The notes below the pieces were generated by a model that had not been told where the DNA came from, made no database searches, and was given only the letters and a program-made list of their open reading frames with translations. A stretch of 64,000 nucleotides of DNA from Nitrososphaerota archaeon. GTDB lineage: Archaea; Thermoproteota; Nitrososphaeria; Nitrososphaerales; Nitrosopumilaceae. The DNA lies in contig JAGWFT010000001.1 in NCBI GenBank assembly GCA_028867755.1, forward strand, positions 260,727 through 324,726, in the 5' to 3' direction. Within the stretch, counting starts at the first letter, position 1. Every line of letters starts with the position of its first letter. A program made the position numbers and the translations under genes. Shown here piece by piece: positions 1 through 64,000 of this stretch.

Positions 1-188
1 CTGTCATGGTTCATTGTGCTGCAGGGATAGGAAGGACTGGGACCATACTGGCGTGCTATCTTGTAAAGTATAACAAATTATCTGCAAAGGACGCTATAGA
101 AAAAGTGCGAAAAGAAAGACCAGGTTCGATTCAATCCGAATCTCAGGAACTAGCAATCAGCCTGTATTACAAGCATATTCACATGTAG
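1..188 (+). CDS. Dual-specificity/protein-tyrosine phosphatase family protein, 5' truncated by the window edge
   Basis: Catalytic CX5R motif HCAAGIGRTG, followed by the typical A..VR..RPGSIQ C-terminus. Confidence 0.85.
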   Translation, partial: VMVHCAAGIGRTGTILACYLVKYNKLSAKDAIEKVRKERPGSIQSESQELAISLYYKHIHM

Positions 189-344
189 CTACTCTGGTAT
201 TGATGTAGTTACCATCTTTCCATTTTCAAGTTTGATGAAGAGGTATCTGTTATCCTTGAAGATCAAGGTTATCTCGTTGTCTTTTTCAGACTTGTCTTCA
301 ACTTCAAGCAATTCCTGTCCTCTAACACCGTCGAATTTTGCCAT
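189..344 (-). CDS. Small hypothetical protein (51 aa, MAKFDGVRGQELLEVEDKS...), not in the ORF track
   Basis: Hand-translated ATG..TAG ORF that exactly fills the gap between neighbouring genes and has a protein-like composition. Confidence 0.6.
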   Translation of the reverse strand: MAKFDGVRGQELLEVEDKSEKDNEITLIFKDNRYLFIKLENGKMVTTSIPE

Positions 345-373
345 GATGTCACTCTGGTATTTCCATTTATATC

Positions 374-916
374 CTATTTGGTGATTTCAATCTCTATTTC
401 TTTAGAGTTTGACTTGGTATCAACTTCATCGGCATAATCATGCTTGAACCAGGAGACATAGACCTCTGCTCCAATCTTGTGTTTTCCAGGGCCAAGCTCA
501 GATGCCTTGATCTCCATTTTCTCATCAAAATCAAGAAGCATCTGTTGTGCTTCTGTTTGATTTACTGGTATGTGTGGTTCAAAGTTCTTGGATATCTGTA
601 CCCAGACCTTCTTTTCTGCCATCTGGGTAAGCTTTGGATTTCTTGTCCAAAAAAGAGCTGCCTTTTTGTATGTATCAAGCGAAGTTCCTATCTCACGTTT
701 TCTCAATCCGCCTGAGTAGAGCTTGACGCCGTACTTTAGCTTGAATACGTTATCATGCTTGTTGTATGCTCTTTCCCAATTTTTTTCATTGAATGCTTCA
801 CGAAGCCCTCCGGTCACGGAGAATTTCACGTTTATTGTTATGTTATCGTCCATGCTGAATTTATCAGCAGTTTTTTCTAACAAAACCTCACCAATTGCGT
901 TCTTTTCGTTTGTCAA
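374..916 (-). CDS. Hypothetical protein (180 aa)
   Basis: Long ORF, divergent from rpoL; no motif recognised. Confidence 0.7.
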   Translation of the reverse strand: MTNEKNAIGEVLLEKTADKFSMDDNITINVKFSVTGGLREAFNEKNWERAYNKHDNVFKLKYGVKLYSGGLRKREIGTSLDTYKKAALFWTRNPKLTQMAEKKVWVQISKNFEPHIPVNQTEAQQMLLDFDEKMEIKASELGPGKHKIGAEVYVSWFKHDYADEVDTKSNSKEIEIEITK

Positions 917-953
917 CTCTTCGTAATGATTTATATCCTCAATAAGTATTTTT

Positions 954-1244
954 TTGACTTACATGGACGTTCAGGTTAAAAAGTCTTCTTCAAGGGAAGT
1001 TCTGTTAGATATACAAAAATCTGACATAAGTACTCTATACATCGTCCAACACGAATTGCTCAAGGACTCTGCAGTGGAATTTGCAGGTGTAGTGCTAAGA
1101 CATCCACTAACCAAAGAATTTGCAATGCGTGTAAATACGTCCAAGGGCAATCCGATCAAGGAAATTGAAAAGGCTATCAAGGCCGCAATAGATTATTCTG
1201 ATGAGATAAAAAAAGCAATTAATTCAAAAATTAAAGGTGCGTAG
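954..1244 (+). CDS. rpoL: DNA-directed RNA polymerase subunit L (Rpo11)
   Basis: 96 aa; ELLKD..VEFAG....HPL pattern of Rpo11/RPB11; upstream of TFS. Confidence 0.85.
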   Translation: MTYMDVQVKKSSSREVLLDIQKSDISTLYIVQHELLKDSAVEFAGVVLRHPLTKEFAMRVNTSKGNPIKEIEKAIKAAIDYSDEIKKAINSKIKGA

Positions 1245-1559
1245 ATGAAATTCTGCCCCAAGTGTAATGCTAGGCTTAAGCTAGCTGACTCAGAGTCTGA
1301 ATTTGTATGTCCTAAATGTGGTTATAGCGAGAAAGGTACCAAGGCAACAAAACACGCAAAGGCAGAGGACCGCTCTACAATCAACATACTTGATGAAAAA
1401 GAGAAAAAAGAAACATTGCCTGTCATAAAGATCGAATGTACAAAATGTGGTCATAACGAAGCTGTATGGTGGATGCTTCAGACCAGAAGTGCAGATGAGC
1501 CCACCACTCAATTCTATCGTTGTGTTAGTTGCAGCTACACTTGGAGAAATTACGCATAA
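1245..1559 (+). CDS. tfs: Transcription factor S (TFS / RpoM-like)
   Basis: Two Zn ribbons (FCPKC..CPKC; CTKC..CVSC) and the QTRSADEP acidic hairpin. Confidence 0.93.
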   Translation: MKFCPKCNARLKLADSESEFVCPKCGYSEKGTKATKHAKAEDRSTINILDEKEKKETLPVIKIECTKCGHNEAVWWMLQTRSADEPTTQFYRCVSCSYTWRNYA

Positions 1560-1594
1560 AGTTTAACTTGAACGTACTAGAGATGTGAATAAGT

Positions 1595-2341
1595 TTGGTA
1601 TTTTCCGCAAAGACTGGAGGTTCTGATGAATGGAAAGCAGTAATATCTGCCATTTCTACACTTGTAGAAGAGGCAACCTTTGAGGCTACTGGCGAAGGAA
1701 TTGCTTTTCGAGGAATGGATCCTTCCCATGTTGCATTAATTGATATTGCATGGCCTAACTCTGCATTTGAAAAATATGTCTGCGACGAAGACGTAAAGTT
1801 TGGCGTAAGAATAGATGAGTTTGCCAAGCTGATCAAGAGGGCTGATAAAAAAGAGAACATAGAGATTAGCATTTCAGAGGAAAAATTATTGCTTGTCACT
1901 ATTGGTAAAAATAAGAAATACAAAATGAGGTTGATTGAAAGTTCTGCCACAGACACTCCTTTACCAAAAATCTCTTACAATGCAAAGGTTGCTGTAACTT
2001 CAGCTGAATTTGATAAAATTCTGGGCGATGTTCAGGTGGTTTCAGAATATCTTTCAATCAATGCAAGTTCGAGCAAGGCAGAATTTTCTGGCAGAGGTGA
2101 CTCGGGAGAGGCAGTGGTTACGCTAGAGAAGGGAATGCCTGAGATGCCAGAAATTGAGGTCAAAGAAGACAGTACAGCCACATACAGCCTTGAATATCTC
2201 AACAGCATTGTAAAGGCAGTAGGTTCTGCGGCTGGTACGGTTGTATGCGAATTCTCTACCAAGATGCCGCTAAGGTTAGAGTTTAAGGTTGCAAATATAG
2301 GTAGAATTCATTTCTATCTGGCTCCAAGAGTTGAAAGTTAA
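1595..2341 (+). CDS. pcn: PCNA DNA polymerase sliding clamp
   Basis: 248 aa; EATF...GIAFRGMDPSHVALID and C-terminal FYLAPRVE signatures. Confidence 0.95.
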   Translation: MVFSAKTGGSDEWKAVISAISTLVEEATFEATGEGIAFRGMDPSHVALIDIAWPNSAFEKYVCDEDVKFGVRIDEFAKLIKRADKKENIEISISEEKLLLVTIGKNKKYKMRLIESSATDTPLPKISYNAKVAVTSAEFDKILGDVQVVSEYLSINASSSKAEFSGRGDSGEAVVTLEKGMPEMPEIEVKEDSTATYSLEYLNSIVKAVGSAAGTVVCEFSTKMPLRLEFKVANIGRIHFYLAPRVES

Positions 2342-2523
2342 AGATATCCAGATTGAGAGATGAAGCAAATTCAGTAACTCTGGTCAAGCTATGACAGCCG
2401 GTAATTGTTCTATTGTTAGTCATTTTTTTACTGATATTTTTCTCAATTCTTCTCCACCCTTTCCGGTTTCTACTGCTTAATTGACACCATCAAGTATTTA
2501 TGGTAAGAAAGTAAGAATATAGT

Positions 2524-2808
2524 ATGAAAAACACGGCAACTTACGCGGAAAAGGATATCACGGTAGTTAGCGACAAGGGGCAAGTAGTCATACCGCAGTC
2601 CGTGAGAGTAAGACTCGGACTCAAGCGCAAGACAAGACTCATAGTGTACGGATACAAGGATGCTGTCATAATGAAAAAGATGGATATTCCTGACGTAATA
2701 AAAGACCTGAAGTCACTATACCAAAAGGTAGATGCTAGGGCTGCGAAATACAGCAGAATATCCGATGAAGAGATAAACGAAATAGTACAAAAGTACAGAA
2801 AGAAATAA
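2524..2808 (+). CDS. AbrB/MazE/SpoVT-family antitoxin
   Basis: VSDKGQVVIPQSVRVRLGL swapped-hairpin motif; directly upstream of a PIN gene. Confidence 0.85.
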   Translation: MKNTATYAEKDITVVSDKGQVVIPQSVRVRLGLKRKTRLIVYGYKDAVIMKKMDIPDVIKDLKSLYQKVDARAAKYSRISDEEINEIVQKYRKK

Positions 2809-2822
2809 TCGGGCCAGTTTCT

Positions 2823-3230
2823 ATGAGGATCGTCCTTGACACCAACATACTGGTATCTGCAATGATAGTGGATGGAAAGCAGAGAGCTCTCTTGAATACC
2901 ATAATAACCAAAAATCATAAACTAATCATCTCAAAAAAGATCATAGAAGAGTTTGTCAAAGTAACAGCAGAATCTAAAATACGAAAATATGCTACCAAGG
3001 AGGAAGTTGCAAGATTCCTACACAATCTTTCCCTCATATCAACACTGGTTCCTGTACGATCCAGGGTAAAGGCAGTAAGGGATGAAAAAGACAATCCCAT
3101 TCTAGCAACTGCTTATGACGGCTATGCCAGCTATCTGGTAACTGGAGACGACGATCTGCTTACGTTGAAAAAGTTCAAGAGAGTGAAAATAGTGAAGGCC
3201 ATTGAGATGCTAACGATACTGGAACAGTAA
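2823..3230 (+). CDS. PIN-domain toxin (VapC-like)
   Basis: MRIVLDTNILVSA, RDEKDN.ILATA and LVTGDDDLL PIN motifs. Confidence 0.9.
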   Translation: MRIVLDTNILVSAMIVDGKQRALLNTIITKNHKLIISKKIIEEFVKVTAESKIRKYATKEEVARFLHNLSLISTLVPVRSRVKAVRDEKDNPILATAYDGYASYLVTGDDDLLTLKKFKRVKIVKAIEMLTILEQ

Positions 3231-3302
3231 AGAACAAGTTCAAGGTAAAAGAACCCAATCTGTGCATTTTTGCCTTGGAAAGCCTCTCTTGCCAAAATCC
3301 AT

Positions 3303-3785
3303 CTAAGTTTCTAGTCTAAATTCCTCAAAGTAGACCTTGCCATTCTCTACTGCCTTCTTAATGCTTTTTTGTCGTGGTGAGAGATCAGCCTCTCCAGTCT
3401 TTGCATCAATGAAAGTTATCTTGTCCACCTTGTTCTCATTGAAAAGTCCGTCAAAAGCTATAAAGTCAATTGGTTCTGCTAGAAACCTGCAATCCCTTGG
3501 TTGATGGCCAAAATTGGAGACTGTAGGTGCAAGATGCTCTAGCGTCTTTCCAATATAGACCTGTTTTGATTTTTCGATGGATTCTTGGATGATCTTCTTT
3601 TTCTTTACCTCGAACTCTTCTTGTGCCTGTCTTAATTGGTCTAACAGGTCTTGAGGTGGTTTTTTACCACTGAATATTTTAAATTCGTTCAATCTGTGGA
3701 TTGCCTGACAGTCCGGACATTGGGCATAGGTGTTCCTCTCTGCTTGTATGAAGTTGACAAGCAGCTTTGCTGCAGTATTTGGCAT
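3303..3785 (-). CDS. Archaeal Holliday-junction-resolvase-like PD-(D/E)xK endonuclease with N-terminal CxxC
   Basis: PIDFIAFDG..ITFIDAKTG..LSPRQKSIK nuclease motifs. Confidence 0.75.
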   Translation of the reverse strand: MPNTAAKLLVNFIQAERNTYAQCPDCQAIHRLNEFKIFSGKKPPQDLLDQLRQAQEEFEVKKKKIIQESIEKSKQVYIGKTLEHLAPTVSNFGHQPRDCRFLAEPIDFIAFDGLFNENKVDKITFIDAKTGEADLSPRQKSIKKAVENGKVYFEEFRLET

Positions 3786-4032
3786 TCTGTGCTATATGAC
3801 TATATATGCATAATTTGGTCTATGTCAAACTATTTTATAATATCAATCAACGGAAAACCATTGTCCTAATATGGCACTCACTAAACACCAGATTAATTCT
3901 TAAAATCAACCTACGATCGAAATGTACCAACTGCTAGTTTAAGTGAATGAAGACAATGATAGGTGCATTTGTTATAACAATTTTTCCGAGAGAAACATGT
4001 TCTTATTCTGGTTTCACCGATCTCGAATCTGA

Positions 4033-4779
4033 ATGAGAATTTTATTAAAACTCCGTTCATTGGAAACACAAAAATACGATATGGGCTATCATCATAAATT
4101 ACAAAGCTTTATCTATAAAATGCTAATGACCCAAGGCTTAACTCAAATCCATGACAAAAAAGGTTACAAGTTTTTTTGTTTTTCAAATATTTTTCCCTCA
4201 AATAACATGCATAGGGGTGATCTAAAAAGTCTAATTATTTCATCGCCTAATGAAAAAATAATTCGTGCGTTTGAGAGGCAGGCACAACAGATAAGATCCG
4301 ATCAATCTTCTATTATGATAGGAAATATGACATTTATTCTTGATAGATTTGAAGTTTTCTCATTAAATTTACCTGACGATAATGTAAGAATGATAACAGG
4401 AACCCCAATTATTATCAGGATTCCAAGGGAACGATATTTGAAATATGGGATTAATCCTGAAATTCCATATAATTATATCTTCTGGCGTAAGGAACATCCG
4501 ATTGAAATGTTTATTGAACAGATTGAGGAAAACCTAAAGAAAAAATATGAAGAGTTCACAACAAAACCTGTTGTAGAAGAAACAATACTTAGTAAAATAA
4601 AATTTCGAAAGCAGATATCAAATAAGATTCCACTCAAAGGAGATATTCAGACAATAATAGGCACTCTGTGGGAATTCGATTTTCATAAAAAAGAGAACAT
4701 GGATCTATTACAGTTTAGTTTAGATGCAGGATTTGGAGAGAGAAACTCTCTTGGTTTTGGATTTATGAATTTACAATAG
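4033..4779 (+). CDS. cas6: CRISPR-associated endoribonuclease Cas6
   Basis: YKFFCFSNIF motif; C-terminal glycine-rich loop GFGERNSLGFG. Confidence 0.95.
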   Translation: MRILLKLRSLETQKYDMGYHHKLQSFIYKMLMTQGLTQIHDKKGYKFFCFSNIFPSNNMHRGDLKSLIISSPNEKIIRAFERQAQQIRSDQSSIMIGNMTFILDRFEVFSLNLPDDNVRMITGTPIIIRIPRERYLKYGINPEIPYNYIFWRKEHPIEMFIEQIEENLKKKYEEFTTKPVVEETILSKIKFRKQISNKIPLKGDIQTIIGTLWEFDFHKKENMDLLQFSLDAGFGERNSLGFGFMNLQ

Positions 4780-4813
4780 ATATTCTTAAAAATTACAATA
4801 GGATGCTGTCTTT

Positions 4814-6304
4814 GTGGAAATAATTTTCAAAAGAACTGGAGATTTTTGGATTGATTTGGGCATCATCTCTCTTTGGACTAGATTGGCCTCACAGGCCTCT
4901 AAACGAGGATCATCATATGTTACTCAGGTGAAGAGACATGGGAGATATGGTAAAGACATTCCAGTATTGAAGGTCATACTTTCTCCCGACCAATTATCTT
5001 TGATAGCCGAAAAAGAAAATGCCATTGTGGAGGAGTTAGATAAGACTTGCGTGAAGCTTTGCAATGATTATATAAGAAAAGCAAGTACTGGCAGAAACTG
5101 GTGGTGGGGAATTTCTAATTTTTTCTTCAAAAATACAAAACCGGAATCATTTTTTAAAAATCCTGAAGATATGGTTAAAGAACAGAAAGGTAAATGGAGT
5201 AAAGAAACATGCAATTTTTGTGGCCTTGAAAGAATGGTAAAAGATCTGGGAACTACTGAACACCCATTAGTTGTAACAAGTAAAAAATTCCAAAGTTTTT
5301 ACTCTGAGTTATCTACTAGTGTAAAGATATGTAATTATTGTACATTTGTAACAAAATTTGTTCCAACAAAGTTATTCTTCAATACTGGCAGAAATGCTAT
5401 TCTTGCAATGATGTTTGAAAGCTCGGATCTAATTACTTTAAATAATTTATATATTGAATTATCACGACTTTTCGCAGAGGCAAACGAATATGGAAACTTC
5501 CCAAACGTCCTTTCTTGGACTCAATATCCTGCAGAAACTTTCATGAATTTTCTATGTGCAATAAAAATAGAAACGACTAATTCAAATATTTTAAAAAATA
5601 CTCTTGAAAAGTTAGAGAATAGTAAAGCACATGTAATAAAAGGAACACTCGGACAAGGTCTTATAATTGCTAATTATATAATTATTCCAAATCTTTTCAA
5701 GACCTATAATTTTATTGAGCATTGTGACTGGAAATCTAAATCTGGTAAAAAGTATAATGCACTGATTAATACTTTGAAATTTCTAATGGTTAAAACATCA
5801 ACAGGAATGGATACTATTAAAAGAGAGGAATTCTGTCACCGCATATTCTATAGTTATGATGTGACAAATCTCTTATTTGAATTTCTCATTGATAATAGCT
5901 TAGGGAAAAGTCAGACAGGCAATTTACCATCTGCAGGCTTTTCAGGATTTAATATAGAAGTATTTATCACTAAGTATGAAAAAATACTCGCGTACATGAA
6001 CCAGTATCAGATTGACATCTCAAAAGAAATTGGGGCTATGATTGGTGATCTAGCAAAGAAGACTGGGAAGAAATCATTATTGTATTCTCTTCGTAGTGCA
6101 AGAAACTTGAATGACCTCTTAGCGTTCATCAATGAGATTCTGAACAGCTATCTGGACATGATAATATTAGATCGAAATCACATAGATGGCCTTCTTAAGG
6201 CAATAGATAACTCCAATTGGTCCACATACAAGTCTCTCATAGGAATTCATGCAGTCTTGTCTTTCCTAGAAAATAATGAATTAGTAGAGGTAAAAAGCAG
6301 ATGA
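4814..6304 (+). CDS. cas8: Type I-B large subunit Cas8 (Cst1/CXXC-CXXC type)
   Basis: Lies between cas6 and cas7; two CxxC motifs (CNFC, CNYC); N-terminal TGDFWIDLG. Confidence 0.85.
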   Translation: MEIIFKRTGDFWIDLGIISLWTRLASQASKRGSSYVTQVKRHGRYGKDIPVLKVILSPDQLSLIAEKENAIVEELDKTCVKLCNDYIRKASTGRNWWWGISNFFFKNTKPESFFKNPEDMVKEQKGKWSKETCNFCGLERMVKDLGTTEHPLVVTSKKFQSFYSELSTSVKICNYCTFVTKFVPTKLFFNTGRNAILAMMFESSDLITLNNLYIELSRLFAEANEYGNFPNVLSWTQYPAETFMNFLCAIKIETTNSNILKNTLEKLENSKAHVIKGTLGQGLIIANYIIIPNLFKTYNFIEHCDWKSKSGKKYNALINTLKFLMVKTSTGMDTIKREEFCHRIFYSYDVTNLLFEFLIDNSLGKSQTGNLPSAGFSGFNIEVFITKYEKILAYMNQYQIDISKEIGAMIGDLAKKTGKKSLLYSLRSARNLNDLLAFINEILNSYLDMIILDRNHIDGLLKAIDNSNWSTYKSLIGIHAVLSFLENNELVEVKSR

Positions 6305-7287
6305 CAAGTAAAGCAATAACAATAGGAATACTATTCAAGGTCGAGGTAGGCAATGTTAATGCCGGGTGGACGGAAGGTGTAGTAACCATAATGAAAAAAG
6401 TTGAGCTTCCTGATGGTAATTCTCATCCATATATTTCCGGCCAAGCCATGCGAAGATATATGCGAGATACTATGCAGGATATAATAACTGGAACATCAGA
6501 ACAAATGTCTCCATCAGATCAGGCTAAAGACAAACGAGGAAAATCGCCAATCACTACCCTTGGTGATCCTAGGAAATATATCGATGATGATCTTTTCGGA
6601 TTTATGAGGGCAGTAAAAAAAGATCGGAAAGAAAAGGGTAAGGAAAAAGATGAAGAGTCTGAAATCGGTTCTACTCGAAAACGAACATCTCCATTAAGAG
6701 TATCTGCTGCATTTGGTTTTTTCAAATTTACTGGAAACAGAGATTTGGGAACAAAAAGTTCCATAGAGCATTCAGGTTCGGCTGAATCTGGCGGATCAAT
6801 TTTTGAAACTGAGATCACTAACAACATTTTCAAAAATAATCTCATGCTTGAATTAGATCGAGTTGGTGTATGGAAAGATTATGAAACAACAGATGAAGAG
6901 GGAGAGGGAAGTCTTTCGGAAATTCAAAGAAAAGAGAGAATAAAGATTATGATTAAATCGCTCAAATATCTATGGGGAGGCGGAAGACAAAGTAGATTCC
7001 TTGTTGATTTGACCCCACAATTTATCATTTATGCGAGAATGTCTAAGAAGGTTCCAATTTTTCTAAATTCTCTAAATATTACATATGAAAATTCCCAATA
7101 TTATCTAGGCTCTGCGATACAAGAGGCCCTCAAAGACTATGAACAAGACATTGAGAATGTAATTATCGGGTCCAGAGATGGATTTTTAAAAAATGTTAAT
7201 AATTTAGAAAACAATGGAAGAGCAGTACAAACCATAGGGAATGCAATAGATATGATGATAAAAGACATTGACACAGCAAAAATCTGA
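6301..7287 (+). CDS. cas7: Cas7 (Cst2/DevR type)
   Basis: N-AGW.EG, PYISGQAMRR, DDDLFGFM and RTSPLRVS motifs. Confidence 0.93.
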   Translation: MTSKAITIGILFKVEVGNVNAGWTEGVVTIMKKVELPDGNSHPYISGQAMRRYMRDTMQDIITGTSEQMSPSDQAKDKRGKSPITTLGDPRKYIDDDLFGFMRAVKKDRKEKGKEKDEESEIGSTRKRTSPLRVSAAFGFFKFTGNRDLGTKSSIEHSGSAESGGSIFETEITNNIFKNNLMLELDRVGVWKDYETTDEEGEGSLSEIQRKERIKIMIKSLKYLWGGGRQSRFLVDLTPQFIIYARMSKKVPIFLNSLNITYENSQYYLGSAIQEALKDYEQDIENVIIGSRDGFLKNVNNLENNGRAVQTIGNAIDMMIKDIDTAKI

Positions 7288-8011
7288 AACTAATCAGAAA
7301 AATATACAAGCAGTTTGTCTTACTGTGAGAGGAGATTTTAATTCATATAGAATTTCTACAAATATAAAATATCAACGGAGTTATATTATTCCTACAAAAA
7401 CAACTCTAATTGGTATGCTTGGTGCTGCGCTTGGGATACAAAATAAAGAACTCGAAATTCTTTTTAAAACAGTCAAGACTAACGCTGTTTTAATTTCACT
7501 TATGGGCCGTGCAAAAGATCTATGGCTTGTAAGTAAACTAAAAGTAGATGGTAATCATGAAAAATCTCCAATAATGAGAGAAGTTCTGGTCAATCCAGTA
7601 TACATGATCTACTATCAGGCAGATAACGACATGATTTTAAAAATTATTGATGCGTTAAAAGATCCAAAATTTGTACTTAGTCTTGGTAGGTCTGATGAAA
7701 TGATAGAAATAAAAGAAATCCAAACACTAAAACTGACCGAAACAAAAGGTATAGCCAGTTTTAAAAATACAATTATTCCATTCAATTATAGAAGTCTCTT
7801 TCTTGCCTATGAAACTATGCCTGTACAAAGAGGAACAACCATGGAATTGCCAGAAGTGATTAACATACCTGTTTCTTTTGAATACGATTCAGCTGGCAGA
7901 AGAAAAGTAAGTGAGTCAAAAGATGTTACTATTATTTATGAACTTGGTATAAAATTAAAAGATTCGTCTGGAGCGTGGAGTGATGGAAAACGAAATCTAT
8001 TCCTTTACTAA
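7268..8011 (+). CDS. cas5: Cas5
   Basis: SY.IP.KTTLIGMLGAALG motif and LSLGRSDE glycine loop. Confidence 0.92.
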   Translation: MTQQKSETNQKNIQAVCLTVRGDFNSYRISTNIKYQRSYIIPTKTTLIGMLGAALGIQNKELEILFKTVKTNAVLISLMGRAKDLWLVSKLKVDGNHEKSPIMREVLVNPVYMIYYQADNDMILKIIDALKDPKFVLSLGRSDEMIEIKEIQTLKLTETKGIASFKNTIIPFNYRSLFLAYETMPVQRGTTMELPEVINIPVSFEYDSAGRRKVSESKDVTIIYELGIKLKDSSGAWSDGKRNLFLY

Positions 8012-10199
8012 AATTCTTGCAAAATCTGAACCAGAAGAGACTCTTGAGGAACACATAGAAAATGTACTCAAATTTCTCATCAAATTCATAAAATGGAAGA
8101 AAAAAGAAATAAAAAAAATATCTGAAATTACCGGCTTGCACAGAACTGAAATTCAAGGAAGATTATTTGCAACAGCATATTTACATGATATTGGAAAATG
8201 TAGCAATTCATTTCAGAGATTTATAAGAAAGGAACAATCTAACCGCTTTCCTCACGCTCTTTTAGGACTTCCCTTTATCATATCTGCAGTAGATCCGTTG
8301 TCAGTAGAAGATACAACAATTTATCCTGAAGCAATTTCAGTAATGTCCCATCATACTCCGTTTTATGATGGTCTTTACGCGTATGAAAAAGATAACCCAC
8401 CTAATAAATTTTTAATTATAAATAAAGCACTTGAATTTTATAATAAAATCGAACAATCATATTCCAATATATTCAAAGAAAAATATCCATTTCAATTAGG
8501 TAACCCAGATCTAGACTCATCGTTGTCTACCCTCTTGGAAAAAATCAAAAACCCTCTAAAATTTAATCGGCCCACACATCTTAGGGAAATTCATTCTTTT
8601 TTCGTGAATTTTTTGCATACTGTAGATTGGCTTGGTAGTGGAAAAACGTTTGATTATCAGTATTCGGTAAAAAGCATTTCCGAGAAGATTGCAAATGAAT
8701 TGAAACAAAAAAAAAGTTTGACTTCTTGGAATGAAATTCAAATTAAAGCATCACATACGTATGGCAATTTGCTTCTTTGTGCCCCCACTGGTCAGGGGAA
8801 AACAGAAGCTGCACTATTATGGGCTGATAGAAATATGTATCATGATAAGATAATTTATCTATTACCTACGCGGGTTACAACGAATGCACTCTATAAGAGA
8901 TTAAAATTCCTTGGAGATTCTGTTGGTGTATCACATGGAACTTCAGCTTTAATTATTGCAGAGGAAGAACAATGGAATAACAAAAGAATTATGGCAAGAA
9001 GATTACGTTCTGGTTCTTTTATGGAACCAATTACTGTTGCAACGGTTGACCAGTTATTATTACCACATTTTAATTGGAAGTATTGGGAAATGATTGAACA
9101 AAATGCATCTAACGCTGCAATCGTCTTAGATGAAATTCATGCATATGATTACTACACTCTAGCTTTGATCACTGAGATGATCAAAAAATTTCCACGGAGT
9201 CGTTTTGCTTATCTCTCAGCCACTTTACCAAAGTATATTCAAAATCATCTTACTAACTTGCATGAAGAAAAAATTACCACTATTGTGGACTATGAACATC
9301 TTGATTTATCAAGACATAACATACAATTTATCGAGACTACTATTGATAATTCAGTTGACGAAGTAAAACAATATTACAAAGAAGGTAAGAAGGTGTTGAT
9401 CATATTAAACACTGTCAAAGAAGCAACTCGATTTTACAAGAATTTTTTAGATCTTAATTCCATACTTTATCATTCTAGATTCATAGAGAAAGACAGACGC
9501 AAGAAAGAAGAATTAATTGAAGAAGCAAATGACAAAAACAAAGGTTGTATCGTTGTTGCTACACAGGTAGTAGAGGTCAGTCTTGATATCGATTTTGATA
9601 TTCTTTTCACTCAGATTGCACCACTGGACGCTCTGATTCAACGTTTAGGGAGAGTGAATAGAAAAGGTAAAAAATCCACAGATATTACTAACGTGAAAAT
9701 ATATGATTTTGGTGAATTTGATTATATGGTATATGGACTAGATAATCTACAAAATGCAAGAGAAATTGCGTCTACATGGTTTTCTGTTAAACATAGATTG
9801 AAAGAAAATGAAATTCAGGATTTAATAGAATGGCAATATCCACAAGAAAAAACCTCTGCTAGTTTTCTAGAAGAATGGGATAGAGTTCACGAGGATCTAG
9901 AATGGTTTAGAAATCAATTATGGGATATTCAAACTCTTCGAATGAAAGATGATATGAAGGTACTTATGAAGTTAGCAAAAACCAGACAAGATAAATTTCC
10001 TGAAATTGCTGTAATTCCTGAAATGTTCAAAGATGAAGTTAATCTCTTGCAGCCGAGTAGAAAACTTCAAGTTATTGAATATCTAGTCAAGGTACCATTT
10101 TCTCAGTTCAAGAACGGTATTAGGCCTGCAAAAGATGATTCTGATCTAGTCTTTTGTAAAATGGATTATAGCTTTGAATATGGTGCTGACGCGCTTTGA
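7980..10199 (+). CDS. cas3: Cas3 HD nuclease-helicase
   Basis: LHDIGK HD motif, APTGQGKTE Walker A, DEIH box, ATQVVEVSLDID, QRLGRVNR. Confidence 0.96.
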   Translation: MMENEIYSFTKILAKSEPEETLEEHIENVLKFLIKFIKWKKKEIKKISEITGLHRTEIQGRLFATAYLHDIGKCSNSFQRFIRKEQSNRFPHALLGLPFIISAVDPLSVEDTTIYPEAISVMSHHTPFYDGLYAYEKDNPPNKFLIINKALEFYNKIEQSYSNIFKEKYPFQLGNPDLDSSLSTLLEKIKNPLKFNRPTHLREIHSFFVNFLHTVDWLGSGKTFDYQYSVKSISEKIANELKQKKSLTSWNEIQIKASHTYGNLLLCAPTGQGKTEAALLWADRNMYHDKIIYLLPTRVTTNALYKRLKFLGDSVGVSHGTSALIIAEEEQWNNKRIMARRLRSGSFMEPITVATVDQLLLPHFNWKYWEMIEQNASNAAIVLDEIHAYDYYTLALITEMIKKFPRSRFAYLSATLPKYIQNHLTNLHEEKITTIVDYEHLDLSRHNIQFIETTIDNSVDEVKQYYKEGKKVLIILNTVKEATRFYKNFLDLNSILYHSRFIEKDRRKKEELIEEANDKNKGCIVVATQVVEVSLDIDFDILFTQIAPLDALIQRLGRVNRKGKKSTDITNVKIYDFGEFDYMVYGLDNLQNAREIASTWFSVKHRLKENEIQDLIEWQYPQEKTSASFLEEWDRVHEDLEWFRNQLWDIQTLRMKDDMKVLMKLAKTRQDKFPEIAVIPEMFKDEVNLLQPSRKLQVIEYLVKVPFSQFKNGIRPAKDDSDLVFCKMDYSFEYGADAL

Positions 10200-10215
10200 A
10201 TCACCATATTGTTCA

Positions 10216-10236
10216 GTTTGAATCGAACTATTGTAG
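10216..10236 (+). repeat. Inverted 21-nt partial CRISPR repeat (anti-repeat)
   Basis: GTTTGAATCGAACTATTGTAG is the exact reverse complement of nt 10-30 of the plus-strand repeat. Confidence 0.9.
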
Positions 10237-10263
10237 CCTCATTCACTAATTTTTCAATTATAT

Positions 10264-12675
10264 CTTTCAATCCTACAATAGTTCGATTCAAACATGTTTG
10301 ACCCAACTGTTTTAATCGTTTGTGTAGCAGTCTTTCAATCCTACAATAGTTCGATTCAAACAGGTTTTGTTAGATCATGTGTAGTTTTTGGTATTGTCTT
10401 TCAATCCTACAATAGTTCGATTCAAACCAGAGTAAACGTATATCTGTGTTCTTGTTTCTGCATCCTTTCAATCCTACAATAGTTCGATTCAAACTGCATC
10501 CTGGAACTGGAACAAGTTTGGCTATGACAGACTTTCAATCCTACAATAGTTCGATTCAAACTTTGCAGATGACACCAACGAATCAGCACTCTTGATCCTT
10601 TCAATCCTACAATAGTTCGATTCAAACATTGAGAAAATTCGTATGGAGCTAGAATCATCTATCCTTTCAATCCTACAATAGTTCGATTCAAACCGTTGAC
10701 ACAACTTTTTGCAACAGATGTTTTGAGCACTTTCAATCCTACAATAGTTCGATTCAAACCTCGGAGATGCCTTCGTAGGCATTGGTATGCTAATCTTTCA
10801 ATCCTACAATAGTTCGATTCAAACATGGTAGATTATTTCTGGCCGTTGCAATTGTAATCGCCTTTCAATCCTACAATAGTTCGATTCAAACCCATATCCA
10901 GTTAATCTAACCATTAATGACAATCTACTTTCAATCCTACAATAGTTCGATTCAAACACATATTCAAAAGGCCAACTGAGACAGTCATAAAGACTTTCAA
11001 TCCTACAATAGTTCGATTCAAACTCAATATACGCATATCACCACGAATTAAAGAAGATACTTTCAATCCTACAATAGTTCGATTCAAACGTGTCACCAAA
11101 ATCTCCTGGTGCATTAATGCAAGAGACTTTCAATCCTACAATAGTTCGATTCAAACTGGTGAAAAATTCACAAACACAATGACAGAAAGATACTTTCAAT
11201 CCTACAATAGTTCGATTCAAACTGGCTCGTTTGCTCCAGGAAGAGAATTGGTATGTAGCTTTCAATCCTACAATAGTTCGATTCAAACACATCTTGACAT
11301 TAACAGAACTAAACTCAAGATCAACTTTCAATCCTACAATAGTTCGATTCAAACATTTACATTCCAGCAAAACTAGAAAAGAAAGTTGTCCTTTCAATCC
11401 TACAATAGTTCGATTCAAACAATTATTGTAATGTTCTTTCTGTATGGATTAGTAACCTTTCAATCCTACAATAGTTCGATTCAAACAACTCCAGCTGGCT
11501 GGCGTCCCACAAGATGGAGCCACTTTCAATCCTACAATAGTTCGATTCAAACATGATTGTCTTATTTGTCGGCCTGCAACTACCACTTTCAATCCTACAA
11601 TAGTTCGATTCAAACTGCCTTTTGGAGAAATGAAAGATTTGACATAGTTAACTTTCAATCCTACAATAGTTCGATTCAAACTTTGACAAGAACCCTCCAG
11701 TCTCCATCCTTGGGATACTTTCAATCCTACAATAGTTCGATTCAAACGGCAATATATGTAAGCATTGTATTGCCTTTATCACTCTTTCAATCCTACAATA
11801 GTTCGATTCAAACTCTAATCATTGGCTCTTTTTTCCATTTTATGACTAGCTTTCAATCCTACAATAGTTCGATTCAAACTACTGTGATGTCCGAGAATCT
11901 TCCAAGTCTGACCTGTCTTTCAATCCTACAATAGTTCGATTCAAACCTGTGTTGTTACAGATCCAACAAACGGTCTCTGCTACTTTCAATCCTACAATAG
12001 TTCGATTCAAACGAGATTGTACTTCATTTTTACACTTGTCTCGATATACTTTCAATCCTACAATAGTTCGATTCAAACCTAGTGCAGGCTTTGTTTTCCA
12101 TCCCTTGTTACCATCTTTCAATCCTACAATAGTTCGATTCAAACCAGCTACTGCATTTACTGTACCCTCGTTTGGTGTTATCTTTCAATCCTACAATAGT
12201 TCGATTCAAACTCTATTCTCCCTAGCTCTTTTAGCAACCTTATCTTTCTTTCAATCCTACAATAGTTCGATTCAAACTGGAGTAGGGGCTGGAGTAGGTG
12301 ATGGTGATGGTATCTTTCAATCCTACAATAGTTCGATTCAAACAGGATTACCAGCAGTCAGAAAGATTTGCCATGTACACTTTCAATCCTACAATAGTTC
12401 GATTCAAACGTCTTTACTACATAATAGAAGACAGTTTCCGATGAATCTTTCAATCCTACAATAGTTCGATTCAAACTATCGAATTTCTTCGAATCCTTGT
12501 TGTATTTGAACCACTTTCAATCCTACAATAGTTCGATTCAAACAATATATTGTGTCATATTTTTATTATTTTTACTGATCTTTCAATCCTACAATAGTTC
12601 GATTCAAACTTATTCTAATATGATGTTGTCGAGGTGTTCGAATCCCTTTCAATCCTACAATAGTTCGATTCAAAC
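10264..12675 (-). CRISPR. CRISPR array, 37 repeats / 36 spacers (about 33-38 nt); repeat GTTTGAATCGAACTATTGTAGGATTGAAAG on the minus strand
   Basis: 30-nt repeat CTTTCAATCCTACAATAGTTCGATTCAAAC recurs with a ~66-nt period. Orientation is inferred from the ATTGAAAG 3' handle and the AT-rich leader on the right. Confidence 0.98.
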
Positions 12676-12800
12676 CGCCAGTTTTTTCAACGGATTTATG
12701 CATACTTTAATCGATAAGCCCTTTTAGTTTTTCGGCAACCTCCAATAGTGCAGTCTACTTATAAAAGCAACTTTTCAAGCGCGTAATGCATCACAGTTAA
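12676..12800 (-). promoter_or_regulatory. CRISPR leader
   Basis: Non-coding AT-rich stretch adjoining the 5'-most repeat, with TTATAA near 12758-12763; right boundary approximate. Confidence 0.65.
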
Positions 12801-12860
12801 TAATCTAGTCAGCAATTTGTCACCCATCATTCTATAGTTTTTTTATAACATATTGAATAA

Positions 12861-13370
12861 TTGGAGGCGTTCACAGATGCAGGCCTGACCCATACTGGCT
12901 CTGAGATTAACTATTATTTTGTATGCAAAAGAAAACTCTGGCTTTTTTCTCATAACATAGAATTAGAGTCTGATTCTGATCTTGTGCTGCAAGGTAAACT
13001 TTTGCATGAACACAGCTACAAAAGGAAATTAAAAGAGATTGCAATTGACAAGATAAAGATCGATTTCATAGAGAAAACAAATGAAGTGCATGAAATAAAA
13101 CGTTCAAGAAAAATAGAGGATGCTCATGTGTATCAGCTGCTATACTATCTGTACTATCTCAAAAAATATGCCGGACTTGACACAAAGGGAGTCCTTAACT
13201 ATCCGTTGCTTAAAAAAACTGTAAAGGTAGAGCTAACTCCACAAAAAGAAAGAGAGCTGCAAAAGATAATTCAGAAAATAGATCAGATAACAGAACTTGT
13301 AAAACCTCCAGAGGCAAAATGGATATCATACTGCAAGAGTTGTGCATATAGTGAGATGTGCTGGGGATGA
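12861..13370 (+). CDS. cas4: Cas4
   Basis: YYFVCKRKLWL, KIDF..EIK RecB motif, QLLYYLYYL, C-terminal CKSCAYSEMC. Confidence 0.95.
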   Translation: MEAFTDAGLTHTGSEINYYFVCKRKLWLFSHNIELESDSDLVLQGKLLHEHSYKRKLKEIAIDKIKIDFIEKTNEVHEIKRSRKIEDAHVYQLLYYLYYLKKYAGLDTKGVLNYPLLKKTVKVELTPQKERELQKIIQKIDQITELVKPPEAKWISYCKSCAYSEMCWG

Positions 13371-14353
13371 AAGATTACTATGTATTTAAAAATGGAAGAT
13401 TGCGCAGAAGCGAAAACACCATAAAATTAGAATCATCAACAGGAGAGAAAAAATCTCTTCCCATACATGATATCTATTCCATACATCTGTTTGGCGAGAC
13501 TGATCTTAACACAAAACTGATTGTATTTCTAAACCAGCACGGAATCCCGCTACACTTTTACAATTATTATGGATATTATTCAGGAAGTTTTTATCCGCGA
13601 GAAAAACTACTCTCCGGATTTCTTATCGTAAAGCAAGTACAGCATTATCTTGATTCTCACAAGAGGCTGGAAATTGCAAAAGAATTTGTCAGAACATCTA
13701 TACATAACATTCTCTCGAATTTACAACAATACAGCAAGAGAGGCAAAGACATGGGCGAATTCATCTCAAGAATTAAAGGTGAATCTGAGGCCATTGAGGG
13801 AGTAACCAATATTCCAGAACTTATGGGAGTAGAAGGCAGATCAAGGCAGGCATACTTCTCCTCCTTTGATTCATTTTTAAGAAAGGGATTCGAGTTTGAA
13901 AAAAGAACCAAGCTTCCTCCCCAGAACATGCTTAATAGCCTGATATCATTTGGAAATTCTTTGCTTTATGCTACAATACTTACAGAAATCTACCATACGC
14001 AGCTCACGCCAACTATAAGTTATCTTCACGAACCAGGCGAGAGGAGATACTCTCTTTCTCTTGATATAAGTGAGATATTCAAACCTATCATAGTAGACAG
14101 GGTCATCTTTAATCTTATCAATAACAGAATCATAAAACCAGAACACTTTGACAACAAGCTAAAAGCCAGTTTTCTAAACGAACAAGGAAGAAAGATCTTT
14201 GTATCTGAATACAAGAAGAAGCTTGAAACTACAGTTCACAATACCACCTTAAAGAGAAATATCAGCTATCAGCGCCTGATAAGAATAGAATGCTTCAAGC
14301 TAATCAAACACATACTTGATGAACGAGCCTACAAAGGCCTTAGGAGCAAATGA
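13367..14353 (+). CDS. cas1: Cas1 (type I-B); probable start MKDYY at 13367
   Basis: HFYNYYGYYSGSFYPRE, LMGVEG, NSLISFGNSLLY, SYLHEP, LSLDISEIFKP. Confidence 0.96.
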   Translation: MKDYYVFKNGRLRRSENTIKLESSTGEKKSLPIHDIYSIHLFGETDLNTKLIVFLNQHGIPLHFYNYYGYYSGSFYPREKLLSGFLIVKQVQHYLDSHKRLEIAKEFVRTSIHNILSNLQQYSKRGKDMGEFISRIKGESEAIEGVTNIPELMGVEGRSRQAYFSSFDSFLRKGFEFEKRTKLPPQNMLNSLISFGNSLLYATILTEIYHTQLTPTISYLHEPGERRYSLSLDISEIFKPIIVDRVIFNLINNRIIKPEHFDNKLKASFLNEQGRKIFVSEYKKKLETTVHNTTLKRNISYQRLIRIECFKLIKHILDERAYKGLRSK

Positions 14354-14617
14354 ATGTACGTGATTATTGTTTATGATATCGAGGTGGAAAGAATTGATGC
14401 GGTCAGGCATATATTAAAACAATATCTGACGTGGATACAAAACTCTGTCTTTGAAGGAGAGATAACAGAGGGTCATCTTGAAGAATTAGGATTCAAGCTG
14501 TTTGAGCTCATAGAGAAAGAAAAGGATTCTATAATTGTTTATTCAATAAATAATCCATCGTGGATAAAAAAAAGAGTCTGGGGCAAAGAAAAGAATATGA
14601 CAACAAATATTTTGTAG
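14354..14617 (+). CDS. cas2: Cas2
   Basis: MYVIIVYDI...YLTWIQNSVFEG. Confidence 0.96.
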   Translation: MYVIIVYDIEVERIDAVRHILKQYLTWIQNSVFEGEITEGHLEELGFKLFELIEKEKDSIIVYSINNPSWIKKRVWGKEKNMTTNIL

Positions 14618-14655
14618 ATATACAAACATTAGGTTGAACTACACGTAATAGCCTT

Positions 14656-14692
14656 TTCAACATAAAGCATTCATCAAAACAAGGATTGAAAC
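14656..14692 (+). repeat. Solitary CRISPR-like repeat of a different (~37-nt) family
   Basis: TTCAACATAAAGCATTCATCAAAACAAGGATTGAAAC ends in the AAAACAAGGATTGAAAC signature and shares AGGATTGAAA with the array repeat. Confidence 0.6.
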
Positions 14693-14878
14693 ATGTCTAA
14701 TAACAATTAAACAACGATGAAAATGTGGGGATGCTTCCAAAAGGAAGCCACCTGAACACGGTTATGAAGACAAACCGTGTAATCTGAGCTTGTCATTGTT
14801 TTTCTGATATAAAAGTTATACTCGAGATAGGTTTCCAGCATTCTATATAATTTAATTTGTAATTCTTTTGATAGTTTG

Positions 14879-15595
14879 TCAGAAACTTCTATGCAGCCTG
14901 TCCTCTTTTATTATTTTGTCGATCTTCTCTGCGGCCTTTTCTGAGACAGATAGCTTATCAAATAATGTCATGTATCGTTCCTCTTTTTTGTTGTCTTTCA
15001 TCCATTTATTCAATTTCATAGTAGCAAGGTCCCACACTTTTCTTGAAGATTCTGTCATACGTGTATAGGTATACAGCACCTTACAATCAATATCATATAC
15101 CATTCGCTCTAGTGCTAGCTTTTCTTGAAAGGACTTTGTTTTGTCAAGCTGTTCACGTAGTCGAGATCTTTGTATCTCCAATCGTTCAATGTTAAGAATT
15201 ATGACTTCTTCGGGGTTGAAGATGTTGTAATTCCTGAAAATTTTTGAATACCAGTAATTGATATCCCCATTTATGGTATTCCGGTTTACTTTCATCAACT
15301 CTGAGATCTTTCTTGCAGAATAGCCGTATTCAAAATGCAGCTTGTACACTTCCTGCATTCTCTTGTCCCGCTCAAGCTTGGAATAAGGCCCACCTTCTTT
15401 CTTTACCGCCTTTTTAGAATCTGGTCTTCTGTTTTGTTCAATAAATTCGGAGATACCACCATCAGATGGTAAATTCAACGACTCTTCCAAAGCCAATTTG
15501 CATTCATTTTGTATGGATAAATAATAAACGCTGGTATAATACGGTAGAGCTACCGTATTATACTTTTGTTGACTCGACTGTTTATAACTAAACAA
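14879..15595 (-). CDS. HTH-containing hypothetical protein; true start probably near 15490
   Basis: GYSARKISELMKVNRNTINGDI helix-turn-helix followed by a coiled coil. Confidence 0.7.
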   Translation of the reverse strand: MFSYKQSSQQKYNTVALPYYTSVYYLSIQNECKLALEESLNLPSDGGISEFIEQNRRPDSKKAVKKEGGPYSKLERDKRMQEVYKLHFEYGYSARKISELMKVNRNTINGDINYWYSKIFRNYNIFNPEEVIILNIERLEIQRSRLREQLDKTKSFQEKLALERMVYDIDCKVLYTYTRMTESSRKVWDLATMKLNKWMKDNKKEERYMTLFDKLSVSEKAAEKIDKIIKEDRLHRSF

Positions 15596-15770
15596 TCAGA
15601 ATTTGCTTCCGATTACTACAAAATGGCATAGTTTGGCATAGTCTAGTACCAGATTCCAATTTTAGAACTTGCTAATTACAAAATCTTGTTAAAATGATAT
15701 ATGCCAAAAAGTAACCAGTCTAAAAGATCACTAAAAGCATTTTAAGGATATTATAGTCAGGTATACTGAT

Positions 15771-17171
15771 TTGAAGCTAGTTCTAAAGTTTGGTGGAACA
15801 TCAATTTCCTCTGTAGCAAATATTCGAAATGTGGCAAATTTAATAAAATCGCTCTCAAAAGAACACAAGATAATTCCTGTCTTCTCTGCAATAAGTGGAG
15901 TCACAGACGATCTAATCAGAATAACAAATCATGTAAAAGACAGAAACGAGCAAGCAGCAAATTCACTTGCAAACAAGATTATCAAGATGCACATGCATGT
16001 TTCCAACCAATGTGTAAAAAATCCAAAAATCCGAAAGGATCTAGTAACCAAAATGAAGGCTGACCTTGACGAGCTTGAGGAGTTGCTGCATGGAATGCTG
16101 CTACTCGGAGAGGTAACTCCTAGATCTTCTGATTATTTGATTTCCTTTGGAGAAAGACTATCTGTTAACTTGGTTGCTTTTGCGTTAAATGACATTGGCA
16201 TCAAGGCAGCACCCCTGACAGGAAAGGATGCTGGCATTATCACAGATTCAAATTTTGGAGAAGCAAAGCCACTGATGGATACTACAAGGCTGCATGTATC
16301 TCATAAAATTGAAAACCTTTCACAAAAAAAGATAATGCCAGTGATAGGCGGCTTTGCTGGAGCAGATCAGCATGGTAACATAACTACATTTGGCAGGGGA
16401 GGGTCTGACTATACTGCCACCATAATTGCATCAAGCATAAAGGCAGATGAGGTGTGGTTGATGAGCGACGTAGATGGATTGATGACAACAGATCCAAAGA
16501 TTGTAAAAAATGCCAAACTCATCAAGGAAGTATCATATGTTGAAGCCATGGAGATGGCGCTATTTGGGGCAAAACAGATTCATCCAAGAGCTCTTGAGCC
16601 GCTAGTTACAAAAAAAATTCCACTCAGAATTCGAAGTACGTTTAACATAAAAAATCCCGGAACGCTTGTAACAGCAGATCCGCAGATTGATACCCAAAAG
16701 ACAGTCAAATGTGTAAGCGCAATAAGACACACAGGACTAATTGATGTAAGGGGAGGAAGTATGGTAGGCGCCCCAGGGACTGCAGCTACAATATTTTCTA
16801 CTCTTGCAAAAGCCGGAGTCAACGTAATGATGATTTCTCAGAGCCCGTCAGAATCAAGCATTTCAATTATTGTAAAAAAGAATGACATGGATAAAGCTGT
16901 CAACACACTTGATATGAACTTGCTTGGTAAAATAATCAAAAAAGTAGAGGTCACAGTAGATGTATCCATTATAGCGCTAATTGGGTCTGGAATGAGAGGA
17001 ATAGTTGGCGTTGCATCCAAGGTATTTACTGCAGTGGGAAAGAAAGGTGTGAACGTGATAATGATTGCACAAGGTTCCTCTGAGCTCAACATTGCCTTTG
17101 TTGTCAAGGATTCAGATTGCAATGCTGCAGTGCAAGCATTGCATGATGAATTTGATTTAGCAAAAAACTAG
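15771..17171 (+). CDS. lysC: Aspartate kinase
   Basis: LKFGGTS, VFSAISGVTD, TTFGRGGSDYTA, DVDG and two C-terminal ACT domains. Confidence 0.95.
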   Translation: MKLVLKFGGTSISSVANIRNVANLIKSLSKEHKIIPVFSAISGVTDDLIRITNHVKDRNEQAANSLANKIIKMHMHVSNQCVKNPKIRKDLVTKMKADLDELEELLHGMLLLGEVTPRSSDYLISFGERLSVNLVAFALNDIGIKAAPLTGKDAGIITDSNFGEAKPLMDTTRLHVSHKIENLSQKKIMPVIGGFAGADQHGNITTFGRGGSDYTATIIASSIKADEVWLMSDVDGLMTTDPKIVKNAKLIKEVSYVEAMEMALFGAKQIHPRALEPLVTKKIPLRIRSTFNIKNPGTLVTADPQIDTQKTVKCVSAIRHTGLIDVRGGSMVGAPGTAATIFSTLAKAGVNVMMISQSPSESSISIIVKKNDMDKAVNTLDMNLLGKIIKKVEVTVDVSIIALIGSGMRGIVGVASKVFTAVGKKGVNVIMIAQGSSELNIAFVVKDSDCNAAVQALHDEFDLAKN

Positions 17172-17195
17172 TACATTTTACTGAAAAGCATATTT

Positions 17196-18689
17196 ATGCT
17201 GATCAGACACCGTAACACTATGAACCGATTCCTTATTGTAGGAATTATTGCAGTTGTTGTTGGTATAATATTACTGGTTCCTCTGTTATCTAATAATCTG
17301 GCCACTGCGGGAAGTGTTAAAAAAATACAATTTACTCAAACTGTGACATCATCGCAGGATCCAGGACAGGGACATGACAACGAACAACTTGCAATGATAT
17401 TGCTGCCAAACAACGGAACTCTTTATGATGGTACGCTAACATACACTGCAAGCGAGCCTGTTCAGGTAGTAATTCTTCATCAAATTGAAAAAAGCGACTC
17501 AAAAGGCCAGCCTGTATGGACTGTAGATAATAATACGATTTATGCTGAGACCATAATTAATTCCACCACAAACGGCGGAACACTCGAGTTTGCAGGATCA
17601 GCTGTTGGTCTACATTACACCAATTCTTCACAATTTGCAGCAACAGTGAGCGTTGATGGATGGATAAGGGGCACTACACCAGGGTTCCTTGAAAATAACA
17701 CGCAGGTAATTTCTGAGAATAATCTGAAGCTATCTAGAGCGGAGATTCCTGTGAACATACCTTTGCATAAGGCGTTGTACAATGGAAAATCAGTCTACTA
17801 TATCATAACTGATTCAAGCAATAGCATGGATGCTAATGATATATCATCTAAACAAAACTGGAAGGTGCAACAATCTCCTCTCTTGGCTCAGGCTCCACAA
17901 AAATTGCTAAGCAAGATGTACATATTTACAAATGGAATAACTGGAAATGGAACAAAAGGATATCAAGATGAAATATTTTCAAATACGCCATCAAATAGCA
18001 ACTATACCCCACTCAGCCTGGTAGTGCAAGTCACGTGGAATGTGGGAAGAACCCCAAAAATCCTAAACTCTACACAAGATATTCTTGACGGAAATACGAC
18101 AGGAAAACTAAAACTAACTGTCACCGATGATGTCATGAACACGCCACAAATAGTTTGGCCAGACGGTCAAATGAGTATCAGAAATAATACAAAACTATCT
18201 GATCAAACATCTTACGTTGGGGGTCAAGTGTTCAACATAGACACGACAAACAAACTTGTTACATTTGTAGCCCACAGGGGATGGGGACCAGATGGCAGTA
18301 CTATTTACTATATCATTACAAGCGGTACACCTCAAGGACCAGCCAAAATGATGGGATTGACAAATAATCCTGCACTCTCGATACTTTCGCCTGTATCACG
18401 AGATCTTTACCACTTTGCTAATGGTATCAGGAGCGGGGGACCATTTGGTTTTCAGGAGGGAGTTTCTGGCGCGCAACTAGGTGATGTCAAATATTCTCCT
18501 ATCTGCAAGATCTCGATGATAACGTGGACAAATCCTCAGAATGCAACATTATTGGAAAACATAAACGACATTAATTTTGAAAAATCTCAAGGAAGCATAA
18601 CTGTACAACCTGCATTGGCATTCAATAACAACTACTTGGTTGATTGTCCTATTATTGAGATTTCAAAAAGCGCTCATGAAAAGGGATAA
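17196..18689 (+). CDS. Membrane-anchored/secreted hypothetical protein with an internally duplicated domain
   Basis: N-terminal hydrophobic helix; repeated YYIIT(D/S) modules (GKSVYYIITD / GSTIYYIITS). Confidence 0.75.
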   Translation: MLIRHRNTMNRFLIVGIIAVVVGIILLVPLLSNNLATAGSVKKIQFTQTVTSSQDPGQGHDNEQLAMILLPNNGTLYDGTLTYTASEPVQVVILHQIEKSDSKGQPVWTVDNNTIYAETIINSTTNGGTLEFAGSAVGLHYTNSSQFAATVSVDGWIRGTTPGFLENNTQVISENNLKLSRAEIPVNIPLHKALYNGKSVYYIITDSSNSMDANDISSKQNWKVQQSPLLAQAPQKLLSKMYIFTNGITGNGTKGYQDEIFSNTPSNSNYTPLSLVVQVTWNVGRTPKILNSTQDILDGNTTGKLKLTVTDDVMNTPQIVWPDGQMSIRNNTKLSDQTSYVGGQVFNIDTTNKLVTFVAHRGWGPDGSTIYYIITSGTPQGPAKMMGLTNNPALSILSPVSRDLYHFANGIRSGGPFGFQEGVSGAQLGDVKYSPICKISMITWTNPQNATLLENINDINFEKSQGSITVQPALAFNNNYLVDCPIIEISKSAHEKG

Positions 18690-18712
18690 ATTTACTCTAA
18701 AAATTTCTTAAT

Positions 18713-19510
18713 GTGATAATGATGCTTGGTAAGTTATACATTGTAGGAGTTGGACCGGGTCATCACGATCACATGACTTTTAGAGCTAAACAAGTAATTG
18801 AGGAAAGCAATACAATTGTAGGATATGAAACATACGTAAATCTGGTTGAAGATCTAATTGAAGGAAAAGAAGTTCACAGATATGCCATGACACAGGAAGT
18901 TGAACGTGCTCATCAATGTATAGATCTTGCAAAATCTGGTAAGATAGTTTCTCTGGTCTCAAGTGGGGATCCAGGAATCTATGGCATGGCTGGTTTGATT
19001 TATGAAATTCTTGCTGAAGAGAACTGGGACAGAAAAACTGGTCTGTATGTTGAGATAGTTCCAGGAGTCTCTTCTCTTAACTCATGTGCTGCACTGGTTG
19101 GCTCTCCATTGATGACTGATTTTGCAGTAGTTAGCATGAGCGATTTGCTTGTACCGTGGGAAATAATAATAAAAAGAGTTGAAGCTGCAGCGCAAGGGGA
19201 TTTTGTAATTGTGATATACAATCCTGCAAGCAAGAAAAGGATTCACCAGTTACAAGACACAAGAAAAATTTTGCTAAAATATAGAATACCAAATACTCCT
19301 GTAGCAATAGTCAAGGGGGCATACAGAGAATCGCAGGAGGTTGTTCTAACTGATCTGGAAAATATGGAAAGCCATCAGGATAAGCTAGGAATGATAACTA
19401 CTGTGATAATAGGCAATTCTTCTACATTTAGATACAAGGACATGATGGTTAATCCTCGTGGATATACATCAAAATACAATATAGTAGAGCCACAGAAAAG
19501 CCGAAGCTAA
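18713..19510 (+). CDS. cbiH: Precorrin-3B C17-methyltransferase
   Basis: LYIVGVGPG, VSSGDPGIYGMAG, DFAVVSMSDLLVPW, YNPASKKR, NPRGY. Confidence 0.92.
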   Translation: MIMMLGKLYIVGVGPGHHDHMTFRAKQVIEESNTIVGYETYVNLVEDLIEGKEVHRYAMTQEVERAHQCIDLAKSGKIVSLVSSGDPGIYGMAGLIYEILAEENWDRKTGLYVEIVPGVSSLNSCAALVGSPLMTDFAVVSMSDLLVPWEIIIKRVEAAAQGDFVIVIYNPASKKRIHQLQDTRKILLKYRIPNTPVAIVKGAYRESQEVVLTDLENMESHQDKLGMITTVIIGNSSTFRYKDMMVNPRGYTSKYNIVEPQKSRS

Positions 19511-19530
19511 GACAAGACCAGTTCAGGTTC

Positions 19531-20586
19531 TTAGGTAGTAGATTTGATTGATTCAAAGAGCTCTGGAGATAATACTATTTTCTCTCTTACCGGCCTGATT
19601 ATGTCAGACACATATTTTCCTGCACTGGTCTTCAAGTCTGAGGGATGTATCTTTTTTTCTGAAAAGTCCTTTTCTAGCTGTTGGTAACTGGTATAGCTGA
19701 CGTTACCTCCAAATTTTTCCGGTCTTTCAATAATGATTTCACCAAATTCATGAAACACGACATATCTGAAAATTTCAAGAATGGGGTTTTTCTCTATAAT
19801 ACCTTCAGGGCACCAAGCTTTTTTGAATTTTGACCTGATCTCCTCGTCTGAATCATGGATGAATATTCCTGATGCTGATTTTGATTTGCTCATTTTGCTT
19901 GAGATAAACTGTGAATCAGAATCAGTGCCAGTCTCTGGCTCTCCTAGGCCTGCAAGTATGTGGTGATGAATTGCTACTGGCACCTTCCATTTCATTTTAG
20001 GAAAGATTTCTCGCACTAGCATGTGAATTTTCCTTTGATCCATTCCTGCATGCACTATATCCAAATCCATCGAATGAATATCTACAGCCTGCATGGGTGG
20101 GTAAAAGAGCTGGCCTAGCTCAATCTTGTCTTTGTCTGCACTTCTTCCCATTATTGTAAGTGAACGCATGGTTCTATCAAGTGACATGTTTTTTGCAAAT
20201 TTGACCAGATCCATCCAGTATCCCTTCCTTGATTCGTAAAGGTCTGAGCCCTCTACAATTTCCACACCTGGACAGAATAGTTTGAAGGCATCGGCATAAT
20301 ATTTTGAGACCATCCTGATCTTGTCCCAGTCTCCACCTAGCTTGTTATTGATGTAGGTGTGCCAGTCTGCCAAAAATACGGTGCATTTTACTCCAGCCTT
20401 GATAAGATCATTTATTTTAAAACCAGTAAGTATCAAACTTCCAAGATGTAAAAACCCGGAAATTTCTAGTCCGATGTAATGTTTTGGATGGTCATTTGTG
20501 CTAAATAGATTGACCAGTTCTTCCTGTGTGACTATTTCCTCAGTAGGTTCTCTTGTAACAAGTTTGATTTTTTCTGTAACATCCAC
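19531..20586 (-). CDS. tyrS: Tyrosine--tRNA ligase
   Basis: YIGLEISGFLHLG (HIGH-like), YPPMQAVDI, AGMDQRKIH, KMSKS. Confidence 0.93.
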   Translation of the reverse strand: MDVTEKIKLVTREPTEEIVTQEELVNLFSTNDHPKHYIGLEISGFLHLGSLILTGFKINDLIKAGVKCTVFLADWHTYINNKLGGDWDKIRMVSKYYADAFKLFCPGVEIVEGSDLYESRKGYWMDLVKFAKNMSLDRTMRSLTIMGRSADKDKIELGQLFYPPMQAVDIHSMDLDIVHAGMDQRKIHMLVREIFPKMKWKVPVAIHHHILAGLGEPETGTDSDSQFISSKMSKSKSASGIFIHDSDEEIRSKFKKAWCPEGIIEKNPILEIFRYVVFHEFGEIIIERPEKFGGNVSYTSYQQLEKDFSEKKIHPSDLKTSAGKYVSDIIRPVREKIVLSPELFESIKSTT

Positions 20587-20620
20587 TTCGAGTCAAATCT
20601 TCTTTTGTGATCCTATAAAG

Positions 20621-21184
20621 TTACGCATCAAGATCATCCAATTTCTTTCTTGGTCTTGTGCTAAGATATAGTGCATGTGAACTTATGATAAAGGCTGCAA
20701 GAAATGATTTTGTAGCAAAGTTCAGGTTCCATGGCCTGGTGGGGTCTGGGTATGCCACTGTTAAGGAGTCAATATCTGGAACCTTTCCGTTAATAATTCC
20801 AGCCGTGATTTGTGCATTGAGAACTATAAAGTTGTAAATTACCTCATACAGGGTGATTGCTGCTAGCCCAGCCAACATTAGCTGTACCAATGTAAGTTGC
20901 CAGGAAGGAACTTCGACTGTTCTCTTCCAACCAATTCTTGTGACACAGTACCACCCAATTATGGTGGAAAAGAAGAACCATGATGTTAGCTTGGCGAAGT
21001 GAGCCGTAGGAAATTCTGTCTTTTCTAATATTTCACCCATTACATATGTGCCATTTTTTTGCCATTCTTCAGACATCTCATAAATGCCATAGAAGGTTAT
21101 AGATCCCATTATGAATGCGCATGCATAGAAAATGTACAGAAATATCTTGTATCCTGACTGATCCCTGTGCAATCCAATCTTCAT
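20621..21184 (-). CDS. Multi-pass membrane hypothetical protein
   Basis: About four hydrophobic segments. Confidence 0.7.
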   Translation of the reverse strand: MKIGLHRDQSGYKIFLYIFYACAFIMGSITFYGIYEMSEEWQKNGTYVMGEILEKTEFPTAHFAKLTSWFFFSTIIGWYCVTRIGWKRTVEVPSWQLTLVQLMLAGLAAITLYEVIYNFIVLNAQITAGIINGKVPDIDSLTVAYPDPTRPWNLNFATKSFLAAFIISSHALYLSTRPRKKLDDLDA

Positions 21185-21273
21185 TAAACACGATTGATGT
21201 TACCTGAAATATAAAAATTGGTTTTAATTTCATTCGGAAGTTTAATTATAGTATAAAGTTTGATAATATATAA

Positions 21274-22362
21274 TTGAAAATTCCTATAAATTCCCCAGTA
21301 ATTGGAAAGGAGGAAATCAATGAAGTACGATCTGTTTTACTGGAAAAATCATTAACCACTGCTGCAAATTCTGGAGGCAAAAGAACCCAAGAGTTTGAAA
21401 GACTTTTGTCATCGTATACCAAATCAAGATACGCAATAGCAGTAAATTCAGGTACTGCAGCACTGCAGGCTGCGCTTTACACTCTTGACATAAAAAGTGG
21501 CGATGAAGTCCTGCTCCCATCATTTACTTTTGTAGCCACTGCAAATTCTGTTGTATCAGTTGGTGCAAAGCCAGTGTTTGTGGATGTGACTCCAGATAAT
21601 TATACGATGGATCCTGACGACCTGGAGAGAAAAATCACAAAAAAATCAAAGGCAATAATGCCTGTCCATCTGTACGGAAATTTTTCATACATGAGTGAAA
21701 TTTCTGAGATAGCAGACAAGCATAATATCGATGTAATTGAGGATGCTGCGCAGTCACTGGGAACTACATATAAAAATAAACAATCAGGAACATTTTCACG
21801 ATTAGGTTGCTTTAGCATGTATGCTGCAAAGGTAGTGACATCAGGAGAGGGTGGGGCAATTGTCACAAACGACAGAGATCTATTTGAAAAACTTCGTAAA
21901 ATAAGAAACCATGGAATGCTTCATGGGTACGACACCAGAATTTTAGGATTAAATCTTAGGCTTCCAGAAATATCTGCTGCCATAGCCAAGGTTCAAATGA
22001 AAAAACTTCCAAAGTTTCTCAAAAAAAGAGAGAAAAATGCCAAAACTTTAACAGACCTCTTATGCGACCTGAATTTCATTCTACCAAAAGAAAGAGCTGG
22101 TGTCAAGGTAAACTGGTATCTTTATACAATTTCCACAAAGAATCGAGATAGATTATCAAAGCAATTAAATGAAAAAGGAATTGGTGCAACAGCATATTAT
22201 TCCATCCCAGTACACAAAACTCCATTTTACAAAAACAATACAAAATTACCGATGACTGATTGGGCTGCTTCTGCAGTACTGAGCTTGCCTGTACATCCTC
22301 TTGTAACGGAAAATGATCTTCATTACATCTCAAAAACCATTCACCAATTGATCAAAAAATGA
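21274..22362 (+). CDS. DegT/DnrJ/EryC1/StrS PLP-dependent aminotransferase
   Basis: NSGTAALQAAL, PSFTFVATAN, EDAAQS, FSMYAAKVVTSGEGG. Confidence 0.92.
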   Translation: MKIPINSPVIGKEEINEVRSVLLEKSLTTAANSGGKRTQEFERLLSSYTKSRYAIAVNSGTAALQAALYTLDIKSGDEVLLPSFTFVATANSVVSVGAKPVFVDVTPDNYTMDPDDLERKITKKSKAIMPVHLYGNFSYMSEISEIADKHNIDVIEDAAQSLGTTYKNKQSGTFSRLGCFSMYAAKVVTSGEGGAIVTNDRDLFEKLRKIRNHGMLHGYDTRILGLNLRLPEISAAIAKVQMKKLPKFLKKREKNAKTLTDLLCDLNFILPKERAGVKVNWYLYTISTKNRDRLSKQLNEKGIGATAYYSIPVHKTPFYKNNTKLPMTDWAASAVLSLPVHPLVTENDLHYISKTIHQLIKK

Positions 22363-22838
22363 ATCTTATAGGAGAGTTTGCAGGTGAATTGTGCAAAATA
22401 CTGCTTCCAATTGAGGACAGGGTTTACCTTGGGAATTCCGAATCTGGTATAGCCATATGCACTCTGTCTAGCATGAAACTGCTCACTGAAATTGTAAATT
22501 CTTCATTTATGGTCAAAATCAATATAGCTGGGAGACTGCTTTCAGAAAATAAAGGAATTGATTTACTTGTTAGATATGTTATATCCAATAGAAAAATTCA
22601 CACTATCATACTATGTGGTAACGATGCAGTAGGACACAAGCCTGGACACTCGTTATTTTGTTTATACAAAAATGGAATAAACCAAGACAGAAGAATAATT
22701 GGTTCTCAAAGTCCAGATCCATTTTTGTCATTGACAAGTGAAGAGGTGTTAGAGTTTCAAAATCAAGTAAGAATTATTGATAAGATAGGGCAAACCAATA
22801 TTTCAAATCTCAGTATGGAAATCAACAACAAAAGCTAA
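22359..22838 (+). CDS. MtrA-like (tetrahydromethanopterin S-methyltransferase subunit A homologue) corrinoid-binding protein
   Basis: SENKGID..V..VISN..I..IILCG...GH..G.SL..LYKNGI....RIIG resembles the MtrA core. Confidence 0.7.
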   Translation: MNLIGEFAGELCKILLPIEDRVYLGNSESGIAICTLSSMKLLTEIVNSSFMVKINIAGRLLSENKGIDLLVRYVISNRKIHTIILCGNDAVGHKPGHSLFCLYKNGINQDRRIIGSQSPDPFLSLTSEEVLEFQNQVRIIDKIGQTNISNLSMEINNKS

Positions 22839-22840
22839 GC

Positions 22841-23173
22841 TCAATAACCGTCAAGCTGTCTTTGTTTGTTGACTTGGTGTTTCTTTTGATATTCTTTTAG
22901 TATGTCCTCGGGGGTCATGTTCAGTTCCAGTGAAGCTTGTACCACAAAGTGCCATATATCGATAAGCTCCTCCCTGGCAGCTGCCTCGTCAAACTCTGTC
23001 GGTTTTTTCCACCACTTCCAATTCGTTGTTCGCTGCAGCTCTACTGCCTCGTGAATTATGGCAGTACACAATGAAGAAATTTTCCCTTGTGTATCTTTTG
23101 GATAACGCTCTAGGTTCATCATTTTCTCCAAATTCTTTTGAAGCCTGAAAATTGTATCCAGCCTGTCTTCCAT
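22841..23173 (-). CDS. All-alpha dUTPase / MazG-like NTP pyrophosphatase
   Basis: HEAVEL...WKWWK...REELIDIWHF. Confidence 0.85.
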   Translation of the reverse strand: MEDRLDTIFRLQKNLEKMMNLERYPKDTQGKISSLCTAIIHEAVELQRTTNWKWWKKPTEFDEAAAREELIDIWHFVVQASLELNMTPEDILKEYQKKHQVNKQRQLDGY

Positions 23174-23207
23174 GGACTTTTTTTCTATTTGATATCTATA
23201 ACCTTTT

Positions 23208-24101
23208 TTAGAAATGAACTATTTTTCTATAATATCTGAATCTGTTTTGTATCTGGGATTTTCTCAATTTGACTAGGCCAGCAATTCCATATCTTTCGAC
23301 TGCAAATGAACCCATTACATTTCCATACGCAGCAGCCTCTCTGATTGTTGATAGTTTTGTACTGTTTTTACTAGCCATGTATCCAATCATGCCACCTGCA
23401 AAAGAATCTCCAGCTCCTGTAGGGTCAACGATATTCTCCAAGGAAAAGGCAGATGAAGGAAATACCATATCATCACAAAATAGCAGGGATCCGTGCTCTC
23501 CCTTCTTTATGATTACAATTTTTGTTCCCCATTCCATGATCTTTTTTGCGGCTTTGATTAGGTTGTGAGTTTTTGTCAGCAACTTGGCCTCTTCGTCATT
23601 TATAACAACAGAATCGACCACTCCCATCATCTTTATGACATCATTTCTTTTAGTTGAAATCCAGAAATCTATAGTATCACACATGGAAAACTTGACCTTA
23701 TCAAACTCCTTGATTATCTTTGCATTTTGGGCAGGATCATTGTTTGCAAGATAAACAAATTCTGATCTTCTATATCTTTCAGGAACTGTAGGCTTGAAAT
23801 CCTTTAGTACATTTAGCTCAGTCTTGTTGGTAGTCCTTGAGCTTAATGTCTTGTCATAACTTCCATCATATCGGAAAGTTTTCCCGTTTGCATGTACTAC
23901 TCCCCCAGTGTCCAAGAACTTGTTCAAGATTTTTTGATATTGTTTTGGAAAGTCATAGCCTATTACTGCAATAAGGCTAGGTTTCTGAAAAAAACTTGCA
24001 GATACTGCTGCATATGTGGCAGCACCACCTAATGCATTTTTAATAACTCTAGATGGAGTCCTGATGGTATCTATAGCAACAGATCCAAAAACAGTCAGCA
24101 T
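23208..24101 (-). CDS. PfkB-family carbohydrate/nucleoside kinase
   Basis: LGGAATY and DPTGAGDSFAGG PfkB signatures. Confidence 0.92.
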   Translation of the reverse strand: MLTVFGSVAIDTIRTPSRVIKNALGGAATYAAVSASFFQKPSLIAVIGYDFPKQYQKILNKFLDTGGVVHANGKTFRYDGSYDKTLSSRTTNKTELNVLKDFKPTVPERYRRSEFVYLANNDPAQNAKIIKEFDKVKFSMCDTIDFWISTKRNDVIKMMGVVDSVVINDEEAKLLTKTHNLIKAAKKIMEWGTKIVIIKKGEHGSLLFCDDMVFPSSAFSLENIVDPTGAGDSFAGGMIGYMASKNSTKLSTIREAAAYGNVMGSFAVERYGIAGLVKLRKSQIQNRFRYYRKIVHF

Positions 24102-24113
24102 ACTTTGCTGGTT

Positions 24114-24584
24114 TTACGTGCCGTCTATAAATGCTCTAGCTTCGTCTTGTGTTGGGTAGTATGTGAATGGGACACTTACAGTTGTAAAGAGGACGTTATA
24201 CTGACTTGTTCCTGTTAGTTTTAGGCTGGGGATGTTGTCACTCTTGTTGTACTTGTCCAATATTGTAGTGTCGGCAAGAAATGGAGTCTGAGCAACTGTT
24301 TTTCCCATCGCAGGAATTAGTGATGGCTGTAATACTCCAGTACCAAGATCTTCCCCATTGGCAGACACAGAGAAATCAGTCTTTCCAATGTTTAGAACTA
24401 ATAGTGAGGGATTGTTGAATTGCAGCTGTAGACTGTATAGTGTGCCTTGATCACTCTTATCTACGATCTTACTTTGAATAATAGAAACATGAAGATTAGA
24501 CACTGATAGATATTGAATATAGCCAAATATGCCTACAGCGGCGACAATTATGCTTATGACAACGATTTTTGTTCTTTTTTCCAC
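24114..24584 (-). CDS. LEA_2/WHy-like membrane-anchored protein
   Basis: N-terminal TM helix then a beta-rich domain with FNNPS. Confidence 0.6.
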   Translation of the reverse strand: MEKRTKIVVISIIVAAVGIFGYIQYLSVSNLHVSIIQSKIVDKSDQGTLYSLQLQFNNPSLLVLNIGKTDFSVSANGEDLGTGVLQPSLIPAMGKTVAQTPFLADTTILDKYNKSDNIPSLKLTGTSQYNVLFTTVSVPFTYYPTQDEARAFIDGT

Positions 24585-24720
24585 GCTGGTGAATGGTAAA
24601 ATCCCTTTTTAGCACAGGTAGAAAAAAAATCCAAATAACTTGTGTAAACTTTTTGATCTGTTTTTAAAGCTACTTAGAGCTAACAGAATAAATCAAAATA
24701 GTAAGATTGAATGTTACAAA

Positions 24721-25197
24721 ATGGCTAAAATAAGAATCAGATATGGACAAAATGAAATTGAGATCGAATCCAAGGATTTCTATATAGATAACCAAAGTGT
24801 AGATGAGGTAGTAAACAACCTCTCAGTATATGTCAAAGATTACAGCCCGAGCACACTTCAGCATGACTATTCGTACGGACAGCCTACTCGAGGTACCGAA
24901 GTTTTAAGCATGCTAGATGATGCAGAAATTCACGAGCCAGAGTTTGCCAGGCCTACTTTCCTTGATAAGCAGCAAATAAAGAGCAAGGTTAGAACGCTCG
25001 TTGAGGATGCGTTCTTTGACCAGCCACGAACAGTCTCTGAGGTTGTTGCCCAATTACATGAATATGGCTGGACAGCAGTTCCGCTTGATGTATCCAAAGC
25101 CTTGACAGATATGGCCTTTAGCAATGAACTACAAAGAGACTTGCGGGAAAAGCGCAGTTATTACTCAATTGCTAAGATTGAACAGTGCCTTAACTAG
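24721..25197 (+). CDS. Hypothetical protein with a probable C-terminal winged helix
   Basis: Start chosen at MAKIRIRYG; FFDQPRTVSEV..L..YGW pattern. Confidence 0.65.
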   Translation: MAKIRIRYGQNEIEIESKDFYIDNQSVDEVVNNLSVYVKDYSPSTLQHDYSYGQPTRGTEVLSMLDDAEIHEPEFARPTFLDKQQIKSKVRTLVEDAFFDQPRTVSEVVAQLHEYGWTAVPLDVSKALTDMAFSNELQRDLREKRSYYSIAKIEQCLN

Positions 25198-25375
25198 CCT
25201 TATAGTCACACTTGCTGCAAGAATCAAACACATCCCCTTCCAAGTGATCAAAATGAGCGTTGCACTTTAGGCACGTGTGATGCATATCAAAATAGCCGTC
25301 ATTTTCGACTTTTCCTACACGATTAGACTGCAATTCCATGCTTCCGCATTTTATACAATGGCATCCGCATTGCAT
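25190..25375 (-). CDS. Small Cys/His-rich Zn-binding protein
   Basis: CGCHCIKC, HTCLKC, HFDH and CSKC in 61 aa. Confidence 0.65.
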   Translation of the reverse strand: MQCGCHCIKCGSMELQSNRVGKVENDGYFDMHHTCLKCNAHFDHLEGDVFDSCSKCDYKAS

Positions 25376-25397
25376 GGAATTTGATGAATTTCTACTG

Positions 25398-26321
25398 TTA
25401 ATAACCTGAGTGGAAATTCAACCTATTTGCAAATCTCAGGGCAACAACTGATAAAATTGCAATGGCTAGCGGCACAAAAACTGGAAACTCTGGAATTGCA
25501 GTTGTTCCTGTGATCTGCAGTGTTCCATTATGAGCAGGTTTCATTCCTATCCAAGCATACGTACCGTTGTCATTAAATGAGCTAGCAAGAGTTGAATTTG
25601 TGTTTATTGTTGCTTGATATGGACCCCATAAAAGTGCCTTAGGCATTATCACTACTACATTAGAATTTGCCTTGTCAATATTGAATGCATATGTTTTTGC
25701 TGATTGATCAAAAACATAAGATCCGGCATTTGCCAGAGTCCTTATTCCAACATTGAATGTCTGGTTTTGCCACTGTACAGTTTGGACAGTTTCAGGTTCA
25801 TTGATGATGTATGTAAGATGCATGCCATTTCCAACTTGCCTGAGACCCTTTTCACCAAGATACACAGGCCTGTCTTGGGCCCAAATCATATCTACTCCTT
25901 TAGGAAAATAAAAATCAGTGAAGTATGAGTCACTTGGGGCATAATAATTCCAGCGCCAGACTCCGTTATCATTGGTTACTACGTTAGGTATGTCATATCT
26001 GATCAGTGTTACATTTCTTTGAGTAGGCAATAATAGAACAGACATTGGGCTTTGACTAATTGTGGAATATTGTACAGAATTGCCAGCTTGATCAGTAACT
26101 GTCAAGTTAGCAAGACTGCCGGAAATCATCTCAACATGAATAGGAGTGGTACCGTTTCCCTGCACTTCATGAAGCACATGAGCTGTTCCGTTCCCATCAA
26201 TTGCAATCTTGATGTCTTCCTGAGGAGGGCCTCCAATTGATAGCTGGCCAAACGCAGCTGTAGTTGAAAAAATTGTTACGGCTATTATGCAAGCAATGAA
26301 AAGTTTCAACATAGGCATCAT
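25398..26321 (-). CDS. Surface protein with a PEF-CTERM-type sorting signal
   Basis: Signal peptide; C-terminal IPEFP + TM helix + basic tail; start set at MMPMLK. Confidence 0.8.
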   Translation of the reverse strand: MMPMLKLFIACIIAVTIFSTTAAFGQLSIGGPPQEDIKIAIDGNGTAHVLHEVQGNGTTPIHVEMISGSLANLTVTDQAGNSVQYSTISQSPMSVLLLPTQRNVTLIRYDIPNVVTNDNGVWRWNYYAPSDSYFTDFYFPKGVDMIWAQDRPVYLGEKGLRQVGNGMHLTYIINEPETVQTVQWQNQTFNVGIRTLANAGSYVFDQSAKTYAFNIDKANSNVVVIMPKALLWGPYQATINTNSTLASSFNDNGTYAWIGMKPAHNGTLQITGTTAIPEFPVFVPLAIAILSVVALRFANRLNFHSGY

Positions 26322-26322
26322 C

Positions 26323-26802
26323 TTATTCTGAGATCGTAACGTGTAAAATTTTGGCTTCTTGATTAGGACAGTCATTTTTATCTCTTGGAAGATTCACAAT
26401 CTTATCTGCAACATCCATCCCCTTTGTAACCTGCCCAAATACGGTATATTGTCTATCAAGAAACGTGCTGTCTGTGGTAACTATGAAGAACTGTGAACCT
26501 GCACTGTCTGGGTCTGTTGCCCTTGCCATTGAGACGATGCCTCTTAGGTGTGACTTTGAGTTAAACTCTGCCTTTATTGTATAGCCAGGTCCTCCCATAC
26601 CCCATTTCTTTTTGTCAGAATTCTTGGTATTAGGGTCACCTCCTTGAATCATAAATCCAGGTATTACTCTGTGAAAGAGGGTTCCATCATAAAAATTACT
26701 TTTTGCAAGTTTAGTGAAATTTCGTATAGTTTCTGGAGCGTTATTTGGTAATAGCTCAAATACAATGTTTCCAAAATTAGTTTCTATAGTAGCCTGTGCC
26801 AC
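26323..26802 (-). CDS. Cyclophilin-type peptidyl-prolyl isomerase
   Basis: FYDGTLFHRVIPGFMIQGGDP, SMARA, SAGSQFFI. Confidence 0.95.
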   Translation of the reverse strand: MAQATIETNFGNIVFELLPNNAPETIRNFTKLAKSNFYDGTLFHRVIPGFMIQGGDPNTKNSDKKKWGMGGPGYTIKAEFNSKSHLRGIVSMARATDPDSAGSQFFIVTTDSTFLDRQYTVFGQVTKGMDVADKIVNLPRDKNDCPNQEAKILHVTISE

Positions 26803-27073
26803 CTTTCACAACCATCCATTTTATCATAATAACCTTTCTACACAATCTTACTTTTTCAGTAAAGGGTTTCCTTTGATTATTCTATTGTAACCGCTCAAGT
26901 AAGATAAAAACATTTTAGCTGAATAAAATCAATAGTCAAAACTCTGGAAAATTTTGAAAATTATGATGCAAACAGAAGACTATGTTAAAATGTAAAACCA
27001 ATTTTCCAATATGCAATATTATTACCAAAAATATAGTAACAGTCTTATATAGAAGATCTGAAAAATAAAAATC

Positions 27074-27316
27074 GTGAATCGTACTACTCAGAGCACAAAT
27101 ATCAAGCAAGCAATAAACAGTCTGCTTGACAGAGGCTTAACAGATAAACAAGATATCTACACAAAAGTTGTAGAAGAGCTTGGGGTTCCAAGACCAACAG
27201 TAAGGCGGGTTGCAAGAGATCTTAGAAACGAACTTTTACAGAAAATTAAGATTTTGCAGTCTGAAGTTCCAGAATTAGAGGGTAATTCTAAGGCTGCTGC
27301 TGAAAGCAGTGACTAA
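27074..27316 (+). CDS. Small HTH-like hypothetical protein
   Basis: VVEELGVPRPTVRRVARDLR. Confidence 0.6.
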   Translation: MNRTTQSTNIKQAINSLLDRGLTDKQDIYTKVVEELGVPRPTVRRVARDLRNELLQKIKILQSEVPELEGNSKAAAESSD

Positions 27317-27400
27317 CAAAACCCCTCTATTTTTATAAATATATTTTCTAATTTGGAAATTTCCATTACTGTTATATTCTGCTATTTGAAGAATAAATTC

Positions 27401-27856
27401 ATGGGAAATATACCCACCATTGTAACATCCTGTCTTGCAGTGGCTCTGACCATAGTGTACTTCTTGGTCTCAGATCAAGGCAAATTCACTTTCATAATCT
27501 TGGCAGCAGCAGCATGGTTTCTAGTTATAATATGCTGGCTGGCCGACAAGAGTCAAAAGTACATGCACAAACTTGAGGGTCATGAACAGACACACGATGA
27601 AAAAAAAAAGCTAGCTAATTACAATCAGCAACAACATACCGTCCAGATAAGCTCTAGTGAACTAAGCCATGTCAAAGCAGAACTTAGTGCTGACTTGGAA
27701 GAATTGCAAAGCTCACTGAAGAACAAAGACACAGAGATTGAAAACCTCAAGGCAGAGATTGCAAGCCTTCACACTCTCGTAGAGATAGAAAAACTAAGAG
27801 CAGAATTAGCTAACCTCAAAGCTCTTGCAGCAAAACAAAGTGCCAAAAAGAAATAA
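27401..27856 (+). CDS. Two-TM protein with a C-terminal coiled coil
   Basis: Two hydrophobic helices then heptad-rich ELEELQSSLKNKDTEIENLKAEI. Confidence 0.7.
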   Translation: MGNIPTIVTSCLAVALTIVYFLVSDQGKFTFIILAAAAWFLVIICWLADKSQKYMHKLEGHEQTHDEKKKLANYNQQQHTVQISSSELSHVKAELSADLEELQSSLKNKDTEIENLKAEIASLHTLVEIEKLRAELANLKALAAKQSAKKK

Positions 27857-27860
27857 CAGA

Positions 27861-27998
27861 TTATTTACAATGAGGACATTCGTGCTTTCCGTGATTTTCT
27901 TTGCAAGAAGGACAACTAATGGCCCCCCCATAGTGGCAGTCACATCTGCACCCATCATTTAGCTTTTCTTCTGTTATCAACTGATTAATGAGAATCAT
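27861..27998 (-). CDS. Cys/His-rich microprotein (metallothionein-like), 39-45 aa
   Basis: Hand translation: MILINQLITEEKLNDGCRCDCHYGGAISCPSCKENHGKHECPHCK; alternative TTG start at 27980. Confidence 0.6.
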   Translation of the reverse strand: MILINQLITEEKLNDGCRCDCHYGGAISCPSCKENHGKHECPHCK

Positions 27999-28003
27999 AC
28001 GTC

Positions 28004-28450
28004 ATGTTAATATTTAACGATGTAAAATTACGAAATGTGAGGTATATCACAGCAATACTTGCAATGGCTGCACTTTTAGTTTCAAGCTTTGCACTTCCAG
28101 CTTCACAGGCAGTTGTACCTACGCAAAACTATGTACCTGAAAGTGATGTTACAATGCAAAAATCTGTTGTAAATATGAATATCCCATCCAATCCAAATCT
28201 ACCGTTTGGCTGTGTCTGGGGAACAGTACAAAATGCTGCACCGGGTTATCCGGTTGATATTGAAATTTACAAAAACGGTAAACCAGTTTACTTTGCTCAA
28301 GCTAATGTGACTTCAGACGGTTCGTATCAACAATATTTTAGAGTCATGAATGTTGATCATGGGCATGAAACTAACATTTTTGAGGGAGATTACACCGTTG
28401 AAATTTTCAAATATATTGTAAATTCCACATCAAGCGCTGCTTCGACCTAA
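28004..28450 (+). CDS. Secreted hypothetical protein
   Basis: Signal-peptide-like segment then an Ig-like beta region; start probably further downstream. Confidence 0.7.
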   Translation: MLIFNDVKLRNVRYITAILAMAALLVSSFALPASQAVVPTQNYVPESDVTMQKSVVNMNIPSNPNLPFGCVWGTVQNAAPGYPVDIEIYKNGKPVYFAQANVTSDGSYQQYFRVMNVDHGHETNIFEGDYTVEIFKYIVNSTSSAAST

Positions 28451-28468
28451 AACCTAATTATAATAAAA

Positions 28469-28561
28469 CGGGCTCGGAGGGCTTCGATCCCTCGACCTGT
28501 AACTTAGGAGGCTACCGCGCTATCCATGTTTCGCGTCATTAAGACTCTGCGCCACGAGCCC
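28469..28561 (-). tRNA. tRNA-Arg(CCT) with a ~17-18 nt non-canonical intron in the D-loop
   Basis: Acceptor stem GGGCTCG/CGAGCCC, anticodon arm GTAGC-CTCCTAA-GTTAC, T arm GAGGG-ATCGAAG-CCCTC; 93 nt long. Confidence 0.88.
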
Positions 28562-28586
28562 AGCAAAAATCAAACTTGGTAACAAT

Positions 28587-29297
28587 TTAAGCGTAATCGA
28601 GATTCGAAATTATCATCTCTCTGATTTGCTGCCAACTAGGATCACTGTTATTGTTCCATTTCTCATAATACACGACGTCTTTCAAGGCAAGTCTGTTAAG
28701 CCAGCCGGCTGTCTCTAAATCTGGTTTTTCAGCAAAACCTGTAACATGTCCAAGACACAGGTATGCAACGGGAACAACATGCTCAGGAATCTCGAGGTGT
28801 TTTTTGAGGTCATCATTTGAAAGTATGCTGACCCAGCCTACTCCTATATCCTCTGCTCTTGCAGCAAGCCAGAGATTTTGTATGGCACAACAAACACTGT
28901 AAATTCCAGTCTCTGGTATACTGGACCTTCCTATAACAAAAGGTCCAAACTTGGAAGGATCATAAGTGACACAAACATTTAGTGCAGAACCCAAGATTCC
29001 TTCAAGTCTCAATGAAAGATATTTTGATCTCTTGGGGTCTTCGACTAGATTAGAAGAACGAATTCTTTCTTTGTCAAAAGAATCCTTTACTTTTTTTCTT
29101 GTTTGCTTATCTTTGATTAGTATAAAGTTCCATGGCTGTGAAAATCCCACAGAAGGTGCATGATGAGCCGCATTGAGTATTCTTGACAGGACTCTTTCAT
29201 CTATTGACTCGGAAGTAAAGTGAGACCTTACATCACGTCTTGAAAAAACTGCTTTGTAAAAGCCGTCTTTTTCCTCTGGTGAAAATTCACCATTCAT
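28587..29297 (-). CDS. bluB: 5,6-dimethylbenzimidazole synthase (BluB, nitroreductase fold)
   Basis: RRDVR, AHHAPSVGFSQPWNF, YSVCCAIQNLWLAARAE.IGVGWVSI. Confidence 0.9.
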   Translation of the reverse strand: MNGEFSPEEKDGFYKAVFSRRDVRSHFTSESIDERVLSRILNAAHHAPSVGFSQPWNFILIKDKQTRKKVKDSFDKERIRSSNLVEDPKRSKYLSLRLEGILGSALNVCVTYDPSKFGPFVIGRSSIPETGIYSVCCAIQNLWLAARAEDIGVGWVSILSNDDLKKHLEIPEHVVPVAYLCLGHVTGFAEKPDLETAGWLNRLALKDVVYYEKWNNNSDPSWQQIREMIISNLDYA

Positions 29298-29378
29298 ACG
29301 GTATCCATTTAGAGTGTTCGCATATTACTCTTCTTTTCTAAAACGTTAATATCGTGTACAATGAGGTCGTATTTCATT

Positions 29379-29453
29379 GGGCCGATGGTCTAGCCTGGTT
29401 AGGATACCCCCCTGACACGGGGGTGGTCGAGAGTTCAAATCTCTCTCGGCCCA
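29379..29453 (+). tRNA. tRNA-Val(GAC)
   Basis: GGGCCGA/TCGGCCC acceptor stem, CCCCC-CTGACAC-GGGGG anticodon arm, GTTCAAATC T loop. Confidence 0.96.
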
Positions 29454-29622
29454 TTTTATCTCACTTTACGGGCAACGTTGCGGCCCGAACTTAATCGAGA
29501 ATGAACAGGTGACTGTTTGAATCCTCTGCGCGATCAGAAATTATTTTTCCAGTACAACCTTTCCGTTTGGCAGTACTGCAACAAATCTCCAACCTTCCAA
29601 GATGAGATTCTCTGTCTGCTCG

Positions 29623-30924
29623 CTAGATGCTACTCTCTGACCTCGGACTTGCAGATGCCATCATCTTGAGCATCTCTTGCACCTGTTCAGGGGCAGCTCT
29701 TGCAATCAAACTTTGAAACTCTTCTTTCTGTTTTTGCAGTGGATCTTTTACGGTTGTTTCCAAATCAAGCAACTCCTCACTTCTCTTGAAAGCTTCTTGC
29801 ATTTCTTTCACCAAGACTTCGGCCAAGACTCCCTTGTTTGTCGTGTACTTTGCTTCAATGGATCCCTTGTGTCCCATGAAGAAAACACGAAAGTCATGTG
29901 CAATCTTTCCCCTTGCTTCTGCGATTAGGAGCTGCGTGTCAAAGTATGCACGAAGTACATACGGTCTCCATGTGAATCGCGGTCTGAAGGTATTTCTGAC
30001 CACATTTGAGATGCGCACCGTGAGTAGGAACTTGTTTCCATCTCTTCCTTGTCTTCCGTAATTGTAATCCTTGTTTGGTGCAATCACGGCTGACTCGGAA
30101 TTGAGCATCTCGCCTTTTGCTAGTCTATCATTGAGGTATGCAAGTACTCTTTTTGCTCCTCCATCTGACAGAAAAGTAAAGTATTGGTGTCTTGCTTTTG
30201 AGAGAGTTCTGCGCACAATTATCTTTGCAGGTTCTTGTCGAAAGGTTGCAATTCCATTTGTGATAGCCAAGTCGGGCAGGTCCTTTATCAAAAGGCCGTC
30301 TGTTCCGTCATGATTTCCAAGAACTTCGGGTCTTAGTCCTGCTTTTGCCATCAGTGATATGATTGCACCTTCTCGAAGAGCTGCCCTGCTTAGTATCTCT
30401 GACATCTCGTCTGCATCAGGCACCCGTTCGTTTTCCAGTGTCGGAGTGCTGTCTGCATCTGCTATCTTTAACCTCCGTTTTATCTGGATGTCAAAGTGCC
30501 TCAGCCATGACTTCAAAGCTGTCATCATTGCCTCTATGTATTGTGGGGCATAGTCTTCCTGCTCCATCCACGTTATGTGGTCTTGGAGCAAGTCAGTTAC
30601 CGCCCTTAGATCCCTCATGCCAAGTTCTGCAAGCTCCATTGGTGTCATCTTGTGCACCTCGCAGAAGCGAATCAGCCTGCGTGATCTTGTCTCGGCAGTT
30701 ATCGGGCTTCCTCTTGCAATGTTGTCATACCATCTCTTTATGTCAGAGTTTTCAAGCAGCTTGCGCGTCTTGTTTTCTCGTTGCTTTTTGGCAGTGGTTA
30801 TGATTGTGTTGTGTGTTGTTTTTCCCATATCAGACTGCCCACTTGCTTTGCGCAAGCAGTCCTCATCGAGAATTTTAGCAATTGTATCATTATTTAGCTT
30901 TGTTACAATATTGGTAGGATCCAT
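29623..30924 (-). CDS. Tyrosine recombinase / site-specific integrase
   Basis: AGLRPEV (catalytic R), RPYVLRAYF (H/Y-x-x-R), FFMGHKG and KYT (Tyr) motifs; the C-terminal tail may be frameshifted. Confidence 0.9.
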   Translation of the reverse strand: MDPTNIVTKLNNDTIAKILDEDCLRKASGQSDMGKTTHNTIITTAKKQRENKTRKLLENSDIKRWYDNIARGSPITAETRSRRLIRFCEVHKMTPMELAELGMRDLRAVTDLLQDHITWMEQEDYAPQYIEAMMTALKSWLRHFDIQIKRRLKIADADSTPTLENERVPDADEMSEILSRAALREGAIISLMAKAGLRPEVLGNHDGTDGLLIKDLPDLAITNGIATFRQEPAKIIVRRTLSKARHQYFTFLSDGGAKRVLAYLNDRLAKGEMLNSESAVIAPNKDYNYGRQGRDGNKFLLTVRISNVVRNTFRPRFTWRPYVLRAYFDTQLLIAEARGKIAHDFRVFFMGHKGSIEAKYTTNKGVLAEVLVKEMQEAFKRSEELLDLETTVKDPLQKQKEEFQSLIARAAPEQVQEMLKMMASASPRSESSI

Positions 30925-31156
30925 TGGTTCTACATTATTGTCTGCGCGGAGGATATATCTGAGGTCTGGCGCCCTATCCTTATATATTCAGGCACGAGGT
31001 CTAGCAGGAACTTATTTTAGGACATTGGATCTTTTGCGGGGGAGAAAATAAACTCCATTCTGTTTTTGGAGATGGCTCAGTGAGTTTTATCTGTGACACG
31101 CCCTCACTCTGTACGGTGCACCATAATATTGAAAGAGTGATTCCTGCAAAAAACTA

Positions 31157-31339
31157 TTAATCGTTTTCATCCTCAACAACCTCACAAAACTCCAAACTCT
31201 TGACCTCTTTTAGGTTGTCATACTGCCTGCACGTCAACTTTACGCGATATTCGTCTTTTTCTCCCCTAAACTTGAAACGAACAAGAATTTTCTTGCTAGA
31301 AGAGTCTGGTTGCTCATCTTTCATTGGTGGAAAGTGCAT
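31157..31339 (-). CDS. Small hypothetical protein
   Basis: 60-aa ORF with a plausible composition inside the island. Confidence 0.5.
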   Translation of the reverse strand: MHFPPMKDEQPDSSSKKILVRFKFRGEKDEYRVKLTCRQYDNLKEVKSLEFCEVVEDEND

Positions 31340-31580
31340 AACCGTATAATTTTAAATGTACCGGACAGTTGTACATAGATAACAATTAATCTCTCTATCG
31401 GTTCGAGTCAGATGTAGCTAGATTTTAAAATCATTAATTTACTATTTGTCAATGCCTGATTTTAGTAGCAATAAAATAATTGCAATGATCACATTTCCAA
31501 ATACTCATTTCTTTACCGGATGAAAAATACATCTGACCTTTTTTACACATGGAACAAACTTCCCCTGCTGTTATCGTGCA

Positions 31581-32006
31581 CTAGTCACCCCCTGATCTAA
31601 CCTTTGAGGAAATGAGATCTATCTCCGCTTTGCTGAATCTGGAAGATCGTTGTATCTCGTCTATCATTTCCATGTATTTTGAATGAGTTATTTCAGCGCC
31701 AAGTTTGGAAAGATGATCGTTGTAAATTATTCTTCCAAACATGGTATGTCTATACACGTTTTGATCTTTTGTCACAAGACCTAGCTTGACAAGATGTCGG
31801 AGCCGTGAATAATACTGCTTCTTTGAAAGTCCCATTTCTGAATGGGTGCTGGTTTGGGATTTCATCCCATCTCTTGTTGCAATAAAGATTTTCAGTGCGT
31901 CTGGTTTTGATATGAGTGATAACAAATCAATTATCTTCTGTATATGCTCGTCACTTTTGGTGGGCAGTTTACTATCATAGAAATTATAATTATCCTTACT
32001 TTCCAA
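31581..32006 (-). CDS. ArsR-like winged-helix transcription regulator
   Basis: LISKPDALKIF...MGLSKKQYYSRLRHLVKLGLVTK. Confidence 0.75.
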   Translation of the reverse strand: MESKDNYNFYDSKLPTKSDEHIQKIIDLLSLISKPDALKIFIATRDGMKSQTSTHSEMGLSKKQYYSRLRHLVKLGLVTKDQNVYRHTMFGRIIYNDHLSKLGAEITHSKYMEMIDEIQRSSRFSKAEIDLISSKVRSGGD

Positions 32007-32077
32007 GACATTACCTATTCTCCTTGGACACCTTAATGAAGATTCCTTTCTTTCCTTACTATCAAGGTAAGATTGTC

Positions 32078-32248
32078 ATGTCAAAGGAATCAAAACGTGA
32101 GATACTTGGAATGAGTATGATTACCTACAAGTTTCAGGTTACTGTACCAAAGAAGGTCAGAGAGAAACATAGGCTCAAGGAAGGGGACACATTGGCATTT
32201 GTAGAAGAGCATGGACGAATTTACGTTGCAAAGAGTACCGAGGTATAA
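32078..32248 (+). CDS. Stand-alone AbrB/SpoVT-family DNA-binding protein (56 aa)
   Basis: ITYKFQVTVPKKVREKHRLKEGDTLAFVEE; start reset to the ATG at 32078. Confidence 0.8.
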   Translation: MSKESKREILGMSMITYKFQVTVPKKVREKHRLKEGDTLAFVEEHGRIYVAKSTEV

Positions 32249-32363
32249 AGGACAATCTCAAATCTATGGCTATTGTCCCAATTTTTTATTTATGATTAAA
32301 TTTCAAAGATGTTTTAACTCCTGCCATTTCAGAATCTGACTTGAATATGTAGAGTTTTCATTT

Positions 32364-33494
32364 CTATTGAATTGACGCTGGTGCAGTTATCTCAATTTGT
32401 GACACACCATATTGAAATGGAATACTAATAATCCTGCTCTGAGACGTAGTTGTTTGATTATATCGAACTTCTGCCCCGTCTTCTAGAACAATAAATGCAC
32501 TGTCCTGACCATTAATTTTTGAATCTATCAATGCTCTTGGCAGATCCGCTATCAGCGTTCCATTTCCTGTGGTTTTCATTGATAAAATAAGTTCCTTGTT
32601 TATTATGTCAGCCTTGGCTTGTTCAATTTCACCTCCTGTAATTGTATAACTGAAAAAGTAGGTAGAGTTTTTTCCATTAATCAATAGTGAAATTTTCTCA
32701 AGTTGTGGTATTGATGTATCCAACCCGACCAGTCGAAGTATTGCAAGATCATCTGGGTTTGTGCAAGAGTTGGCGTAGGTTGGAGGATAGAAACATGTCT
32801 TGTTTGGTTTTATGACGGCATAATTGTCAACACCATTTCCAGTCACTTTCTCAATATAGATATCAGAGCCAAACCTTTGTGCTGTAAAGTTGTAGTTGCT
32901 TGAGTGTAATGGACATGGCATCCTAAATGTCTCGCATGGGTCAGGAACTCCGCTGCTTGCATTGAGTGTGACTGTCTGAATTGCATTTTCTGTGGACTGT
33001 GGAAGTGCCAAGACCCAGCCATACATCCAAGGGTGTGGTTCTGTGTCATATTGAAACTCACCTACCTTTGTAAAGGTGAAATTAAATGACTTGCCAGGAA
33101 GTAGTAACATGCTGTTGGCAGAGCGGGTTACATTCCAAAAGAGGGGATCATCATGATTGTCAGCCACGATGGTATGCGCAGCGCTTGGGGACTCGTTAGT
33201 CCACTTGACCGTATTATTTATGCCAAGAACAACCACTAGATACCTTGGCTCGTAATTTTTTCCTGAGCTTGGATCTTCAGCACCTGCTGGAATTATAATA
33301 TTTGAAATACTTGTAATGGTTTGGTTTATTTCTGTAGATGCATTTTGGATAGAGCTCGTGTTAGCCAAGGGTTGACTTGGAATCATTGGGCAGAATGTGC
33401 ACGGAGATCTGTTCTCGTGCAACGTAAAAAGAGAGATTGAGACAATCACTGCTATTGCCATCGAAGCAATTATGGCAAAAACTAGAATCTTCAT
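32364..33494 (-). CDS. Membrane-anchored cupredoxin-fold protein
   Basis: N-terminal TM helix; VKWTN...AHT...F.FTFTKVGEFQY...HPWM.G. Confidence 0.75.
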   Translation of the reverse strand: MKILVFAIIASMAIAVIVSISLFTLHENRSPCTFCPMIPSQPLANTSSIQNASTEINQTITSISNIIIPAGAEDPSSGKNYEPRYLVVVLGINNTVKWTNESPSAAHTIVADNHDDPLFWNVTRSANSMLLLPGKSFNFTFTKVGEFQYDTEPHPWMYGWVLALPQSTENAIQTVTLNASSGVPDPCETFRMPCPLHSSNYNFTAQRFGSDIYIEKVTGNGVDNYAVIKPNKTCFYPPTYANSCTNPDDLAILRLVGLDTSIPQLEKISLLINGKNSTYFFSYTITGGEIEQAKADIINKELILSMKTTGNGTLIADLPRALIDSKINGQDSAFIVLEDGAEVRYNQTTTSQSRIISIPFQYGVSQIEITAPASIQ

Positions 33495-33496
33495 AT

Positions 33497-35353
33497 CTAT
33501 TTCACCGGGATGTATCCTACCTTGAATCCAGCAGTGCTGTCAATGTGAAAATCATACGGTTCTGCAGGACAGAACCATTGGTTATTATTTTCAAGCCACG
33601 GAAAATCATTTTGCTTTAGTGTGGAATTTTCATATCCTACGGCAAAAGGCATTGGCACGCAAAATATTGTCAGTCCATAAAGTCCTTTGTGATTTCCTGT
33701 TTTTATCCAGTAAACGATAGTTGAGTCACCTGCAGAAATTGTATTGTTGCCAGAATCATTCCAAGCTGATACATCTTTGGCACTCTGGGTCAGATTATTT
33801 GCCTCTGAGATTCCAATCCCTATTCGTACTGGAAAATCATTTAGGTTGTGATACCTTACACAAATCTTTCCAGTAGAGTTTAGAGGCATGTAGAGTGTTG
33901 GTATTCCTTGGTACTTTTGCGGGTATGGATCTTGACATGGCTCAAACGAGGCAGGCAAGGTCTGGTTTCTTTGATTTGTCACTGTGAAACTTGCTTGTGC
34001 TGTTTTGTTGTCAAGCAAGACTGTCATCGTATAGGTACCAGTCTTGTTGATAACTGGGCTTCCCGCAGGTCCTGCTACAACGTAAGTAAAAGTGGAAAAG
34101 GCCAGCTGTGGATCTTCAGAGTGTACTATACAACAGTTGTTCCAGACCTGTGTACCATTTGAATCAAGAATTGTCACATCGGGAATGATGCCGCCGAATT
34201 CATATCCTGTATATCTTACTGTTGCGTTGATTGGTTGGCCAGCAAAATAATTTTGTTGCAATCCAACTATACTCATATTCTTGATGAGAGGCTCGGGATG
34301 GGTTGTCCCAAGAGCCCATCCCCACATAATGAGCTTGGTTGCAGCAAGTGGATGTACACAAGCCGGAGTAAAATCTTCTGCCTTGAGAATCAACTGAAAA
34401 CCTCCCCTACAATGAAAATCCTGAGGCAGTGTACCTGGAAACATTTTGCGTTGTTGTAAAGGACTTAGAGATTGCAGATATTGATGGATATCAAAATTAA
34501 GAATAAAGTGCGATGTCGTATAGTTCTCTCCGTATTGCGCTAATACCGTATAGTTGCCAGAATAGTAAAATGCGGCTGGTGGGACTGTCCATGCATAGCT
34601 CTCATTTGACCAGAGCGGGAAAAGTTTGGAAATTACTTCTTGATGATGAGAGTCAAATATCTTGATTACCAGTGGCAATTTGCTGTTGGGGTTGGCGATA
34701 TGACCTGAAATTATTATTTTATCTTCGGCGGTGTAATTTTGAAGATTAGTGGTCACGGAGATTGCAGGAGAGGTATTGGGAGTCGTTTGATTTTCTGCAA
34801 GTATGGCAATCTCCAGAGGCTTTGACCATATTGATTCCATATGAGCGGGTATCCCTTCAGAATTAATACTTGCAATAGAATAGACCGTATAATTTCCAGG
34901 CTTGTCAAGTACGATTTCAGGAAATCCACCATACCCTGATACCCACCGACCAGTGGTAGACATGTCAGGCTTGAGAGACTCGTCGATACCTACTGTGGCA
35001 GTGGCGTCTGGCCAAATAAAAGAGGTGTCGCCATTTTGATCAAGAACCTCTATCTCAAAAAGTGGTTCGCCGTGTGTTATTGTTGCAACATTGTTTCCTG
35101 CATTTATCAAATGTGGTATAACTGAAAATTTTTCACCTGTTTTGTATTCTGTTTTGTTTATTTCCTGAGTCACTATTAGCATGGTCCCATTGTATGCAAG
35201 CCCAGTTTTTATGGCATTATCACGTTCCTGCAATATTTCTTTTGCAGTCTGTTGTGCAAAAACACTTTGCGATACAATTATGGAAGATGCAATAAGAATT
35301 ACAATTATTGAGAGGTGTAGAGTTTTCACGCTTGATATGGACGGTACAGACAT
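33497..35353 (-). CDS. Large secreted/surface protein with Ig-like modules
   Basis: Signal peptide; C.GGFQLILKAED.TPACV.P..A.KL..WGW module typical of thaumarchaeal surface proteins. Confidence 0.75.
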   Translation of the reverse strand: MSVPSISSVKTLHLSIIVILIASSIIVSQSVFAQQTAKEILQERDNAIKTGLAYNGTMLIVTQEINKTEYKTGEKFSVIPHLINAGNNVATITHGEPLFEIEVLDQNGDTSFIWPDATATVGIDESLKPDMSTTGRWVSGYGGFPEIVLDKPGNYTVYSIASINSEGIPAHMESIWSKPLEIAILAENQTTPNTSPAISVTTNLQNYTAEDKIIISGHIANPNSKLPLVIKIFDSHHQEVISKLFPLWSNESYAWTVPPAAFYYSGNYTVLAQYGENYTTSHFILNFDIHQYLQSLSPLQQRKMFPGTLPQDFHCRGGFQLILKAEDFTPACVHPLAATKLIMWGWALGTTHPEPLIKNMSIVGLQQNYFAGQPINATVRYTGYEFGGIIPDVTILDSNGTQVWNNCCIVHSEDPQLAFSTFTYVVAGPAGSPVINKTGTYTMTVLLDNKTAQASFTVTNQRNQTLPASFEPCQDPYPQKYQGIPTLYMPLNSTGKICVRYHNLNDFPVRIGIGISEANNLTQSAKDVSAWNDSGNNTISAGDSTIVYWIKTGNHKGLYGLTIFCVPMPFAVGYENSTLKQNDFPWLENNNQWFCPAEPYDFHIDSTAGFKVGYIPVK

Positions 35354-35426
35354 GGTTTAAAAAAGTGGCGTAGAATTGCAAATATCAACGGCATAGCTTA
35401 ACTAGTGCATATCATTTTTTATTGTC

Positions 35427-35588
35427 ATGAAAAAGAAATTTGTGTATCTTATTGTTGCTGTGATAGCTGTAGTGTTATCTTTTGTCCCTGTTTTTCCATA
35501 TCTTCCCCCATGCCCTCCTGCTACAGAGCCTTGCATGACACCGATGGAACATGTGTCACTTGTAGGGTACGTCTTCTCATACCTATAA
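35427..35588 (+). CDS. Small membrane peptide (53 aa)
   Basis: Hand translation: MKKKFVYLIVAVIAVVLSFVPVFPYLPPCPPATEPCMTPMEHVSLVGYVFSYL. Confidence 0.55.
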   Translation: MKKKFVYLIVAVIAVVLSFVPVFPYLPPCPPATEPCMTPMEHVSLVGYVFSYL

Positions 35589-35756
35589 AAAACTGATCTA
35601 AATAGAATTCAAATCCCTACATTGTAATTAATGAATTTAGTTATGTGATTTTAACTATCCATTCCTAGTCTGGTAAGGCCCATCTACTGTATCAGATAAT
35701 CTCGACCCCACAAAACACGGCTAGATTATAATACCAAATCCCTGTATCTTGACTGG

Positions 35757-36158
35757 ATGCCTGACAAATTTTCGAGAGAGACGAGAAGCAAGATAATGTC
35801 ATCCATAAGATCCAAGAACACAAAGCCTGAAACCACAGTAAGGCATCTTTTGTGGTCAATGGGAAAGCGTTATCGTATACATGACAAATCAATTTTTGGC
35901 ACCCCTGACATATCCAGTAAAAAAAACAGGGTTGCAGTTTTCATTGATGGTTGTTTCTGGCACGGCTGCAAATTGTGTTATCAAAAACCAAGAACCAACA
36001 CAGAGTTTTGGAGCAACAAAATTGAAACCAACAGGAAACGAAGGAAATCTGTCATGTCTAGACTGAAAAAGGATGGATGGCGTGTGCTAGAGATATGGGA
36101 ACACGATGTTGAATCAAAACCCCAGAATGTGGTCAGGCGAATATCGAAGATGCTTTAA
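35757..36158 (+). CDS. vsr: Very short patch repair endonuclease
   Basis: RSKIMSSIRSKNTKPE, GTPDI, FIDGCFWHGC, WRVLEIWEH. Confidence 0.95.
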   Translation: MPDKFSRETRSKIMSSIRSKNTKPETTVRHLLWSMGKRYRIHDKSIFGTPDISSKKNRVAVFIDGCFWHGCKLCYQKPRTNTEFWSNKIETNRKRRKSVMSRLKKDGWRVLEIWEHDVESKPQNVVRRISKML

Positions 36159-36163
36159 AAAAA

Positions 36164-37363
36164 TCAATATGACGTTTTTACCCAACGGCTAGATTTCACT
36201 TCCAGTTTTATTTCCAACAGTTCTTTTATGGATTCTGCTATTGCTTTTGCAAACAGTGGCGGAACGGCGTTGCCTATCTGTATGAATTGTTTTGTGCGTG
36301 GTCCTTCGAAAACATAATTGTCACCAAATGACTGGAGTCGTGCAGCTTCTCTGGGTGTAATGCTTCTGTTTTGTTTTGTGTCCGGATGAATATGCATCAG
36401 TCCGTCCTTTGACAGGTGTGCGATTATTGTGGACGATGGCCTGTTCCATGGCATCTTCTTGAACCTGTCCTGGAAGATGTCCTTTCTGTAAGGATTGTAT
36501 CTTTTTGGCAGATCCTTTATCCATTGTCCTGGCTTCAGCAGATGAAAGATTTCAAGATCCCTCTCGTTGTGTGTCCTTGCCACATGACCGTGTACACCAT
36601 CAGATCCTTGTCTCATTTTTGTTTGATAATGGCTTTGATTTTCAGTGTACGGATAAGCAGAAAATTCTCTTCCTTCCCCCGCATGTATCTTCGGAAGATC
36701 AGACAATGCTGAACATACAGTCTCATATGGTTTTCTCCCTTTTGGATCTTCCTTCAGTGGATCATAATGTGAATGCTTCAACACAGGATTTTGTAGACCC
36801 AGCTTGTTTCCTATTGCCAACACCCTTGTCCTGAATTGCGGTACGCCAAAATTTGCAACTTCCTCAAGATAAAAGGTTACATCGTATTTTCCCGCGAGCT
36901 CGTTTTCTATCTCATCTTTGATAGTACCGTCACTCATGGAGAACATTCTTGGCACGTTTTCCATCACAAAAAATTTTGGTTGCAGCCCTTTTACCAATCT
37001 GAAAAATTCTCGGTATAATGTGTTCAGTGGGTGTCTGCGATTGGTTGATCTTCCCATTGATCTGAGTTTTGCACAGGCAATTGTGCTAAACGCTTGACAA
37101 GGAGGCCCACCTGCAAGAACATCTATTTCTCTGCTATTGATTTCCCTTAACACATTATCAACTGTAAGATTTTCGATCTTATACTCAACTGCATTACCAT
37201 GATATTTTCTGAAAGTATCTAATGACCATTTGTCACAGTCAACTCCAAGAAGAGTCTCAAAACCTGCTTGCTTGAATCCCTCTGAGAGACCACCTGCACC
37301 ACAAAAGAGATCTACTACCGTATGTTTTTGCTTCAATTCTATATGATTACAATTTGAGATCAC
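36164..37363 (-). CDS. dcm: DNA (cytosine-5) methyltransferase
   Basis: DLFCGAGG, GGPPCQAFS, FVMENV, QFRTR, TPREAARLQSF, QIGNAVPP. Confidence 0.96.
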   Translation of the reverse strand: MISNCNHIELKQKHTVVDLFCGAGGLSEGFKQAGFETLLGVDCDKWSLDTFRKYHGNAVEYKIENLTVDNVLREINSREIDVLAGGPPCQAFSTIACAKLRSMGRSTNRRHPLNTLYREFFRLVKGLQPKFFVMENVPRMFSMSDGTIKDEIENELAGKYDVTFYLEEVANFGVPQFRTRVLAIGNKLGLQNPVLKHSHYDPLKEDPKGRKPYETVCSALSDLPKIHAGEGREFSAYPYTENQSHYQTKMRQGSDGVHGHVARTHNERDLEIFHLLKPGQWIKDLPKRYNPYRKDIFQDRFKKMPWNRPSSTIIAHLSKDGLMHIHPDTKQNRSITPREAARLQSFGDNYVFEGPRTKQFIQIGNAVPPLFAKAIAESIKELLEIKLEVKSSRWVKTSY

Positions 37364-37420
37364 ATGTCACCATGTGATCTAAATTAGACAAACTGATAAA
37401 AATTAGAGCCATGACCTAAT

Positions 37421-38032
37421 TTATTCCCCAAGTTGTCGAAAATTATGAGGATGTCCATCCTCAGGAATCATATTTCTGTTACAAATTCCAGTCATAAGAT
37501 CCTTCAACTCATTTTCCTCATCATAGGTAAATTTTTTCTTAAACACATCCCCTAACCATTCTCTGATTTTCCTTGTAGACCCATTGTAGGTAAGATATTC
37601 ATTTTCTAATCCTAAGGATGTGATTTTTTTAGTTACGGGATAAAATCTCTTCTTTCTGTCACTCAAGATTTTTAGTGCTGCTGATTCTAGTCTCACATAC
37701 AGTTTTTTAGGTTGACCTGTTTTGTGAACTATTTCCTCGATTCCAATTTCATTAAGGATATTCTGTGTTTTTTTATTCACTTCAAACGCTGTGAATACAA
37801 TCCCCGGAACAGACTTCCCCTTGAAAAACAATTCCCTGAAAACTTCATACCCTTCCTTGCCTTTGGCCAGTTTTATGTCAGCCACAATGAAGTCAATTCC
37901 ACCCTTAAGTAATTCTTTGATGGCCTGCTTAACCGTAGTTACGCCAACTACTTCAAATTTGGTTATTGTCATATTCAAAATCCTGAGCATAGATCCATCA
38001 TTTTCTACTATGAGCATTTTTCTCTTATCCAC
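37421..38032 (-). CDS. Response-regulator receiver-domain protein
   Basis: LIVEND, FIVADIKL (phospho-Asp), VFTA; overlaps the kinase stop codon. Confidence 0.8.
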   Translation of the reverse strand: MDKRKMLIVENDGSMLRILNMTITKFEVVGVTTVKQAIKELLKGGIDFIVADIKLAKGKEGYEVFRELFFKGKSVPGIVFTAFEVNKKTQNILNEIGIEEIVHKTGQPKKLYVRLESAALKILSDRKKRFYPVTKKITSLGLENEYLTYNGSTRKIREWLGDVFKKKFTYDEENELKDLMTGICNRNMIPEDGHPHNFRQLGE

Positions 38033-40184
38033 GTTTGATTTTCTCCCATGGAATGGTAATCACAAATGTAGCACCACGTCCAAGTTCACCATCTTTAAGA
38101 ATTTCAACCTTGCCTCCGTATGATTCCACTGTCTCTTGAACTATACTGAGTCCAAGTCCGGTGCCATTTTCATATTCTGAGAATAATGGTCTAAAAATTT
38201 TGTGTCGGATTGAATCACTCACCCCCTTTCCATTATCACTAAATTTCATCTTTATTCCATGTGATTCTTTGGTGCAAGTTACTTTGATCATTTTTTTATT
38301 AGTTTTTTCAAGGGCCTTGACAGAGTTCGTTAGCATGTTAAGCGCTATAGATAAGAAATCTGCCTTGTTCATGAAGATGGTAAGATCCTTTGGATATGCT
38401 TTTGCTTTCGCATCTATCTCATAGTCCAACACAGTTACAAAATCATCAAGTATGTCATTCATTTCCTTTTCAATCTTAATTGGTTCTTTTATTCTAGATT
38501 CCACTGAATGACCTACTCCTTGAACAAATTTTCTTATGAACCATGTAAAGTGAGACACAGTTACAATTTTATCATCCAAATCTTTTATCACGGCATCTAA
38601 TATTGAGTCGTTGATGCCAAGTTTTTTAAGATATTTTGATATGGCATCTGGGGTGGATTCTATTCCAGCAATAATGTTGAAAATTTCGTGGTAAGAAGCA
38701 GCTGACGAAATTCCCAAAGATGCAAGATTTCTATATGTACGTTCCCGGTTTTCTAGGTCTTGATATTCCTCTGTCAAGTCATCTCTATAACCAGTAAACA
38801 CTTTGCTGATTTTGTTCAGAGATTTTTGAATGACCTTTTTATCAGTTTTATCGAGTTGTGGATTTTCCTCAACCAACTCAGAGAGATATTTAATTTCTGA
38901 TTCTAGAACCCGTTCATGTTTTACTCTGGTTCCTTTTTCTTGCTGTCGTTTGCGTTCTTCACTCCTAAAGTAAAAGAATTCTGTAAATATGTCATTTACA
39001 AAATAAACCATGTTAAGATAAGCATCATTTTCTACAAGCTTTTCCCTAGTAGTAGTATCTATCAATAACGGATTTTCTTCTCTCGATATTTCGACAAAAC
39101 CTATTACTTGAGAATTATAGACCCTGAGGGTAGATTGAACTCTTTGGGCCTCTAAACTAAGCCAATCATTACCCAATGCACCGTATGGACTAACCCAAAA
39201 GCCATCTCGGTATATCTTAATGCCATGGTGATCTCTAACAATAGACGTTATCTCACTCGATTTCAGAACATCGCGATAATATTCATCCCAGGGATCATAT
39301 CTAGTTGAATGAGGAAAGAAGTAGAATACCACCTTGCATAGGCCGAAAGATTTCCAAGGAAGCCCGTTTGATTTCATTATGTCTTCATATGATAATGATC
39401 TTTTCTCTACAAATTTTCCTTCTCTCCAAATTGTCATGGTGGTGTGATTAAAACCTGAGGGAATGGCAGCACTTACTTTGTAGGGAGCTTTCTTAAACAT
39501 TAGACTTTCAATTTCTGAAGTAACACCTGAACCAAATTCGTTAGCAATTATCTTTACTCCAAATTTTTCTTTTTGGGATCGTCTCAATTCAGGTGGAAGC
39601 AAAATAGAAGCTATAGACAAACGTAGTTTTTGGATTTTCTTTTCGTCCCATGGTTCACGAATATTTTCAAGCATTATTGTTGTGCCATGTTCTGAAATAT
39701 TATCGCGTTGAGGATTGATTTCTACTGGATTTTTTATTTGAGTAAATTCCACTGTTTCATCCTCGTATTTGTCCCAATCAATATGAAGGGTTATTTCTTC
39801 TGTGCTAGATACCGGCCGCGAAATTATTGTTGTTTTCTTTGATAATTTTTCTGTTGAAAATCTTCCAATACCTTTGTTTCCAAGTACACGACGACCCATA
39901 TTGGTTATTTTTTGTTTTTCTTTTCCATAGGTGCCGATCACCATCCATTTATTTTCGATGTCAACATAGGTCATTCCTTCACCATTATCTTTCAGGATGA
40001 TTCTTGCATTGATTCCACCACCTTCAAGTAGATTTTCAAATGTAATTGTTAATTCAGTTGCATCTGCATCATATGCATTTTTTACCAACTCAAACAGGGC
40101 TGCAGTATCACTAGAAACTGATTCACGTCCCAAAAGACGTGCCACTTTGCTGGTAAATTTAAAACTTAGACTCTCAGGCTCCAT
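38025..40184 (-). CDS. MORC/MutL-type GHKL ATPase fused to a histidine kinase
   Basis: N-terminal ELVKNAYDADA, DNGEGM, GNKGIGRFS; C-terminal H-box (ASYHEI), NMLTNS, SDNGKGV, GTGLGLSIV. Confidence 0.88.
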   Translation of the reverse strand: MEPESLSFKFTSKVARLLGRESVSSDTAALFELVKNAYDADATELTITFENLLEGGGINARIILKDNGEGMTYVDIENKWMVIGTYGKEKQKITNMGRRVLGNKGIGRFSTEKLSKKTTIISRPVSSTEEITLHIDWDKYEDETVEFTQIKNPVEINPQRDNISEHGTTIMLENIREPWDEKKIQKLRLSIASILLPPELRRSQKEKFGVKIIANEFGSGVTSEIESLMFKKAPYKVSAAIPSGFNHTTMTIWREGKFVEKRSLSYEDIMKSNGLPWKSFGLCKVVFYFFPHSTRYDPWDEYYRDVLKSSEITSIVRDHHGIKIYRDGFWVSPYGALGNDWLSLEAQRVQSTLRVYNSQVIGFVEISREENPLLIDTTTREKLVENDAYLNMVYFVNDIFTEFFYFRSEERKRQQEKGTRVKHERVLESEIKYLSELVEENPQLDKTDKKVIQKSLNKISKVFTGYRDDLTEEYQDLENRERTYRNLASLGISSAASYHEIFNIIAGIESTPDAISKYLKKLGINDSILDAVIKDLDDKIVTVSHFTWFIRKFVQGVGHSVESRIKEPIKIEKEMNDILDDFVTVLDYEIDAKAKAYPKDLTIFMNKADFLSIALNMLTNSVKALEKTNKKMIKVTCTKESHGIKMKFSDNGKGVSDSIRHKIFRPLFSEYENGTGLGLSIVQETVESYGGKVEILKDGELGRGATFVITIPWEKIKRG

Positions 40185-40686
40185 CTTGTTCCTGCGATTT
40201 CTTACAGTTTCTTGTTTTTAACCTTAGTTAGAAAGGTTTGAATCTGTTGGGACACAATATAATTTGATCTAACTAGAGATCCAAGCGATCATTTGTTAGA
40301 AATTGTATAATGTAGTTTTCATCAGGCTCCCATGACAATCAACAAATCTGTACCGATTTCCACCTTCCAATCTCTGACACTATGACATGATTATACCTAT
40401 TCGATTCAACTAATGATGAGCCCCAACATGACCCAACACATGAAAACCTGCAAAATATGGTTACCTGCCACGTTTTGCCTTGGTAAAATAATCCACCATG
40501 CACTCTTTATGTGCATATTCGGCAGTATTGCACGAGGTTTGACAAAACCAGCAAATGCCTTTGCGAAATTTCGGTGACTCGACCTCTCGCACTTGATAAT
40601 ATTTACGACATTCTTGCCCTTAACTCTGATCGTAGGATAGGATCGTAGAGTACTGGTGCTATAACCCACTGGATTATCTGGCCTTC

Positions 40687-41087
40687 AAAACTATAGGTAG
40701 TTTTTTCCAGTTACTGATTAGTACACTTACGATCATTCAGCTATCAATAGCAGTTTTTTCAATCAGTCAACTACTATAGATAGCAGTCAGTAGCAGTAGT
40801 TGTTTTGACTATAGGTAGCAGTCAGTAGCAGTAGTTGTTTTGACTGCTATAGGTAGCAGTCAGTAGCAGTCGACTACCTATGGACCTTGACTGCTATAGG
40901 TAGTTTTCAAATGACTGCTACTCGTGATTTTTGTCAAGTTGGCAAAAACTGGTGATGACTACCTATAGTCATTTAGTTGATAGAAAAACTAGCAGTTTTT
41001 TCAATCAGTCAACTACTATAGGTAGTAGTTATCAATACTGGTATCGATACAAATGGTCTGGGTTTTGAAAAACTATAGGTAGTTTTT
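40687..41087. repeat. Array of nine CTA-TAGG-TAG-centred palindromes plus 30-31 bp direct repeats
   Basis: Cores at 40691, 40774 (variant), 40809, 40847, 40874 (reverse, variant), 40894, 40959 (reverse), 41016, 41073. Confidence 0.9.
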
Positions 41088-41365
41088 TCAATTCATGTTA
41101 TCGATATAGGTGTATTACGCAGATGCGTAGTATGCGCGTACTCTTACACCTTGCGTACTACGAGTATGTTTTTTCTGCATTTTTTAATGCATAGAAAGAT
41201 TAACAAATGTGTAGTTGTATAGATATAGTAAGATTTCTGAAAAAAAAGAAATGGGGTAGGAACTGCGAAGCTGTTCCAATAGCTTACTGCCAGTGTCTAC
41301 AACCTCTGTGTCAGTCGACCTCTCTCGGCCCATTTCTTTTTATTTTAATGTATGTAACACAAGGC

Positions 41366-41764
41366 ATGGTAAAATTTACTCCAAAAGAGATCAAGTTTCT
41401 AAAAGCAAATGAAGGATGCAGGGTTGCAACAAGCTTAGATGACAATCCGCACATAGCTCCTGTGACATATTACTTTGAGGATGGATACTTTTATTTTGCA
41501 ACCGATTATGACACAAAAAAGTATGCGAATCTAAAAAAGAACAACAAAATTGCAATATCTGTTGACATTTACAATCCTGGAAAACACAAGGGAGTGGTGG
41601 TACAGGGCTTGACGACCTTCATTGAGAAGGGAAGTGAGTTCAAGCGACTGTATGACATATTTTACAAAAATTATGCATGGGTGAGAGCCATACCATGGAA
41701 AGAAGAGGAAGCTCCTTTTGTGAAAATTGTTCCTAAAAAGAAAGCAAGCTGGGGTATAGGCTAG
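41366..41764 (+). CDS. Pyridoxamine 5'-phosphate oxidase-like FMN-binding protein
   Basis: RVATS..D.PHIAPV.Y, KKYANLKKNNKIAISVD; start reset downstream of attR. Confidence 0.85.
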   Translation: MVKFTPKEIKFLKANEGCRVATSLDDNPHIAPVTYYFEDGYFYFATDYDTKKYANLKKNNKIAISVDIYNPGKHKGVVVQGLTTFIEKGSEFKRLYDIFYKNYAWVRAIPWKEEEAPFVKIVPKKKASWGIG

Positions 41765-42261
41765 CCAAGTGTTACGTCAAAGTCTTTAGTGATCAGGGTA
41801 AGAGTTGACTCTATTGTTACCTGACCCTTTGCCTCGTACTTGACTGAATCTCCTTTTACTATTGAATCATACACGTCAGCTATACTAGGTGAGTTGACAA
41901 GCTGGAAAGTATCATCAGGAACTGTCATGTTGCTATTTGGGAACAATTCAGGCCTTCCAGCCATTGGGATGTCCTCTACACTATAATGGCCTTGACCAAT
42001 ATCTTTCCCGTTTGCATACAATTCATAATTAATTGTTGAAATGGTAGAAGTGATTGTTGTTGGATTGTATAGAATATAGTCGATCTCAAGATTTGCACGG
42101 TTGTTGATCTTGTCTACACTGAGTAATTTGATAGTTTGAATATTTACAGTTACTTGGTTTAGTTGAGGTTGATATGAATTTGCATATAGATAGAAGAAAA
42201 GCATAAGGCCACCTAAACCAACAAAAGCTGCAATTAACACTGCCTTTCCCTTGCTAACCAA
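41761..42261 (-). CDS. LEA_2-like membrane-anchored protein
   Basis: N-terminal TM helix; LYNPT...STINYELYANG. Confidence 0.65.
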   Translation of the reverse strand: MVSKGKAVLIAAFVGLGGLMLFFYLYANSYQPQLNQVTVNIQTIKLLSVDKINNRANLEIDYILYNPTTITSTISTINYELYANGKDIGQGHYSVEDIPMAGRPELFPNSNMTVPDDTFQLVNSPSIADVYDSIVKGDSVKYEAKGQVTIESTLTLITKDFDVTLG

Positions 42262-42362
42262 ATCTAAAAGCTAGCGGTCTGACTGAATTAAAAACCTTCT
42301 CAGATGAACTTGCATTAATTGTAAGAATAGAGATATTATTGCGTTAACTATGATATAGAAAC

Positions 42363-42857
42363 ATGGCAATTTCTGATGCGCTAATTATGTGGGCGCATCT
42401 TGTTGCTGCATCAATATGGGTTGGAGGTTCCATATTCATAGGAATAGTTCTAGCTCCACTTCTCAAGACAATGTCAGACACTGCGGAGGGAAGACTCTCA
42501 ATTATGATTCGTGTGGGAAGAAAATTCAACAAACTTGCCGTTCCTTCTTTAATCATACTCATTGTAACTGGAATCTACAACTCTAGCAACTTATTGAGCA
42601 AGCCATCATTGATACTTTCGACAACCTATGGGCAGATTCTTGTGATAAAAGTCATTCTTGTCATAATCTTGCTGATAACATTTGCAGTACACGTAAGATT
42701 GATTCGAACTGAAATAGAAAAGAAGATTGAATCAAGGCAATTTTCTGAGGAACTTGTACAAAAACTCCGCTCAAAAATCATTATTTTAGGAAGGATAACT
42801 GTAGTAGTATCTGTAGCCATACTTCTTATGGCTGCGCTACTGCATTCCGGGGTCTGA
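42363..42857 (+). CDS. CopD/DUF4149-like four-TM membrane protein
   Basis: WAHLVAASIWVGG; TGIYN; YGQILVIKVIL. Confidence 0.75.
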   Translation: MAISDALIMWAHLVAASIWVGGSIFIGIVLAPLLKTMSDTAEGRLSIMIRVGRKFNKLAVPSLIILIVTGIYNSSNLLSKPSLILSTTYGQILVIKVILVIILLITFAVHVRLIRTEIEKKIESRQFSEELVQKLRSKIIILGRITVVVSVAILLMAALLHSGV

Positions 42858-43868
42858 GCTTCCAACTATTCGCACTTCAAACCCATTATCGAGCTTTCCT
42901 ATTCCATACTTGCAATTGGTTATCTTTGATGCAACAAAGAGATTTGTCTCTAAATGTTTTGTAATCTGGTTTACTCGAAAGATCGAAGTCTCGGGAATCA
43001 ATGAGAGTGGAACCACAAGCATGTCTGAGAGAGAAGGATCTGTTCCCATGTTTGATTCAATGAACTTTCTTGCTACTGCTTTTCCCATTCCTGACATGCT
43101 TTTGTAATAAATCATGTCAGAGCCAATTACTGAAGAATCATCATGTGAAAATACCATAATTGAGCATCCGATGTCCAGGGCATCATCCTCTTTGACATGA
43201 TGCTCAACCTCGAAGCCGCCATCTTCAAGAATTTTCTTGGCATCACTGACTTCTTGTAGTACAGTTTCCTCTTGTATGTCATGATAAGAACAGACCATCT
43301 TTGCAGATTTTGTTGTGCGTTCAAGAAATGATATGGCTTTTGCATTTTTGCAAGGAAGAATTTTTGTCTCTATTAATCCGCCGCCCTTTGGATAATACCC
43401 ACGTTTTTTGATGTCAAGCGAAAAATCAATGCCAATTCTAGAAAATGCTTCACCTAGCACAAATTTTGTATAATCTGCAGTTGGGCTCCATGGGACATCT
43501 GTTCCACCTGTAATGGCAATTTCTAGCCTCTTTTTGAGAAGTGAAGCGGCAGGGATCAAGACTTGTAAAATTAAAGGAATGCTTCCAGCAGTACCGACAT
43601 CCTCTCTAAGCTGCATGTCTACTCCCTGCGATGGGTAGAACTTTAGGCTGGTAGAACCAACATGTAATCCATCGACTTTTGCCTGGCAAATCTTTGAAAG
43701 AATTTTTACTCCTAGCATATGCTGTGGCCTCAGGCCAGGAATCTTTCGATTACTGCGAATGTTTTCTATCTCTACAGGCCTTCCAGTTATTGCAGACAGT
43801 GTTACTGCACTCCGAATTATCTGTCCACCGCCCTCTCCAAAAGAACCGTCTATTTTTATTGATTCCAC
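42837..43868 (-). CDS. rtcA: RNA 3'-terminal phosphate cyclase
   Basis: IDGSFGEGGGQIIRSA, GLRPQH, GGTDVPWSP, RGYYPKGGG, HLETN. Confidence 0.93.
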   Translation of the reverse strand: MESIKIDGSFGEGGGQIIRSAVTLSAITGRPVEIENIRSNRKIPGLRPQHMLGVKILSKICQAKVDGLHVGSTSLKFYPSQGVDMQLREDVGTAGSIPLILQVLIPAASLLKKRLEIAITGGTDVPWSPTADYTKFVLGEAFSRIGIDFSLDIKKRGYYPKGGGLIETKILPCKNAKAISFLERTTKSAKMVCSYHDIQEETVLQEVSDAKKILEDGGFEVEHHVKEDDALDIGCSIMVFSHDDSSVIGSDMIYYKSMSGMGKAVARKFIESNMGTDPSLSDMLVVPLSLIPETSIFRVNQITKHLETNLFVASKITNCKYGIGKLDNGFEVRIVGSSDPGMQ

Positions 43869-43905
43869 CAGTTGGTGTAATCTATGAATTTAATTAAATG
43901 ATGGT

Positions 43906-44091
43906 TTAGACGTTTGCAGTGTCTTCCCTTATGGCTGACCTGACCCTCAATAGCAGATCATCTGGCATCTCAAAGTAACCATGGGCTTTTGCATGGTTTT
44001 CTACCATTACCATAAGCTCTCCTTCTGTTTTTGCTGCAGCACGCCATTCGCAATCGACTCCTACATCTGAACATCGAATGCTTTTTGTCAT
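43906..44091 (-). CDS. Small metal-binding protein (DUF1059-like)
   Basis: IRCSDVG.DCEW...A.TE.EL...VENHAKAHG. Confidence 0.75.
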   Translation of the reverse strand: MTKSIRCSDVGVDCEWRAAAKTEGELMVMVENHAKAHGYFEMPDDLLLRVRSAIREDTANV

Positions 44092-44321
44092 TGAAATAAT
44101 TTAGTTCACAGTACGATTTGTCCTTATGGTACATAGTTCACATAAAAATAGATTAGATATGAAAAAAATCACAAGATATGTTTGTACCTGTCATCTATAG
44201 GTGCCATAATTTTATCTAGACAAATTATAGGACAACCGTAAAAACCATTGGAAATTTTTACATCGATAACGAGTATAAGAAAATCACGCAAGAACTATCA
44301 CAAGTTGATCATACTCATAAA

Positions 44322-44576
44322 ATGGAAACAGCTCATCTCATGATAAAATGTACGTCTGGGGAAGAAAATCATGTTATTGAACAATTAAAAAATATTGAAG
44401 GTGTCAAAATTGTACAGAAGACAATTGGAGAGTTCGATATTTTAGTAAAAGTAGAGTCTGATAATTCTGATTCATTGCGAAGATTGATCACGTGGAAAAT
44501 TATGAAAAATGACAAAATCAAGTCTGTTACCACTTTGATGTGCACAAGAAAATCACTCTGTGTGGTTGTAGAGTAG
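44322..44576 (+). CDS. Lrp/AsnC ligand-binding-domain protein
   Basis: IEGVK....TIGEFDILVKVE...IKSVTTL. Confidence 0.85.
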   Translation: METAHLMIKCTSGEENHVIEQLKNIEGVKIVQKTIGEFDILVKVESDNSDSLRRLITWKIMKNDKIKSVTTLMCTRKSLCVVVE

Positions 44577-44577
44577 T

Positions 44578-44706
44578 ATGAAAAAAGAACAAAAAACCAC
44601 TGGTACAAGAAAACTCCATGACAGACCACGCTTTCTTGGTTTACCGACAGCCAAGTGGGAATCTAGTGATCTTTACATAAAATTCGTTAATTATGCAGTG
44701 TCATAA
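44578..44706 (+). CDS. Possible 42-aa peptide
   Basis: ATG immediately after the Lrp stop; MKKEQKTTGTRKLHDRPRFLGLPTAKWESSDLYIKFVNYAVS. Confidence 0.3.
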   Translation: MKKEQKTTGTRKLHDRPRFLGLPTAKWESSDLYIKFVNYAVS

Positions 44707-44743
44707 TAACAAACGTAAAAGCCAATTTTGAGAAATATGTCTA

Positions 44744-45133
44744 TTATTTTCTATGTTCTGAGGAGCCAAATTTGATTATGATTTGTGCAATTTTTGTAGC
44801 CAGAGATATGGGACTGATGTTTTTCATTGTTGTAACAACAACACAATTTTCATTGAGAGGAAAGCTGAACATGGCAAAATTACCCTCTGAAAAATGATAT
44901 TGGATAGGACCATAAAGATCATCCAACCTTTCTCCCAACGATATATCAAAAAGACATTTACCTAAACTTCTCCTGCTTTCTTCTTTGTTTGAATTTATCG
45001 TCTTGTCAGAACCAAGTCTTTCAAGTATTAGGCCAGATTTGCTGATTATTTCTACCGACTGGATGCTATTGCTTGAATTGATTATTGATCTGCATAATTT
45101 ACCAAGATTGAGTGTTTTTGTAGCAGAATACAC
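44744..45133 (-). CDS. Roadblock/profilin-like thaumarchaeal protein
   Basis: Resembles the 46991 and 50086 ORFs (G.V.Y...E...MFSFPL..VVV). Confidence 0.6.
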   Translation of the reverse strand: MYSATKTLNLGKLCRSIINSSNSIQSVEIISKSGLILERLGSDKTINSNKEESRRSLGKCLFDISLGERLDDLYGPIQYHFSEGNFAMFSFPLNENCVVVTTMKNISPISLATKIAQIIIKFGSSEHRK

Positions 45134-45208
45134 GTGTTTTCTATCATTCTACTCTTTAAAAAAACTGATCATGATGACATAGGATAACGTCCTCTATCTT
45201 CCTGAATG

Positions 45209-45589
45209 CTAGCGTGACTTGGACCATTTTTTCATCCATTGCAAAAGATCTATCATAGATTTTACAAGTTCTTGTCCCTTACTAGTTAGCTTGTATTCGA
45301 CTCTTGGTGGAATTTCATTATACGATAACCTTTCCAATACTCCACTCTTCTCTAGCTCCTTTAATCTGGTAGCAAGTGTCTTGCTACTTATTCCCTTCAA
45401 AGTATCTCTGAATTGTTTATACCTCACAGGTTTTGTGGTACAACATAAAGGAATTAGAATCTCAAGGGTACCTCTTTTAGTAATTATTTTTCTTAGTCTT
45501 GATGTCTCTGACATCAAAGATGAGGCATTGTATCCCTCAAAACTGCAACCATCTTGAATCATTGGAATTGTTTTCTTTTTAGTTTCCAT
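45209..45589 (-). CDS. HxlR-family winged-helix regulator
   Basis: GISSKTLATRLKELEKSGVLER.SYNEIPPRVEYKLT.KG. Confidence 0.9.
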   Translation of the reverse strand: METKKKTIPMIQDGCSFEGYNASSLMSETSRLRKIITKRGTLEILIPLCCTTKPVRYKQFRDTLKGISSKTLATRLKELEKSGVLERLSYNEIPPRVEYKLTSKGQELVKSMIDLLQWMKKWSKSR

Positions 45590-45662
45590 CTTTACACCAA
45601 CTGTAATTATTTCTCCTTAACAACTTAAATGGTTTACTATCTAAACTATTATCAGAATTAAA

Positions 45663-46079
45663 ATGGGGTTGTTTGGAAAGCCAAAAAAGAAAATACTATT
45701 TGCATGCATAGAAAATGCAGGACGAAGCCAAATGGCTGAAGGGTTCTTTAGAAAATATGCTCCAAAAGGATGGGATGTAATAAGTGGTGGGACAGAACCC
45801 AAGTCGTACGTAAATCCACTAGCAATAGAGGTAATGAAAGAAGTTGGAATTGACATTAGTAATCAAAAGGCAAAGATGCTTTCTGAAGATCAAATTCGTA
45901 CTGCAAATCTAAAAGTGAATATGGGTTGTATGGATACAACCAAATGTCCTTCTCTTGTTCTAGGAAATTATGTAGACTGGGGAATTGAAGACCCTAAAGA
46001 CAAGCCAATAGAGAAAGTTCGTGAGATAAGGGATCAGATAGACACAAGAGTAATGAGACTTTGCAAAACTCTAGAATAA
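45663..46079 (+). CDS. arsC: Arsenate reductase (LMW-PTP fold)
   Basis: LFACIENAGRSQMAE, MGC, DWGIEDP. Confidence 0.85.
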   Translation: MGLFGKPKKKILFACIENAGRSQMAEGFFRKYAPKGWDVISGGTEPKSYVNPLAIEVMKEVGIDISNQKAKMLSEDQIRTANLKVNMGCMDTTKCPSLVLGNYVDWGIEDPKDKPIEKVREIRDQIDTRVMRLCKTLE

Positions 46080-46744
46080 CTGACAAGTTAACCTCTAATC
46101 AAAAGAGGTTTTTTGCTGAATTAATTGGTACTTTCATGGTAGTTGTATTTGCAACTGGATCAGTAGTCCTTGATGTAAAATATGTAGGAACATTTGGATT
46201 ATGGTTTGTAGCTTTAGCACCTGCTGTTGCAGTAGCTCTTATGGTTTATGCATTTGGAAAAATATCGATGGCACACTTTAATCCTGCTGTAACAGTTGGA
46301 TTTTTGATTACAAAACATATGCCAAAAAATCTGCTGCTGACATATTTAGCTGCAGAAATAATTGGTGCCCTGCTAGGAAGTGTCTTTGTAAAATATGTGA
46401 TAGGAACAGAAGCAAATCTTGGGGCAAATGCACCAGACTATCATTTTCCAATTCTGCTTATAGTTGGTGTTGAAGTTCTGGCTACTGCATTATTGATGGC
46501 AGTGATTTTGGTAGTTGTCCATACAAAGGAATTGAAGGGCTTTAGTGGGATTGCAATAGGTGGTATAATAGGACTAGACATCTTCTTTTTGGCGTTTATT
46601 TCAGGTGCCTCGATGAACCCGGCAAGATCTCTTGCACCAGCTCTGCTATCTGGATATCTCAATGACTTGTGGCTATATCTGACTGCAACTTTTGTAGGCT
46701 CTGGTATAGCAGCATGTATATACAGAATAAAATTTGCAAGATAG
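46061..46744 (+). CDS. MIP/aquaporin family channel
   Basis: AHFNPAVT and ASMNPARS NPA motifs. Confidence 0.92.
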   Translation: MQNSRITDKLTSNQKRFFAELIGTFMVVVFATGSVVLDVKYVGTFGLWFVALAPAVAVALMVYAFGKISMAHFNPAVTVGFLITKHMPKNLLLTYLAAEIIGALLGSVFVKYVIGTEANLGANAPDYHFPILLIVGVEVLATALLMAVILVVVHTKELKGFSGIAIGGIIGLDIFFLAFISGASMNPARSLAPALLSGYLNDLWLYLTATFVGSGIAACIYRIKFAR

Positions 46745-46801
46745 AAAACCGAAAATCATGCTCTATAATCATATCCAGACGACCTAAATCTTGTTAATAA
46801 T

Positions 46802-46854
46802 GGGGAGTAGGTCTACCTTAATCATAAAATGGATAAGTGACCACGGTAGACCAT
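46802..46854 (-). ncRNA. Putative small hairpin RNA A
   Basis: GGTCTACC/GGTAGACC stem; homologous to 49247-49297; CCTTAGAT box 27 nt upstream. Confidence 0.4.
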
Positions 46855-46990
46855 TACAATTACTACAACAGTGAAATTATCTAAGGATATGCTATAGTTT
46901 TTTGTATACTTCATAGATCTATGTAACTGCTATAAATGAACCACATTCTATACGGTCAATCCTTTTCATAGCCAAAATCAATTCTATGGT

Positions 46991-47401
46991 ATGACAACAG
47001 AGACTCTTGAACGTAACCAATCATTAGATATCCTGTGCAAACAAGTTTCAAGCATCGACAATCATATCGAGCTTGTAGCCATTTTAAATCGTAAAGGTCG
47101 AGTTGTGGAAATGATTGCTAAAGACGATGGAGTAAATAGAGATCTGCCAGCTCAAAAGAGAGAAATGTTGTTTATGGAATTTGTACTCCAAGCTTCCATG
47201 AATACAGAATATGATAACGAATTTGGTAAAGTCAAGGGTTTGATTCTGCAAAGAGAAAAGATCTCTGCATTCTCATTTCAGATATATGATCATGTTTTGG
47301 TAGTTATAACCAGACCAATGTTTGAACCAATAGTTGTACAGCAAAGAATTACTGAAATAATTTTCAATCACGCCAAATTAGAGTTAACAGTAAACTACTA
47401 G
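46991..47401 (+). CDS. Roadblock/profilin-like thaumarchaeal protein
   Basis: I.LVAILNRKGR, EYDNEFGKVK, REK...FSF. Confidence 0.7.
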   Translation: MTTETLERNQSLDILCKQVSSIDNHIELVAILNRKGRVVEMIAKDDGVNRDLPAQKREMLFMEFVLQASMNTEYDNEFGKVKGLILQREKISAFSFQIYDHVLVVITRPMFEPIVVQQRITEIIFNHAKLELTVNY

Positions 47402-47528
47402 AAATCAAAATAATCCTTGAAAACATAAACTAGGTCTAGGACTCGAGAAGAACCAGTGAATAAGTATTCGTCAATTTTGTAACCTATTACAGAATCAAAT
47501 TTAAAAATAAAGAGAGAGGGGGAAGTTA

Positions 47529-49076
47529 TTATGTTGATGGACAGAGGCCACCAGATGGTGGAACTACTTGTCCAGTTGTAGGGCTTATGCACACTTTTGG
47601 AGTGCTACCATGGTTGTCAAAGTCAAACATGCTATCTAGCGAACCAGCCTTGTCATCAAATGATTTCTGGCCTAATGTATCAGGAATACTGCCTGTGTGC
47701 CAGTTGTCCTCAATGAATTTGAGTACTGATGACTGGTCTGATACATCATGGGAGATGAAGTTTGATTTTGCATATGGTGATACTACTAGCAATGGCTGTC
47801 TTGGACCGTAACCACATCTGTCATCTGCACCACCTAGGCCTGCTTTCTTGTCACCACATGTTGGGGCAAAGTCATTGAGTGGGTCATTAGAGTGGTTTAC
47901 TAAAGGAGGCACAGCATGATCATACCACCCATCCGAGTCATCATATAAGATGAATTCGGCGGTGCTTGACCAATCTGGGCTATTCTCCAATGTATTTGTG
48001 ACATTAGCTAGGAATACTTGCTCGTCAAGTGGATCAGAATTTCCTGGATGACCATCTTGAGCTCTAGGTGCTTTTAGGAAAGTCACGGCTGGCAAGTTGC
48101 CATTATTTACTGCCGCATAAAAGAGACTAAGGTCATACTGGTGATTTGCCTGACCATTGTGTCCTATCTCAGCAAGAGATGCAGGGGGTAAATGATGGAT
48201 GTTTGCAGTTGAATTATAGTATTCAAATGGCTCGTGATGTGCACTATATGCTCCAACTGCTGCATTGTCGGTTGCAGTTCTGTGGGTTGTTGCACCGCAA
48301 ACAGCCTTTCCACCGCTAGTTGCTGTTGGTGTAAATCCACCTTGGAACCAACCCCATGTGATACCTTTGTCATTGAGAAGGTCTCCAATGTTCTTTCCGC
48401 TCATAGCTATTGTAGTACCGGCTGAACAGTCATCATATATTGGATCTGCATCAGAAATAGCAGAACCGCCACCAACTGCACCTTCAGTAGCACCAAACGT
48501 CTGACCAGAAATCAAGTTAATCGCTCCTGGTGTTGACGGGCCCCACATTGTGGAAAATGAGTTGTCACTCATTGCAAAGTTTTGAGCAATATTCCATAGT
48601 CCAGTAACAACGCTTCCATCATAATATGCCATTACAGTACTTCCATCTGGTTTACAATTTGTTCCGGTCTTACCTGTGAATTGAACAAACTTGTCGGCCA
48701 GTCCTCCATCATATGCTTTCTGTTCATCAAGGTAACCGTGATCAAAATCACAGGTTATTGCTTGAGATGCACTCAGAAGGAATGGATTAGCCAGGTTTGG
48801 ATTGGCTGTAAGCAGGTTAGGATGTGAGATGTAGTTGTTAGATGATGGGGTATTTGGCTTTGCAGTAAATCCTGCAGCGTTAGGATATGTACCAAAGTAG
48901 TGATCATAAGAAATATTTTCTTGGAATATTACGACCACGTGTTTGATTGGTGTTTTGCTGTCTGTATCTAGATCTGGTCCGAGCGCCCAACTTGAGCTGC
49001 TCATGACAAGAGATGTTATAAGAAGTCCTACGAGAGTTGTTGTTAGAATTTTCGTCATTGAGGCACAAAACAACAC
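47529..49076 (-). CDS. Secreted phosphoesterase (phospholipase C / acid phosphatase AcpA family)
   Basis: Signal peptide; IKHVVVIFQENISYDHYFGTY, GPSTPG, YDDSDGWYDH, YGPRQPLLVVSPYAK. Confidence 0.9.
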   Translation of the reverse strand: MLFCASMTKILTTTLVGLLITSLVMSSSSWALGPDLDTDSKTPIKHVVVIFQENISYDHYFGTYPNAAGFTAKPNTPSSNNYISHPNLLTANPNLANPFLLSASQAITCDFDHGYLDEQKAYDGGLADKFVQFTGKTGTNCKPDGSTVMAYYDGSVVTGLWNIAQNFAMSDNSFSTMWGPSTPGAINLISGQTFGATEGAVGGGSAISDADPIYDDCSAGTTIAMSGKNIGDLLNDKGITWGWFQGGFTPTATSGGKAVCGATTHRTATDNAAVGAYSAHHEPFEYYNSTANIHHLPPASLAEIGHNGQANHQYDLSLFYAAVNNGNLPAVTFLKAPRAQDGHPGNSDPLDEQVFLANVTNTLENSPDWSSTAEFILYDDSDGWYDHAVPPLVNHSNDPLNDFAPTCGDKKAGLGGADDRCGYGPRQPLLVVSPYAKSNFISHDVSDQSSVLKFIEDNWHTGSIPDTLGQKSFDDKAGSLDSMFDFDNHGSTPKVCISPTTGQVVPPSGGLCPST

Positions 49077-49205
49077 ACATCAATTTGATCATGTTGTAAT
49101 TAGATTGCGTTGGACTACTTGTCAAATATTGTCACAATAAAAATTTCTATTTTCTATGTATCTTATTCGATCAAACTATCATAATATGTTTCAAACAAGA
49201 TCAAT

Positions 49206-49222
49206 ATAGAAAACCTTTAGAT
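49206..49222 (+). promoter_or_regulatory. BRE/TATA-like box for putative sRNA B; inverted copy at 49502-49518
   Basis: ATAGAAAACCTTTAGAT, 25 nt upstream of the hairpin start. Confidence 0.45.
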
Positions 49223-49246
49223 GGAAAAAAAGTGTGTGATTACACA

Positions 49247-49297
49247 GGTCTACTGTGATCACATTATCCATTCTTATGATCCAGTAGGCAGCTCCCC
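49247..49297 (+). ncRNA. Putative small hairpin RNA B
   Basis: GTCTACTG/CAGTAGGC and GATCA/TGATC stems; homologous to element A. Confidence 0.4.
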
Positions 49298-49418
49298 GCA
49301 TAATTTTATGGATCATTTTTAGTTGACTAGGTTGAAAAAAAATTTCATTTTGTTAGATCTTACGCGATCATGTAGATCTTTATAATAATTTTACAAATAA
49401 AATTCTGTATTGATGTTG

Positions 49419-49479
49419 GCGGTCTACCCAAAGTGACTTTGGCCTGGAGAACCTGCGCTAATACAAAACGGTAGACCGC
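49419..49479 (-). ncRNA. Putative small RNA C
   Basis: 10-bp stem GCGGTCTACC/GGTAGACCGC, internal hairpin CCAAAG/CTTTGG; same promoter box upstream. Confidence 0.35.
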
Positions 49480-49501
49480 ATTTTTGTAATGATTTTTTTC
49501 T

Positions 49502-49518
49502 ATCTAAAGGTTTTCTAT
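49502..49518 (-). promoter_or_regulatory. BRE/TATA-like box for putative sRNA C
   Basis: Exact reverse complement of 49206-49222. Confidence 0.45.
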
Positions 49519-49708
49519 GATTTCTTGATTGCTTACCATTAGCATTGGTATTTTATGAAATCAATATAGATATGAGATAAATGCCTGCACTACTATCTTT
49601 ACAATAAAAAACTCTAAAAGGTTTTCAAAAAATAAAACAAAAACAATTAGCAATATAGGTATATCCCATGTTAGACACAGAAAATCTCGATCACGTTTTT
49701 ATTTACGA

Positions 49709-50095
49709 ATGTGGCATCTTTATCAGGTTAAAAATTTGGCCGCAACTATAACAAAGATAGTTCGATATAAGGTGAAGAAGAAAAAACTATCAAAGCTAAA
49801 AACTGCTCTTGTAGCGTTTGTTGAGGATATAAAAAGGCACGAGTCTGGCATAGTCCTTTACGAGGTATTCCAAGAAAAGGATGATTCTACCACATTAGTA
49901 CACGTGATGACATTCAAAGATAAGAAGGCCGAGACTGCTCATGTAAAGAGTACACATGTCAAAAAATGGATCAAAACATTACACTCTATTTGCAAAGAAA
50001 ATCCCGAAGTTACAGATCTTAAACTAGTTAGATCGATCAAGGACTTGAAAGAACCATCCTCAGATACTAGTACTGTTCAAGAGCCTCAACAATAA
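49709..50095 (+). CDS. ABM (antibiotic biosynthesis monooxygenase)-like protein
   Basis: HESGIVLYEVFQ...LVHVMTFKD..AETAH..S.H. Confidence 0.75.
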   Translation: MWHLYQVKNLAATITKIVRYKVKKKKLSKLKTALVAFVEDIKRHESGIVLYEVFQEKDDSTTLVHVMTFKDKKAETAHVKSTHVKKWIKTLHSICKENPEVTDLKLVRSIKDLKEPSSDTSTVQEPQQ

Positions 50096-50490
50096 GTGTG
50101 GGTTATTTTGATGATTTTTTGAGCAGTCTCATCTATGTCTACATCTGGTTCCGCGGTTACAAGTAATACTCTTCTGCCAAGCGGAAAACTCATCATAACA
50201 GCTTTTTCTCTTCTAGAGGCAGAATACATCACATGTCCCAAGCTATAATCAAAGTCTTTTCTCAAGGATACACGTAGCACAACATCAGAGTACATCTTTT
50301 TTTGTTCAGCTTCATCTTCGATTGGTACTATTCCATGCTTAAAACCGCCTGTCACTAGATTTCCCATATGATCAATTAGCCCTGCAAATCTTATCTCCGG
50401 CTCTCTAAGCAATCTAACACATTTTAGATCATAAGAAAATAATTCTTGATTGCGTTCCATTATATTTACAGATAATGGCCCTTTGTTCAT
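50086..50490 (-). CDS. Roadblock/profilin-like thaumarchaeal protein
   Basis: IRFAGLID.MGNLV.GG, FDYSLG.V.YSASRREK..MMSFPL. Confidence 0.75.
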   Translation of the reverse strand: MNKGPLSVNIMERNQELFSYDLKCVRLLREPEIRFAGLIDHMGNLVTGGFKHGIVPIEDEAEQKKMYSDVVLRVSLRKDFDYSLGHVMYSASRREKAVMMSFPLGRRVLLVTAEPDVDIDETAQKIIKITHTYC

Positions 50491-50586
50491 AAGTCTTGAA
50501 TCTATATTTTATGAATCCTATGTAGATTATGTATATGAAAACTAATAGTCCAGTAGAACAGATGGCCTGAGGATATTCTATGTGTA

Positions 50587-51312
50587 TTAATAATGCATTA
50601 CACGATCAAGGAATTGATCTATTCTATGTTGCAAATCCTTGTTAATTTCTGCAACAGCCCTGTTTCCATTGATAGGTATGAGACCGTATATCTTTTGCAT
50701 CAAGTGAAATTCTCGAGAAATCTTATTTTGATAAATGAGAAAAGACTCATACATATCATTTGAAAGCCCTATGTCGGCACCAGACTCGTAATGATCTAAA
50801 GACAAATTCTTTTGAAATACTCTATGTATCAGGACTTGGGGTTCAACATCTAGATAAAATACTAGATCAGGCTTTATGGCAAAACCATAGAGACTGTGAC
50901 ACCAATTCTTATCGAGGCCTCGTACCACGTTTCTTGCTATGAGAGTGTAGATGTATCTATCAGCAAGTACTATGTATCCAGCCTGCAATGCAGGTATGAT
51001 CTTGTATTCAAATTGGTCTGCAAAATCTGCAGCGTAGAATAAGGCTAGTGTTTTTCTACCTAGATCATAATGTTGTTTTGCCTCTAAAATTCCCTTGCTT
51101 ACAAGCTCTGATCTTTTGAGACCTGTATTCAAAACAGCATGACCATCAGCTTCTAGTTTTGCCGTAATTTTCTCAATCTGGGTACTTCGGCCAGATGCAT
51201 CAGGTCCCTCGATGACAATTAGCCTACCTTTGATTTCTACATCTTGAAGATGTTTTATACCATGTCCGTAAAACTCGACAGTTCTGTTGTCTAATTCTTT
51301 CTTGTGTTTCAT
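50587..51312 (-). CDS. Thymidylate-kinase-like protein with an altered P-loop (candidate PPK3 non-catalytic subunit)
   Basis: EGPDASGRSTQ (Lys replaced by Arg), DRYIYT, PDLVFYL. Confidence 0.75.
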   Translation of the reverse strand: MKHKKELDNRTVEFYGHGIKHLQDVEIKGRLIVIEGPDASGRSTQIEKITAKLEADGHAVLNTGLKRSELVSKGILEAKQHYDLGRKTLALFYAADFADQFEYKIIPALQAGYIVLADRYIYTLIARNVVRGLDKNWCHSLYGFAIKPDLVFYLDVEPQVLIHRVFQKNLSLDHYESGADIGLSNDMYESFLIYQNKISREFHLMQKIYGLIPINGNRAVAEINKDLQHRIDQFLDRVMHY

Positions 51313-52004
51313 GCTTGTACTTTCCTGGTTTTTACACTCGATGTTTTATGTGGAAGTAATGGCATGATCATTTTTCTTACCATTTTCTGTTGTTCCTCAA
51401 TGTTCAATGTTCCATCTATTATGGTAAATCCCTCTGGCTCTGCCAGAGCATCATACTGTTCAATTATTCTTCCTTGAAATACTCTATAACTCTCATAAGG
51501 ATCATTACTCAAGTTCAGGTCCATTCCTGCTTCATAATACTTTAGTTTGGGGCGGCCTACCAGTATTCTGTCAACTGCAATATCTACTGGAACTCTAAAG
51601 TAAAAAGCTAAATCTGGCTTGATAGCAAAATCATAAACCTTTCTGACCCAATCCGGATTGCAGCCTCTTACAATATCTCTTACAAAAGCAGTGTAAACAT
51701 ATCTGTCTGCCAGTACAAAATATCCTGCACGAAGCAAAGGCAGAATGTTTCTTTCATATCTATCAGCAAAATCTGTTGCATGTAAAAGACTAAAGGTAGT
51801 AGGTGTAAGCAGTCCCTTTTTCTTTCCTTTCGAAGTTATTTCCTTTACCATCTCTGAAGAATTCCACTCTGACTTGAAAATATTGATTCCCTTGTAACCA
51901 AGCCATTTTTCTAAAAGGTGAATCTGGGTTGATTTTCCTGAACCATCTATTCCTTCTACAACAATAAGTTTCCCTTCCATCTTCGATGGTTTTGTTGCTT
52001 TCAA
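51309..52004 (-). CDS. Thymidylate-kinase-like protein (candidate PPK3 catalytic subunit); start possibly 51980
   Basis: EGIDGSGKSTQ, DRYVYT, PDLAFYF. Confidence 0.78.
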   Translation of the reverse strand: MKATKPSKMEGKLIVVEGIDGSGKSTQIHLLEKWLGYKGINIFKSEWNSSEMVKEITSKGKKKGLLTPTTFSLLHATDFADRYERNILPLLRAGYFVLADRYVYTAFVRDIVRGCNPDWVRKVYDFAIKPDLAFYFRVPVDIAVDRILVGRPKLKYYEAGMDLNLSNDPYESYRVFQGRIIEQYDALAEPEGFTIIDGTLNIEEQQKMVRKMIMPLLPHKTSSVKTRKVQA

Positions 52005-52267
52005 GGTAATCTAATAACCCCCCCATCCATTTTTAGGTCTTCCACTTCTTGTACTCATTTTGTATACTGTAATCAAACCTCTTAACAATGTAAATTATGT
52101 TTGTAACTACAATTATGACCTTGATCTATATAGTCCTCATAAGCATATGAAAGATAAGAAATTATAGTCACATATTAGATATCTCACTAAATTTCACCTT
52201 TACATGTGAATAAGATAATTTGTAACTTTACAAAAGTTCTTGTATGAATTAAGGTGATGATATCAGA

Positions 52268-52765
52268 ATGGACTTGTTTATCTTAAGACATGGGGAGGCA
52301 GGCAGAAGCTCTGCCACGGTGAGGGATGATTCAAAAAGAACTCTATCCGTTGAAGGAGAAAAGGAAGTCAAAGACATTTCAAAAGGAATCAAAAGCCTTG
52401 GAATAGAATTTGATTATATCTTAACTAGTCCGCTTTTGCGATCAAAGCAAACTGCAGAACTAGTCTCAAAAATTATAATGCCTAAAAACCCAATTAAAGA
52501 ATTAGATGAGCTAAAGCCTGAAGGCAACAAGCTACAATTCTACAATAAACTATCTAATCTAAAACAGGACTCCTCGGTGCTCATTGTGGGACATGAGCCA
52601 TATCTGAGTGAACTGATAGGAGAGGCGATATCACATGGGGAATGCAAAATAGATTTGAAAAAAGCAAGTCTTGCTCGTATCAGGATAACAATCACGCTTC
52701 CAAAACTTAAAGGAGAATTGAGATGGTTGCTTACTCCGAAACATTTGAAGAGAATGGCTCGATGA
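52268..52765 (+). CDS. sixA: Phosphohistidine phosphatase SixA
   Basis: LRHGEA, TSPLLRSKQTAE, VGHEPYL. Confidence 0.9.
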   Translation: MDLFILRHGEAGRSSATVRDDSKRTLSVEGEKEVKDISKGIKSLGIEFDYILTSPLLRSKQTAELVSKIIMPKNPIKELDELKPEGNKLQFYNKLSNLKQDSSVLIVGHEPYLSELIGEAISHGECKIDLKKASLARIRITITLPKLKGELRWLLTPKHLKRMAR

Positions 52766-52857
52766 TCTGTGTATTCTATATTTTTCACTTGGTAAAAAAA
52801 TGTAAATCTAATCTAGATTAATAGTGATATGTCTATATCGAAACGAGGTAATGTTGG

Positions 52858-54366
52858 CTGAAAATATCAGTAATTGATTTAGGATACAACTCGGCCAAGT
52901 TAGTTACATACAACGTAAAAGATGACGACTTGTTTGACGTTTCTCAACAAGAAGGAATGAAAGTTAAGCTTGGTGAAGGGCTAGATGAAAAGGGAAAACT
53001 GGGCAAAAAGCCAATGTTGCGTGCCATTGAGACTCTAAAGCTGTTCAGAGACATAATCCAGTTACAGCCAATAAAATCTGTTTTGCCAATAGCCACAAGT
53101 GCAGTAAGGGAGGCAAGTAACAAGGACGAGTTCCTAGACGAGGTTTACAGGGAAGCAGGATTCAGATTCAAAGTACTCTCTGAAAAAGAAGAAGCGCTAT
53201 ACTCCTATGTGGGTGCCATCAAATCTCTTCAAATTCCAGATACGCTGTTTTTCGATATAGGGGGAGGTAGTCTAGAGATAGTTCATGCCGAGGGATTCAA
53301 GATAAGAAAGGTAATATCCCTACCACTAGGAGCTCTGAGATTAACACAACAATTTGATGGGGAAAATGAAAGATTCAGTGATAGAAATTATAAGAATATG
53401 AGGAGATTCATCTCAAGTCTTCTACCTGAAAAAAAGGAGATGGGTCTTGGTAAAGATGTAAAACTTGTTGGCGTTGGTGGTGTATTGCGAGCATTAGCTA
53501 GATATGATCAAAAAAATTCGAAATACCCACTAGACAAGATGCACAATTATACAATGAATCTCAAATTTGTTAACTTTGTTACAAAACAGCTTTACAAGAT
53601 GAAATATGATGACATTGCAAAGATCCCAGTCATTGGCTCTAGCAGAGCTGAAACAATAGTGGCTGGTTCTTGTGTGATAGATATACTGATGGAAAAATTT
53701 GGATTTGACAACCTGCATGTTAGCAATCATGGTCTAAGAGAGGGTGCGCTTTCAGTATTTCTTGAAAACCCAAAGGCATATCATGCAAAAAATATCACAG
53801 CAGAACAAATTCGCCAAACAATAGGGTCCAAGATCTCATTTCAGATATTCCAACATACCAAGAGCTTTGTAGAAGGTTTGGTCTCCTCAAGACTACTAAA
53901 TAAACGCGAACTTGAGATCCTCTCATATGCTGAAAAGAAAATATCAGAAAAATTATCATTCAACAATCCACAAAACCTGTTCTATTCCATAATGGATGAG
54001 GACATGGCACTAAGTCATGATAATCAATTAGTTTTGGGATTAGCTCTAGTTCATACAAGACATGTGAAAACATCCGACTGGCTATTTACAAGATACAAGT
54101 CAATTCTATCTCAAAATGACAAATCTACAATAAGAAAAATCTCGTCATTGGTTGTACTGTTAAGAGTTTTGGAGCAGACTAGGTCAAAAATAGAATTGAA
54201 GCGTTACACAGATGGAATAATGGAATTGCATGTTATGCAGTCAAAATCATTGCCAAAGCTATTGCTGAGAAATGCGCTAAATAAATTTGAAAATGCATTT
54301 GATGTCCATGTTATTTGCATGTTAAGAGATAACCAGAACATGCAGAATTCTGTTCTAGAATTATAA
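52858..54366 (+). CDS. ppx: Ppx/GppA exopolyphosphatase, probably CTG-initiated
   Basis: The frame extends upstream of the tracked start to (L)KISVIDLGYNS; IATSAVREASN, DIGGGSLE, GLREG. Confidence 0.9.
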   Translation: MKISVIDLGYNSAKLVTYNVKDDDLFDVSQQEGMKVKLGEGLDEKGKLGKKPMLRAIETLKLFRDIIQLQPIKSVLPIATSAVREASNKDEFLDEVYREAGFRFKVLSEKEEALYSYVGAIKSLQIPDTLFFDIGGGSLEIVHAEGFKIRKVISLPLGALRLTQQFDGENERFSDRNYKNMRRFISSLLPEKKEMGLGKDVKLVGVGGVLRALARYDQKNSKYPLDKMHNYTMNLKFVNFVTKQLYKMKYDDIAKIPVIGSSRAETIVAGSCVIDILMEKFGFDNLHVSNHGLREGALSVFLENPKAYHAKNITAEQIRQTIGSKISFQIFQHTKSFVEGLVSSRLLNKRELEILSYAEKKISEKLSFNNPQNLFYSIMDEDMALSHDNQLVLGLALVHTRHVKTSDWLFTRYKSILSQNDKSTIRKISSLVVLLRVLEQTRSKIELKRYTDGIMELHVMQSKSLPKLLLRNALNKFENAFDVHVICMLRDNQNMQNSVLEL

Positions 54367-55179
54367 AATTAATTTTCTAGGGTTATCCAGTCCCTCATTT
54401 TTAAAAACTTGAACAAATCTTTGATATTTTTCCCTTCTCTCAAGAATTTCCTCTCTTATTGTTTCTGACAATTCATGAGGTCCCTCTACTCCCCTCAAAT
54501 AATCTAGAAACATATCGCTATCATGAATTGAGCCTAGTTCATCTTGGATCTTTTTCAAACTTTTAATTGATTTTAGGGAATCTATCTTATCGGAAGTTAA
54601 TTCAATTGAGTAGCGTAGTTTCTTGAAATCTTTTCGTAGTTCATGAATCTCCTCTATTTTCTTGTCATCATTTAAGACAATGGGAATGTTACGATCTATT
54701 TCATCAATTAATTCCGATATGATTTTTTGAAATCTTTTACGAAGTTTTGTTTCCATAACATCTTTTTCTTTCAGTCTGGGCGGGGAAATGCTCTTTAATT
54801 TTAAGGCCAGTCTATGTCCTGCATTTAGCTGGTGTTTGCGTTTGCCATTTATAGAATCTATAATCTGGTTGAATTGAGTAGGATGACGTTTCTTTAATTT
54901 GGCACAAATTATGTCAAAATCCCTCATTTGCGTATTAATATTGAATAGGGCTTTGGCTTGCTTTACATAGCCCTGAATATCCTCGGCTTTTCTATTCTTT
55001 TTAGGCAAAATTCTGTAAATTGATCCCATACGTCTAATTGCTATTCTTATATCGTGAATGTTGGCCTCGTTTGGGTCTTCGATATAGTTATCTAATTTTT
55101 TGGTAAATGTCTTGATAATTTTTTTAAATTTTTTTACAAGTAATTTCTTTCTGGGATAGATTACTTGTTTTGTTCTCAT
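54361..55179 (-). CDS. CHAD-domain polyphosphate-binding protein
   Basis: IHDIRIAIRR, RDFDI, IHELRKDFKKLRY, QDELGSIHD. Confidence 0.9.
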   Translation of the reverse strand: MRTKQVIYPRKKLLVKKFKKIIKTFTKKLDNYIEDPNEANIHDIRIAIRRMGSIYRILPKKNRKAEDIQGYVKQAKALFNINTQMRDFDIICAKLKKRHPTQFNQIIDSINGKRKHQLNAGHRLALKLKSISPPRLKEKDVMETKLRKRFQKIISELIDEIDRNIPIVLNDDKKIEEIHELRKDFKKLRYSIELTSDKIDSLKSIKSLKKIQDELGSIHDSDMFLDYLRGVEGPHELSETIREEILERREKYQRFVQVFKNEGLDNPRKLIL

Positions 55180-55271
55180 TATGATTTCATCTCCAATGAC
55201 ACGTCTTTGGATCTTCTAATTTGAATTGTTATGACAAAAAATTAACATTTTAATCGACTGGAACGTATTTT

Positions 55272-56321
55272 TTATGAGCCATTTTCCGAGATTACATCTT
55301 GCACTGTCTCGTTAATTACTGCTTCTGCAATATCGCTTGAATACTCGGCCGTTCTGCGAATATCTTCCAAAACAAACTTGATTACACTGGAATACTTTTT
55401 GGATTCTTCCAGGCTGTCTGTGAATTCTTTCTCTTTTTCAGCTATTCTGCATGCATTTGTTGCAACAACATCTGCTAGTGTATAATCTCTTTTGTTGAGA
55501 GCGGCAATTGAATCCTCGAAGACTTTGAGCGATTCCTCGCTTAGTTTTGTAATCTTTTGTAGAAGAGCTGGTTCAAGTGTAGATTTGAGAAATTTTACTC
55601 TGCTTGCTATTGAGACTGCATGGTCTGCAACCCTTTCTATTGATTTTACCACTATCCTATAGCTTATACAATCAGAGGGTTTCTTTAATCCAATATCTCG
55701 TAATATTCTTTCATGTTCTACTGCGAGTGTAAGGTTTCGTAATATGTATAGACTAAAACGATCAACCTCATCATCCAAATGAGTGATCTCTTCTCCAAGC
55801 TCTACATCCATTTCCTTCAAGGCATCAATGGCCTGTCTGTGCATTGTGATTGTTAACAAGGACATACGTTTCAAAGCATCATTTATGGAAAGCTCTGGCA
55901 GACTAGTCAAGATTTGAATTGTGATGGATTCTGGTGTTGACTCGACAATTTCTGTACCTATCATGTTTCTTCTCACAAGATCTCTTATTGCCTGCTTATG
56001 CTCTAGTTGTATCCTTCCTCCTTTGGAGTGGATCTCAATTACTTGATAACCAGACAAGTACATCGCTATCACCTTTCGTTGAATGGATTCAACTGGTTCT
56101 TTTTGGCTTATGACAGTCTTTGATTTTGCTACCTTGGATGACTGGGAGCTTCCTGTTGGTAAGATTGAAAGAGATCTATTAACATTTTTTACAATAGAAA
56201 CTGGGTCTCCTGTTTTAAGATTTAACTCATCAATCCATTTCTTAGGAAGTGAGAGTACGTAGGTAGATCCACCTACAAGCTGTAGCTTTCGTACCTCTTT
56301 CTCGTTTAGTAGTTCTGCCAA
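55272..56321 (-). CDS. Archaeal phosphate regulator (AbrB + PhoU domains)
   Basis: RKLQLVGGSTYVLSLPKKW, DDEVDRF, ERVADHA. Confidence 0.9.
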   Translation of the reverse strand: MAELLNEKEVRKLQLVGGSTYVLSLPKKWIDELNLKTGDPVSIVKNVNRSLSILPTGSSQSSKVAKSKTVISQKEPVESIQRKVIAMYLSGYQVIEIHSKGGRIQLEHKQAIRDLVRRNMIGTEIVESTPESITIQILTSLPELSINDALKRMSLLTITMHRQAIDALKEMDVELGEEITHLDDEVDRFSLYILRNLTLAVEHERILRDIGLKKPSDCISYRIVVKSIERVADHAVSIASRVKFLKSTLEPALLQKITKLSEESLKVFEDSIAALNKRDYTLADVVATNACRIAEKEKEFTDSLEESKKYSSVIKFVLEDIRRTAEYSSDIAEAVINETVQDVISENGS

Positions 56322-56455
56322 TGTTTTTCTCTATATCTGTATAATTAAAGCGGTTATGACCGCGTTCTATGTAGTACTATATAGAACTATATTCAAATAT
56401 GAAACTTAAGAAATCACGGTCGAACTTCTGATATCTTTCTCGACGATCAGACAAA

Positions 56456-57433
56456 TTGTACTTGATGGAAACTGTTAAGCTAAGGGGAGGCTCTCCTCTA
56501 TATGATAAGATTTTCAAAATTGGAGCTGCTATTGCTGCCACTTATGTGCTGGCAATCATAGTTCTGATCGTAGTTCAGCTAGTTACTAACTCGTATCAAA
56601 TATGGGCTCAGGAGGGGATCTCGTTTCTGATTGGATCAGATTGGAATGCTGTAGAAGGCAGCGAATCATATGGTGCAGCACCTTACATAATAGGCACGTT
56701 TGTGACTGCCGGGCTTGCTATGCTTATCGGAGTGCCGTTAAGCATGGGCATTGCAATGTTTCTGTCAGAACTTGCACCTAAATTTCTGCGTTCTATACTC
56801 TCATTTATAGTTGAGTTGCTAGCTGCTATTCCAAGTATAATTTACGGGTTATGGGGGCTGTTCGTGTTTAGGACTTACCTTCTGAATTGGGTTGAAACCC
56901 CACTTAACAATGCTTTTGGCGGTAGTTTCTGGCTCTTCTCAGGAACTCCATTTGGACTTGATATCTTCACTGCAAGTGTAGTACTTGCTATTATGATAAT
57001 TCCAACAATAGCTTCTATTTCACGAGAGATCATGATTGCAGTTCCAAACAGCCAGAGAGAGGCTGCATACATGCTAGGTGCAACAAAGTGGGAAGTATTC
57101 AAGATGGCCGTAGTTCCATATTCCAAGTCTGGTCTTGTTGGCGCCTCAATACTTGGACTTGGACGGGCAGTAGGAGAAACCATGGCTATTACAATGTTAA
57201 TTGGAAATGCCACAGGACAAAGTGCATTCCCCTCATCTTTGTTCTCACCAGGTCAAACATTGTCAAGTATAATTGCAAATGAGTTTCCAGAAGCTTCCAG
57301 TGGAAGTCTTCACATGGCAGCACTAATTGGATGTGGATTGATACTTTTCATTATTGCAATAGTCATAAACATAGTTGCACAACTCCTAGTTTCTAGAGTA
57401 CTAAAAACACACCAAGGAGCAGTTTTAGTATGA
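56456..57433 (+). CDS. pstC: Phosphate ABC transporter permease PstC
   Basis: ELLAAIPSIIYGLWG, GLGRAVGETMA, TLSSIIANEF. Confidence 0.93.
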   Translation: MYLMETVKLRGGSPLYDKIFKIGAAIAATYVLAIIVLIVVQLVTNSYQIWAQEGISFLIGSDWNAVEGSESYGAAPYIIGTFVTAGLAMLIGVPLSMGIAMFLSELAPKFLRSILSFIVELLAAIPSIIYGLWGLFVFRTYLLNWVETPLNNAFGGSFWLFSGTPFGLDIFTASVVLAIMIIPTIASISREIMIAVPNSQREAAYMLGATKWEVFKMAVVPYSKSGLVGASILGLGRAVGETMAITMLIGNATGQSAFPSSLFSPGQTLSSIIANEFPEASSGSLHMAALIGCGLILFIIAIVINIVAQLLVSRVLKTHQGAVLV

Positions 57434-58344
57434 TCACAATAGAGCAACGAGCAGAATTTAGGAAACATTTTAGAAATAATATCTCAAGTAGGCTAATTAC
57501 CGATAAGATAGTAAAGGGAATTGTATTTGGCTGTGTTCTACTAGCCATAATTCCTCTAGGAAGTATTCTTCTTGAAATTGTAAGAAACGGAGCTCCTGTA
57601 TTGAGCATAGAATTCCTTACTGCTCCTCCTGGAGCAGTAGGATCAGATGACCCTGGTGGAATTGGTCCTGCGATTCAAGGAACTTTAATGTTAATTGGTA
57701 TGTCAAGCTTAATTGGAGTACCAGTTGGGGTCTTGGGGGGCATATTTCTTTCAGAGTATGGCAACAACAAATACGGCCAGATGATAAGATTTTTCAACGA
57801 TGTCTTGGCAGAATTTCCTACCATCGTAATAGGACTTTTTGCATTTGCGGTCATCGTACTTACACTTGGTTACTTTTCTATTGTTGCAGGAATGTTTGCA
57901 CTATCAGTTATAATGTTGCCAATTATAACAAGAACAACTGAAGAATCACTGAAGCTTGTTCCTGTGACATACAGAGAGGCAGGATATGCACTTGGAATCA
58001 AAAGATCGGTGGTAATATTTAGAATTCTGTTAACAAGTGCCAAAAGTGGCTTGATCACGGGAATCATGTTATCAATAGCAAGAATAGCAGGTGAGACGGC
58101 TCCTCTAATTTTTACAATTCTTGGTAACAGTGACTTTTTTTCAGGTTTTGATCAACCGGTGGATGCTTTACCGCTCAGAATCTACCGACTCGCAAATCTT
58201 CCTTATGACACTGCAACAGCTCAAGGATGGGGAGGGGCGTTAATTTTGATATTAATAATACTCACACTTAACGTAGGAGTAAGATACTTGTTCCTAAGAA
58301 AACGTGGAGGAGGTGGCAGATTTAGAATCGCAGCAGGTGGATAA
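57430..58344 (+). CDS. pstA: Phosphate ABC transporter permease PstA
   Basis: [26 protein letters not shown]. Confidence 0.93.
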
Positions 58345-58345
58345 A

Positions 58346-59152
58346 ATGGAAACGCTCACAAGAACTCCGACTACACAGAAATCTTCAGAAGAACCACGAT
58401 ACAAGCTAATTGCAGAAGATATTGTTGCAAGCTACAATGGTATTCAAGCTGTAAAGAAAGTTAACATGAAATTTAGAGAAAAAGCAGTTACTGCACTAAT
58501 AGGACCATCTGGATGTGGAAAAACTACATTCCTTCGCTGTCTTAACAGAATGCATGAATTGACAAAGAGTGCCACAGTGACTGGAAAAGTTTTGCTGGAT
58601 GGTCAAGATCTGTATTCAAATCGAGAAGATGCCATTATGCACAGAAGAAAGATAGGAATGGTCTTCCAAAAACCAAATCCATTTCCTACAATGTCAATTT
58701 ATGATAACGTAGCTGCAGGACTGAAGTTAAACGGTGTAAAAGACAAAAAGGTCATGGATCAAATAGTACAAGGATGTCTAGAAATGGTATACCTCTGGGA
58801 TGAGGTAAAGCATGATCTGAAAAAGGCTGGAATGAGCCTTTCAGGAGGACAACAACAACGTCTGTGCATTGCGCGTGCCCTTGCTATACAACCCGAAGTT
58901 CTCTTGATGGATGAACCTGCATCTGCACTTGATCCAATTGCTACTCAGAAGATTGAAGAAATGATAAACGAGCTTAAAAAAGAATATACCATAATCATAG
59001 TAACACATAACATGCAGCAGGCTGTGAGAGTGTCTGATTATACCGGCTTTATGTATCTGGGAGATTTGGTTGAGTTTGGGGAGACTAAACAAATCTTTGA
59101 GAATCCAAGAAATGAGATTACGGCCAAGTATGTCCAGGGGCAATTTGGCTAG
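58346..59152 (+). CDS. pstB: Phosphate ABC transporter ATPase PstB
   Basis: [42 protein letters not shown]. Confidence 0.95.
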
Positions 59153-59779
59153 TTGACAAGACTAATAGATCCCCATCTACAAAAACTATCTTTCCTGATG
59201 GGGAAAATGGGTACAATGGCTCTTCAATCCATAAACTTGTCCTTAGATTCTTACCTTGAGGGAAAAAATGTGCGCCATGAAGCACACAAGTTGTCTCAGG
59301 AGATAATGAGCCTGTATGACGAGGTAGGCAACTTGACGTTTGAAATGATACTGAAATACCAGCCTGTTGCAAGCGATTTTAGATTAATCAGGTCATGCAT
59401 TGAGGTTTCCTATGGTTTCACTCGTTTTGGTCGCTATGCATATGACATTGCAGCAGTCAGAGACATGTTCGGTGATCTTTCAGAATGCAGAAACGATGTC
59501 ATCTACACGCTTTCAGGCGAGATAAAACATATGATAAATCTAGCAGTAGAGTGCTTTGCAACTTTGGACTTGGAAAAGACAAAGCAACTTAGAACAGATG
59601 AGGACTTGGTAGACAAGTACTATAACAAACATCTTCCAATGTTGATTAATTCCAATAATGTAAAATGCGCCCTTGCTGATGCATTGGTTCTTAGATATCT
59701 GGAAAGAATAGCTGATCACGCTGCATTCATGGGTGAGTCGGCAGAGTATATTGTCACAGGACAACGACGTTTTCACTAA
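59153..59779 (+). CDS. phoU: Phosphate transport regulator PhoU
   Basis: YQPVASDFR and YLERIADHA; follows pstB. Confidence 0.9.
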   Translation: MTRLIDPHLQKLSFLMGKMGTMALQSINLSLDSYLEGKNVRHEAHKLSQEIMSLYDEVGNLTFEMILKYQPVASDFRLIRSCIEVSYGFTRFGRYAYDIAAVRDMFGDLSECRNDVIYTLSGEIKHMINLAVECFATLDLEKTKQLRTDEDLVDKYYNKHLPMLINSNNVKCALADALVLRYLERIADHAAFMGESAEYIVTGQRRFH

Positions 59780-59884
59780 CTATTCTTCATAACTGTATCA
59801 TATCTATATAGTTAACATAGCTTATGGGTAATTATGTAAACTATTCTGAACATATGTAAATAACAAATCTTTTGCCATCCAATC

Positions 59885-61063
59885 ATGAAGAAAATTCTTC
59901 TTGCATTAGTTTTCATGCTAGTGCTAATAATGCCGGCAACTATGCTACATGCAAGTGCACAGACACAGTCATATTCAATCACAGGAGCTGGCTCGACCTT
60001 TGTATTTCCACTAATGGATACATGGCGAGTGCAATACAACAATCTGCATTCCAATATACAGCTAAACTACCAATCCATTGGAAGCGGAGCAGGTATCAAG
60101 CTCTTGGAACAAAAGACTGTAGACTTTGCAGCGTCTGATGCTCCATTGCAACCATCTGAACAAGCAAAGGCGCCAGGAGTGTTGACCCTCCCAGAATCAA
60201 TTGGGGGAATAACAATATCCTACAACCTTCCTGGAATAGACAAGGGCCTTAAACTGACAGGTCCAGTAATTGCTCAGATCTTCATGGGCAATATCACTAT
60301 GTGGAACGATCCTGCCATTGCAAATCTCAATTCTGGAATCAATCTCCCAGCACAGAAGATCGAAATAGCTCATCGTTCAGATGGATCAGGAACAACCTAT
60401 GCATTTACAGATTATTTGTCCAAAGTCTATCCTCAGTGGAAAACGGTTGTAGGTCAAGGTAAAACAGTCCCATGGCCAGTAGGTACTGGCGGTCCAGGCA
60501 ATGCAGGTGTAGCCAACATTGTGAAAACTACGCCATATGCATGTGGATATGTGGAGCTTGCATACGTGTACCAAAACAACATGACATATGCATTTGTACA
60601 AAATGCTGATGGAAATGCATTTGTTGAACCCACACTAGATTCAGTAGCTGCCGATGCAGCTGCTGCATCAACAAATCTCCCAGCAGCTGATGGCGATTGG
60701 AGCAAAGTCTCTATCGTAAACCAACCTGGCAGTAATTCCTATCCAATATCTACTTTGACTTATGTAATGGTCTACAAGGACCTAAGCCAAGTAAGCGGAG
60801 AGACACAGGACAAGTCACAAGAAGTGATAAACTTCCTAAATTGGATAATACATGATGGGCAACAATATTCTTCGACGTTATTGTATGTGCCATTGCCTAA
60901 TTCAATAGTAAAGGCAGATGAACAAGGTATTGCACAAATACAGTTTGGCGGTAGCACAGTTCCGGAGTTTGGTCCAATCACAGCTCTAGTATTTACAATT
61001 GCAATTATATCTATAATTGCAGTTTCTGCTAAGACTGGTCTGCGACTTGTGTCAAAATTCTAA
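59885..61063 (+). CDS. pstS: Phosphate-binding protein PstS with a PEFG-CTERM anchor
   Basis: GAGSTF, GSGAG, DFAASD, RSDGSGTT; C-terminal VPEFG + TM helix. Confidence 0.94.
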   Translation: MKKILLALVFMLVLIMPATMLHASAQTQSYSITGAGSTFVFPLMDTWRVQYNNLHSNIQLNYQSIGSGAGIKLLEQKTVDFAASDAPLQPSEQAKAPGVLTLPESIGGITISYNLPGIDKGLKLTGPVIAQIFMGNITMWNDPAIANLNSGINLPAQKIEIAHRSDGSGTTYAFTDYLSKVYPQWKTVVGQGKTVPWPVGTGGPGNAGVANIVKTTPYACGYVELAYVYQNNMTYAFVQNADGNAFVEPTLDSVAADAAAASTNLPAADGDWSKVSIVNQPGSNSYPISTLTYVMVYKDLSQVSGETQDKSQEVINFLNWIIHDGQQYSSTLLYVPLPNSIVKADEQGIAQIQFGGSTVPEFGPITALVFTIAIISIIAVSAKTGLRLVSKF

Positions 61064-61253
61064 AAAACCCCTTTTTTCATTTTTAAAAGATCATTTAATG
61101 AAACATATCATACACATGTGTATGCCTGCAAAACTATATAGATTTAGTTGGTCTATGATTTTAGAAATTATTTTCTGTTGTAAACATAACTTATAGCTAA
61201 TTATGTATTCTATACCGATCACTTAGAAATAACTGAGAAGATCCCATAGCCTT

Positions 61254-62423
61254 ATGGTACGAAAAACAATCTTAGGTTTAGTTTTGACACTAATCCTAAT
61301 AATGCCAACCACAACGATGGTAGCACACGCACAACTAGTACAAACACCACCAACCACACCTCCAGACACAGCAAACATCAAGCTTACTGGTGCAGGTTCA
61401 TCATTTGTATTTCCAATAATGGACAAATGGAGAGTTATGTATCACGGGCTATATCCTGGAGCAACTCTCAACTATGCTTCAGTTGGAAGTGGTGCTGGTA
61501 TAACACAAATGACCAAAAAGACAGTTGACTTCGGAGCTTCCGATGCCCCATTGTCACTGAGTCAACAAAAGGCAGCTCCAAATACGCTAACCTTTGTAGA
61601 TTCAATTGGTGCAATTACGGTGTCGTACAACATACCAAGCGGTGTGATCAAGAATGGTGTTAACCAAATCATACCTAGTGGACTAAAATTAGATGGTCCA
61701 ACTATTGCAAACATCTTCGAGGGCAAGATAATATATTGGAATGATCCGGCCATACAAGCCAATAATCCAGGAATGTATCTGCCACCGGCAAAGATTACAG
61801 TAGTTCACCGTTCTGATGGTTCAGGAACAACATATGCATTCACAGACTACTTGTGCAAGGTTAGTAGTACTTGGAAACATGATATCGGAGAAGGAACCGC
61901 AGTTCCATGGAGATCTGGAATTGGAGGTCCTGGCAATGCAGGCGTTGCACATTATGTCCAAATAACTCCATATTCAATTGGATATGTAGAACTTGCATAT
62001 GCACAACAAAACCATATGTCATATGCAGCTGTTAAAAATGCCGACGGAAACGCATTTTTACTACCAACATTAGATGGAACAAAGGCAGCAGCTAGCACTA
62101 TAACGAGTCTACCTGCCTCAAATGGAGATTGGAGCAAGGTTTCAATCACTAATGCACCGGGAGCTAATTCCTATCCAATTGCTTCATTGACCTACATCAT
62201 GGCATATCAGAACCGCGATACAATAAAGAACACTGACTTGAACAAAGCAAATGCTCTAGTCTCTTTCATATATTGGATCGTAACAGATGGGCAGCAATAT
62301 GCTACAAATCTCTGGTATGTGCAACTTCCTCAAAACATCCAACTGGTTGACATCAACGGACTTCAAATGTTCAAGTACAAAGGACAACAGTTGTGGAACG
62401 ACACGGCCAATTCAGGCACTTAA
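61254..62423 (+). CDS. pstS: Second phosphate-binding protein PstS (no C-terminal anchor)
   Basis: GAGSSF, GSGAG, DFGASD, RSDGSGTT. Confidence 0.93.
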   Translation: MVRKTILGLVLTLILIMPTTTMVAHAQLVQTPPTTPPDTANIKLTGAGSSFVFPIMDKWRVMYHGLYPGATLNYASVGSGAGITQMTKKTVDFGASDAPLSLSQQKAAPNTLTFVDSIGAITVSYNIPSGVIKNGVNQIIPSGLKLDGPTIANIFEGKIIYWNDPAIQANNPGMYLPPAKITVVHRSDGSGTTYAFTDYLCKVSSTWKHDIGEGTAVPWRSGIGGPGNAGVAHYVQITPYSIGYVELAYAQQNHMSYAAVKNADGNAFLLPTLDGTKAAASTITSLPASNGDWSKVSITNAPGANSYPIASLTYIMAYQNRDTIKNTDLNKANALVSFIYWIVTDGQQYATNLWYVQLPQNIQLVDINGLQMFKYKGQQLWNDTANSGT

Positions 62424-62609
62424 ATGCCCTAATTTTTTCATTTTTTTGAATTATATCACTAATGTAAATTATGATATAGTTTCTCGATAACTTGGCAGTA
62501 CCTAAATTATGAACTCAAAAGAAGAAATCATGCGCATATAGAAGCTATGATAACTATTTGCGCTGGATTAAAGTTGCATCTAGAATATCTATAGTGTAGT
62601 GATAGAATC

Positions 62610-62801
62610 GTGCCAGACAAGATCTGCAGAACATGTGGTGAAGAGTTGATCGGATATTCACAGTGCTTTGAATGTAAAAAACCAATACAACATATCTGTA
62701 TAAAATGCGGAAAAAGAACTGTAGAACGACTCCATTTGAGATGTTTTACTCACATAAAGTATGACTTTTCAGTGCCTGCCAATATTTCCTTGGCGGAATG
62801 A
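62610..62801 (+). CDS. Small double zinc-ribbon protein
   Basis: CRTC, CFEC, CIKC and H..C. Confidence 0.7.
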   Translation: MPDKICRTCGEELIGYSQCFECKKPIQHICIKCGKRTVERLHLRCFTHIKYDFSVPANISLAE

Positions 62802-62903
62802 TTGATCTTTGACCCTACAGGTTAACTATAGAATACGTTAATTCAATTTTTTTTCATAGCATGATTGTTTCTATGAAATCTATTTTCTACAAAGAAAAAT
62901 ACA

Positions 62904-63464
62904 ATGTCTTTCCATCACAATCTAATGACAAACAAACTGTTTATTCCATCTGGAATCATAGCAATTCTTACGCTACTGTCAATAATTCCAGTAATGCCGG
63001 CATCAGCAGGTGATGCGACAATGCAACAAGTCATCTCTACGAGCATAAACGGATTTGCGTTTACAAATGACAATGGTTGTTGTCCAGACGTGTCGGTTTA
63101 TCTTGGTGGTAACATGGTAACAGGTACAGACGGAACAATAACACTCTCACAACAAAGTGGAAGTATTACAATAGGCTCAACTACCTACAAACTACAATTC
63201 ATACCAAGTGACAAACTGGGAACAGAAATAATTAATGACAATAACTGTTCTTCGGGAATCACTTATCAACAAGATGGAAAGGTTGACTTGATTGGAAACG
63301 ATGGAACAGTAATCAAAGGATCGGGAGTCTATTCTTGGGGTACAGGGCCTAGCTGCTCTGGGGAAAAAAATTCCTTTACTAACTTTAGTGGAAAGATACA
63401 AGACTCTGTAGGTCAGACTTCGGAATTCTACACTGGTACAGATCTATTACCAAACATTCAGTAA
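62904..63464 (+). CDS. Secreted hypothetical protein
   Basis: Signal peptide; Gly/Ser/Thr-rich beta region with paired Cys. Confidence 0.7.
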   Translation: MSFHHNLMTNKLFIPSGIIAILTLLSIIPVMPASAGDATMQQVISTSINGFAFTNDNGCCPDVSVYLGGNMVTGTDGTITLSQQSGSITIGSTTYKLQFIPSDKLGTEIINDNNCSSGITYQQDGKVDLIGNDGTVIKGSGVYSWGTGPSCSGEKNSFTNFSGKIQDSVGQTSEFYTGTDLLPNIQ

Positions 63465-63561
63465 ATTTCCTACTTTTCTTTTTTTCTATACAGATTCATG
63501 TTACAACTAACGAATTGTTCCATTAGTGATCTTTTTTAAAGAAGCAAGTGAGATCTCGACA

Positions 63562-64000
63562 GTGGACGGACTCTTAATTGGCAGATTCCAGCCATTTCAC
63601 ATTGGACATCTATCGGCTGTCAAATTTGCCCTCTCAAAGGTAGAAAACCTCTGGATAGGAATAGGAAGCTCAAACAAGAGCAATGAAAAAAGGAATCCAT
63701 TTACTGCAGACGAAAGAAAAGAGATGATTCTCTCCTCGCTTGACCCTCAAATTGCGAAGAAGATCCAAGTGTATTATGTTCCAGACACAGGAGACCATGA
63801 TAAATGGACATACCATGTTGATTCAATCGTACCAAAGTATGATGTTGTGTTTTCAAATGATGACTTTACCTTATCCCTTTACCAAAAAAGAGGAATAGAG
63901 GTAATTCCCGTTCCATTGTTGCAAAGGGAGATGGTTTCTGGCACAAACATACGGGAAATGATCGCTAGGGAAAAAGATTGGTACAGTCTGGTTCCAGAAG
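63562..64000 (+). CDS. nadM: Nicotinamide-nucleotide adenylyltransferase, 3' truncated by the window edge
   Basis: Hand translation from GTG: MDGLLIGRFQPFHIGH...GSS...NPFTADER. Confidence 0.9.
   Translation, partial: MDGLLIGRFQPFHIGHLSAVKFALSKVENLWIGIGSSNKSNEKRNPFTADERKEMILSSLDPQIAKKIQVYYVPDTGDHDKWTYHVDSIVPKYDVVFSNDDFTLSLYQKRGIEVIPVPLLQREMVSGTNIREMIAREKDWYSLVPE

Follow-up and report, generated by a model that had tools for sequence, protein, structure and literature searches.

Leader-repeat hairpins that counter extraneous crRNAs in type II-A CRISPR systems were reportedly described by Liao et al. in 2022. Work on extraneous crRNAs is said to have covered two situations so far: systems whose first repeat is the extra one, which use leader-repeat hairpins, and systems whose last repeat is the extra one, which are thought to mutate it. 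Leader-repeat hairpins block the extraneous crRNA in II-A and VI systems (PMC13187072), and repeat-guide systems usually silence their extra repeat by mutating that repeat (PMC13187072, PMC12080349). In the hairpin systems (II-A; VI-B and others, Migur et al. 2026, PMC13187072), a flank outside the array is complementary to the spacer-less extra repeat, is predicted to lock it away from the processing enzyme, and is conserved among related loci. The locus described here has such a complementary flank, predicted to lock away the extra repeat and kept in all four lineages of its clade though absent from other relatives, and it differs from the known cases in several respects. Pairing there takes place in the leader, whereas here it is the last repeat that is extra, with its partner in the trailer (the class 1 repeat-guide configuration, PMC13187072); the system is of type I-B with Cas6, in an archaeal host; the pairing sequence is the repeat itself, copied exactly and inverted, rather than an evolved complementary stretch; and the arrangement belongs to one small clade, where it is known from sequence and predicted folds.

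The locus lies in a 64,000-nucleotide stretch of DNA, called the window below, from a member of the Nitrosopumilaceae. It is of type I-B by its genes (cas6, cas8b, cas7, cas5, cas3, cas4, cas1 and cas2, identified with Pfam) and by a repeat that ends in ATTGAAAG. The plus-strand operon contains cas6 (4033..4779), a Pf-type Cas6 endoribonuclease gene (Cas_Cas6_C, 1.7e-15) whose product has 5yi6 and 3pkm (P. furiosus Cas6) as its nearest solved chains, followed by the Cascade genes cas8b, cas7 and cas5 (4814..8011; Cas_CXXC_CXXC, DevR and Cas_Cas5d) and, as its final gene, cas3 (7980..10199), which encodes the HD nuclease and helicase (Cas3_HD, DEAD and Cas3-like_C_2). The CRISPR array (10264..12675, minus strand), the only one in the 1.64-Mb genome, consists of 37 identical 30-nt repeats and 36 spacers of 33-38 nt. 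Beyond it lie a minus-strand leader (12676..12860), with a TATA box at about 12759-12766 and a GGAGGTTG motif at about 12735-12745, and, divergent from this leader, the plus-strand adaptation module cas4, cas1 and cas2 (12861..14617; Cas_Cas4, Cas_Cas1 and CRISPR_Cas2). Both leader motifs are conserved in the aligned leaders of L042, L044, L125 and L127. The sense strand of the array is the minus strand, because the repeat has ATTGAAAG at its 3' end and because the leader motifs are common to canonical relatives whose array follows cas2 on the cas strand. Since the cas6-cas8b-cas7-cas5-cas3 genes are read from the plus strand, cas3 and the array converge, as had been proposed in a preliminary description of this DNA.

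The inverted copy sits between these convergent units. The 21 nt at 10216-10236 (plus strand) match nt 1-21 of the repeat in sense orientation at 21/21 positions; written along the plus strand, they are the reverse complement, again 21/21, of the last 21 nt of each repeat, and they are complementary over their full length (21/21) to all 37 repeats in the array. This 21-mer, or anti-repeat, lies 16 nt from the cas3 stop (10197-10199) and 27 nt from the terminal repeat (10264-10293, minus strand), so that both the exact match and the spacings given in the preliminary description are confirmed. The match is beyond chance (expectation of 0 matches, 100 shuffles), and the leader flank of the array has no anti-repeat (best score 6). 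The terminal, extra repeat is identical to the consensus and pairs with the anti-repeat through its nt 1-21 (10273-10293); the 27-nt trailer segment between the two (10237..10263, with no strand assigned) makes up a 36-nt loop together with repeat nt 22-30.

Next to the 21-mer is a possible decayed second inverted copy (10194..10214, plus strand), which overlaps the cas3 stop and is identical to the 21-mer at 14/21 positions. It is weaker than the 21-mer (P ~0.01 against background windows), and is seen in L039 and L042 and absent from L040/L041. Two direct-repeat interpretations of this region were rejected. The 21-mer is not a degenerate terminal repeat, because the copy is inverted, matches exactly along 21 nt and stands 27 nt away from the last repeat. 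The segment 10194-10223 might be read as an old terminal repeat in direct orientation, with the 21-mer inside its "spacer", but its identity to the repeat is only 18/30 and this reading gives no account of a 21/21 inverted match that starts at repeat nt 1.

Homologues of the Cas3 protein were found in metagenomes at 97, 89, 89 and 70% identity. The preliminary description had reckoned with the possibility that no homologous locus keeps a complementary anti-repeat; in fact all three of the other lineages in which cas3 faces the array (Cas3 97%, 89% and 89% identical) retain it in the same position. The comparison thus covers four lineages, all from a single common ancestor: the window, L039, L040/L041 and L042/L124. 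A junction-pattern search of JGI metagenomes offered L124 as an additional lineage, which was rejected since it is the strain of L042, with identical spacers. The anti-repeat lies 2-18 nt past the cas3 stop across lineages, within a very short trailer of 53-64 nt between that stop and the last repeat, and the counterparts of 10237-10263 are 22-30 nt long. The first 15 nt of this segment are kept in L039 and L042, while the remainder is variable and L040/L041 cannot be aligned. The inverted copy begins exactly at repeat nt 1 in every lineage, and the tag is absent from it in the window, L039 and L042. In L040/L041 the copy is full length, with a 5-nt bulge and then the tag region, so that the stem there covers the cleavage site as well; the sequence downstream of that copy is not conserved.

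Across the four lineages, only one of the 21 positions of the 21-mer has changed, so that it surpasses in conservation the fourfold sites of cas3, which are 76-80% identical per pair (~20-24% divergence), and its flanks in L040/L041 are unalignable. About 8 changes would be expected in the 21-mer over the tree, and our own Poisson estimate gives P ~0.002 for the single change found.

Folding predictions for the window give a stem of 21 bp, formed by the anti-repeat and the terminal repeat, on either RNA, with energies of -38.2 kcal/mol (z -5.8) for the minus strand and -32 kcal/mol (z -5.0) for the plus strand, in agreement with the earlier suggestion that the hairpin forms on both transcripts. 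On the pre-crRNA strand, the predicted fold is strong in the window, L039 and L040 (z -4.2 to -6.5) and weaker in L042 (z -1.9), which has an internal A-C mismatch. The plus-strand stem of L042 is better preserved than its minus-strand stem, with 20 bp, one of them G-U, and z -3.2. The array repeat of L042 is altered at position 18 and the inverted copy is not, and its two arms differ at two positions. The covariation of the anti-repeat with its own repeat for which the preliminary description had hoped does not appear: there are 19 invariant pairs, 1 one-sided change and 1 broken pair, and the count of 0 compensatory changes in the four lineages has little power with 19/21 pairs invariant. 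Because the element is kept in every lineage with this layout and is conserved above the level of fourfold sites, a functional hairpin is plausible, whether it silences the terminal extraneous crRNA or insulates the two units; to that extent the earlier proposals stand, short of any support from compensatory change.

How could such a hairpin act? The explanation that we favour, tentatively and with somewhat less than even confidence, is that it makes the terminal extra repeat inaccessible to Cas6 and gives the pre-crRNA a cap. The Cas6 of P. furiosus binds the first 10 nt of the repeat single-stranded and cuts between nt 22 and 23 (review PMC5965381), and cleavage by the I-B enzyme Cas6b depends on local repeat structure (PMC3479195). 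Transcription of the array would begin at its own leader promoter and proceed along the minus strand, and RNA polymerase would pass through the 21-mer; read-through is suggested because three of the four lineages (the window, L039 and L042) have no T-run of at least 4 between the terminal repeat and the 21-mer on that strand. Within the cell, the nascent RNA would then pair back onto the repeat made ~36 nt before, such that the 21-bp stem would mask repeat nt 1-21 and leave G22 and the 8-nt ATTGAAAG tag in the loop, much as the preliminary description had envisaged for the handle. Cas6 enzymes of this unstructured-repeat class grip the first ~10 nt of the repeat single-stranded and cut 8 nt from the 3' end. 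Since the enzyme needs a single-stranded repeat start, the duplex should keep it off the terminal spacer-less repeat. Neither an extraneous crRNA nor a tag-bearing tail of antisense cas3 sequence would be loaded into Cascade, presumably with some benefit to fitness, and the pre-crRNA would finish in a nuclease-resistant cap. The usual mutational route to silencing is not used here, because the terminal repeat is intact in all four lineages; compared with loci that have mutated or degenerate terminal repeats (PMC13187072, PMC12080349), this one keeps the consensus and has an added element that is inverted, not direct.

Several considerations count against a shielding hairpin. The sample is a single clade, its four lineages stem from one ancestor, and the stem shows no compensatory change, with the copy in L042 not tracking repeat position 18. 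In L040, a T5 on the minus strand within the loop could halt transcription ahead of the copy. No trailer hairpin is found in L130, L131 or L129, which have near-identical repeats and perfect terminal repeats, so blocking the extra repeat is no general need in the family. We infer, further, that selection for silencing should be weak, as the extra crRNA is 1/37 of the total and the most weakly expressed. Finally, no flanking anti-repeat above background was found in ~119 other arrays (92 + 27), a survey that takes in members of the family whose repeats are nearly the same, as well as 17 arrays whose trailer end is faced by a convergent gene. The anti-repeat is not a general feature.

The shielding hairpin nevertheless has a wider interest. 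Perhaps class 1 systems can solve the problem of the extra repeat, or of convergent cas and array transcription, by means of an inverted repeat copy encoded in the trailer, which folds onto the terminal repeat, excludes Cas6 and caps both transcripts; we would not quite give this even odds. If it is true, the element would mirror the leader-repeat hairpins of II-A and VI systems, having evolved independently of them, and neither type I systems nor archaea would have furnished such a device before. The hairpin solution would then have arisen at the opposite array end too, in ammonia-oxidising archaea whose type I system depends on Cas6, and would show how compact archaeal loci cope with head-on cas and CRISPR transcription. 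With 21 nt and one stem, the element is a clean, small object for testing how a Pf-type Cas6 discriminates between single-stranded and duplexed repeats.

The strongest competitor, which we consider possible though rather doubtful, is a functionless scar of rearrangement. The cas6-cas3 operon would have come to face the trailer of a module made up of array, leader, cas4, cas1 and cas2, with one repeat copy becoming inverted beside the cas3 stop, and the copy would have persisted by chance, because it is young, or through occasional gene conversion between this arm and that of the array. Such a history fits the restriction of the element to one small clade with this layout and its absence from the 92 + 27 other arrays, near-same-repeat relatives and all 17 convergent-trailer arrays among them. 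It also fits the stem without compensatory changes, the module shuffling seen in the Cas3 family, and the local signs of rearrangement, namely the decayed second copy, the full-length copy with its 5-nt insertion in L040, and a chimeric repeat in L043 (see below). However, neutral retention is unlikely to leave 1 change in 21 nt (P ~0.002) between replaced flanks and against 20-24% pairwise fourfold divergence, and the neighbouring second copy, decayed to 14/21, gives the picture of an unconstrained copy. Gene conversion is not holding the arms of L042 identical. Even as a scar, the element would document repeat copies left over from the reshuffling of CRISPR modules.

Simple one-step inversions do not produce the orientation in which the copy is found. 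Relatives with Cas3 at ~50% identity were rejected as intermediates, as they have the canonical order cas3-cas4-cas1-cas2-leader-array with nothing repeat-like after cas3. Within the genus and order, no Cas3 relative exceeds 31-40% identity among 59 genomes (a tally that includes the unpublished G010, G011, G017, G026 and G032, which enter into no other result given here). A scan of genome contigs with the single Cas3 protein gave no match, an alignment-based Cas3 scan gave 80 loci with none from the close clade, and no C-terminal Cas3 fragments that might lead to further junctions were found on short contigs.

A second alternative places the function mainly on the plus strand, or on both, with the palindrome acting as a 3'-end cap and an insulator between the convergent units. 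Read-through RNA from the cas genes would fold its sense 21-mer onto the first antisense repeat, and 3'-to-5' exonucleases would trim both transcripts back to the stem, thereby stabilising the cas mRNA and limiting antisense crRNA and antisense cas3 RNA. The position of the element, in a 53-64-nt gap and 2-18 nt past the cas3 stop, is well suited to such a role, as are the strong plus-strand fold and the stem of L042, which has outlasted its minus-strand equivalent. Only loci in which cas3 faces the array have the element; L130 and L131, where cas3 does not face it, have none. For I-B and III-B systems, antisense CRISPR transcripts have been documented (PMC5965381). Like the bidirectional hairpin terminators of convergent bacterial genes, this palindrome lies between convergent units and is predicted to form on both RNAs, but here the loop is 36 nt, the host is an archaeon, and no U-tract follows the stem on either strand. 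T-runs vary in place and strand among the four lineages, with none conserved past the stem, and the segment 9900-10500 holds 0 intrinsic terminator-like sites (hairpin plus T-run), so that the bidirectional terminator put forward in the preliminary description is, in its classical form, not supported. Archaeal termination is generally driven by oligo-T and is not known to require hairpins, and the T5/T6 ahead of the 21-mer on the plus strand in L039 and L042 could stop cas3 transcripts upstream of it. The element is lacking at 17 other convergent gene-trailer junctions. We regard the cap or insulator as unlikely. Matches to sigma-70 promoters in the region were set aside, being at shuffle level in number and irrelevant in an archaeon.

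Considerably less probable is the idea that the 21-mer, in sense orientation on the cas mRNA, itself serves to bind a protein, either as a decoy or autoregulatory site that Cas6 can bind but not cut, or as a repeat-like regulatory unit (CreA/CreR, mini-array) of which it is a remnant or a still active part. The 21-mer does hold precisely the part of the repeat bound by Pf-type Cas6 (PMC5965381), with cleavage site and tag missing in three lineages, and in L042 it retained its sequence when that of the array repeat was altered. Type I loci commonly have standalone repeat-like units in the neighbourhood of cas3 and cas6 (Shmakov et al. 2023, PMC10120712), and the anti-repeat resembles them as a solitary repeat-derived sequence beside cas3 in a type I cas locus. 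Unlike the CreA/CreR units, however, it has neither a 5' tag with a conserved spacer-like guide nor a second flanking repeat-like unit, it is opposite in orientation to the array, and the terminal repeat, not a promoter, is what it would most obviously pair with. The T-runs ahead of the copy in two lineages may leave it outside the cas mRNA altogether. We know of no precedent for Cas6 autoregulation through a site in a 3' UTR. No copies of the repeat were found in viral contigs, so there is no link to phage-borne solitary repeats.

The trans-acting, repeat-pairing RNA of the preliminary description can be set aside as very improbable: although a small RNA bearing the anti-repeat would be perfectly complementary to all 37 repeats and, like the tracrRNA anti-repeat of types II and V, is encoded beside cas genes, the 21-mer is not a tracrRNA, because the 99.95% complete genome has no RNase III family gene (no match to PF14622 or PF00636, with bacterial controls positive) and no Cas9 or Cas12, while cas6 is present, the only Rfam match in the window at gathering thresholds is a tRNA, no TATA-like promoter conserved among the four lineages is seen by eye upstream of the anti-repeat on the minus strand, there is no terminator of its own, and the repeat transcribed 36 nt before, as part of one RNA with it, should be the kinetically favoured partner. 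Any action would be in cis on a single repeat.

A last observation concerns L043, the relative with the 70% identical Cas3. Immediately past its cas3 stop stands a single chimeric repeat, which looks like a collapsed palindrome.

The window holds a type I-B locus in complete form; the archaeon is an ammonia oxidiser, its genome having amoA, and related Cas3 proteins carry the labels Nitrososphaeraceae or Nitrosopumilus. On the plus strand, cas6, cas8b, cas7, cas5 and cas3 (4033-10199) are followed by a minus-strand array (10264-12675) in which a 30-nt repeat occurs 37 times without variation, the sole array in the 1.64-Mb genome. A 185-nt leader comes next, and finally cas4, cas1 and cas2, again on the plus strand (12861-14617). 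The array thus lies between cas3 and cas4, with its leader divergent from cas4-cas1-cas2 (10264-14617). [quoted passage not shown] The convergence of the cas3 operon and the array, claimed in the preliminary description, is thereby borne out.

Nucleotides 1-21 of the repeat recur as an exact inverted copy at 10216-10236 (+), placed, as first reported, 16 nt past the cas3 stop and 27 nt short of the terminal repeat; no inverted 21-nt match is expected by chance. In agreement with the earlier suggestion of a hairpin on both transcripts, a hairpin is predicted on either RNA strand, its 21-bp stem closing a loop of 36 nt in which the 8-nt tag and G22 lie; the predicted energy is -38.2 kcal/mol (z -5.8) for the minus strand and -32 kcal/mol (z -5.0) for the plus strand. 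Overlapping the cas3 stop is a further copy on the plus strand, now decayed (10194-10214; 14/21, P about 0.01).

Is the anti-repeat kept elsewhere? Close Cas3 homologues number only four among 5.8 billion proteins, encoded by loci L039 (97% identity), L040/L041 (89%), L042 (89%; of one strain with the JGI contig L124) and L043 (70%). All three lineages with Cas3 identity of at least 89% have the 21-mer at the equivalent site, with the array facing cas3; in each it starts precisely with repeat nt 1, and lies 2-18 nt past the cas3 stop and 22-30 nt away from a terminal repeat that is unmutated in every lineage with the 21-mer. The possibility that no homologous locus keeps an anti-repeat, allowed for at the outset, thus did not hold, since all three other lineages with this layout retain it. 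Among the three deep lineages, identity at fourfold-degenerate cas3 sites is just 76-80%, and in L040/L041 the sequence flanking the 21-mer is unalignable with the window and the last cas3 codons differ too. With the tree amounting to about 0.4 substitutions per site, some 8 changes would be expected in the 21-mer; a single one is seen in the whole set, G21 to A in L042, and by a Poisson estimate the probability of at most one is about 0.002. The L040/L041 inverted copy is essentially full length, resuming with the tag region after a 5-nt insertion, so that its predicted stem extends over the cleavage site. L043, which has no array on its contig, carries 1 nt past the cas3 stop a single degenerate, chimeric repeat (6271-6301) whose 9-nt ends are complementary, followed by an unrelated gene start; tentatively, this may be a collapsed palindrome, perhaps left after array loss.

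Covariation of the anti-repeat with its own repeat, proposed earlier as a check, is not supported: 19 of the 21 stem pairs are invariant, one has a one-sided change, one is broken, and no compensatory change occurs among the compared lineages. In L042 the array repeat is altered at position 18 in all copies while the inverted copy is unchanged there, and the latter has its own change at position 21; each strand thereby has a wobble pair and a mismatch, the mismatch being internal on the pre-crRNA strand (17 bp + 3 bp; z -1.9) and terminal on the cas strand (20 bp; z -3.2). That the arms differ at these two positions also shows that gene conversion is not homogenising them at present. In the L042/L124 lineage (L124 544-675), a spacer-repeat unit occurs twice in tandem with identical consecutive spacers, a unit duplication within the array.

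Beyond this clade, 200-nt flanks were scanned for inverted repeat matches in 27 arrays from loci encoding Cas3 relatives and in 92 arrays (167 ends, 77 distinct repeats) around Cas1 genes in 401 genomes of the phylum. The top score was 9, equal to reversed and complemented controls, against 21 in the window. Neither an anti-repeat nor a predicted trailer hairpin is present in three family or order relatives with nearly the same repeat and perfect terminal repeats (L129, L130, L131). In 17 other arrays a convergent ORF stops no more than 150 nt from the trailer, and all of them lack an anti-repeat. The anti-repeat is therefore rare and clade-specific, not general to I-B arrays or convergent junctions.

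What might it do? The encoded Cas6 is of the P. furiosus type, an enzyme that recognises the initial 10 nt of an unstructured repeat by their sequence and cleaves between nt 22 and nt 23 (PMC5965381); I-B Cas6b leaves an identical 8-nt tag, and it responds to local structure in the repeat (PMC3479195). A minus-strand transcript reaching the 21-mer would lock nt 1-21 of the terminal repeat in duplex. The extra repeat, which has no spacer, closes the array in class 1 systems, and mutation of this repeat is the reported means of silencing it there, whereas types II-A and VI rely on a hairpin between leader and repeat (PMC13187072, PMC12080349). Considering that the terminal repeat is intact and a partner lies in the trailer, a mirror-image trailer hairpin that hides this repeat from Cas6 is the most economical functional reading, and one we put forward tentatively. 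Silencing of the terminal extraneous crRNA, as originally proposed, is in keeping with retention of the anti-repeat beside an intact terminal repeat, but draws no support from covariation. The sequence facts on the anti-repeat and its conservation are solid; its function is a well-posed, cheaply testable hypothesis based on four related lineages only.

A serious, if somewhat unlikely, rival is that the anti-repeat has no function and is a scar left when a rearrangement brought the two modules together; its restriction to one clade, the absence of covariation and the signs that rearrangement has recurred locally all speak for this. Second among functional readings, and improbable, is a 3'-end cap where the two convergent units meet, acting on the plus strand or in both directions: the anti-repeat is seen only where cas3 faces the array, but no conserved T-run follows the stem, no intrinsic-terminator-like site was found, and T5/T6 lies ahead of the copy on the cas strand in two lineages, so the bidirectional terminator first envisaged loses ground. 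A Cas6 decoy or cr-like regulatory unit is very improbable for an element that has no tag, guide or second repeat. The trans-acting, tracrRNA-like RNA once suggested is the least credible of all, as cas6 is present and no RNase III gene (in the genome), Rfam match or conserved promoter was found; tracrRNA identity is rejected on these grounds.

The anti-repeat is predicted to work like leader-repeat hairpins but, sitting in the trailer, is not a member of that class; it is likewise neither a degenerate terminal repeat, a mini-array nor an intrinsic terminator. In a limited literature search, no paper was found to describe an anti-repeat encoded in the trailer of a type I system, which falls short of proving that none has been published.

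The array-leader-cas4-cas1 module has an identical layout in L130 (8255-10633) and L131 (5427-9500), without a cas3 facing the trailer, and the canonical order cas3-cas4-cas1-cas2-leader-array is found in three relatives with about 50% Cas3 identity (L044, L125, L127). On the contig of another such relative, P0006, cas2-cas1-cas4 lies in reverse orientation ahead of cas6, and cas3 is followed by a 61-aa piece of cas4, which shows that adaptation-module shuffling is recurrent in this Cas3 family. About 65 nt after the cas2 stop, the window carries on the cas strand an orphan repeat-like 3' end (…CAAGGATTGAAAC; 14656-14692, core 14680-14692); L042 has a similar motif after its cas2 (~6330-6350). 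Since canonical relatives have their leader and array at this position, the motif may be what is left of an ancestral array site; alternatively, it may be a cr-like regulatory unit. Upstream of cas6 lies an Endonuc_Holl family gene, related to the archaeal Holliday junction resolvase (window 3303-3785, minus strand; L040 1307-1813, minus strand), which could be a conserved neighbour or a cas-associated gene.

Follow-up and report, generated by a model that had tools for sequence, protein, structure and literature searches.

At the end of an 11.9-kb element integrated at a tRNA-Val gene of this marine ammonia-oxidising archaeon lies a 400-bp array of nine copies of an asymmetric 10-bp core, CTATAGGTAG. 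Five of the copies sit in perfect hairpins that share a TAGG loop and differ in their stems, and no other region of the genome holds as many perfect hairpins. The reading that we favour, tentatively and with somewhat less than even confidence, is that the array is element-specific cis-acting DNA, a set of putative binding sites of the origin or maintenance type that would fold into hairpins when unwound. Positions given below are those of the window, the whole 64,000-nt stretch of DNA that was analysed.

Anatomy of the array and its hairpins

Between positions 40687 and 41087 there are seven exact CTATAGGTAG cores, where shuffled sequences lead one to expect 0.10. Six are on the plus strand (at 40691, 40809, 40847, 40894, 41016 and 41073) and one is on the minus strand (at 40959), together spanning 40691-41082, and the 1.64-Mb genome, which is 99.95% complete, has no exact copy outside this locus. 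Two further copies differ from the core by a single mismatch, at 40774 (CTATAGATAG) and at 40874 on the minus strand (CCATAGGTAG), which brings the total to the nine that a preliminary description of this DNA had counted, seven direct and two inverted. The core is invariant in seven of the nine copies while the flanks vary. Successive cores, numbered here from left to right, are 83, 35, 38, 27, 20, 65, 57 and 57 bp apart and follow no helical phasing; sites 5 and 6 form a close convergent pair, and sites 7 and 8 lie on the arms of an inverted repeat, I1. The array sits in the middle of a 1.24-Mb contig, and its largest open reading frame encodes 45 aa, none of its frames being conserved, in agreement with the initial view that the region is non-coding.

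The repeat structure extends beyond the cores. An exact 21-nt direct-repeat pair (40687-40707 and 41069-41089) bounds the array, within which the 30-31 bp direct repeats noted earlier are real and take the form of tandem units of 35-38 nt together with a 40-nt pair. The three tandem units (core plus GCAGTCAGTAGCAGTAGTTGTTTTGA; 40773-40880, plus strand) start at 40773, 40808 and 40846, at spacings of 35 and 38 nt, and carry sites 2, 3 and 4; taken as 35-nt units, the second and third are 97% and 71% identical to the first. The 40-nt pair starts at 40748 and 40990 and is 95% identical, and its left copy, D5a (TAGCAGTTTTTTCAATCAGTCAACTA plus core; 40748-40787, plus strand), holds site 2. Internal repeat copies are 95-100% identical. 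Word counts over 403 nt bring out the composition of the flanks, with 8+3 occurrences of TAGCAGT, 26 of TAG where 5.4 would be expected and 12 of GTAG where 1.2 would be. Runs of T6 occur on the plus strand at 40701, 40754, 40996 and 41083, and there are three T5 runs on the minus strand.

Five perfect stems around one loop had been proposed, and all five are present at exactly the positions given for them, with stems of 7-9 bp, four stem types and folding energies, as single-stranded DNA, of -3.7 to -8.7 kcal/mol. Site 1, AAAACTA-TAGG-TAGTTTT (40687-40704, plus strand; -3.7 kcal/mol), falls within the left 21-nt repeat copy and is followed by T6. Site 4, TGACTGCTA-TAGG-TAGCAGTCA (40841-40862, plus strand), has 9 bp and is the most stable of the array at -8.7 kcal/mol. 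Site 7 is an inverted hairpin that reads ATGACTA-CCTA-TAGTCAT on the plus strand (40955-40972, minus strand; -4.6 kcal/mol) and repeats 13 nt of site 3 (40806-40818) perfectly in inverted orientation. Site 8, AACTACTA-TAGG-TAGTAGTT (41011-41030, plus strand), folds at -5.1 kcal/mol, and site 9, AAAAACTA-TAGG-TAGTTTTT (41068-41087, plus strand; -5.0 kcal/mol), lies within the right 21-nt repeat copy and is again followed by T6. Energies at the other four cores run from 0 to -2.1 kcal/mol: the variant core of site 2 (40774-40783, plus strand) has hybrid flanks and no hairpin, site 3, an exact core in the second tandem unit (40809-40818, plus strand), is bulged, the inverted variant core of site 5 (40874-40883, minus strand) has no hairpin, and site 6 (40894-40903, plus strand), an exact core with a left flank like that of site 4 and a right flank like that of site 1, forms no stable hairpin. 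An additional hairpin with another loop, AAAAACT-AGC-AGTTTTT (40984-41000, plus strand; -3.9 kcal/mol), overlaps the start of D5b, the right copy of the 40-nt pair (40990-41029).

This hairpin potential is above chance, as had been supposed. Among sites with 3-bp arms and a 4-nt loop across the genome, the probability of at least four further pairs is 0.0067, and five of the nine array sites have them. The array is the genome's top cluster of perfect hairpins with stems of at least 7 bp, with nine scored (six of them distinct), whereas the region ranked second has five and the genome mean is 0.49 per kb. Folding of the whole region gave z = -8 to -9. All other k-mer clusters in the genome are coding tandem repeats except one, a CRISPR array, which is non-coding.

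Whether each left arm belongs with its own right arm is a separate matter. When flanks were shuffled among the nine sites the observed pairing had p = 0.01-0.03, and cognate pairing of the stems is moderately supported, the reason for the modest strength being that the flanks are a mosaic of a few reused TAG-initiated words. The earlier claim of fully compensated stems therefore holds for five of the nine sites and is weaker than it appears. Several features nonetheless point to maintained pairing. Two G:C pairs in the stem of site 4 (type B, TGACTGCTA) are A:T pairs in that of site 8 (type D, AACTACTA), both arms having changed in step; a 3-nt CTG insertion in the third tandem unit removes the CAG bulge of site 3 and yields the perfect 9-bp hairpin of site 4; and sites 8 and 9, a diverged 57-bp duplicate pair, have different flanks that are each self-complementary. 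Sites 2, 3 and 6 combine flanks of different types, which recombination between units would be expected to produce. By direct reading of the sequence, three stems can be extended by G-T pairs on the plus strand.

The integrated element and its relatives

The element occupies 29457-41335. A 16-bp direct repeat that matches the 3' end of the tRNA-Val bounds it as attL (29441-29456) and attR (CTCTCTCGGCCCATTT; 41320-41335, plus strand). Precise empty sites are found in G121, G262 and G316 and in over 15 further members of the genus: there the tRNA-Val flank runs straight into a pyridoxamine-phosphate-oxidase-like gene at the very point where 29456 would meet 41336, and the interval is therefore a true insertion. 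These loci include some in the unpublished genomes G252, G222, G199 and G077, and the conclusion holds on the published ones alone. Both the att repeats and the empty sites bear out the original placement of the array at the end of an integrated element: it is at the integrase-distal end, next to attR, in a gene-free stretch of 0.7 kb that runs from the last gene to attR (40593-41320), and lies 233-633 bp from the attR core.

A 433-aa integrase-like gene, directed at the tRNA, was assigned from its context and a weak PHROG match, with no match to a Pfam or NCBIfam integrase model. It is the only intact integrase, 10 kb from the array at the opposite end of the element, and its first ~60 residues form a low-complexity basic tail, 53-58% conserved, that has no domain match and no evident arm-binding domain. 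The element also encodes a wHTH protein and an AbrB(MazE) protein from a divergent gene pair, the AbrB gene being 8.4 kb from the array, together with two exported proteins, Vsr, Dcm, a receiver protein with an unassigned C-terminal domain and a MORC-type GHKL ATPase-histidine kinase fusion; at least four of its products are small DNA-binding candidates. Searches of the element against Pfam, PHROGs and NCBIfam recognised no replication initiator, Rep, primase, helicase or Orc1, and its gene annotation holds no conjugation or rolling-circle genes. DUF6659 and NitrOD1-like domains in the genes of the window, together with a GC content of 36-40%, suggest a member of the Nitrosopumilaceae.

The element's right end is pieced together from gene remnants. 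To the left of the array are a frameshifted tyrosine-integrase remnant of a second family, reduced to the C-terminal ~60 residues (40244-40458, minus strand; an intact 422-aa copy is present in G262:C197), and a 43-aa zinc-ribbon ORF (CWFCQ...C...H..C; 40461-40592, minus strand) that belongs to a multi-copy family in the genus and is the first gene of a leftward operon of zinc ribbon, MORC-kinase, receiver and Dcm. The array starts 95 bp upstream of the start of this ORF. To its right is a cluster of GCGTA(C/G) and TACGAG words (41119-41165), which is similar to the CGTAC/ACGAA repeats that sister elements have at this end, and then, 78 bp from the array, a 91-bp AT-rich tract (41165-41255) that includes the AT-richest 60 nt of the non-coding end; its enrichment is moderate, at 76% AT against 62% for the window. 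Nearest to attR is a conserved stem-loop, GGTAGG-AAC...GTT-CC-AATAGCTTACTGCC (41254-41292, plus strand; stem 41259-41263 paired to 41273-41277), which is common to five elements of this integrase family and has three covarying pairs. TAGG recurs in this conserved segment, once here and twice in three of the four aligned relatives, and flanks its stem-loop.

The core clusters have no counterpart in 299 genomes of the family (genome searches at this level covered 299-399 genomes), the array portion of the sequence gave no DNA similarity in 61 genomes of the genus, and no relative was found in phage or plasmid records. The preliminary description had suggested looking for clustered cores in archaeal genomes and metagenomes, and such scans returned no relative: in IMG/VR and GTDB (one genome per species) the pattern met, apart from one phage family, only tandem or coding repeats unrelated to the array, and in the JGI metagenomes there was no relative of the array among the matches listed. 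Pairs of cores 20-50 bp apart in these collections were regular tandem or coding repeats, a 19-nt match to a 292-kb viral contig was an LRR protein repeat, and a match in a Nitrosopumilaceae MAG was a 20-bp tandem repeat without hairpins. The phage family comprises ~29 IMG/VR contigs with two ACACTATAGGTAGTGT sites, 31-32 bp apart, that look like T7/SP6-like promoters. They are bacterial phages, with an SD-like GAGG before the downstream ATG and a GC content of 42-48%; the match is a product of the search pattern, and no single-subunit RNA polymerase is encoded in the archaeal element, so a phage-promoter reading was set aside. No relatives of the integrase or the MORC-kinase were found in IMG/VR. 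By these comparisons the array appears to be a singleton, with neither a description nor a homologue in the collections searched.

Elements with integrases 74-77% identical to the present one, at the same att site (in G094, G237 and G205), lack the CTATAGGTAG motif. The corresponding end of the G094 element carries seven TTCGTAC/GTAC words, including palindromes, and three hairpins, and G237 and G242 share GCACGAAYTT words in both orientations; no comparable array is present at this position in G205 or in three more distant elements. The contents that G094 and G237 have in common are the integrase and one exported-protein piece only, and the CGTAC/ACGAA words therefore track the integrase. Since they do so, and since the present element keeps a small cluster of its own, sequence comparison makes the CTATAGGTAG array a probable extra module rather than the arm region of the integrase family. 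The closest look-alike in layout is an array in G285, ~500 bp upstream of a type-2 integrase that is nearly intact. It combines ~9 CTAGACTAC words in both orientations with a T6 run and two perfect hairpins of 7 bp; its homology to the present array is not significant (best E = 0.13). The type-2 integrase family of G285 is that of the remnant beside the present array.

No partner gene was found to travel with the array among the modules compared. The suggestion of a loading or decoy array for the MORC-kinase or methylase was not supported by this comparison, as homologous MORC-HK/receiver/Dcm/Vsr modules in three genomes (G142, G233 and G274) have no array, which also removes that module as the partner. 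Five loci paralogous to the zinc-ribbon ORF have no array upstream, and four other elements with the wHTH-AbrB pair have no core cluster even at two mismatches; the unpublished genome G222 has the closest of these modules, 78% identical.

A candidate control region and its alternatives

Under the reading that we favour, the array would act in the excised circular form of the element. Because it fills the gene-free end next to attR, it would join attP in the circle, and array, adjacent AT-rich tract and attP would together make up the gene-free control region of the element. The CTATAGGTAG core and the TAG-initiated flank words would provide a platform of iterated recognition sites, whose most likely role would be that of an iteron-type origin for replication or maintenance. 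We infer that a sequence-specific protein, encoded by the element or by a helper, binds the repeats in both orientations; on unwinding, the plus strand may then fold into TAGG-loop hairpins, which would either stabilise the opening or serve as single-strand signals for recognition or priming, and the excised circle would presumably replicate. The layout looks origin-like, with repeats in both orientations followed by the AT-rich tract, and sister elements at the same att site carry other short-repeat arrays at the same end. A survey of integrated elements in thaumarchaea found many cryptic ones without a recognisable replication protein and suggested that wHTH proteins act as Reps of the iteron-plasmid type (PMC6563490); a wHTH protein is among the products of the present element.

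Several observations weigh against an origin. The element has no recognisable replication initiator, helicase or primase, and the wHTH-AbrB pair occurs in other elements without the array. Since the array seems to be a singleton without a homologue, comparison offers no proof of selection, and the 97-100% identity of internal copies indicates a recent expansion that could be neutral. The sites follow no helical phasing, and a dimeric binder of double-stranded DNA fails to explain why the same flank variant is present on both arms. AT-rich stems of 7-9 bp would be expected to be too short for efficient cruciform extrusion.

Iteron origins of the IncP-1 and pPS10 type, reportedly reviewed by Konieczny et al. 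2014 (cited in PMC6563490), are like the array in having an element-specific repeated word, in a gene-free region and in both orientations, on a mobile element whose relatives carry other words at the same place, and the moderately AT-rich tract beside the array may correspond to their unwinding tract. However, iterons measure 17-22 bp against 10 bp for the core, and the spacing of the array is irregular and unphased; iterons have no variable self-complementary flanks, which the array has at five sites; and iteron origins have a cognate Rep gene adjacent, whereas the neighbours of the array are the zinc-ribbon ORF and an integrase remnant. Partition centromeres (F sopC, R1 parC and the omega-binding heptads) are similar in their ~10 short non-coding repeats with internal dyads and mixed orientation, and partition systems typically use small RHH- or AbrB-like binders, the element encoding a protein of the AbrB/MazE type. 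They also have a ParA- or ParM-type NTPase, which the element does not, and the AbrB module occurs elsewhere without arrays. Host Orc1/Cdc6 (ORB) origins share with the array short dyad-containing inverted repeats that flank an AT-rich tract. The host's own ORB, CCTAGAGTGGAAATAAAGGGG, is present in three copies beside orc1/cdc6 (G000:C24:244251-244427), ~16 kb before the window; it is unlike the core and the element has no Orc1, so the array does not mimic the host's origin boxes.

The strongest competitor, though a doubtful one, is that the array is an operator or architectural array, with sites for the receiver, zinc-ribbon, wHTH or AbrB regulator, which would control the leftward operon or act as accessory, arm-like sites in excision and integration. 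Its start lies 95 bp upstream of that operon's first gene, the element offers several small DNA-binding candidates, and TAGG recurs in the attR-proximal stem-loop of the integrase family. Nine sites over 400 bp, however, far exceed typical autoregulation, and zinc-ribbon paralogues and MORC/RR and wHTH-AbrB modules do without arrays elsewhere. As for arm-type sites, those of the lambda type lie within ~250 bp of the core on both arms, whereas the distance from the array to the att core is 233-633 bp and there is nothing on the attL side. The N-terminus of the integrase is of low complexity, and its relatives of 74-77% identity lack the motif and use CGTAC/ACGAA repeats, of which the small cluster at 41119-41165 is kept here. 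A review of archaeal tyrosine recombinases makes no mention of arm-type sites. An arm function is accordingly disfavoured by the distance, the one-sidedness and the related integrases without the motif.

It is unlikely that the hairpins are signals read only in the single-stranded plus strand, either as a lagging-strand origin or priming site or as a transfer or rolling-circle origin with its enzyme supplied in trans. The compensated stems, of four types around one loop, and the CTG insertion that repairs a bulge are what such a role would lead one to expect, as are the 7:2 strand bias, the plus-strand G-T extensions of three stems, the energies of -3.7 to -8.7 kcal/mol and the regional fold. 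Yet four of the nine cores cannot fold, no conserved sequence resembling a nick site lies beside the stems, the element has no conjugation or rolling-circle genes, and the single-strand origins and nick sites known so far consist of one structure each rather than an array of nine. An origin nicked by a helper HUH enzyme, as initially put forward, finds no enzyme among the three families tried: the Y1 transposase profile (PF01797) had no match in this genome and matched six genomes in a control search, and Viral_Rep and Rep_1 also had no match, a weak result given that neither profile matched any control genome, so that these two controls are uninformative. Equally improbable is a new kind of folded-DNA platform, in which plus-strand hairpins with a TAGG tetraloop and CTA/TAG closing pairs would be read by a protein of the element family only as single-stranded DNA.

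Two known hairpin systems invite comparison here. The REP/BIME elements (RAYT, TnpA-REP) also have small hairpins with variable stems and a GTAG-containing tag, but REPs are dispersed genome-wide in intergenic regions and their GTAG flanks the foot of the hairpin, whereas the array is at a single locus in a genome without a Y1 transposase match and its GTAG spans the junction of loop and stem. Integron attC sites and the CTX phage attP likewise have variable palindromes in which structure prevails over sequence, strand specificity and a tyrosine recombinase nearby. However, attC has extrahelical bases and R and L boxes where the array has perfect duplexes of 7-9 bp, attC arrays separate promoterless gene cassettes where the array has no ORF above 45 aa and spacings of 20-83 bp, and an integron needs an IntI-type integrase with attI and Pc, an integrase that the element does not have. 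The idea of attC-like folded sites for the tyrosine integrase is thus not supported, with no cassettes between the sites and no motif in elements with integrases 74-77% identical.

About as unlikely as a single-strand signal, in our judgement, is a recent neutral palindromic satellite, in which slippage, unequal crossing-over and gene conversion of one hairpin unit would have built the array without any selected function. A singleton among 299-399 family genomes and the public collections scanned, with internal copies 95-100% identical, three hybrid-flank sites and a location in a patchwork of gene remnants, could well have this origin. Against it, without selection or templating one would hardly obtain five perfect stems in four types (P = 0.0067 per site; shuffle p = 0.01), the core is invariant in seven of nine copies while the flanks differ, and sister elements keep arrays at the same position, one type being common to two genomes.

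An RNA-level element, whether several short transcripts made of a hairpin and a U-tail or a protein-sponge RNA with UAGG loops, is the least probable of these explanations and is very unlikely: hairpins 1 and 9 with their T6 runs do resemble terminated short RNAs and the G-U-compatible extensions favour the plus strand, but archaeal RNA polymerase terminates at oligo-T runs, so that the four T6 runs on the plus strand and three T5 runs on the minus strand would break any long transcript, Rfam returned no match, which also sets aside a known RNA family, no BRE/TATA can be recognised before the units by sequence reading, the perfect inverted site 7 would show CCUA in place of UAGG, and there is no homologue from which to judge covariation. 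With oligo-T runs on both strands and Rfam empty, a DNA-level reading fits better than a long RNA, in line with the earlier preference for DNA over a CsrB-like sponge RNA.

Two further candidates were rejected. The array is not a CRISPR array, its spacing being irregular and its orientation mixed; the true CRISPR, at 10264-12675, has a different repeat, and with 0 of its 36 spacers matching the element self-targeting was discarded too. Nor does it look like a Dcm or restriction target, as the genome shows no avoidance of CTATAG (O/E 1.04); the depletion of CCWGG is mild (O/E 0.73).

Significance for cryptic thaumarchaeal elements

Control-region repeat arrays of mobile elements are already known as a kind. 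What is unusual here is the combination of an invariant asymmetric 10-bp core with variable self-complementary flanks, in a cryptic element of a thaumarchaeon. Should the array prove neutral, it would be a clean example of palindromic-repeat expansion at the decaying end of an island. Should the hairpins be the recognised form, they would give the first hint of a single-stranded DNA step in the life cycle of these elements, and a folded-DNA platform, if real, would mean hairpin-based replication, transfer or recombination in mesophilic archaea without a known HUH enzyme.

Most integrated elements of ammonia-oxidising archaea are cryptic, and their replication, movement and control are obscure (PMC6563490). 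One integrase family of such elements appears to keep a gene-free, repeat-rich region next to attR in which the repeat words are swapped between lineages, and the present element has an unusually elaborate hairpin version of it. The array thus offers a concrete cis-acting candidate and may serve as bait for the missing trans-acting protein.

Integrase remnants and arrays resembling the hairpin array

The nearest analogue, by architecture, of the hairpin array at window 40687-41087 is an array in another genome, G285 (L401:11290-11640, contig G285:C1). Some nine CTAGACTAC words, facing both ways, make up this array together with a T6 run and two hairpins whose 7-bp stems pair perfectly, TAGTCTA-CGAA-TAGACTA and TAGACTA-GTA-TAGTCTA. 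The array lies about 500 bp upstream of a nearly intact gene for a second family of tyrosine integrases, here termed type 2, which carry an HTH at the N-terminus. In the tRNA-Val element a remnant of a type-2 integrase is found at window 40244-40458 on the minus strand, comprising the C-terminal ~60 residues with the HxLRH...Y region. The sole intact copy of this family is encoded in G262 (contig C197; 422 aa), while short C-terminal or N-terminal pieces recur in G094, G312, G232, G199, G035 and G077, the G094 fragment occupying the matching position within that genome's own tRNA-Val element.

The core, alone or within a hairpin, was also encountered in two further settings. Two copies (once three) of an ACACTA-TAGG-TAGTGT hairpin, spaced 31-32 bp apart, are present in a family of bacterial phage contigs from IMG/VR (L030, L034, L038, L081 and about 25 other loci; several contigs are 36-43 kb), where they precede a gene that has an SD-like GAGG, and the left half of the hairpin matches the SP6/K11 promoter core CACTATAG. 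Secondly, a 20-bp unit, GGCATAGGAGACTATAGGTA, is repeated in tandem over two long stretches of a Nitrosopumilaceae MAG (CBDBMG010000003.1; L146:7470-7830 and L158:650-1100) and includes the 10-mer core without the hairpin flanks, and the sharing of this core with the window array is probably a coincidence.

Other features of the attR end and the integration site

A stem-loop element, at window 41254-41292, lies 30-70 bp inside attR and is kept within the element's integrase family (L345:3105-3165 on the minus strand, L349:11958-12010, and L396:7062-7120 and L389:7110-7170, both on the minus strand). Its parts follow the order A-run, GG(T/A)AGG, 5-bp stem and CC(A/G)(A/G)TA(G/A)G..CTGCC, with three covarying pairs in the stem (variants GGAAC, GGGAC and GGAGT). 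Read on the minus strand it resembles a hairpin followed by a T-run, and could serve as a terminator, as an accessory site for recombination or as a small RNA. Next to the integrase remnant, a 43-aa zinc-ribbon ORF (window 40461-40592, minus strand; KGICWFCQTSCN..YAHKEC) has counterparts across the genus at 51-68% protein identity, in several copies per genome, and has no Pfam family.

In close relatives, tRNA-Val is separated from the oxidase gene by short inserts of ~950 bp in G267 (L412), ~375 bp in G222 (L416; unpublished) and ~110 bp in G252 (L413; unpublished). These look like decayed leftovers of earlier elements that used the same att site. Spacers (33-38 nt) of the CRISPR array at window 10264-12675, which has 37 repeats of the 30-nt CTTTCAATCCTACAATAGTTCGATTCAAAC, gave no matches to the tRNA-Val element, the remaining genome or the fetched relatives.

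Candidate origins

The probable chromosomal origin is located ~16 kb ahead of the window start (G000:C24:244251-244427), where three ORB-like CCTAGAGTGGAAATAAAGGGG boxes, two direct and one inverted, and an AT-rich tract immediately precede the single orc1/cdc6 gene of the source genome. In the sister element of G237, a gene-free stretch holds two sets of three GGTTGTAAA repeats (L349:4183-4490), spaced by 21 bp and in inverted orientation, within a long inverted repeat of ~90 bp; the arrangement resembles that of an origin or a MITE.

Gene cassettes carried by the element

A divergent pair of genes encoding a wHTH protein (Lrs14/Sso10a-like) and an AbrB/MazE-type protein (window 31581-32248; relatives L381, L383, L384 and L385) forms a 650-bp module, similar to a regulatory switch cassette, that shares 75-85% nucleotide identity among several otherwise different elements. 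Almost every genome of the genus also has a chromosomal paralogue of the wHTH, which there forms part of a ~320-aa protein. The second module, at window 35757-40184, encodes Vsr, Dcm, a MORC-GHKL-histidine-kinase fusion and a receiver, and is kept in three genomes from other genera of the family (L363, L364 and L365), at 43-46% identity of the fusion protein. Because gene order differs in these three genomes, with Dcm upstream of the fusion, the comparison suggests that the module is a mobile defence or signalling cassette.

What the first reader, a model, noticed from the sequence alone, without database searches (positions are those of the whole stretch)
46802..49297. Two homologous ~50-nt structured RNAs with compensatory changes flank the phosphoesterase region
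Seen: element A (46852 to 46802, minus strand) is GGTCTACC-GT-GGTCA-CTTATCCATTTTA-TGATT-AA-GGTAGACC-TACTCCCC. Element B (49247-49297, plus strand) is GGTCTACTG-T-GATCA-CATTATCCATTCTTA-TGATC-CAGTAGGC-AGCTCCCC. A C-G to T-A swap preserves the outer stem, and all non-Watson-Crick pairs are G-U only in these orientations, which identifies the functional strand. The loop TTATCCATT and the 3' CTCCCC are conserved. Each starts 25-27 nt after a CCT(T)TAGAT box. Inference: an undescribed archaeal sRNA family whose exposed loop and C-rich tail could pair with start-codon or SD regions.
Basis: partly seen in the sequence, partly recalled or inferred. Interest (0 to 1): 0.75.

Follow-up and report, generated by a model that had tools for sequence, protein, structure and literature searches.

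The report
New small-RNA genes in Nitrosotalea phosphate island
Two paralogous ~50-base hairpin RNAs, plus a third that shares their promoter and closing stem, are very likely undescribed small non-coding RNA genes in the phosphate-handling gene cluster of acid-soil ammonia-oxidising archaea (Nitrosotalea); neither their expression nor their targets have been shown.

Summary
Elements A (46852..46802, minus) and B (49247..49297, plus) are homologous. Both fold into the same two-step hairpin with a free UACUCCCC / AGCUCCCC tail. They are the only two copies in this 1.64-Mb genome.

A covariance model finds the element in 17 of 61 Nitrosotalea genomes and in one genome of a sister genus, always at the same syntenic places.
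- 95.8% of stem cells pair across 23 distinct sequences.
- Four pairs show double-sided changes. Pair 8 is U-A 9, C-G 8, U-G 6, with no mispairs.

Each element starts 24-26 nt after a CCTT(T)AGAT box. The tRNA genes of this genome have the same box type (CCTTTAAAT, CCTTAATAA) at the same spacing. U-runs follow each element.

A third gene, C (49477..49421, minus), shares the promoter and closing stem but has a different interior.

The copies are not MITEs, transposon ends, leaders or members of any Rfam family. All sit in a phosphate island (phosphoesterase, Ppx, CHAD, AbrB-PhoU, pst). Their promoters carry an island-enriched ATATAG-type motif.

No RNA data could be obtained and the targets are unknown. 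My best target hit turned out to be promoter DNA and was rejected. This is a new family of a known kind (archaeal intergenic sRNAs).

I did not check it.

The parts
46802..46852 (-). sRNA A core: closing stem GGUCUACC/GGUAGACC, inner stem, loop CUUAUCCAUUUUA, free tail UACUCCCC
46879..46895 (-). Promoter of A: ATAG-N5-CCTTAGAT (TATA-type box; 26 nt from the end of the box to G1)
   Evidence: same box type and spacing as the tRNA promoters
46745..46801 (-). Probable 3' extension of A up to the U-runs (UUUU at 46755-46752 and 46748-46745). Predicted RNA is about 98-108 nt and ends next to the stop codon of the convergent MIP gene.
   Evidence: in other genomes a U6 run lies about 38 nt after the tail. 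Inferred, not shown.
46912..46923 (.). Perfect 12-bp palindrome CATAGATCTATG between A and the divergent DUF6659a gene. Conserved across genomes; candidate regulator site.
49206..49222 (+). Promoter of B: ATAGAAAACCTTTAGAT (24 nt from the end of the box to G1). ATATAGA at 49204-49210 is a copy of the island-enriched motif.
49247..49297 (+). sRNA B core, paralogue of A: stem GUCUACUG/CAGUAGGC, inner stem GAUCA/UGAUC, tail AGCUCCCC
49298..49320 (+). Conserved 3' block of B, GCAUAAUUUUAUGGAUCAUUUUU, with U4 (49304-49307) and U5 (49316-49320) runs. Probable terminator; predicted RNA is about 74 nt.
49421..49477 (-). sRNA C: same closing stem GGUCUACC/GGUAGACC (GC clamp extends it to 49419-49479) but a different 41-nt interior and tail GCCAACAU. 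Convergent with B.
   Evidence: z -3.3; conserved in G068, G061, G063, G018, G047 with G-U wobbles on this strand
49502..49518 (-). Promoter of C: ATAGAAAACCTTTAGAT, identical to B's (24 nt from the box to GGUCUACC)
46991..47401 (+). DUF6659a gene, divergent from A. Roadblock/LC7-fold protein; the usual neighbour of type-A copies.
47529..49076 (-). PF04185 phosphoesterase gene between A and B. Absent from this position in some genomes.

Best explanation
A and B are two paralogous genes for small non-coding RNAs, about 75-105 nt as transcribed, with a conserved 50-nt 5' module. C is a third gene that shares the same promoter and closing stem.

How I think it works:
- Each gene has its own archaeal promoter: a TATA-type CCTT(T)AGAT box preceded by an (A/C)(T/C)ATAG motif.
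- Transcription starts at or next to the first G of GGUCUAC and stops at U-runs 20-55 nt past the hairpin.
- The RNA folds so that its 5' end is locked in an 8-9-bp stem. This leaves a nearly invariant C-rich 3' tail (UACUCCCC) and a variable loop single-stranded.

Most likely function (inferred): trans-acting regulatory RNAs of the phosphate/polyphosphate gene island. They would be switched on and off together with that island through the shared ATATAG-type promoter motif. The C-rich tail would act as the seed that pairs with G-rich sites in target RNAs, and the hairpin would act as a stabilising or protein-docking module.

Shown: sequence, fold, conservation, covariation, strand, promoter geometry, genomic context.
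Inferred: transcription, RNA ends, co-regulation, base-pairing mode.

Sub-odds: a real structured small-RNA gene family about 0.75; a base-pairing regulator about 0.4; phosphate-linked regulation about 0.35.
For: - Structure. Both fold far better than shuffles on the stated strand. Across 23 distinct sequences 95.8% of stem cells pair, and 4 pairs carry double-sided changes. Pair 8 is UA 9 / CG 8 / UG 6 with no mispairs. In G054 pair 1 is A-U instead of G-C. 0 of 500 shuffles reach the covariation score, and sliding the partners drops pairing to 23-39%.
- Strand. There are 17 G-U/U-G cells against 2 A.C/C.A, or 16 against 2 without the two unpublished genomes. C also shows G-U wobbles on its own strand.
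- Variable spacer. The closing stem encloses 27 nt in A and B, 20 nt in G054, 36 nt in G199 and 41 nt in C. This fits RNA pairing and not a fixed DNA operator.
- Promoter. The box lies 24-26 nt before G1 in every copy. In this genome tRNA-Glu, -Gly, -Phe and -Val have CCTTTAAAT, CCTTTAATA, ACTTTAATT and CCTTAATAA exactly 25 nt before the mature 5' end. The full ATAG-N-CTT(T)AGAT signature occurs 5 times in the genome, and 3 of these are A, B and C.
- Conservation. The element is in 17 of 61 genomes of the genus and one genome of another genus, plus 5 metagenome copies. It always sits at the same syntenic sites, while the flanking proteins are only 65-90% identical.
- Context. Phosphoesterase, two Tmk-like kinases, SixA-like, Ppx, CHAD, AbrB-PhoU, pstCAB-phoU-pstS. 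In other genomes the element sits beside AbrB-PhoU or DUF6659.
- Island motif. TCTATAT/ATATAGA has 9 of its 71 intergenic genome copies in the 1.9 kb of island intergenic DNA (expected 0.54), one of them abutting B's TATA box.
- Paralogue behaviour. A and B co-evolve within genomes: 100% identical in G047, 94% in G018 and G068, against about 78-80% between genomes.
Against: - No transcript evidence of any kind: no RNA run was listed, so the ends and even expression are inferred.
- Variation is low. Most stem columns are nearly invariant, so covariation rests mainly on pair 8 plus three rarer events, and the sequences are phylogenetically related.
- No target was identified. GGGGAG is not enriched before start codons. 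The one outstanding hit (Tmk2 upstream, rank 1 of 2803) lies in promoter DNA, not in an mRNA.
- The motif enrichment was tested after I had noticed the motif.
- The strong sequence conservation of the stem arms could partly reflect a promoter or initiator constraint rather than RNA function.
- The family is absent from most Nitrosotalea genomes, including five high-quality ones that keep the same arsC-MIP and Tmk genes. Any role is therefore dispensable.
Confidence: 0.7

Rival explanations
1. A DNA-level regulatory element. The inverted repeat GGTCTACC...GGTAGACC just downstream of a TATA box is an operator for a dimeric regulator (for example AbrB-PhoU or HxlR) that controls the divergent genes, and no functional RNA is involved.
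For: The arm sequences themselves, not only their pairing, are highly conserved and are shared by A, B and C. Palindromes and an island-specific motif lie nearby. Expression is unproven.
Against: Wobble asymmetry of 17 G-U against 2 A.C is not expected for a double-stranded site. The spacing between the arms varies (20, 27, 36, 41 nt). The asymmetric CUCCCC tail and the fixed distance from a TATA box are conserved. The sites lie 140-200 bp from the divergent genes' start codons.
Confidence: 0.1
2. A cis element of neighbouring mRNAs rather than a stand-alone RNA. Element A would act as antisense to, or as a structure within, a long 3' UTR of the convergent arsC-MIP transcript. On the MIP strand the first T-run (T6, 46898-46903) lies beyond A. 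B would be a 5' leader of the downstream ABM gene.
For: On the plus strand there is no T-run between the MIP stop (46744) and 46898, so a MIP transcript may read through A. That T-run is conserved upstream of type-A copies. In G075 and G054 the element lies about 100-150 nt upstream of rtcA in the same orientation.
Against: On the MIP strand the hairpin has C.A mismatches. Several copies are not next to MIP. B is followed by U-runs and by the convergent gene C before ABM, 410 nt away. Each copy has its own promoter box.
Confidence: 0.08
3. Remnant of a mobile element: A and B are terminal inverted repeats of a cassette (DUF6659a plus phosphoesterase), or MITE copies.
For: A and B are inverted, face outward and bracket 2.4 kb. 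The same inverted pair occurs in five other genomes 0.7-3.2 kb apart. A and B homogenise within genomes.
Against: There are only two copies per genome, at fixed syntenic sites. There is no transposase and no target-site duplication (flanks TTAATAAT and GCATAATT). Many genomes have A alone. G061 has both with only DUF6659a between them. The two copies have different, individually conserved flanks.
Confidence: 0.02
4. A real small RNA that works by binding a protein rather than by base pairing. The sequence-conserved closing stem shared by A, B and C would be a docking or processing site.
For: The closing-stem sequence is kept even where the whole interior is replaced (C; the G054 and G199 variants). 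The loop is not conserved across the genus. No convincing mRNA target was found.
Against: No RNA-binding protein gene is linked. The constant neighbour DUF6659 has a Roadblock/LC7 fold, which is not a known RNA binder. The invariant single-stranded C-rich tail looks like a pairing seed.
Confidence: 0.1

Closest known systems
Haloferax volcanii sRNA132 (phosphate-starvation sRNA; Kliemt et al. 2019, PMC6560208)
   Same: An intergenic archaeal small RNA with its own promoter that is tied to phosphate handling. sRNA132 accumulates at low phosphate and controls pst operons (abstract). The elements here sit inside a pst/phoU/ppx/phosphoesterase island and share a promoter-proximal motif with it.
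   Different: No sequence or structural similarity was tested or is expected. Different phylum. Regulation by phosphate and targets are shown for sRNA132 and only inferred here. The elements here are duplicated (A, B) and have a sibling (C) with the same closing stem.
C-rich-motif sRNAs that pair with Shine-Dalgarno regions (RsaE/RoxS of Firmicutes; from my own knowledge, not tested here)
   Same: An unpaired C-rich motif (CUCCCC) next to a stable hairpin. It is a plausible seed for G-rich ribosome-binding sites.
   Different: Those are bacterial and carry several C-rich motifs in loops. Here there is one motif, in a 3' tail. Many archaeal mRNAs are leaderless, and GGGGAG is not enriched before start codons in this genome.
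Generic archaeal intergenic sRNAs with a BRE/TATA promoter and oligo-U terminator (review: PMC4152357). Includes the hairpin RNA genes noted by this scan between radA and rps30e of another Nitrosotalea (e1-5198467).
   Same: Same gene architecture: a TATA box about 25 nt upstream, a short structured transcript and U-run ends.
   Different: Different sequence, locus and structure. No Rfam family covers it.
Archaeal C/D box and H/ACA guide sRNAs
   Same: Similar size (50-70 nt) and an independent archaeal small-RNA gene.
   Different: No C (RUGAUGA) or D (CUGA) boxes, no K-turn, no ACA box and no pseudouridylation pocket. The UGAUCA/UGAUC segments form an ordinary Watson-Crick helix.

Membership tests
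Any Rfam 15 family | Score at or above the family's gathering threshold | tested here: not met
   The window at gathering threshold gives only a tRNA at 29379. The region at E<=10 gives only chance hits (rhtB 24.8 bits against 55; atoC 17.9 against 50). Homologous loci give nothing.
Intergenic trans-acting archaeal sRNA (generic class) | Own promoter (TATA box about 25 nt upstream of the start) | tested here: met
   CCTT(T)AGAT lies 24-26 nt before G1 in all copies. tRNA promoters of the same genome have the same box type and spacing.
Intergenic trans-acting archaeal sRNA (generic class) | Conserved secondary structure supported by covariation on one strand | tested here: met
   95.8% paired, 4 pairs with double changes, G-U 17 against A.C 2.
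Intergenic trans-acting archaeal sRNA (generic class) | A discrete transcript is detected | not testable with these tools
   No RNA holder was listed for this stretch.
Intergenic trans-acting archaeal sRNA (generic class) | Base pairing with target mRNAs | tested here: inconclusive
   The duplex scan's top hit (Tmk2 upstream) is promoter DNA. No other outlier stands out.
MITE / transposon terminal inverted repeats | Many dispersed copies, target-site duplications, or a transposase between the repeats | tested here: not met
   Two copies per genome at syntenic sites. No direct repeats at the outer ends. The genes between the copies are DUF6659 and a phosphoesterase.
C/D box sRNA | C box RUGAUGA near the 5' end, D box CUGA near the 3' end, K-turn | tested here: not met
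   Direct reading of A, B and 23 homologues finds no such boxes.
Riboswitch / 5' leader | Lies upstream of, and is co-oriented with, the regulated gene, without an intervening terminator | tested here: not met
   A is convergent with MIP. B is followed by U-runs and the convergent gene C. The exceptions are G075 and G054, where rtcA follows in the same orientation.
DNA operator (palindromic regulator site) | Fixed half-site spacing and strand-symmetric substitutions | tested here: not met
   Spacing between the arms is 20, 27, 36 or 41 nt. Substitutions are strand-asymmetric.

The most novel reading that the evidence does not exclude
A, B and C form a small-RNA module of the archaeal Pho regulon. 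They would be switched by the same regulator that reads the island's TCTATATAGA-type motif (perhaps the AbrB-PhoU protein), and they would tune phosphate/polyphosphate or arsenate-handling genes post-transcriptionally. That would make them the first regulatory RNAs with an assignable physiological circuit in ammonia-oxidising archaea.
Probability: 0.3. Interest if true: 0.65.

Novelty: new member of a known kind. Interest (0 to 1): 0.45.

Why it matters
Regulatory RNAs are essentially uncharted in ammonia-oxidising archaea (Nitrososphaerota). Searches of the paper library found nothing on sRNAs in Nitrosotalea and nothing on sRNA or transcription-start mapping in this group.

This family comes with unusually clean comparative support: a promoter, covariation, an assigned strand and synteny. 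It also has a clear physiological address, the phosphate/polyphosphate island. That gives a concrete, testable entry point for three things:
- Northern blots or small-RNA-seq under phosphate limitation.
- Defining a thaumarchaeal Pho box.
- Adding a new model to Rfam.

It is confined to part of one genus, its function is unknown, and sRNAs of this architecture are a familiar kind. Its importance is therefore moderate.

Tried and rejected
- RNA evidence: no RNA holder was listed for window:46000-50500. Nothing can be said on expression.
- Rfam: no family matched.
- Alignment: MAFFT misaligned the 3' halves of A and B. I therefore built model R1 from A alone, recovered B with it and rebuilt R2 and R3 from structure-guided alignments.
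- Whole-genome first-look filter: it missed B with R1 and one G051 copy with R2. Genome counts are therefore lower bounds.
- Exact-pattern search in relatives found almost nothing.
- SD-targeting idea: GGGGAG is no more often followed by a start codon than control hexamers.
- Target scan: the upstream region of the second Tmk-like gene ranked 1 of 2803 for sRNA A (loop -14.0, tail -11.6 kcal/mol). I rejected it for three reasons. Cognate pairs are no better than non-cognate ones across nine genomes. The complementary stretch CCTAAAAATGG is the gene's TATA box plus spacer, about 24-27 nt before the start codon of a leaderless or near-leaderless gene. The same TATA-type box (AAACCTAAAAT), without the ATGG and G-run, stands at that position in genomes without the sRNA.
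- Anti-SD comparison: the assembly has no 16S rRNA gene.
- Hits outside the genus in genus g33 (L028-L030) lack the promoter and tail and look like coding sequence.
- Metagenome hits L110/L136 (GC-rich small replicon-like contigs), L083/L140 and L112 share the pre-selected 15-mer and a GGTCT(A/G)C or GGTTTAC 5' arm but nothing else. I judge them to be chance.
- Alternative terminator/antiterminator pairing of B with the downstream UGGAUCAU: not supported. It reflects the palindromic GAUC present in all these segments.
- Small-ORF reading: MIKVDLLPIINKI in A against MIQ in B. Not conserved.
Full report
**1. Observation**

Each folds into the same shape:
- an 8-bp closing stem, a one-base bulge and a 5-6-bp inner stem;
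- a 13-15-nt loop and an 8-nt free tail ending in CUCCCC.

The energies are -17.5 and -15.9 kcal/mol (z -3.5 and -2.9). One of 200 dinucleotide shuffles folds as well in each case. The complementary strands fold less well. The C-G to U-A swap at stem position 8, the G-U-only wobbles, and the promoter-like box 24-26 nt upstream are all present. A covariance model built from A alone recovers B at 25.6 bits. Pattern and model searches find no further copy in the 1.64-Mb assembly. No Rfam 15 family matches.

**2. Comparative evidence**

Record titles place the genome's relatives in Candidatus Nitrosotalea. Model R2 (A+B) and then R3 (21 sequences) found the element in 17 of 61 genomes of the genus, 13 of them among the 32 high-quality genomes, with E-values down to about 1e-16. 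These counts are lower bounds because the first-look filter loses copies. A sample of 150 genomes from 27 genera of the family gave one credible copy outside the genus: G199, with the same promoter box and stems but a different loop and tail. A metagenome scan added five more Nitrosotalea-type copies.

On the final alignment of 23 distinct sequences:
- 95.8% of stem cells form standard pairs.
- Four pairs show changes on both sides. Pair 8 is U-A 9, C-G 8, U-G 6, with no mispair.
- In G054 the first pair is A-U instead of G-C.
- No shuffle out of 500 reaches the observed covariation score.
- Sliding the 3' partners by 1-3 columns drops pairing to 23-39%.
- Wobble pairs are strand-specific: 17 G-U/U-G cells against 2 A.C/C.A.

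Two rows (L013 from G017, L015 from G010) come from genomes flagged as unpublished. Without them the counts are 16 against 2, and pair 8 is U-A 9, C-G 6, U-G 6, so no conclusion depends on them. G017 was also one of nine genomes in the Tmk2-upstream comparison in section 6. Variation is modest and the sequences are related. I therefore regard the structure as well supported but not proven to R-scape standard.

**3. What is conserved**

The closing stem and the UACUCCCC tail are nearly invariant. The interior is replaceable:
- G047 has a loop without CCAU.
- G010 and metagenome copy L089 have a C/U-rich loop.
- G054 replaces the entire inner hairpin.
- G199 has a longer interior.

A third element, C (49477..49421, -), was first pointed out by another note of this scan (e1-5719838). 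It has the same closing stem around an unrelated 41-nt interior and a promoter identical to B's. It folds with z -3.3. It is conserved in five other genomes, again with G-U wobbles only on its own strand. The distance between the two arms varies (20, 27, 36, 41 nt). That fits an RNA helix and not a DNA operator.

**4. Transcription signals**

Every copy has CCTT(T)AGAT(A/G) ending 24-26 nt before G1, preceded 5-6 nt upstream by (A/C)(T/C)ATAG. In this genome the tRNA genes carry CCTTTAAAT, CCTTTAATA, ACTTTAATT or CCTTAATAA exactly 25 nt before the mature 5' end. The box therefore has the sequence and geometry of the organism's TATA element. The combined ATAG-N4-8-CTT(T)AGAT signature occurs five times in the genome, three of them at A, B and C.

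Downstream signals:
- B is followed by a conserved GCAUAAUUUUAUGGAUCAUUUUU block with U4 and U5 runs.
- Type-A copies are followed about 38-55 nt later by U4-U6 runs.
- C is followed by U4 and U3 runs.

Predicted RNAs are about 74 nt (B), 98-108 nt (A) and 83 nt (C). These ends are inferred. No conserved ORF exists in any of them.

**5. Genomic context**

The gene order in the window is: HxlR(-), ArsC-like LMW phosphatase(+), MIP channel(+), [A-], DUF6659a(+), PF04185 phosphoesterase(-), [B+], [C-], ABM(+), DUF6659b(-), two Tmk-like kinases(-), SixA-like(+), Ppx(+), CHAD(-), AbrB-PhoU regulator(-), pstC, pstA, pstB, phoU, pstS(+).

- Type A always lies on the strand opposite to its neighbours. 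It usually sits between the MIP 3' end and the start of DUF6659a.
- Type B lies next to C.
- The phosphoesterase is missing between A and B in G061 and absent from the locus in G005 and G065.
- In G062, G075, G054 and G199 the element sits beside the AbrB-PhoU regulator, a DUF6659 gene or rtcA.
- Five high-quality genomes without the element keep HxlR-ArsC-MIP but lack DUF6659a next to it.
- DUF6659a is predicted to have a Roadblock/LC7/MglB fold: pLDDT 73, with Foldseek hits to LAMTOR, MglB and Roadblock proteins at E about 1e-4. This gives no hint of RNA binding.

This distribution rules out MITEs and transposon ends. There are two fixed copies, no duplicated target sites, no transposase, and each copy has its own individually conserved flanks.

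**6. Function**

The link to phosphate is contextual. The heptamer TCTATAT/ATATAGA is the core of CTATATAG. Nine of its 71 intergenic genome copies lie in the 1.9 kb of intergenic DNA of this island, where 0.54 would be expected. This test was post hoc. The CTATATAGA copy between Tmk2 and SixA is conserved in all nine genomes compared, including G199 from the sister genus. One copy abuts B's TATA box and is largely conserved there across genomes (intact in three of the six type-B promoters, one or two substitutions in the others). A and C carry the related (C/A)(T/C)ATAG at the same place. I infer co-regulation with the island.

Target searches did not settle anything.
- GGGGAG is not enriched before start codons.
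- A duplex scan ranked the upstream region of the second Tmk-like gene first of 2803 for sRNA A.
- I reject that hit. The complementary stretch is the gene's TATA box and spacer, upstream of a leaderless or near-leaderless start. Cognate sRNA-target pairs are no better than non-cognate ones. The same TATA-type box (AAACCTAAAAT), without the ATGG and G-run, stands at that position in genomes without the sRNA.

A and B are more alike within a genome than between genomes: 100% in G047 and 94% in G018 and G068, against about 78-80%. This fits gene conversion between inverted paralogues, selection for a shared partner, or both.

My working model is a trans-acting RNA. Its 5' end is protected in the closing stem and its C-rich tail is the pairing seed. 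A protein-docking role for the sequence-conserved stem is the main alternative. Part of that stem conservation may simply reflect promoter or initiator constraints on the first eight transcribed bases, with the 3' arm tracking them.

**7. Comparison and novelty**

The closest functional analogue is Haloferax volcanii sRNA132, a phosphate-starvation sRNA controlling pst operons (PMC6560208). The likeness is in gene type and physiology, not in sequence. C-rich seed sRNAs of Firmicutes (RsaE/RoxS; my own knowledge) are a mechanistic analogy only. C/D-box, H/ACA, riboswitch, MITE and operator readings each fail at least one defining feature. Literature searches found nothing on sRNAs in Nitrosotalea and nothing on sRNA or transcription-start mapping in ammonia oxidisers.

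Verdict: a real, undescribed small-RNA family (A/B) with a sibling (C). It is a new member of a known kind, of moderate interest, and needs transcript evidence.

Noticed in passing
window 45590-59884 (copies at 49204, 49564, 50501, 52125, 52775, 52832, 56330, 56379, 56497, 59803): The heptamer TCTATAT/ATATAGA (core CTATATAG) is strongly enriched in the intergenic DNA of the phosphate island: 9 of 71 intergenic genome copies in 1.9 kb, where 0.54 is expected. The copy between Tmk2 and SixA is conserved in nine genomes including another genus. It is a candidate thaumarchaeal Pho box, perhaps read by the AbrB-PhoU regulator.
   Followed up: partly
window 46912-46923: Perfect 12-bp palindrome CATAGATCTATG between sRNA A and the divergent DUF6659a gene. 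It is conserved, with small changes, upstream of type-A copies in most genomes.
   Followed up: partly
window 46991-47401 and 50086-50490: The two DUF6659 proteins are Roadblock/LC7/MglB-fold proteins (AlphaFold model pLDDT 73; Foldseek hits to LAMTOR, MglB and Asgard Roadblock). They are paralogues embedded in the phosphate island, and no GTPase partner was noted among the annotated neighbours.
   Followed up: partly
window 51980-52045 (upstream of the Tmk-like gene 51309-52004): The Tmk-like pair appears to be transcribed from a CCTAAAAAT TATA box only about 24 nt before the annotated TTG start. The mRNA is therefore leaderless or the true start is the ATG eight codons downstream. Genomes without the sRNA have AAACCTAAAAT 27 nt before an ATG.
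   Followed up: partly
L058 (G075:C4:75518-78566) and L059 (G054:C11:14031-17075): In two Nitrosotalea genomes the element lies about 100-150 nt upstream of, and co-oriented with, an RNA 3'-terminal phosphate cyclase (RtcA-like) gene, next to AbrB-PhoU. The G054 copy has its whole inner hairpin replaced but keeps the closing stem and tail.
   Followed up: no
L011/L021 (G047), L016/L024 (G018), L020/L005 (G068): Paralogues A and B are identical or 94% identical within these genomes yet differ from their orthologues elsewhere. This is concerted evolution, probably gene conversion between inverted copies 2.5-3.2 kb apart.
   Followed up: partly
L110 and L136 (metagenome contigs of about 1.7 kb): Small GC-rich contigs encode a 303-aa Cys-rich protein and carry GGTCTAC-GGGGAGGCCGGGGCCCC-GTAGACC-TACTCCCC. 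The arms and tail are the same as in the Nitrosotalea RNA but the organism is unrelated. Probably chance, after pre-selection on the 15-mer.
   Followed up: no
whole assembly G000: No archaeal SSU rRNA gene is present in the 112-contig assembly despite 99.95% marker completeness, so the anti-Shine-Dalgarno sequence cannot be read from this genome.
   Followed up: yes
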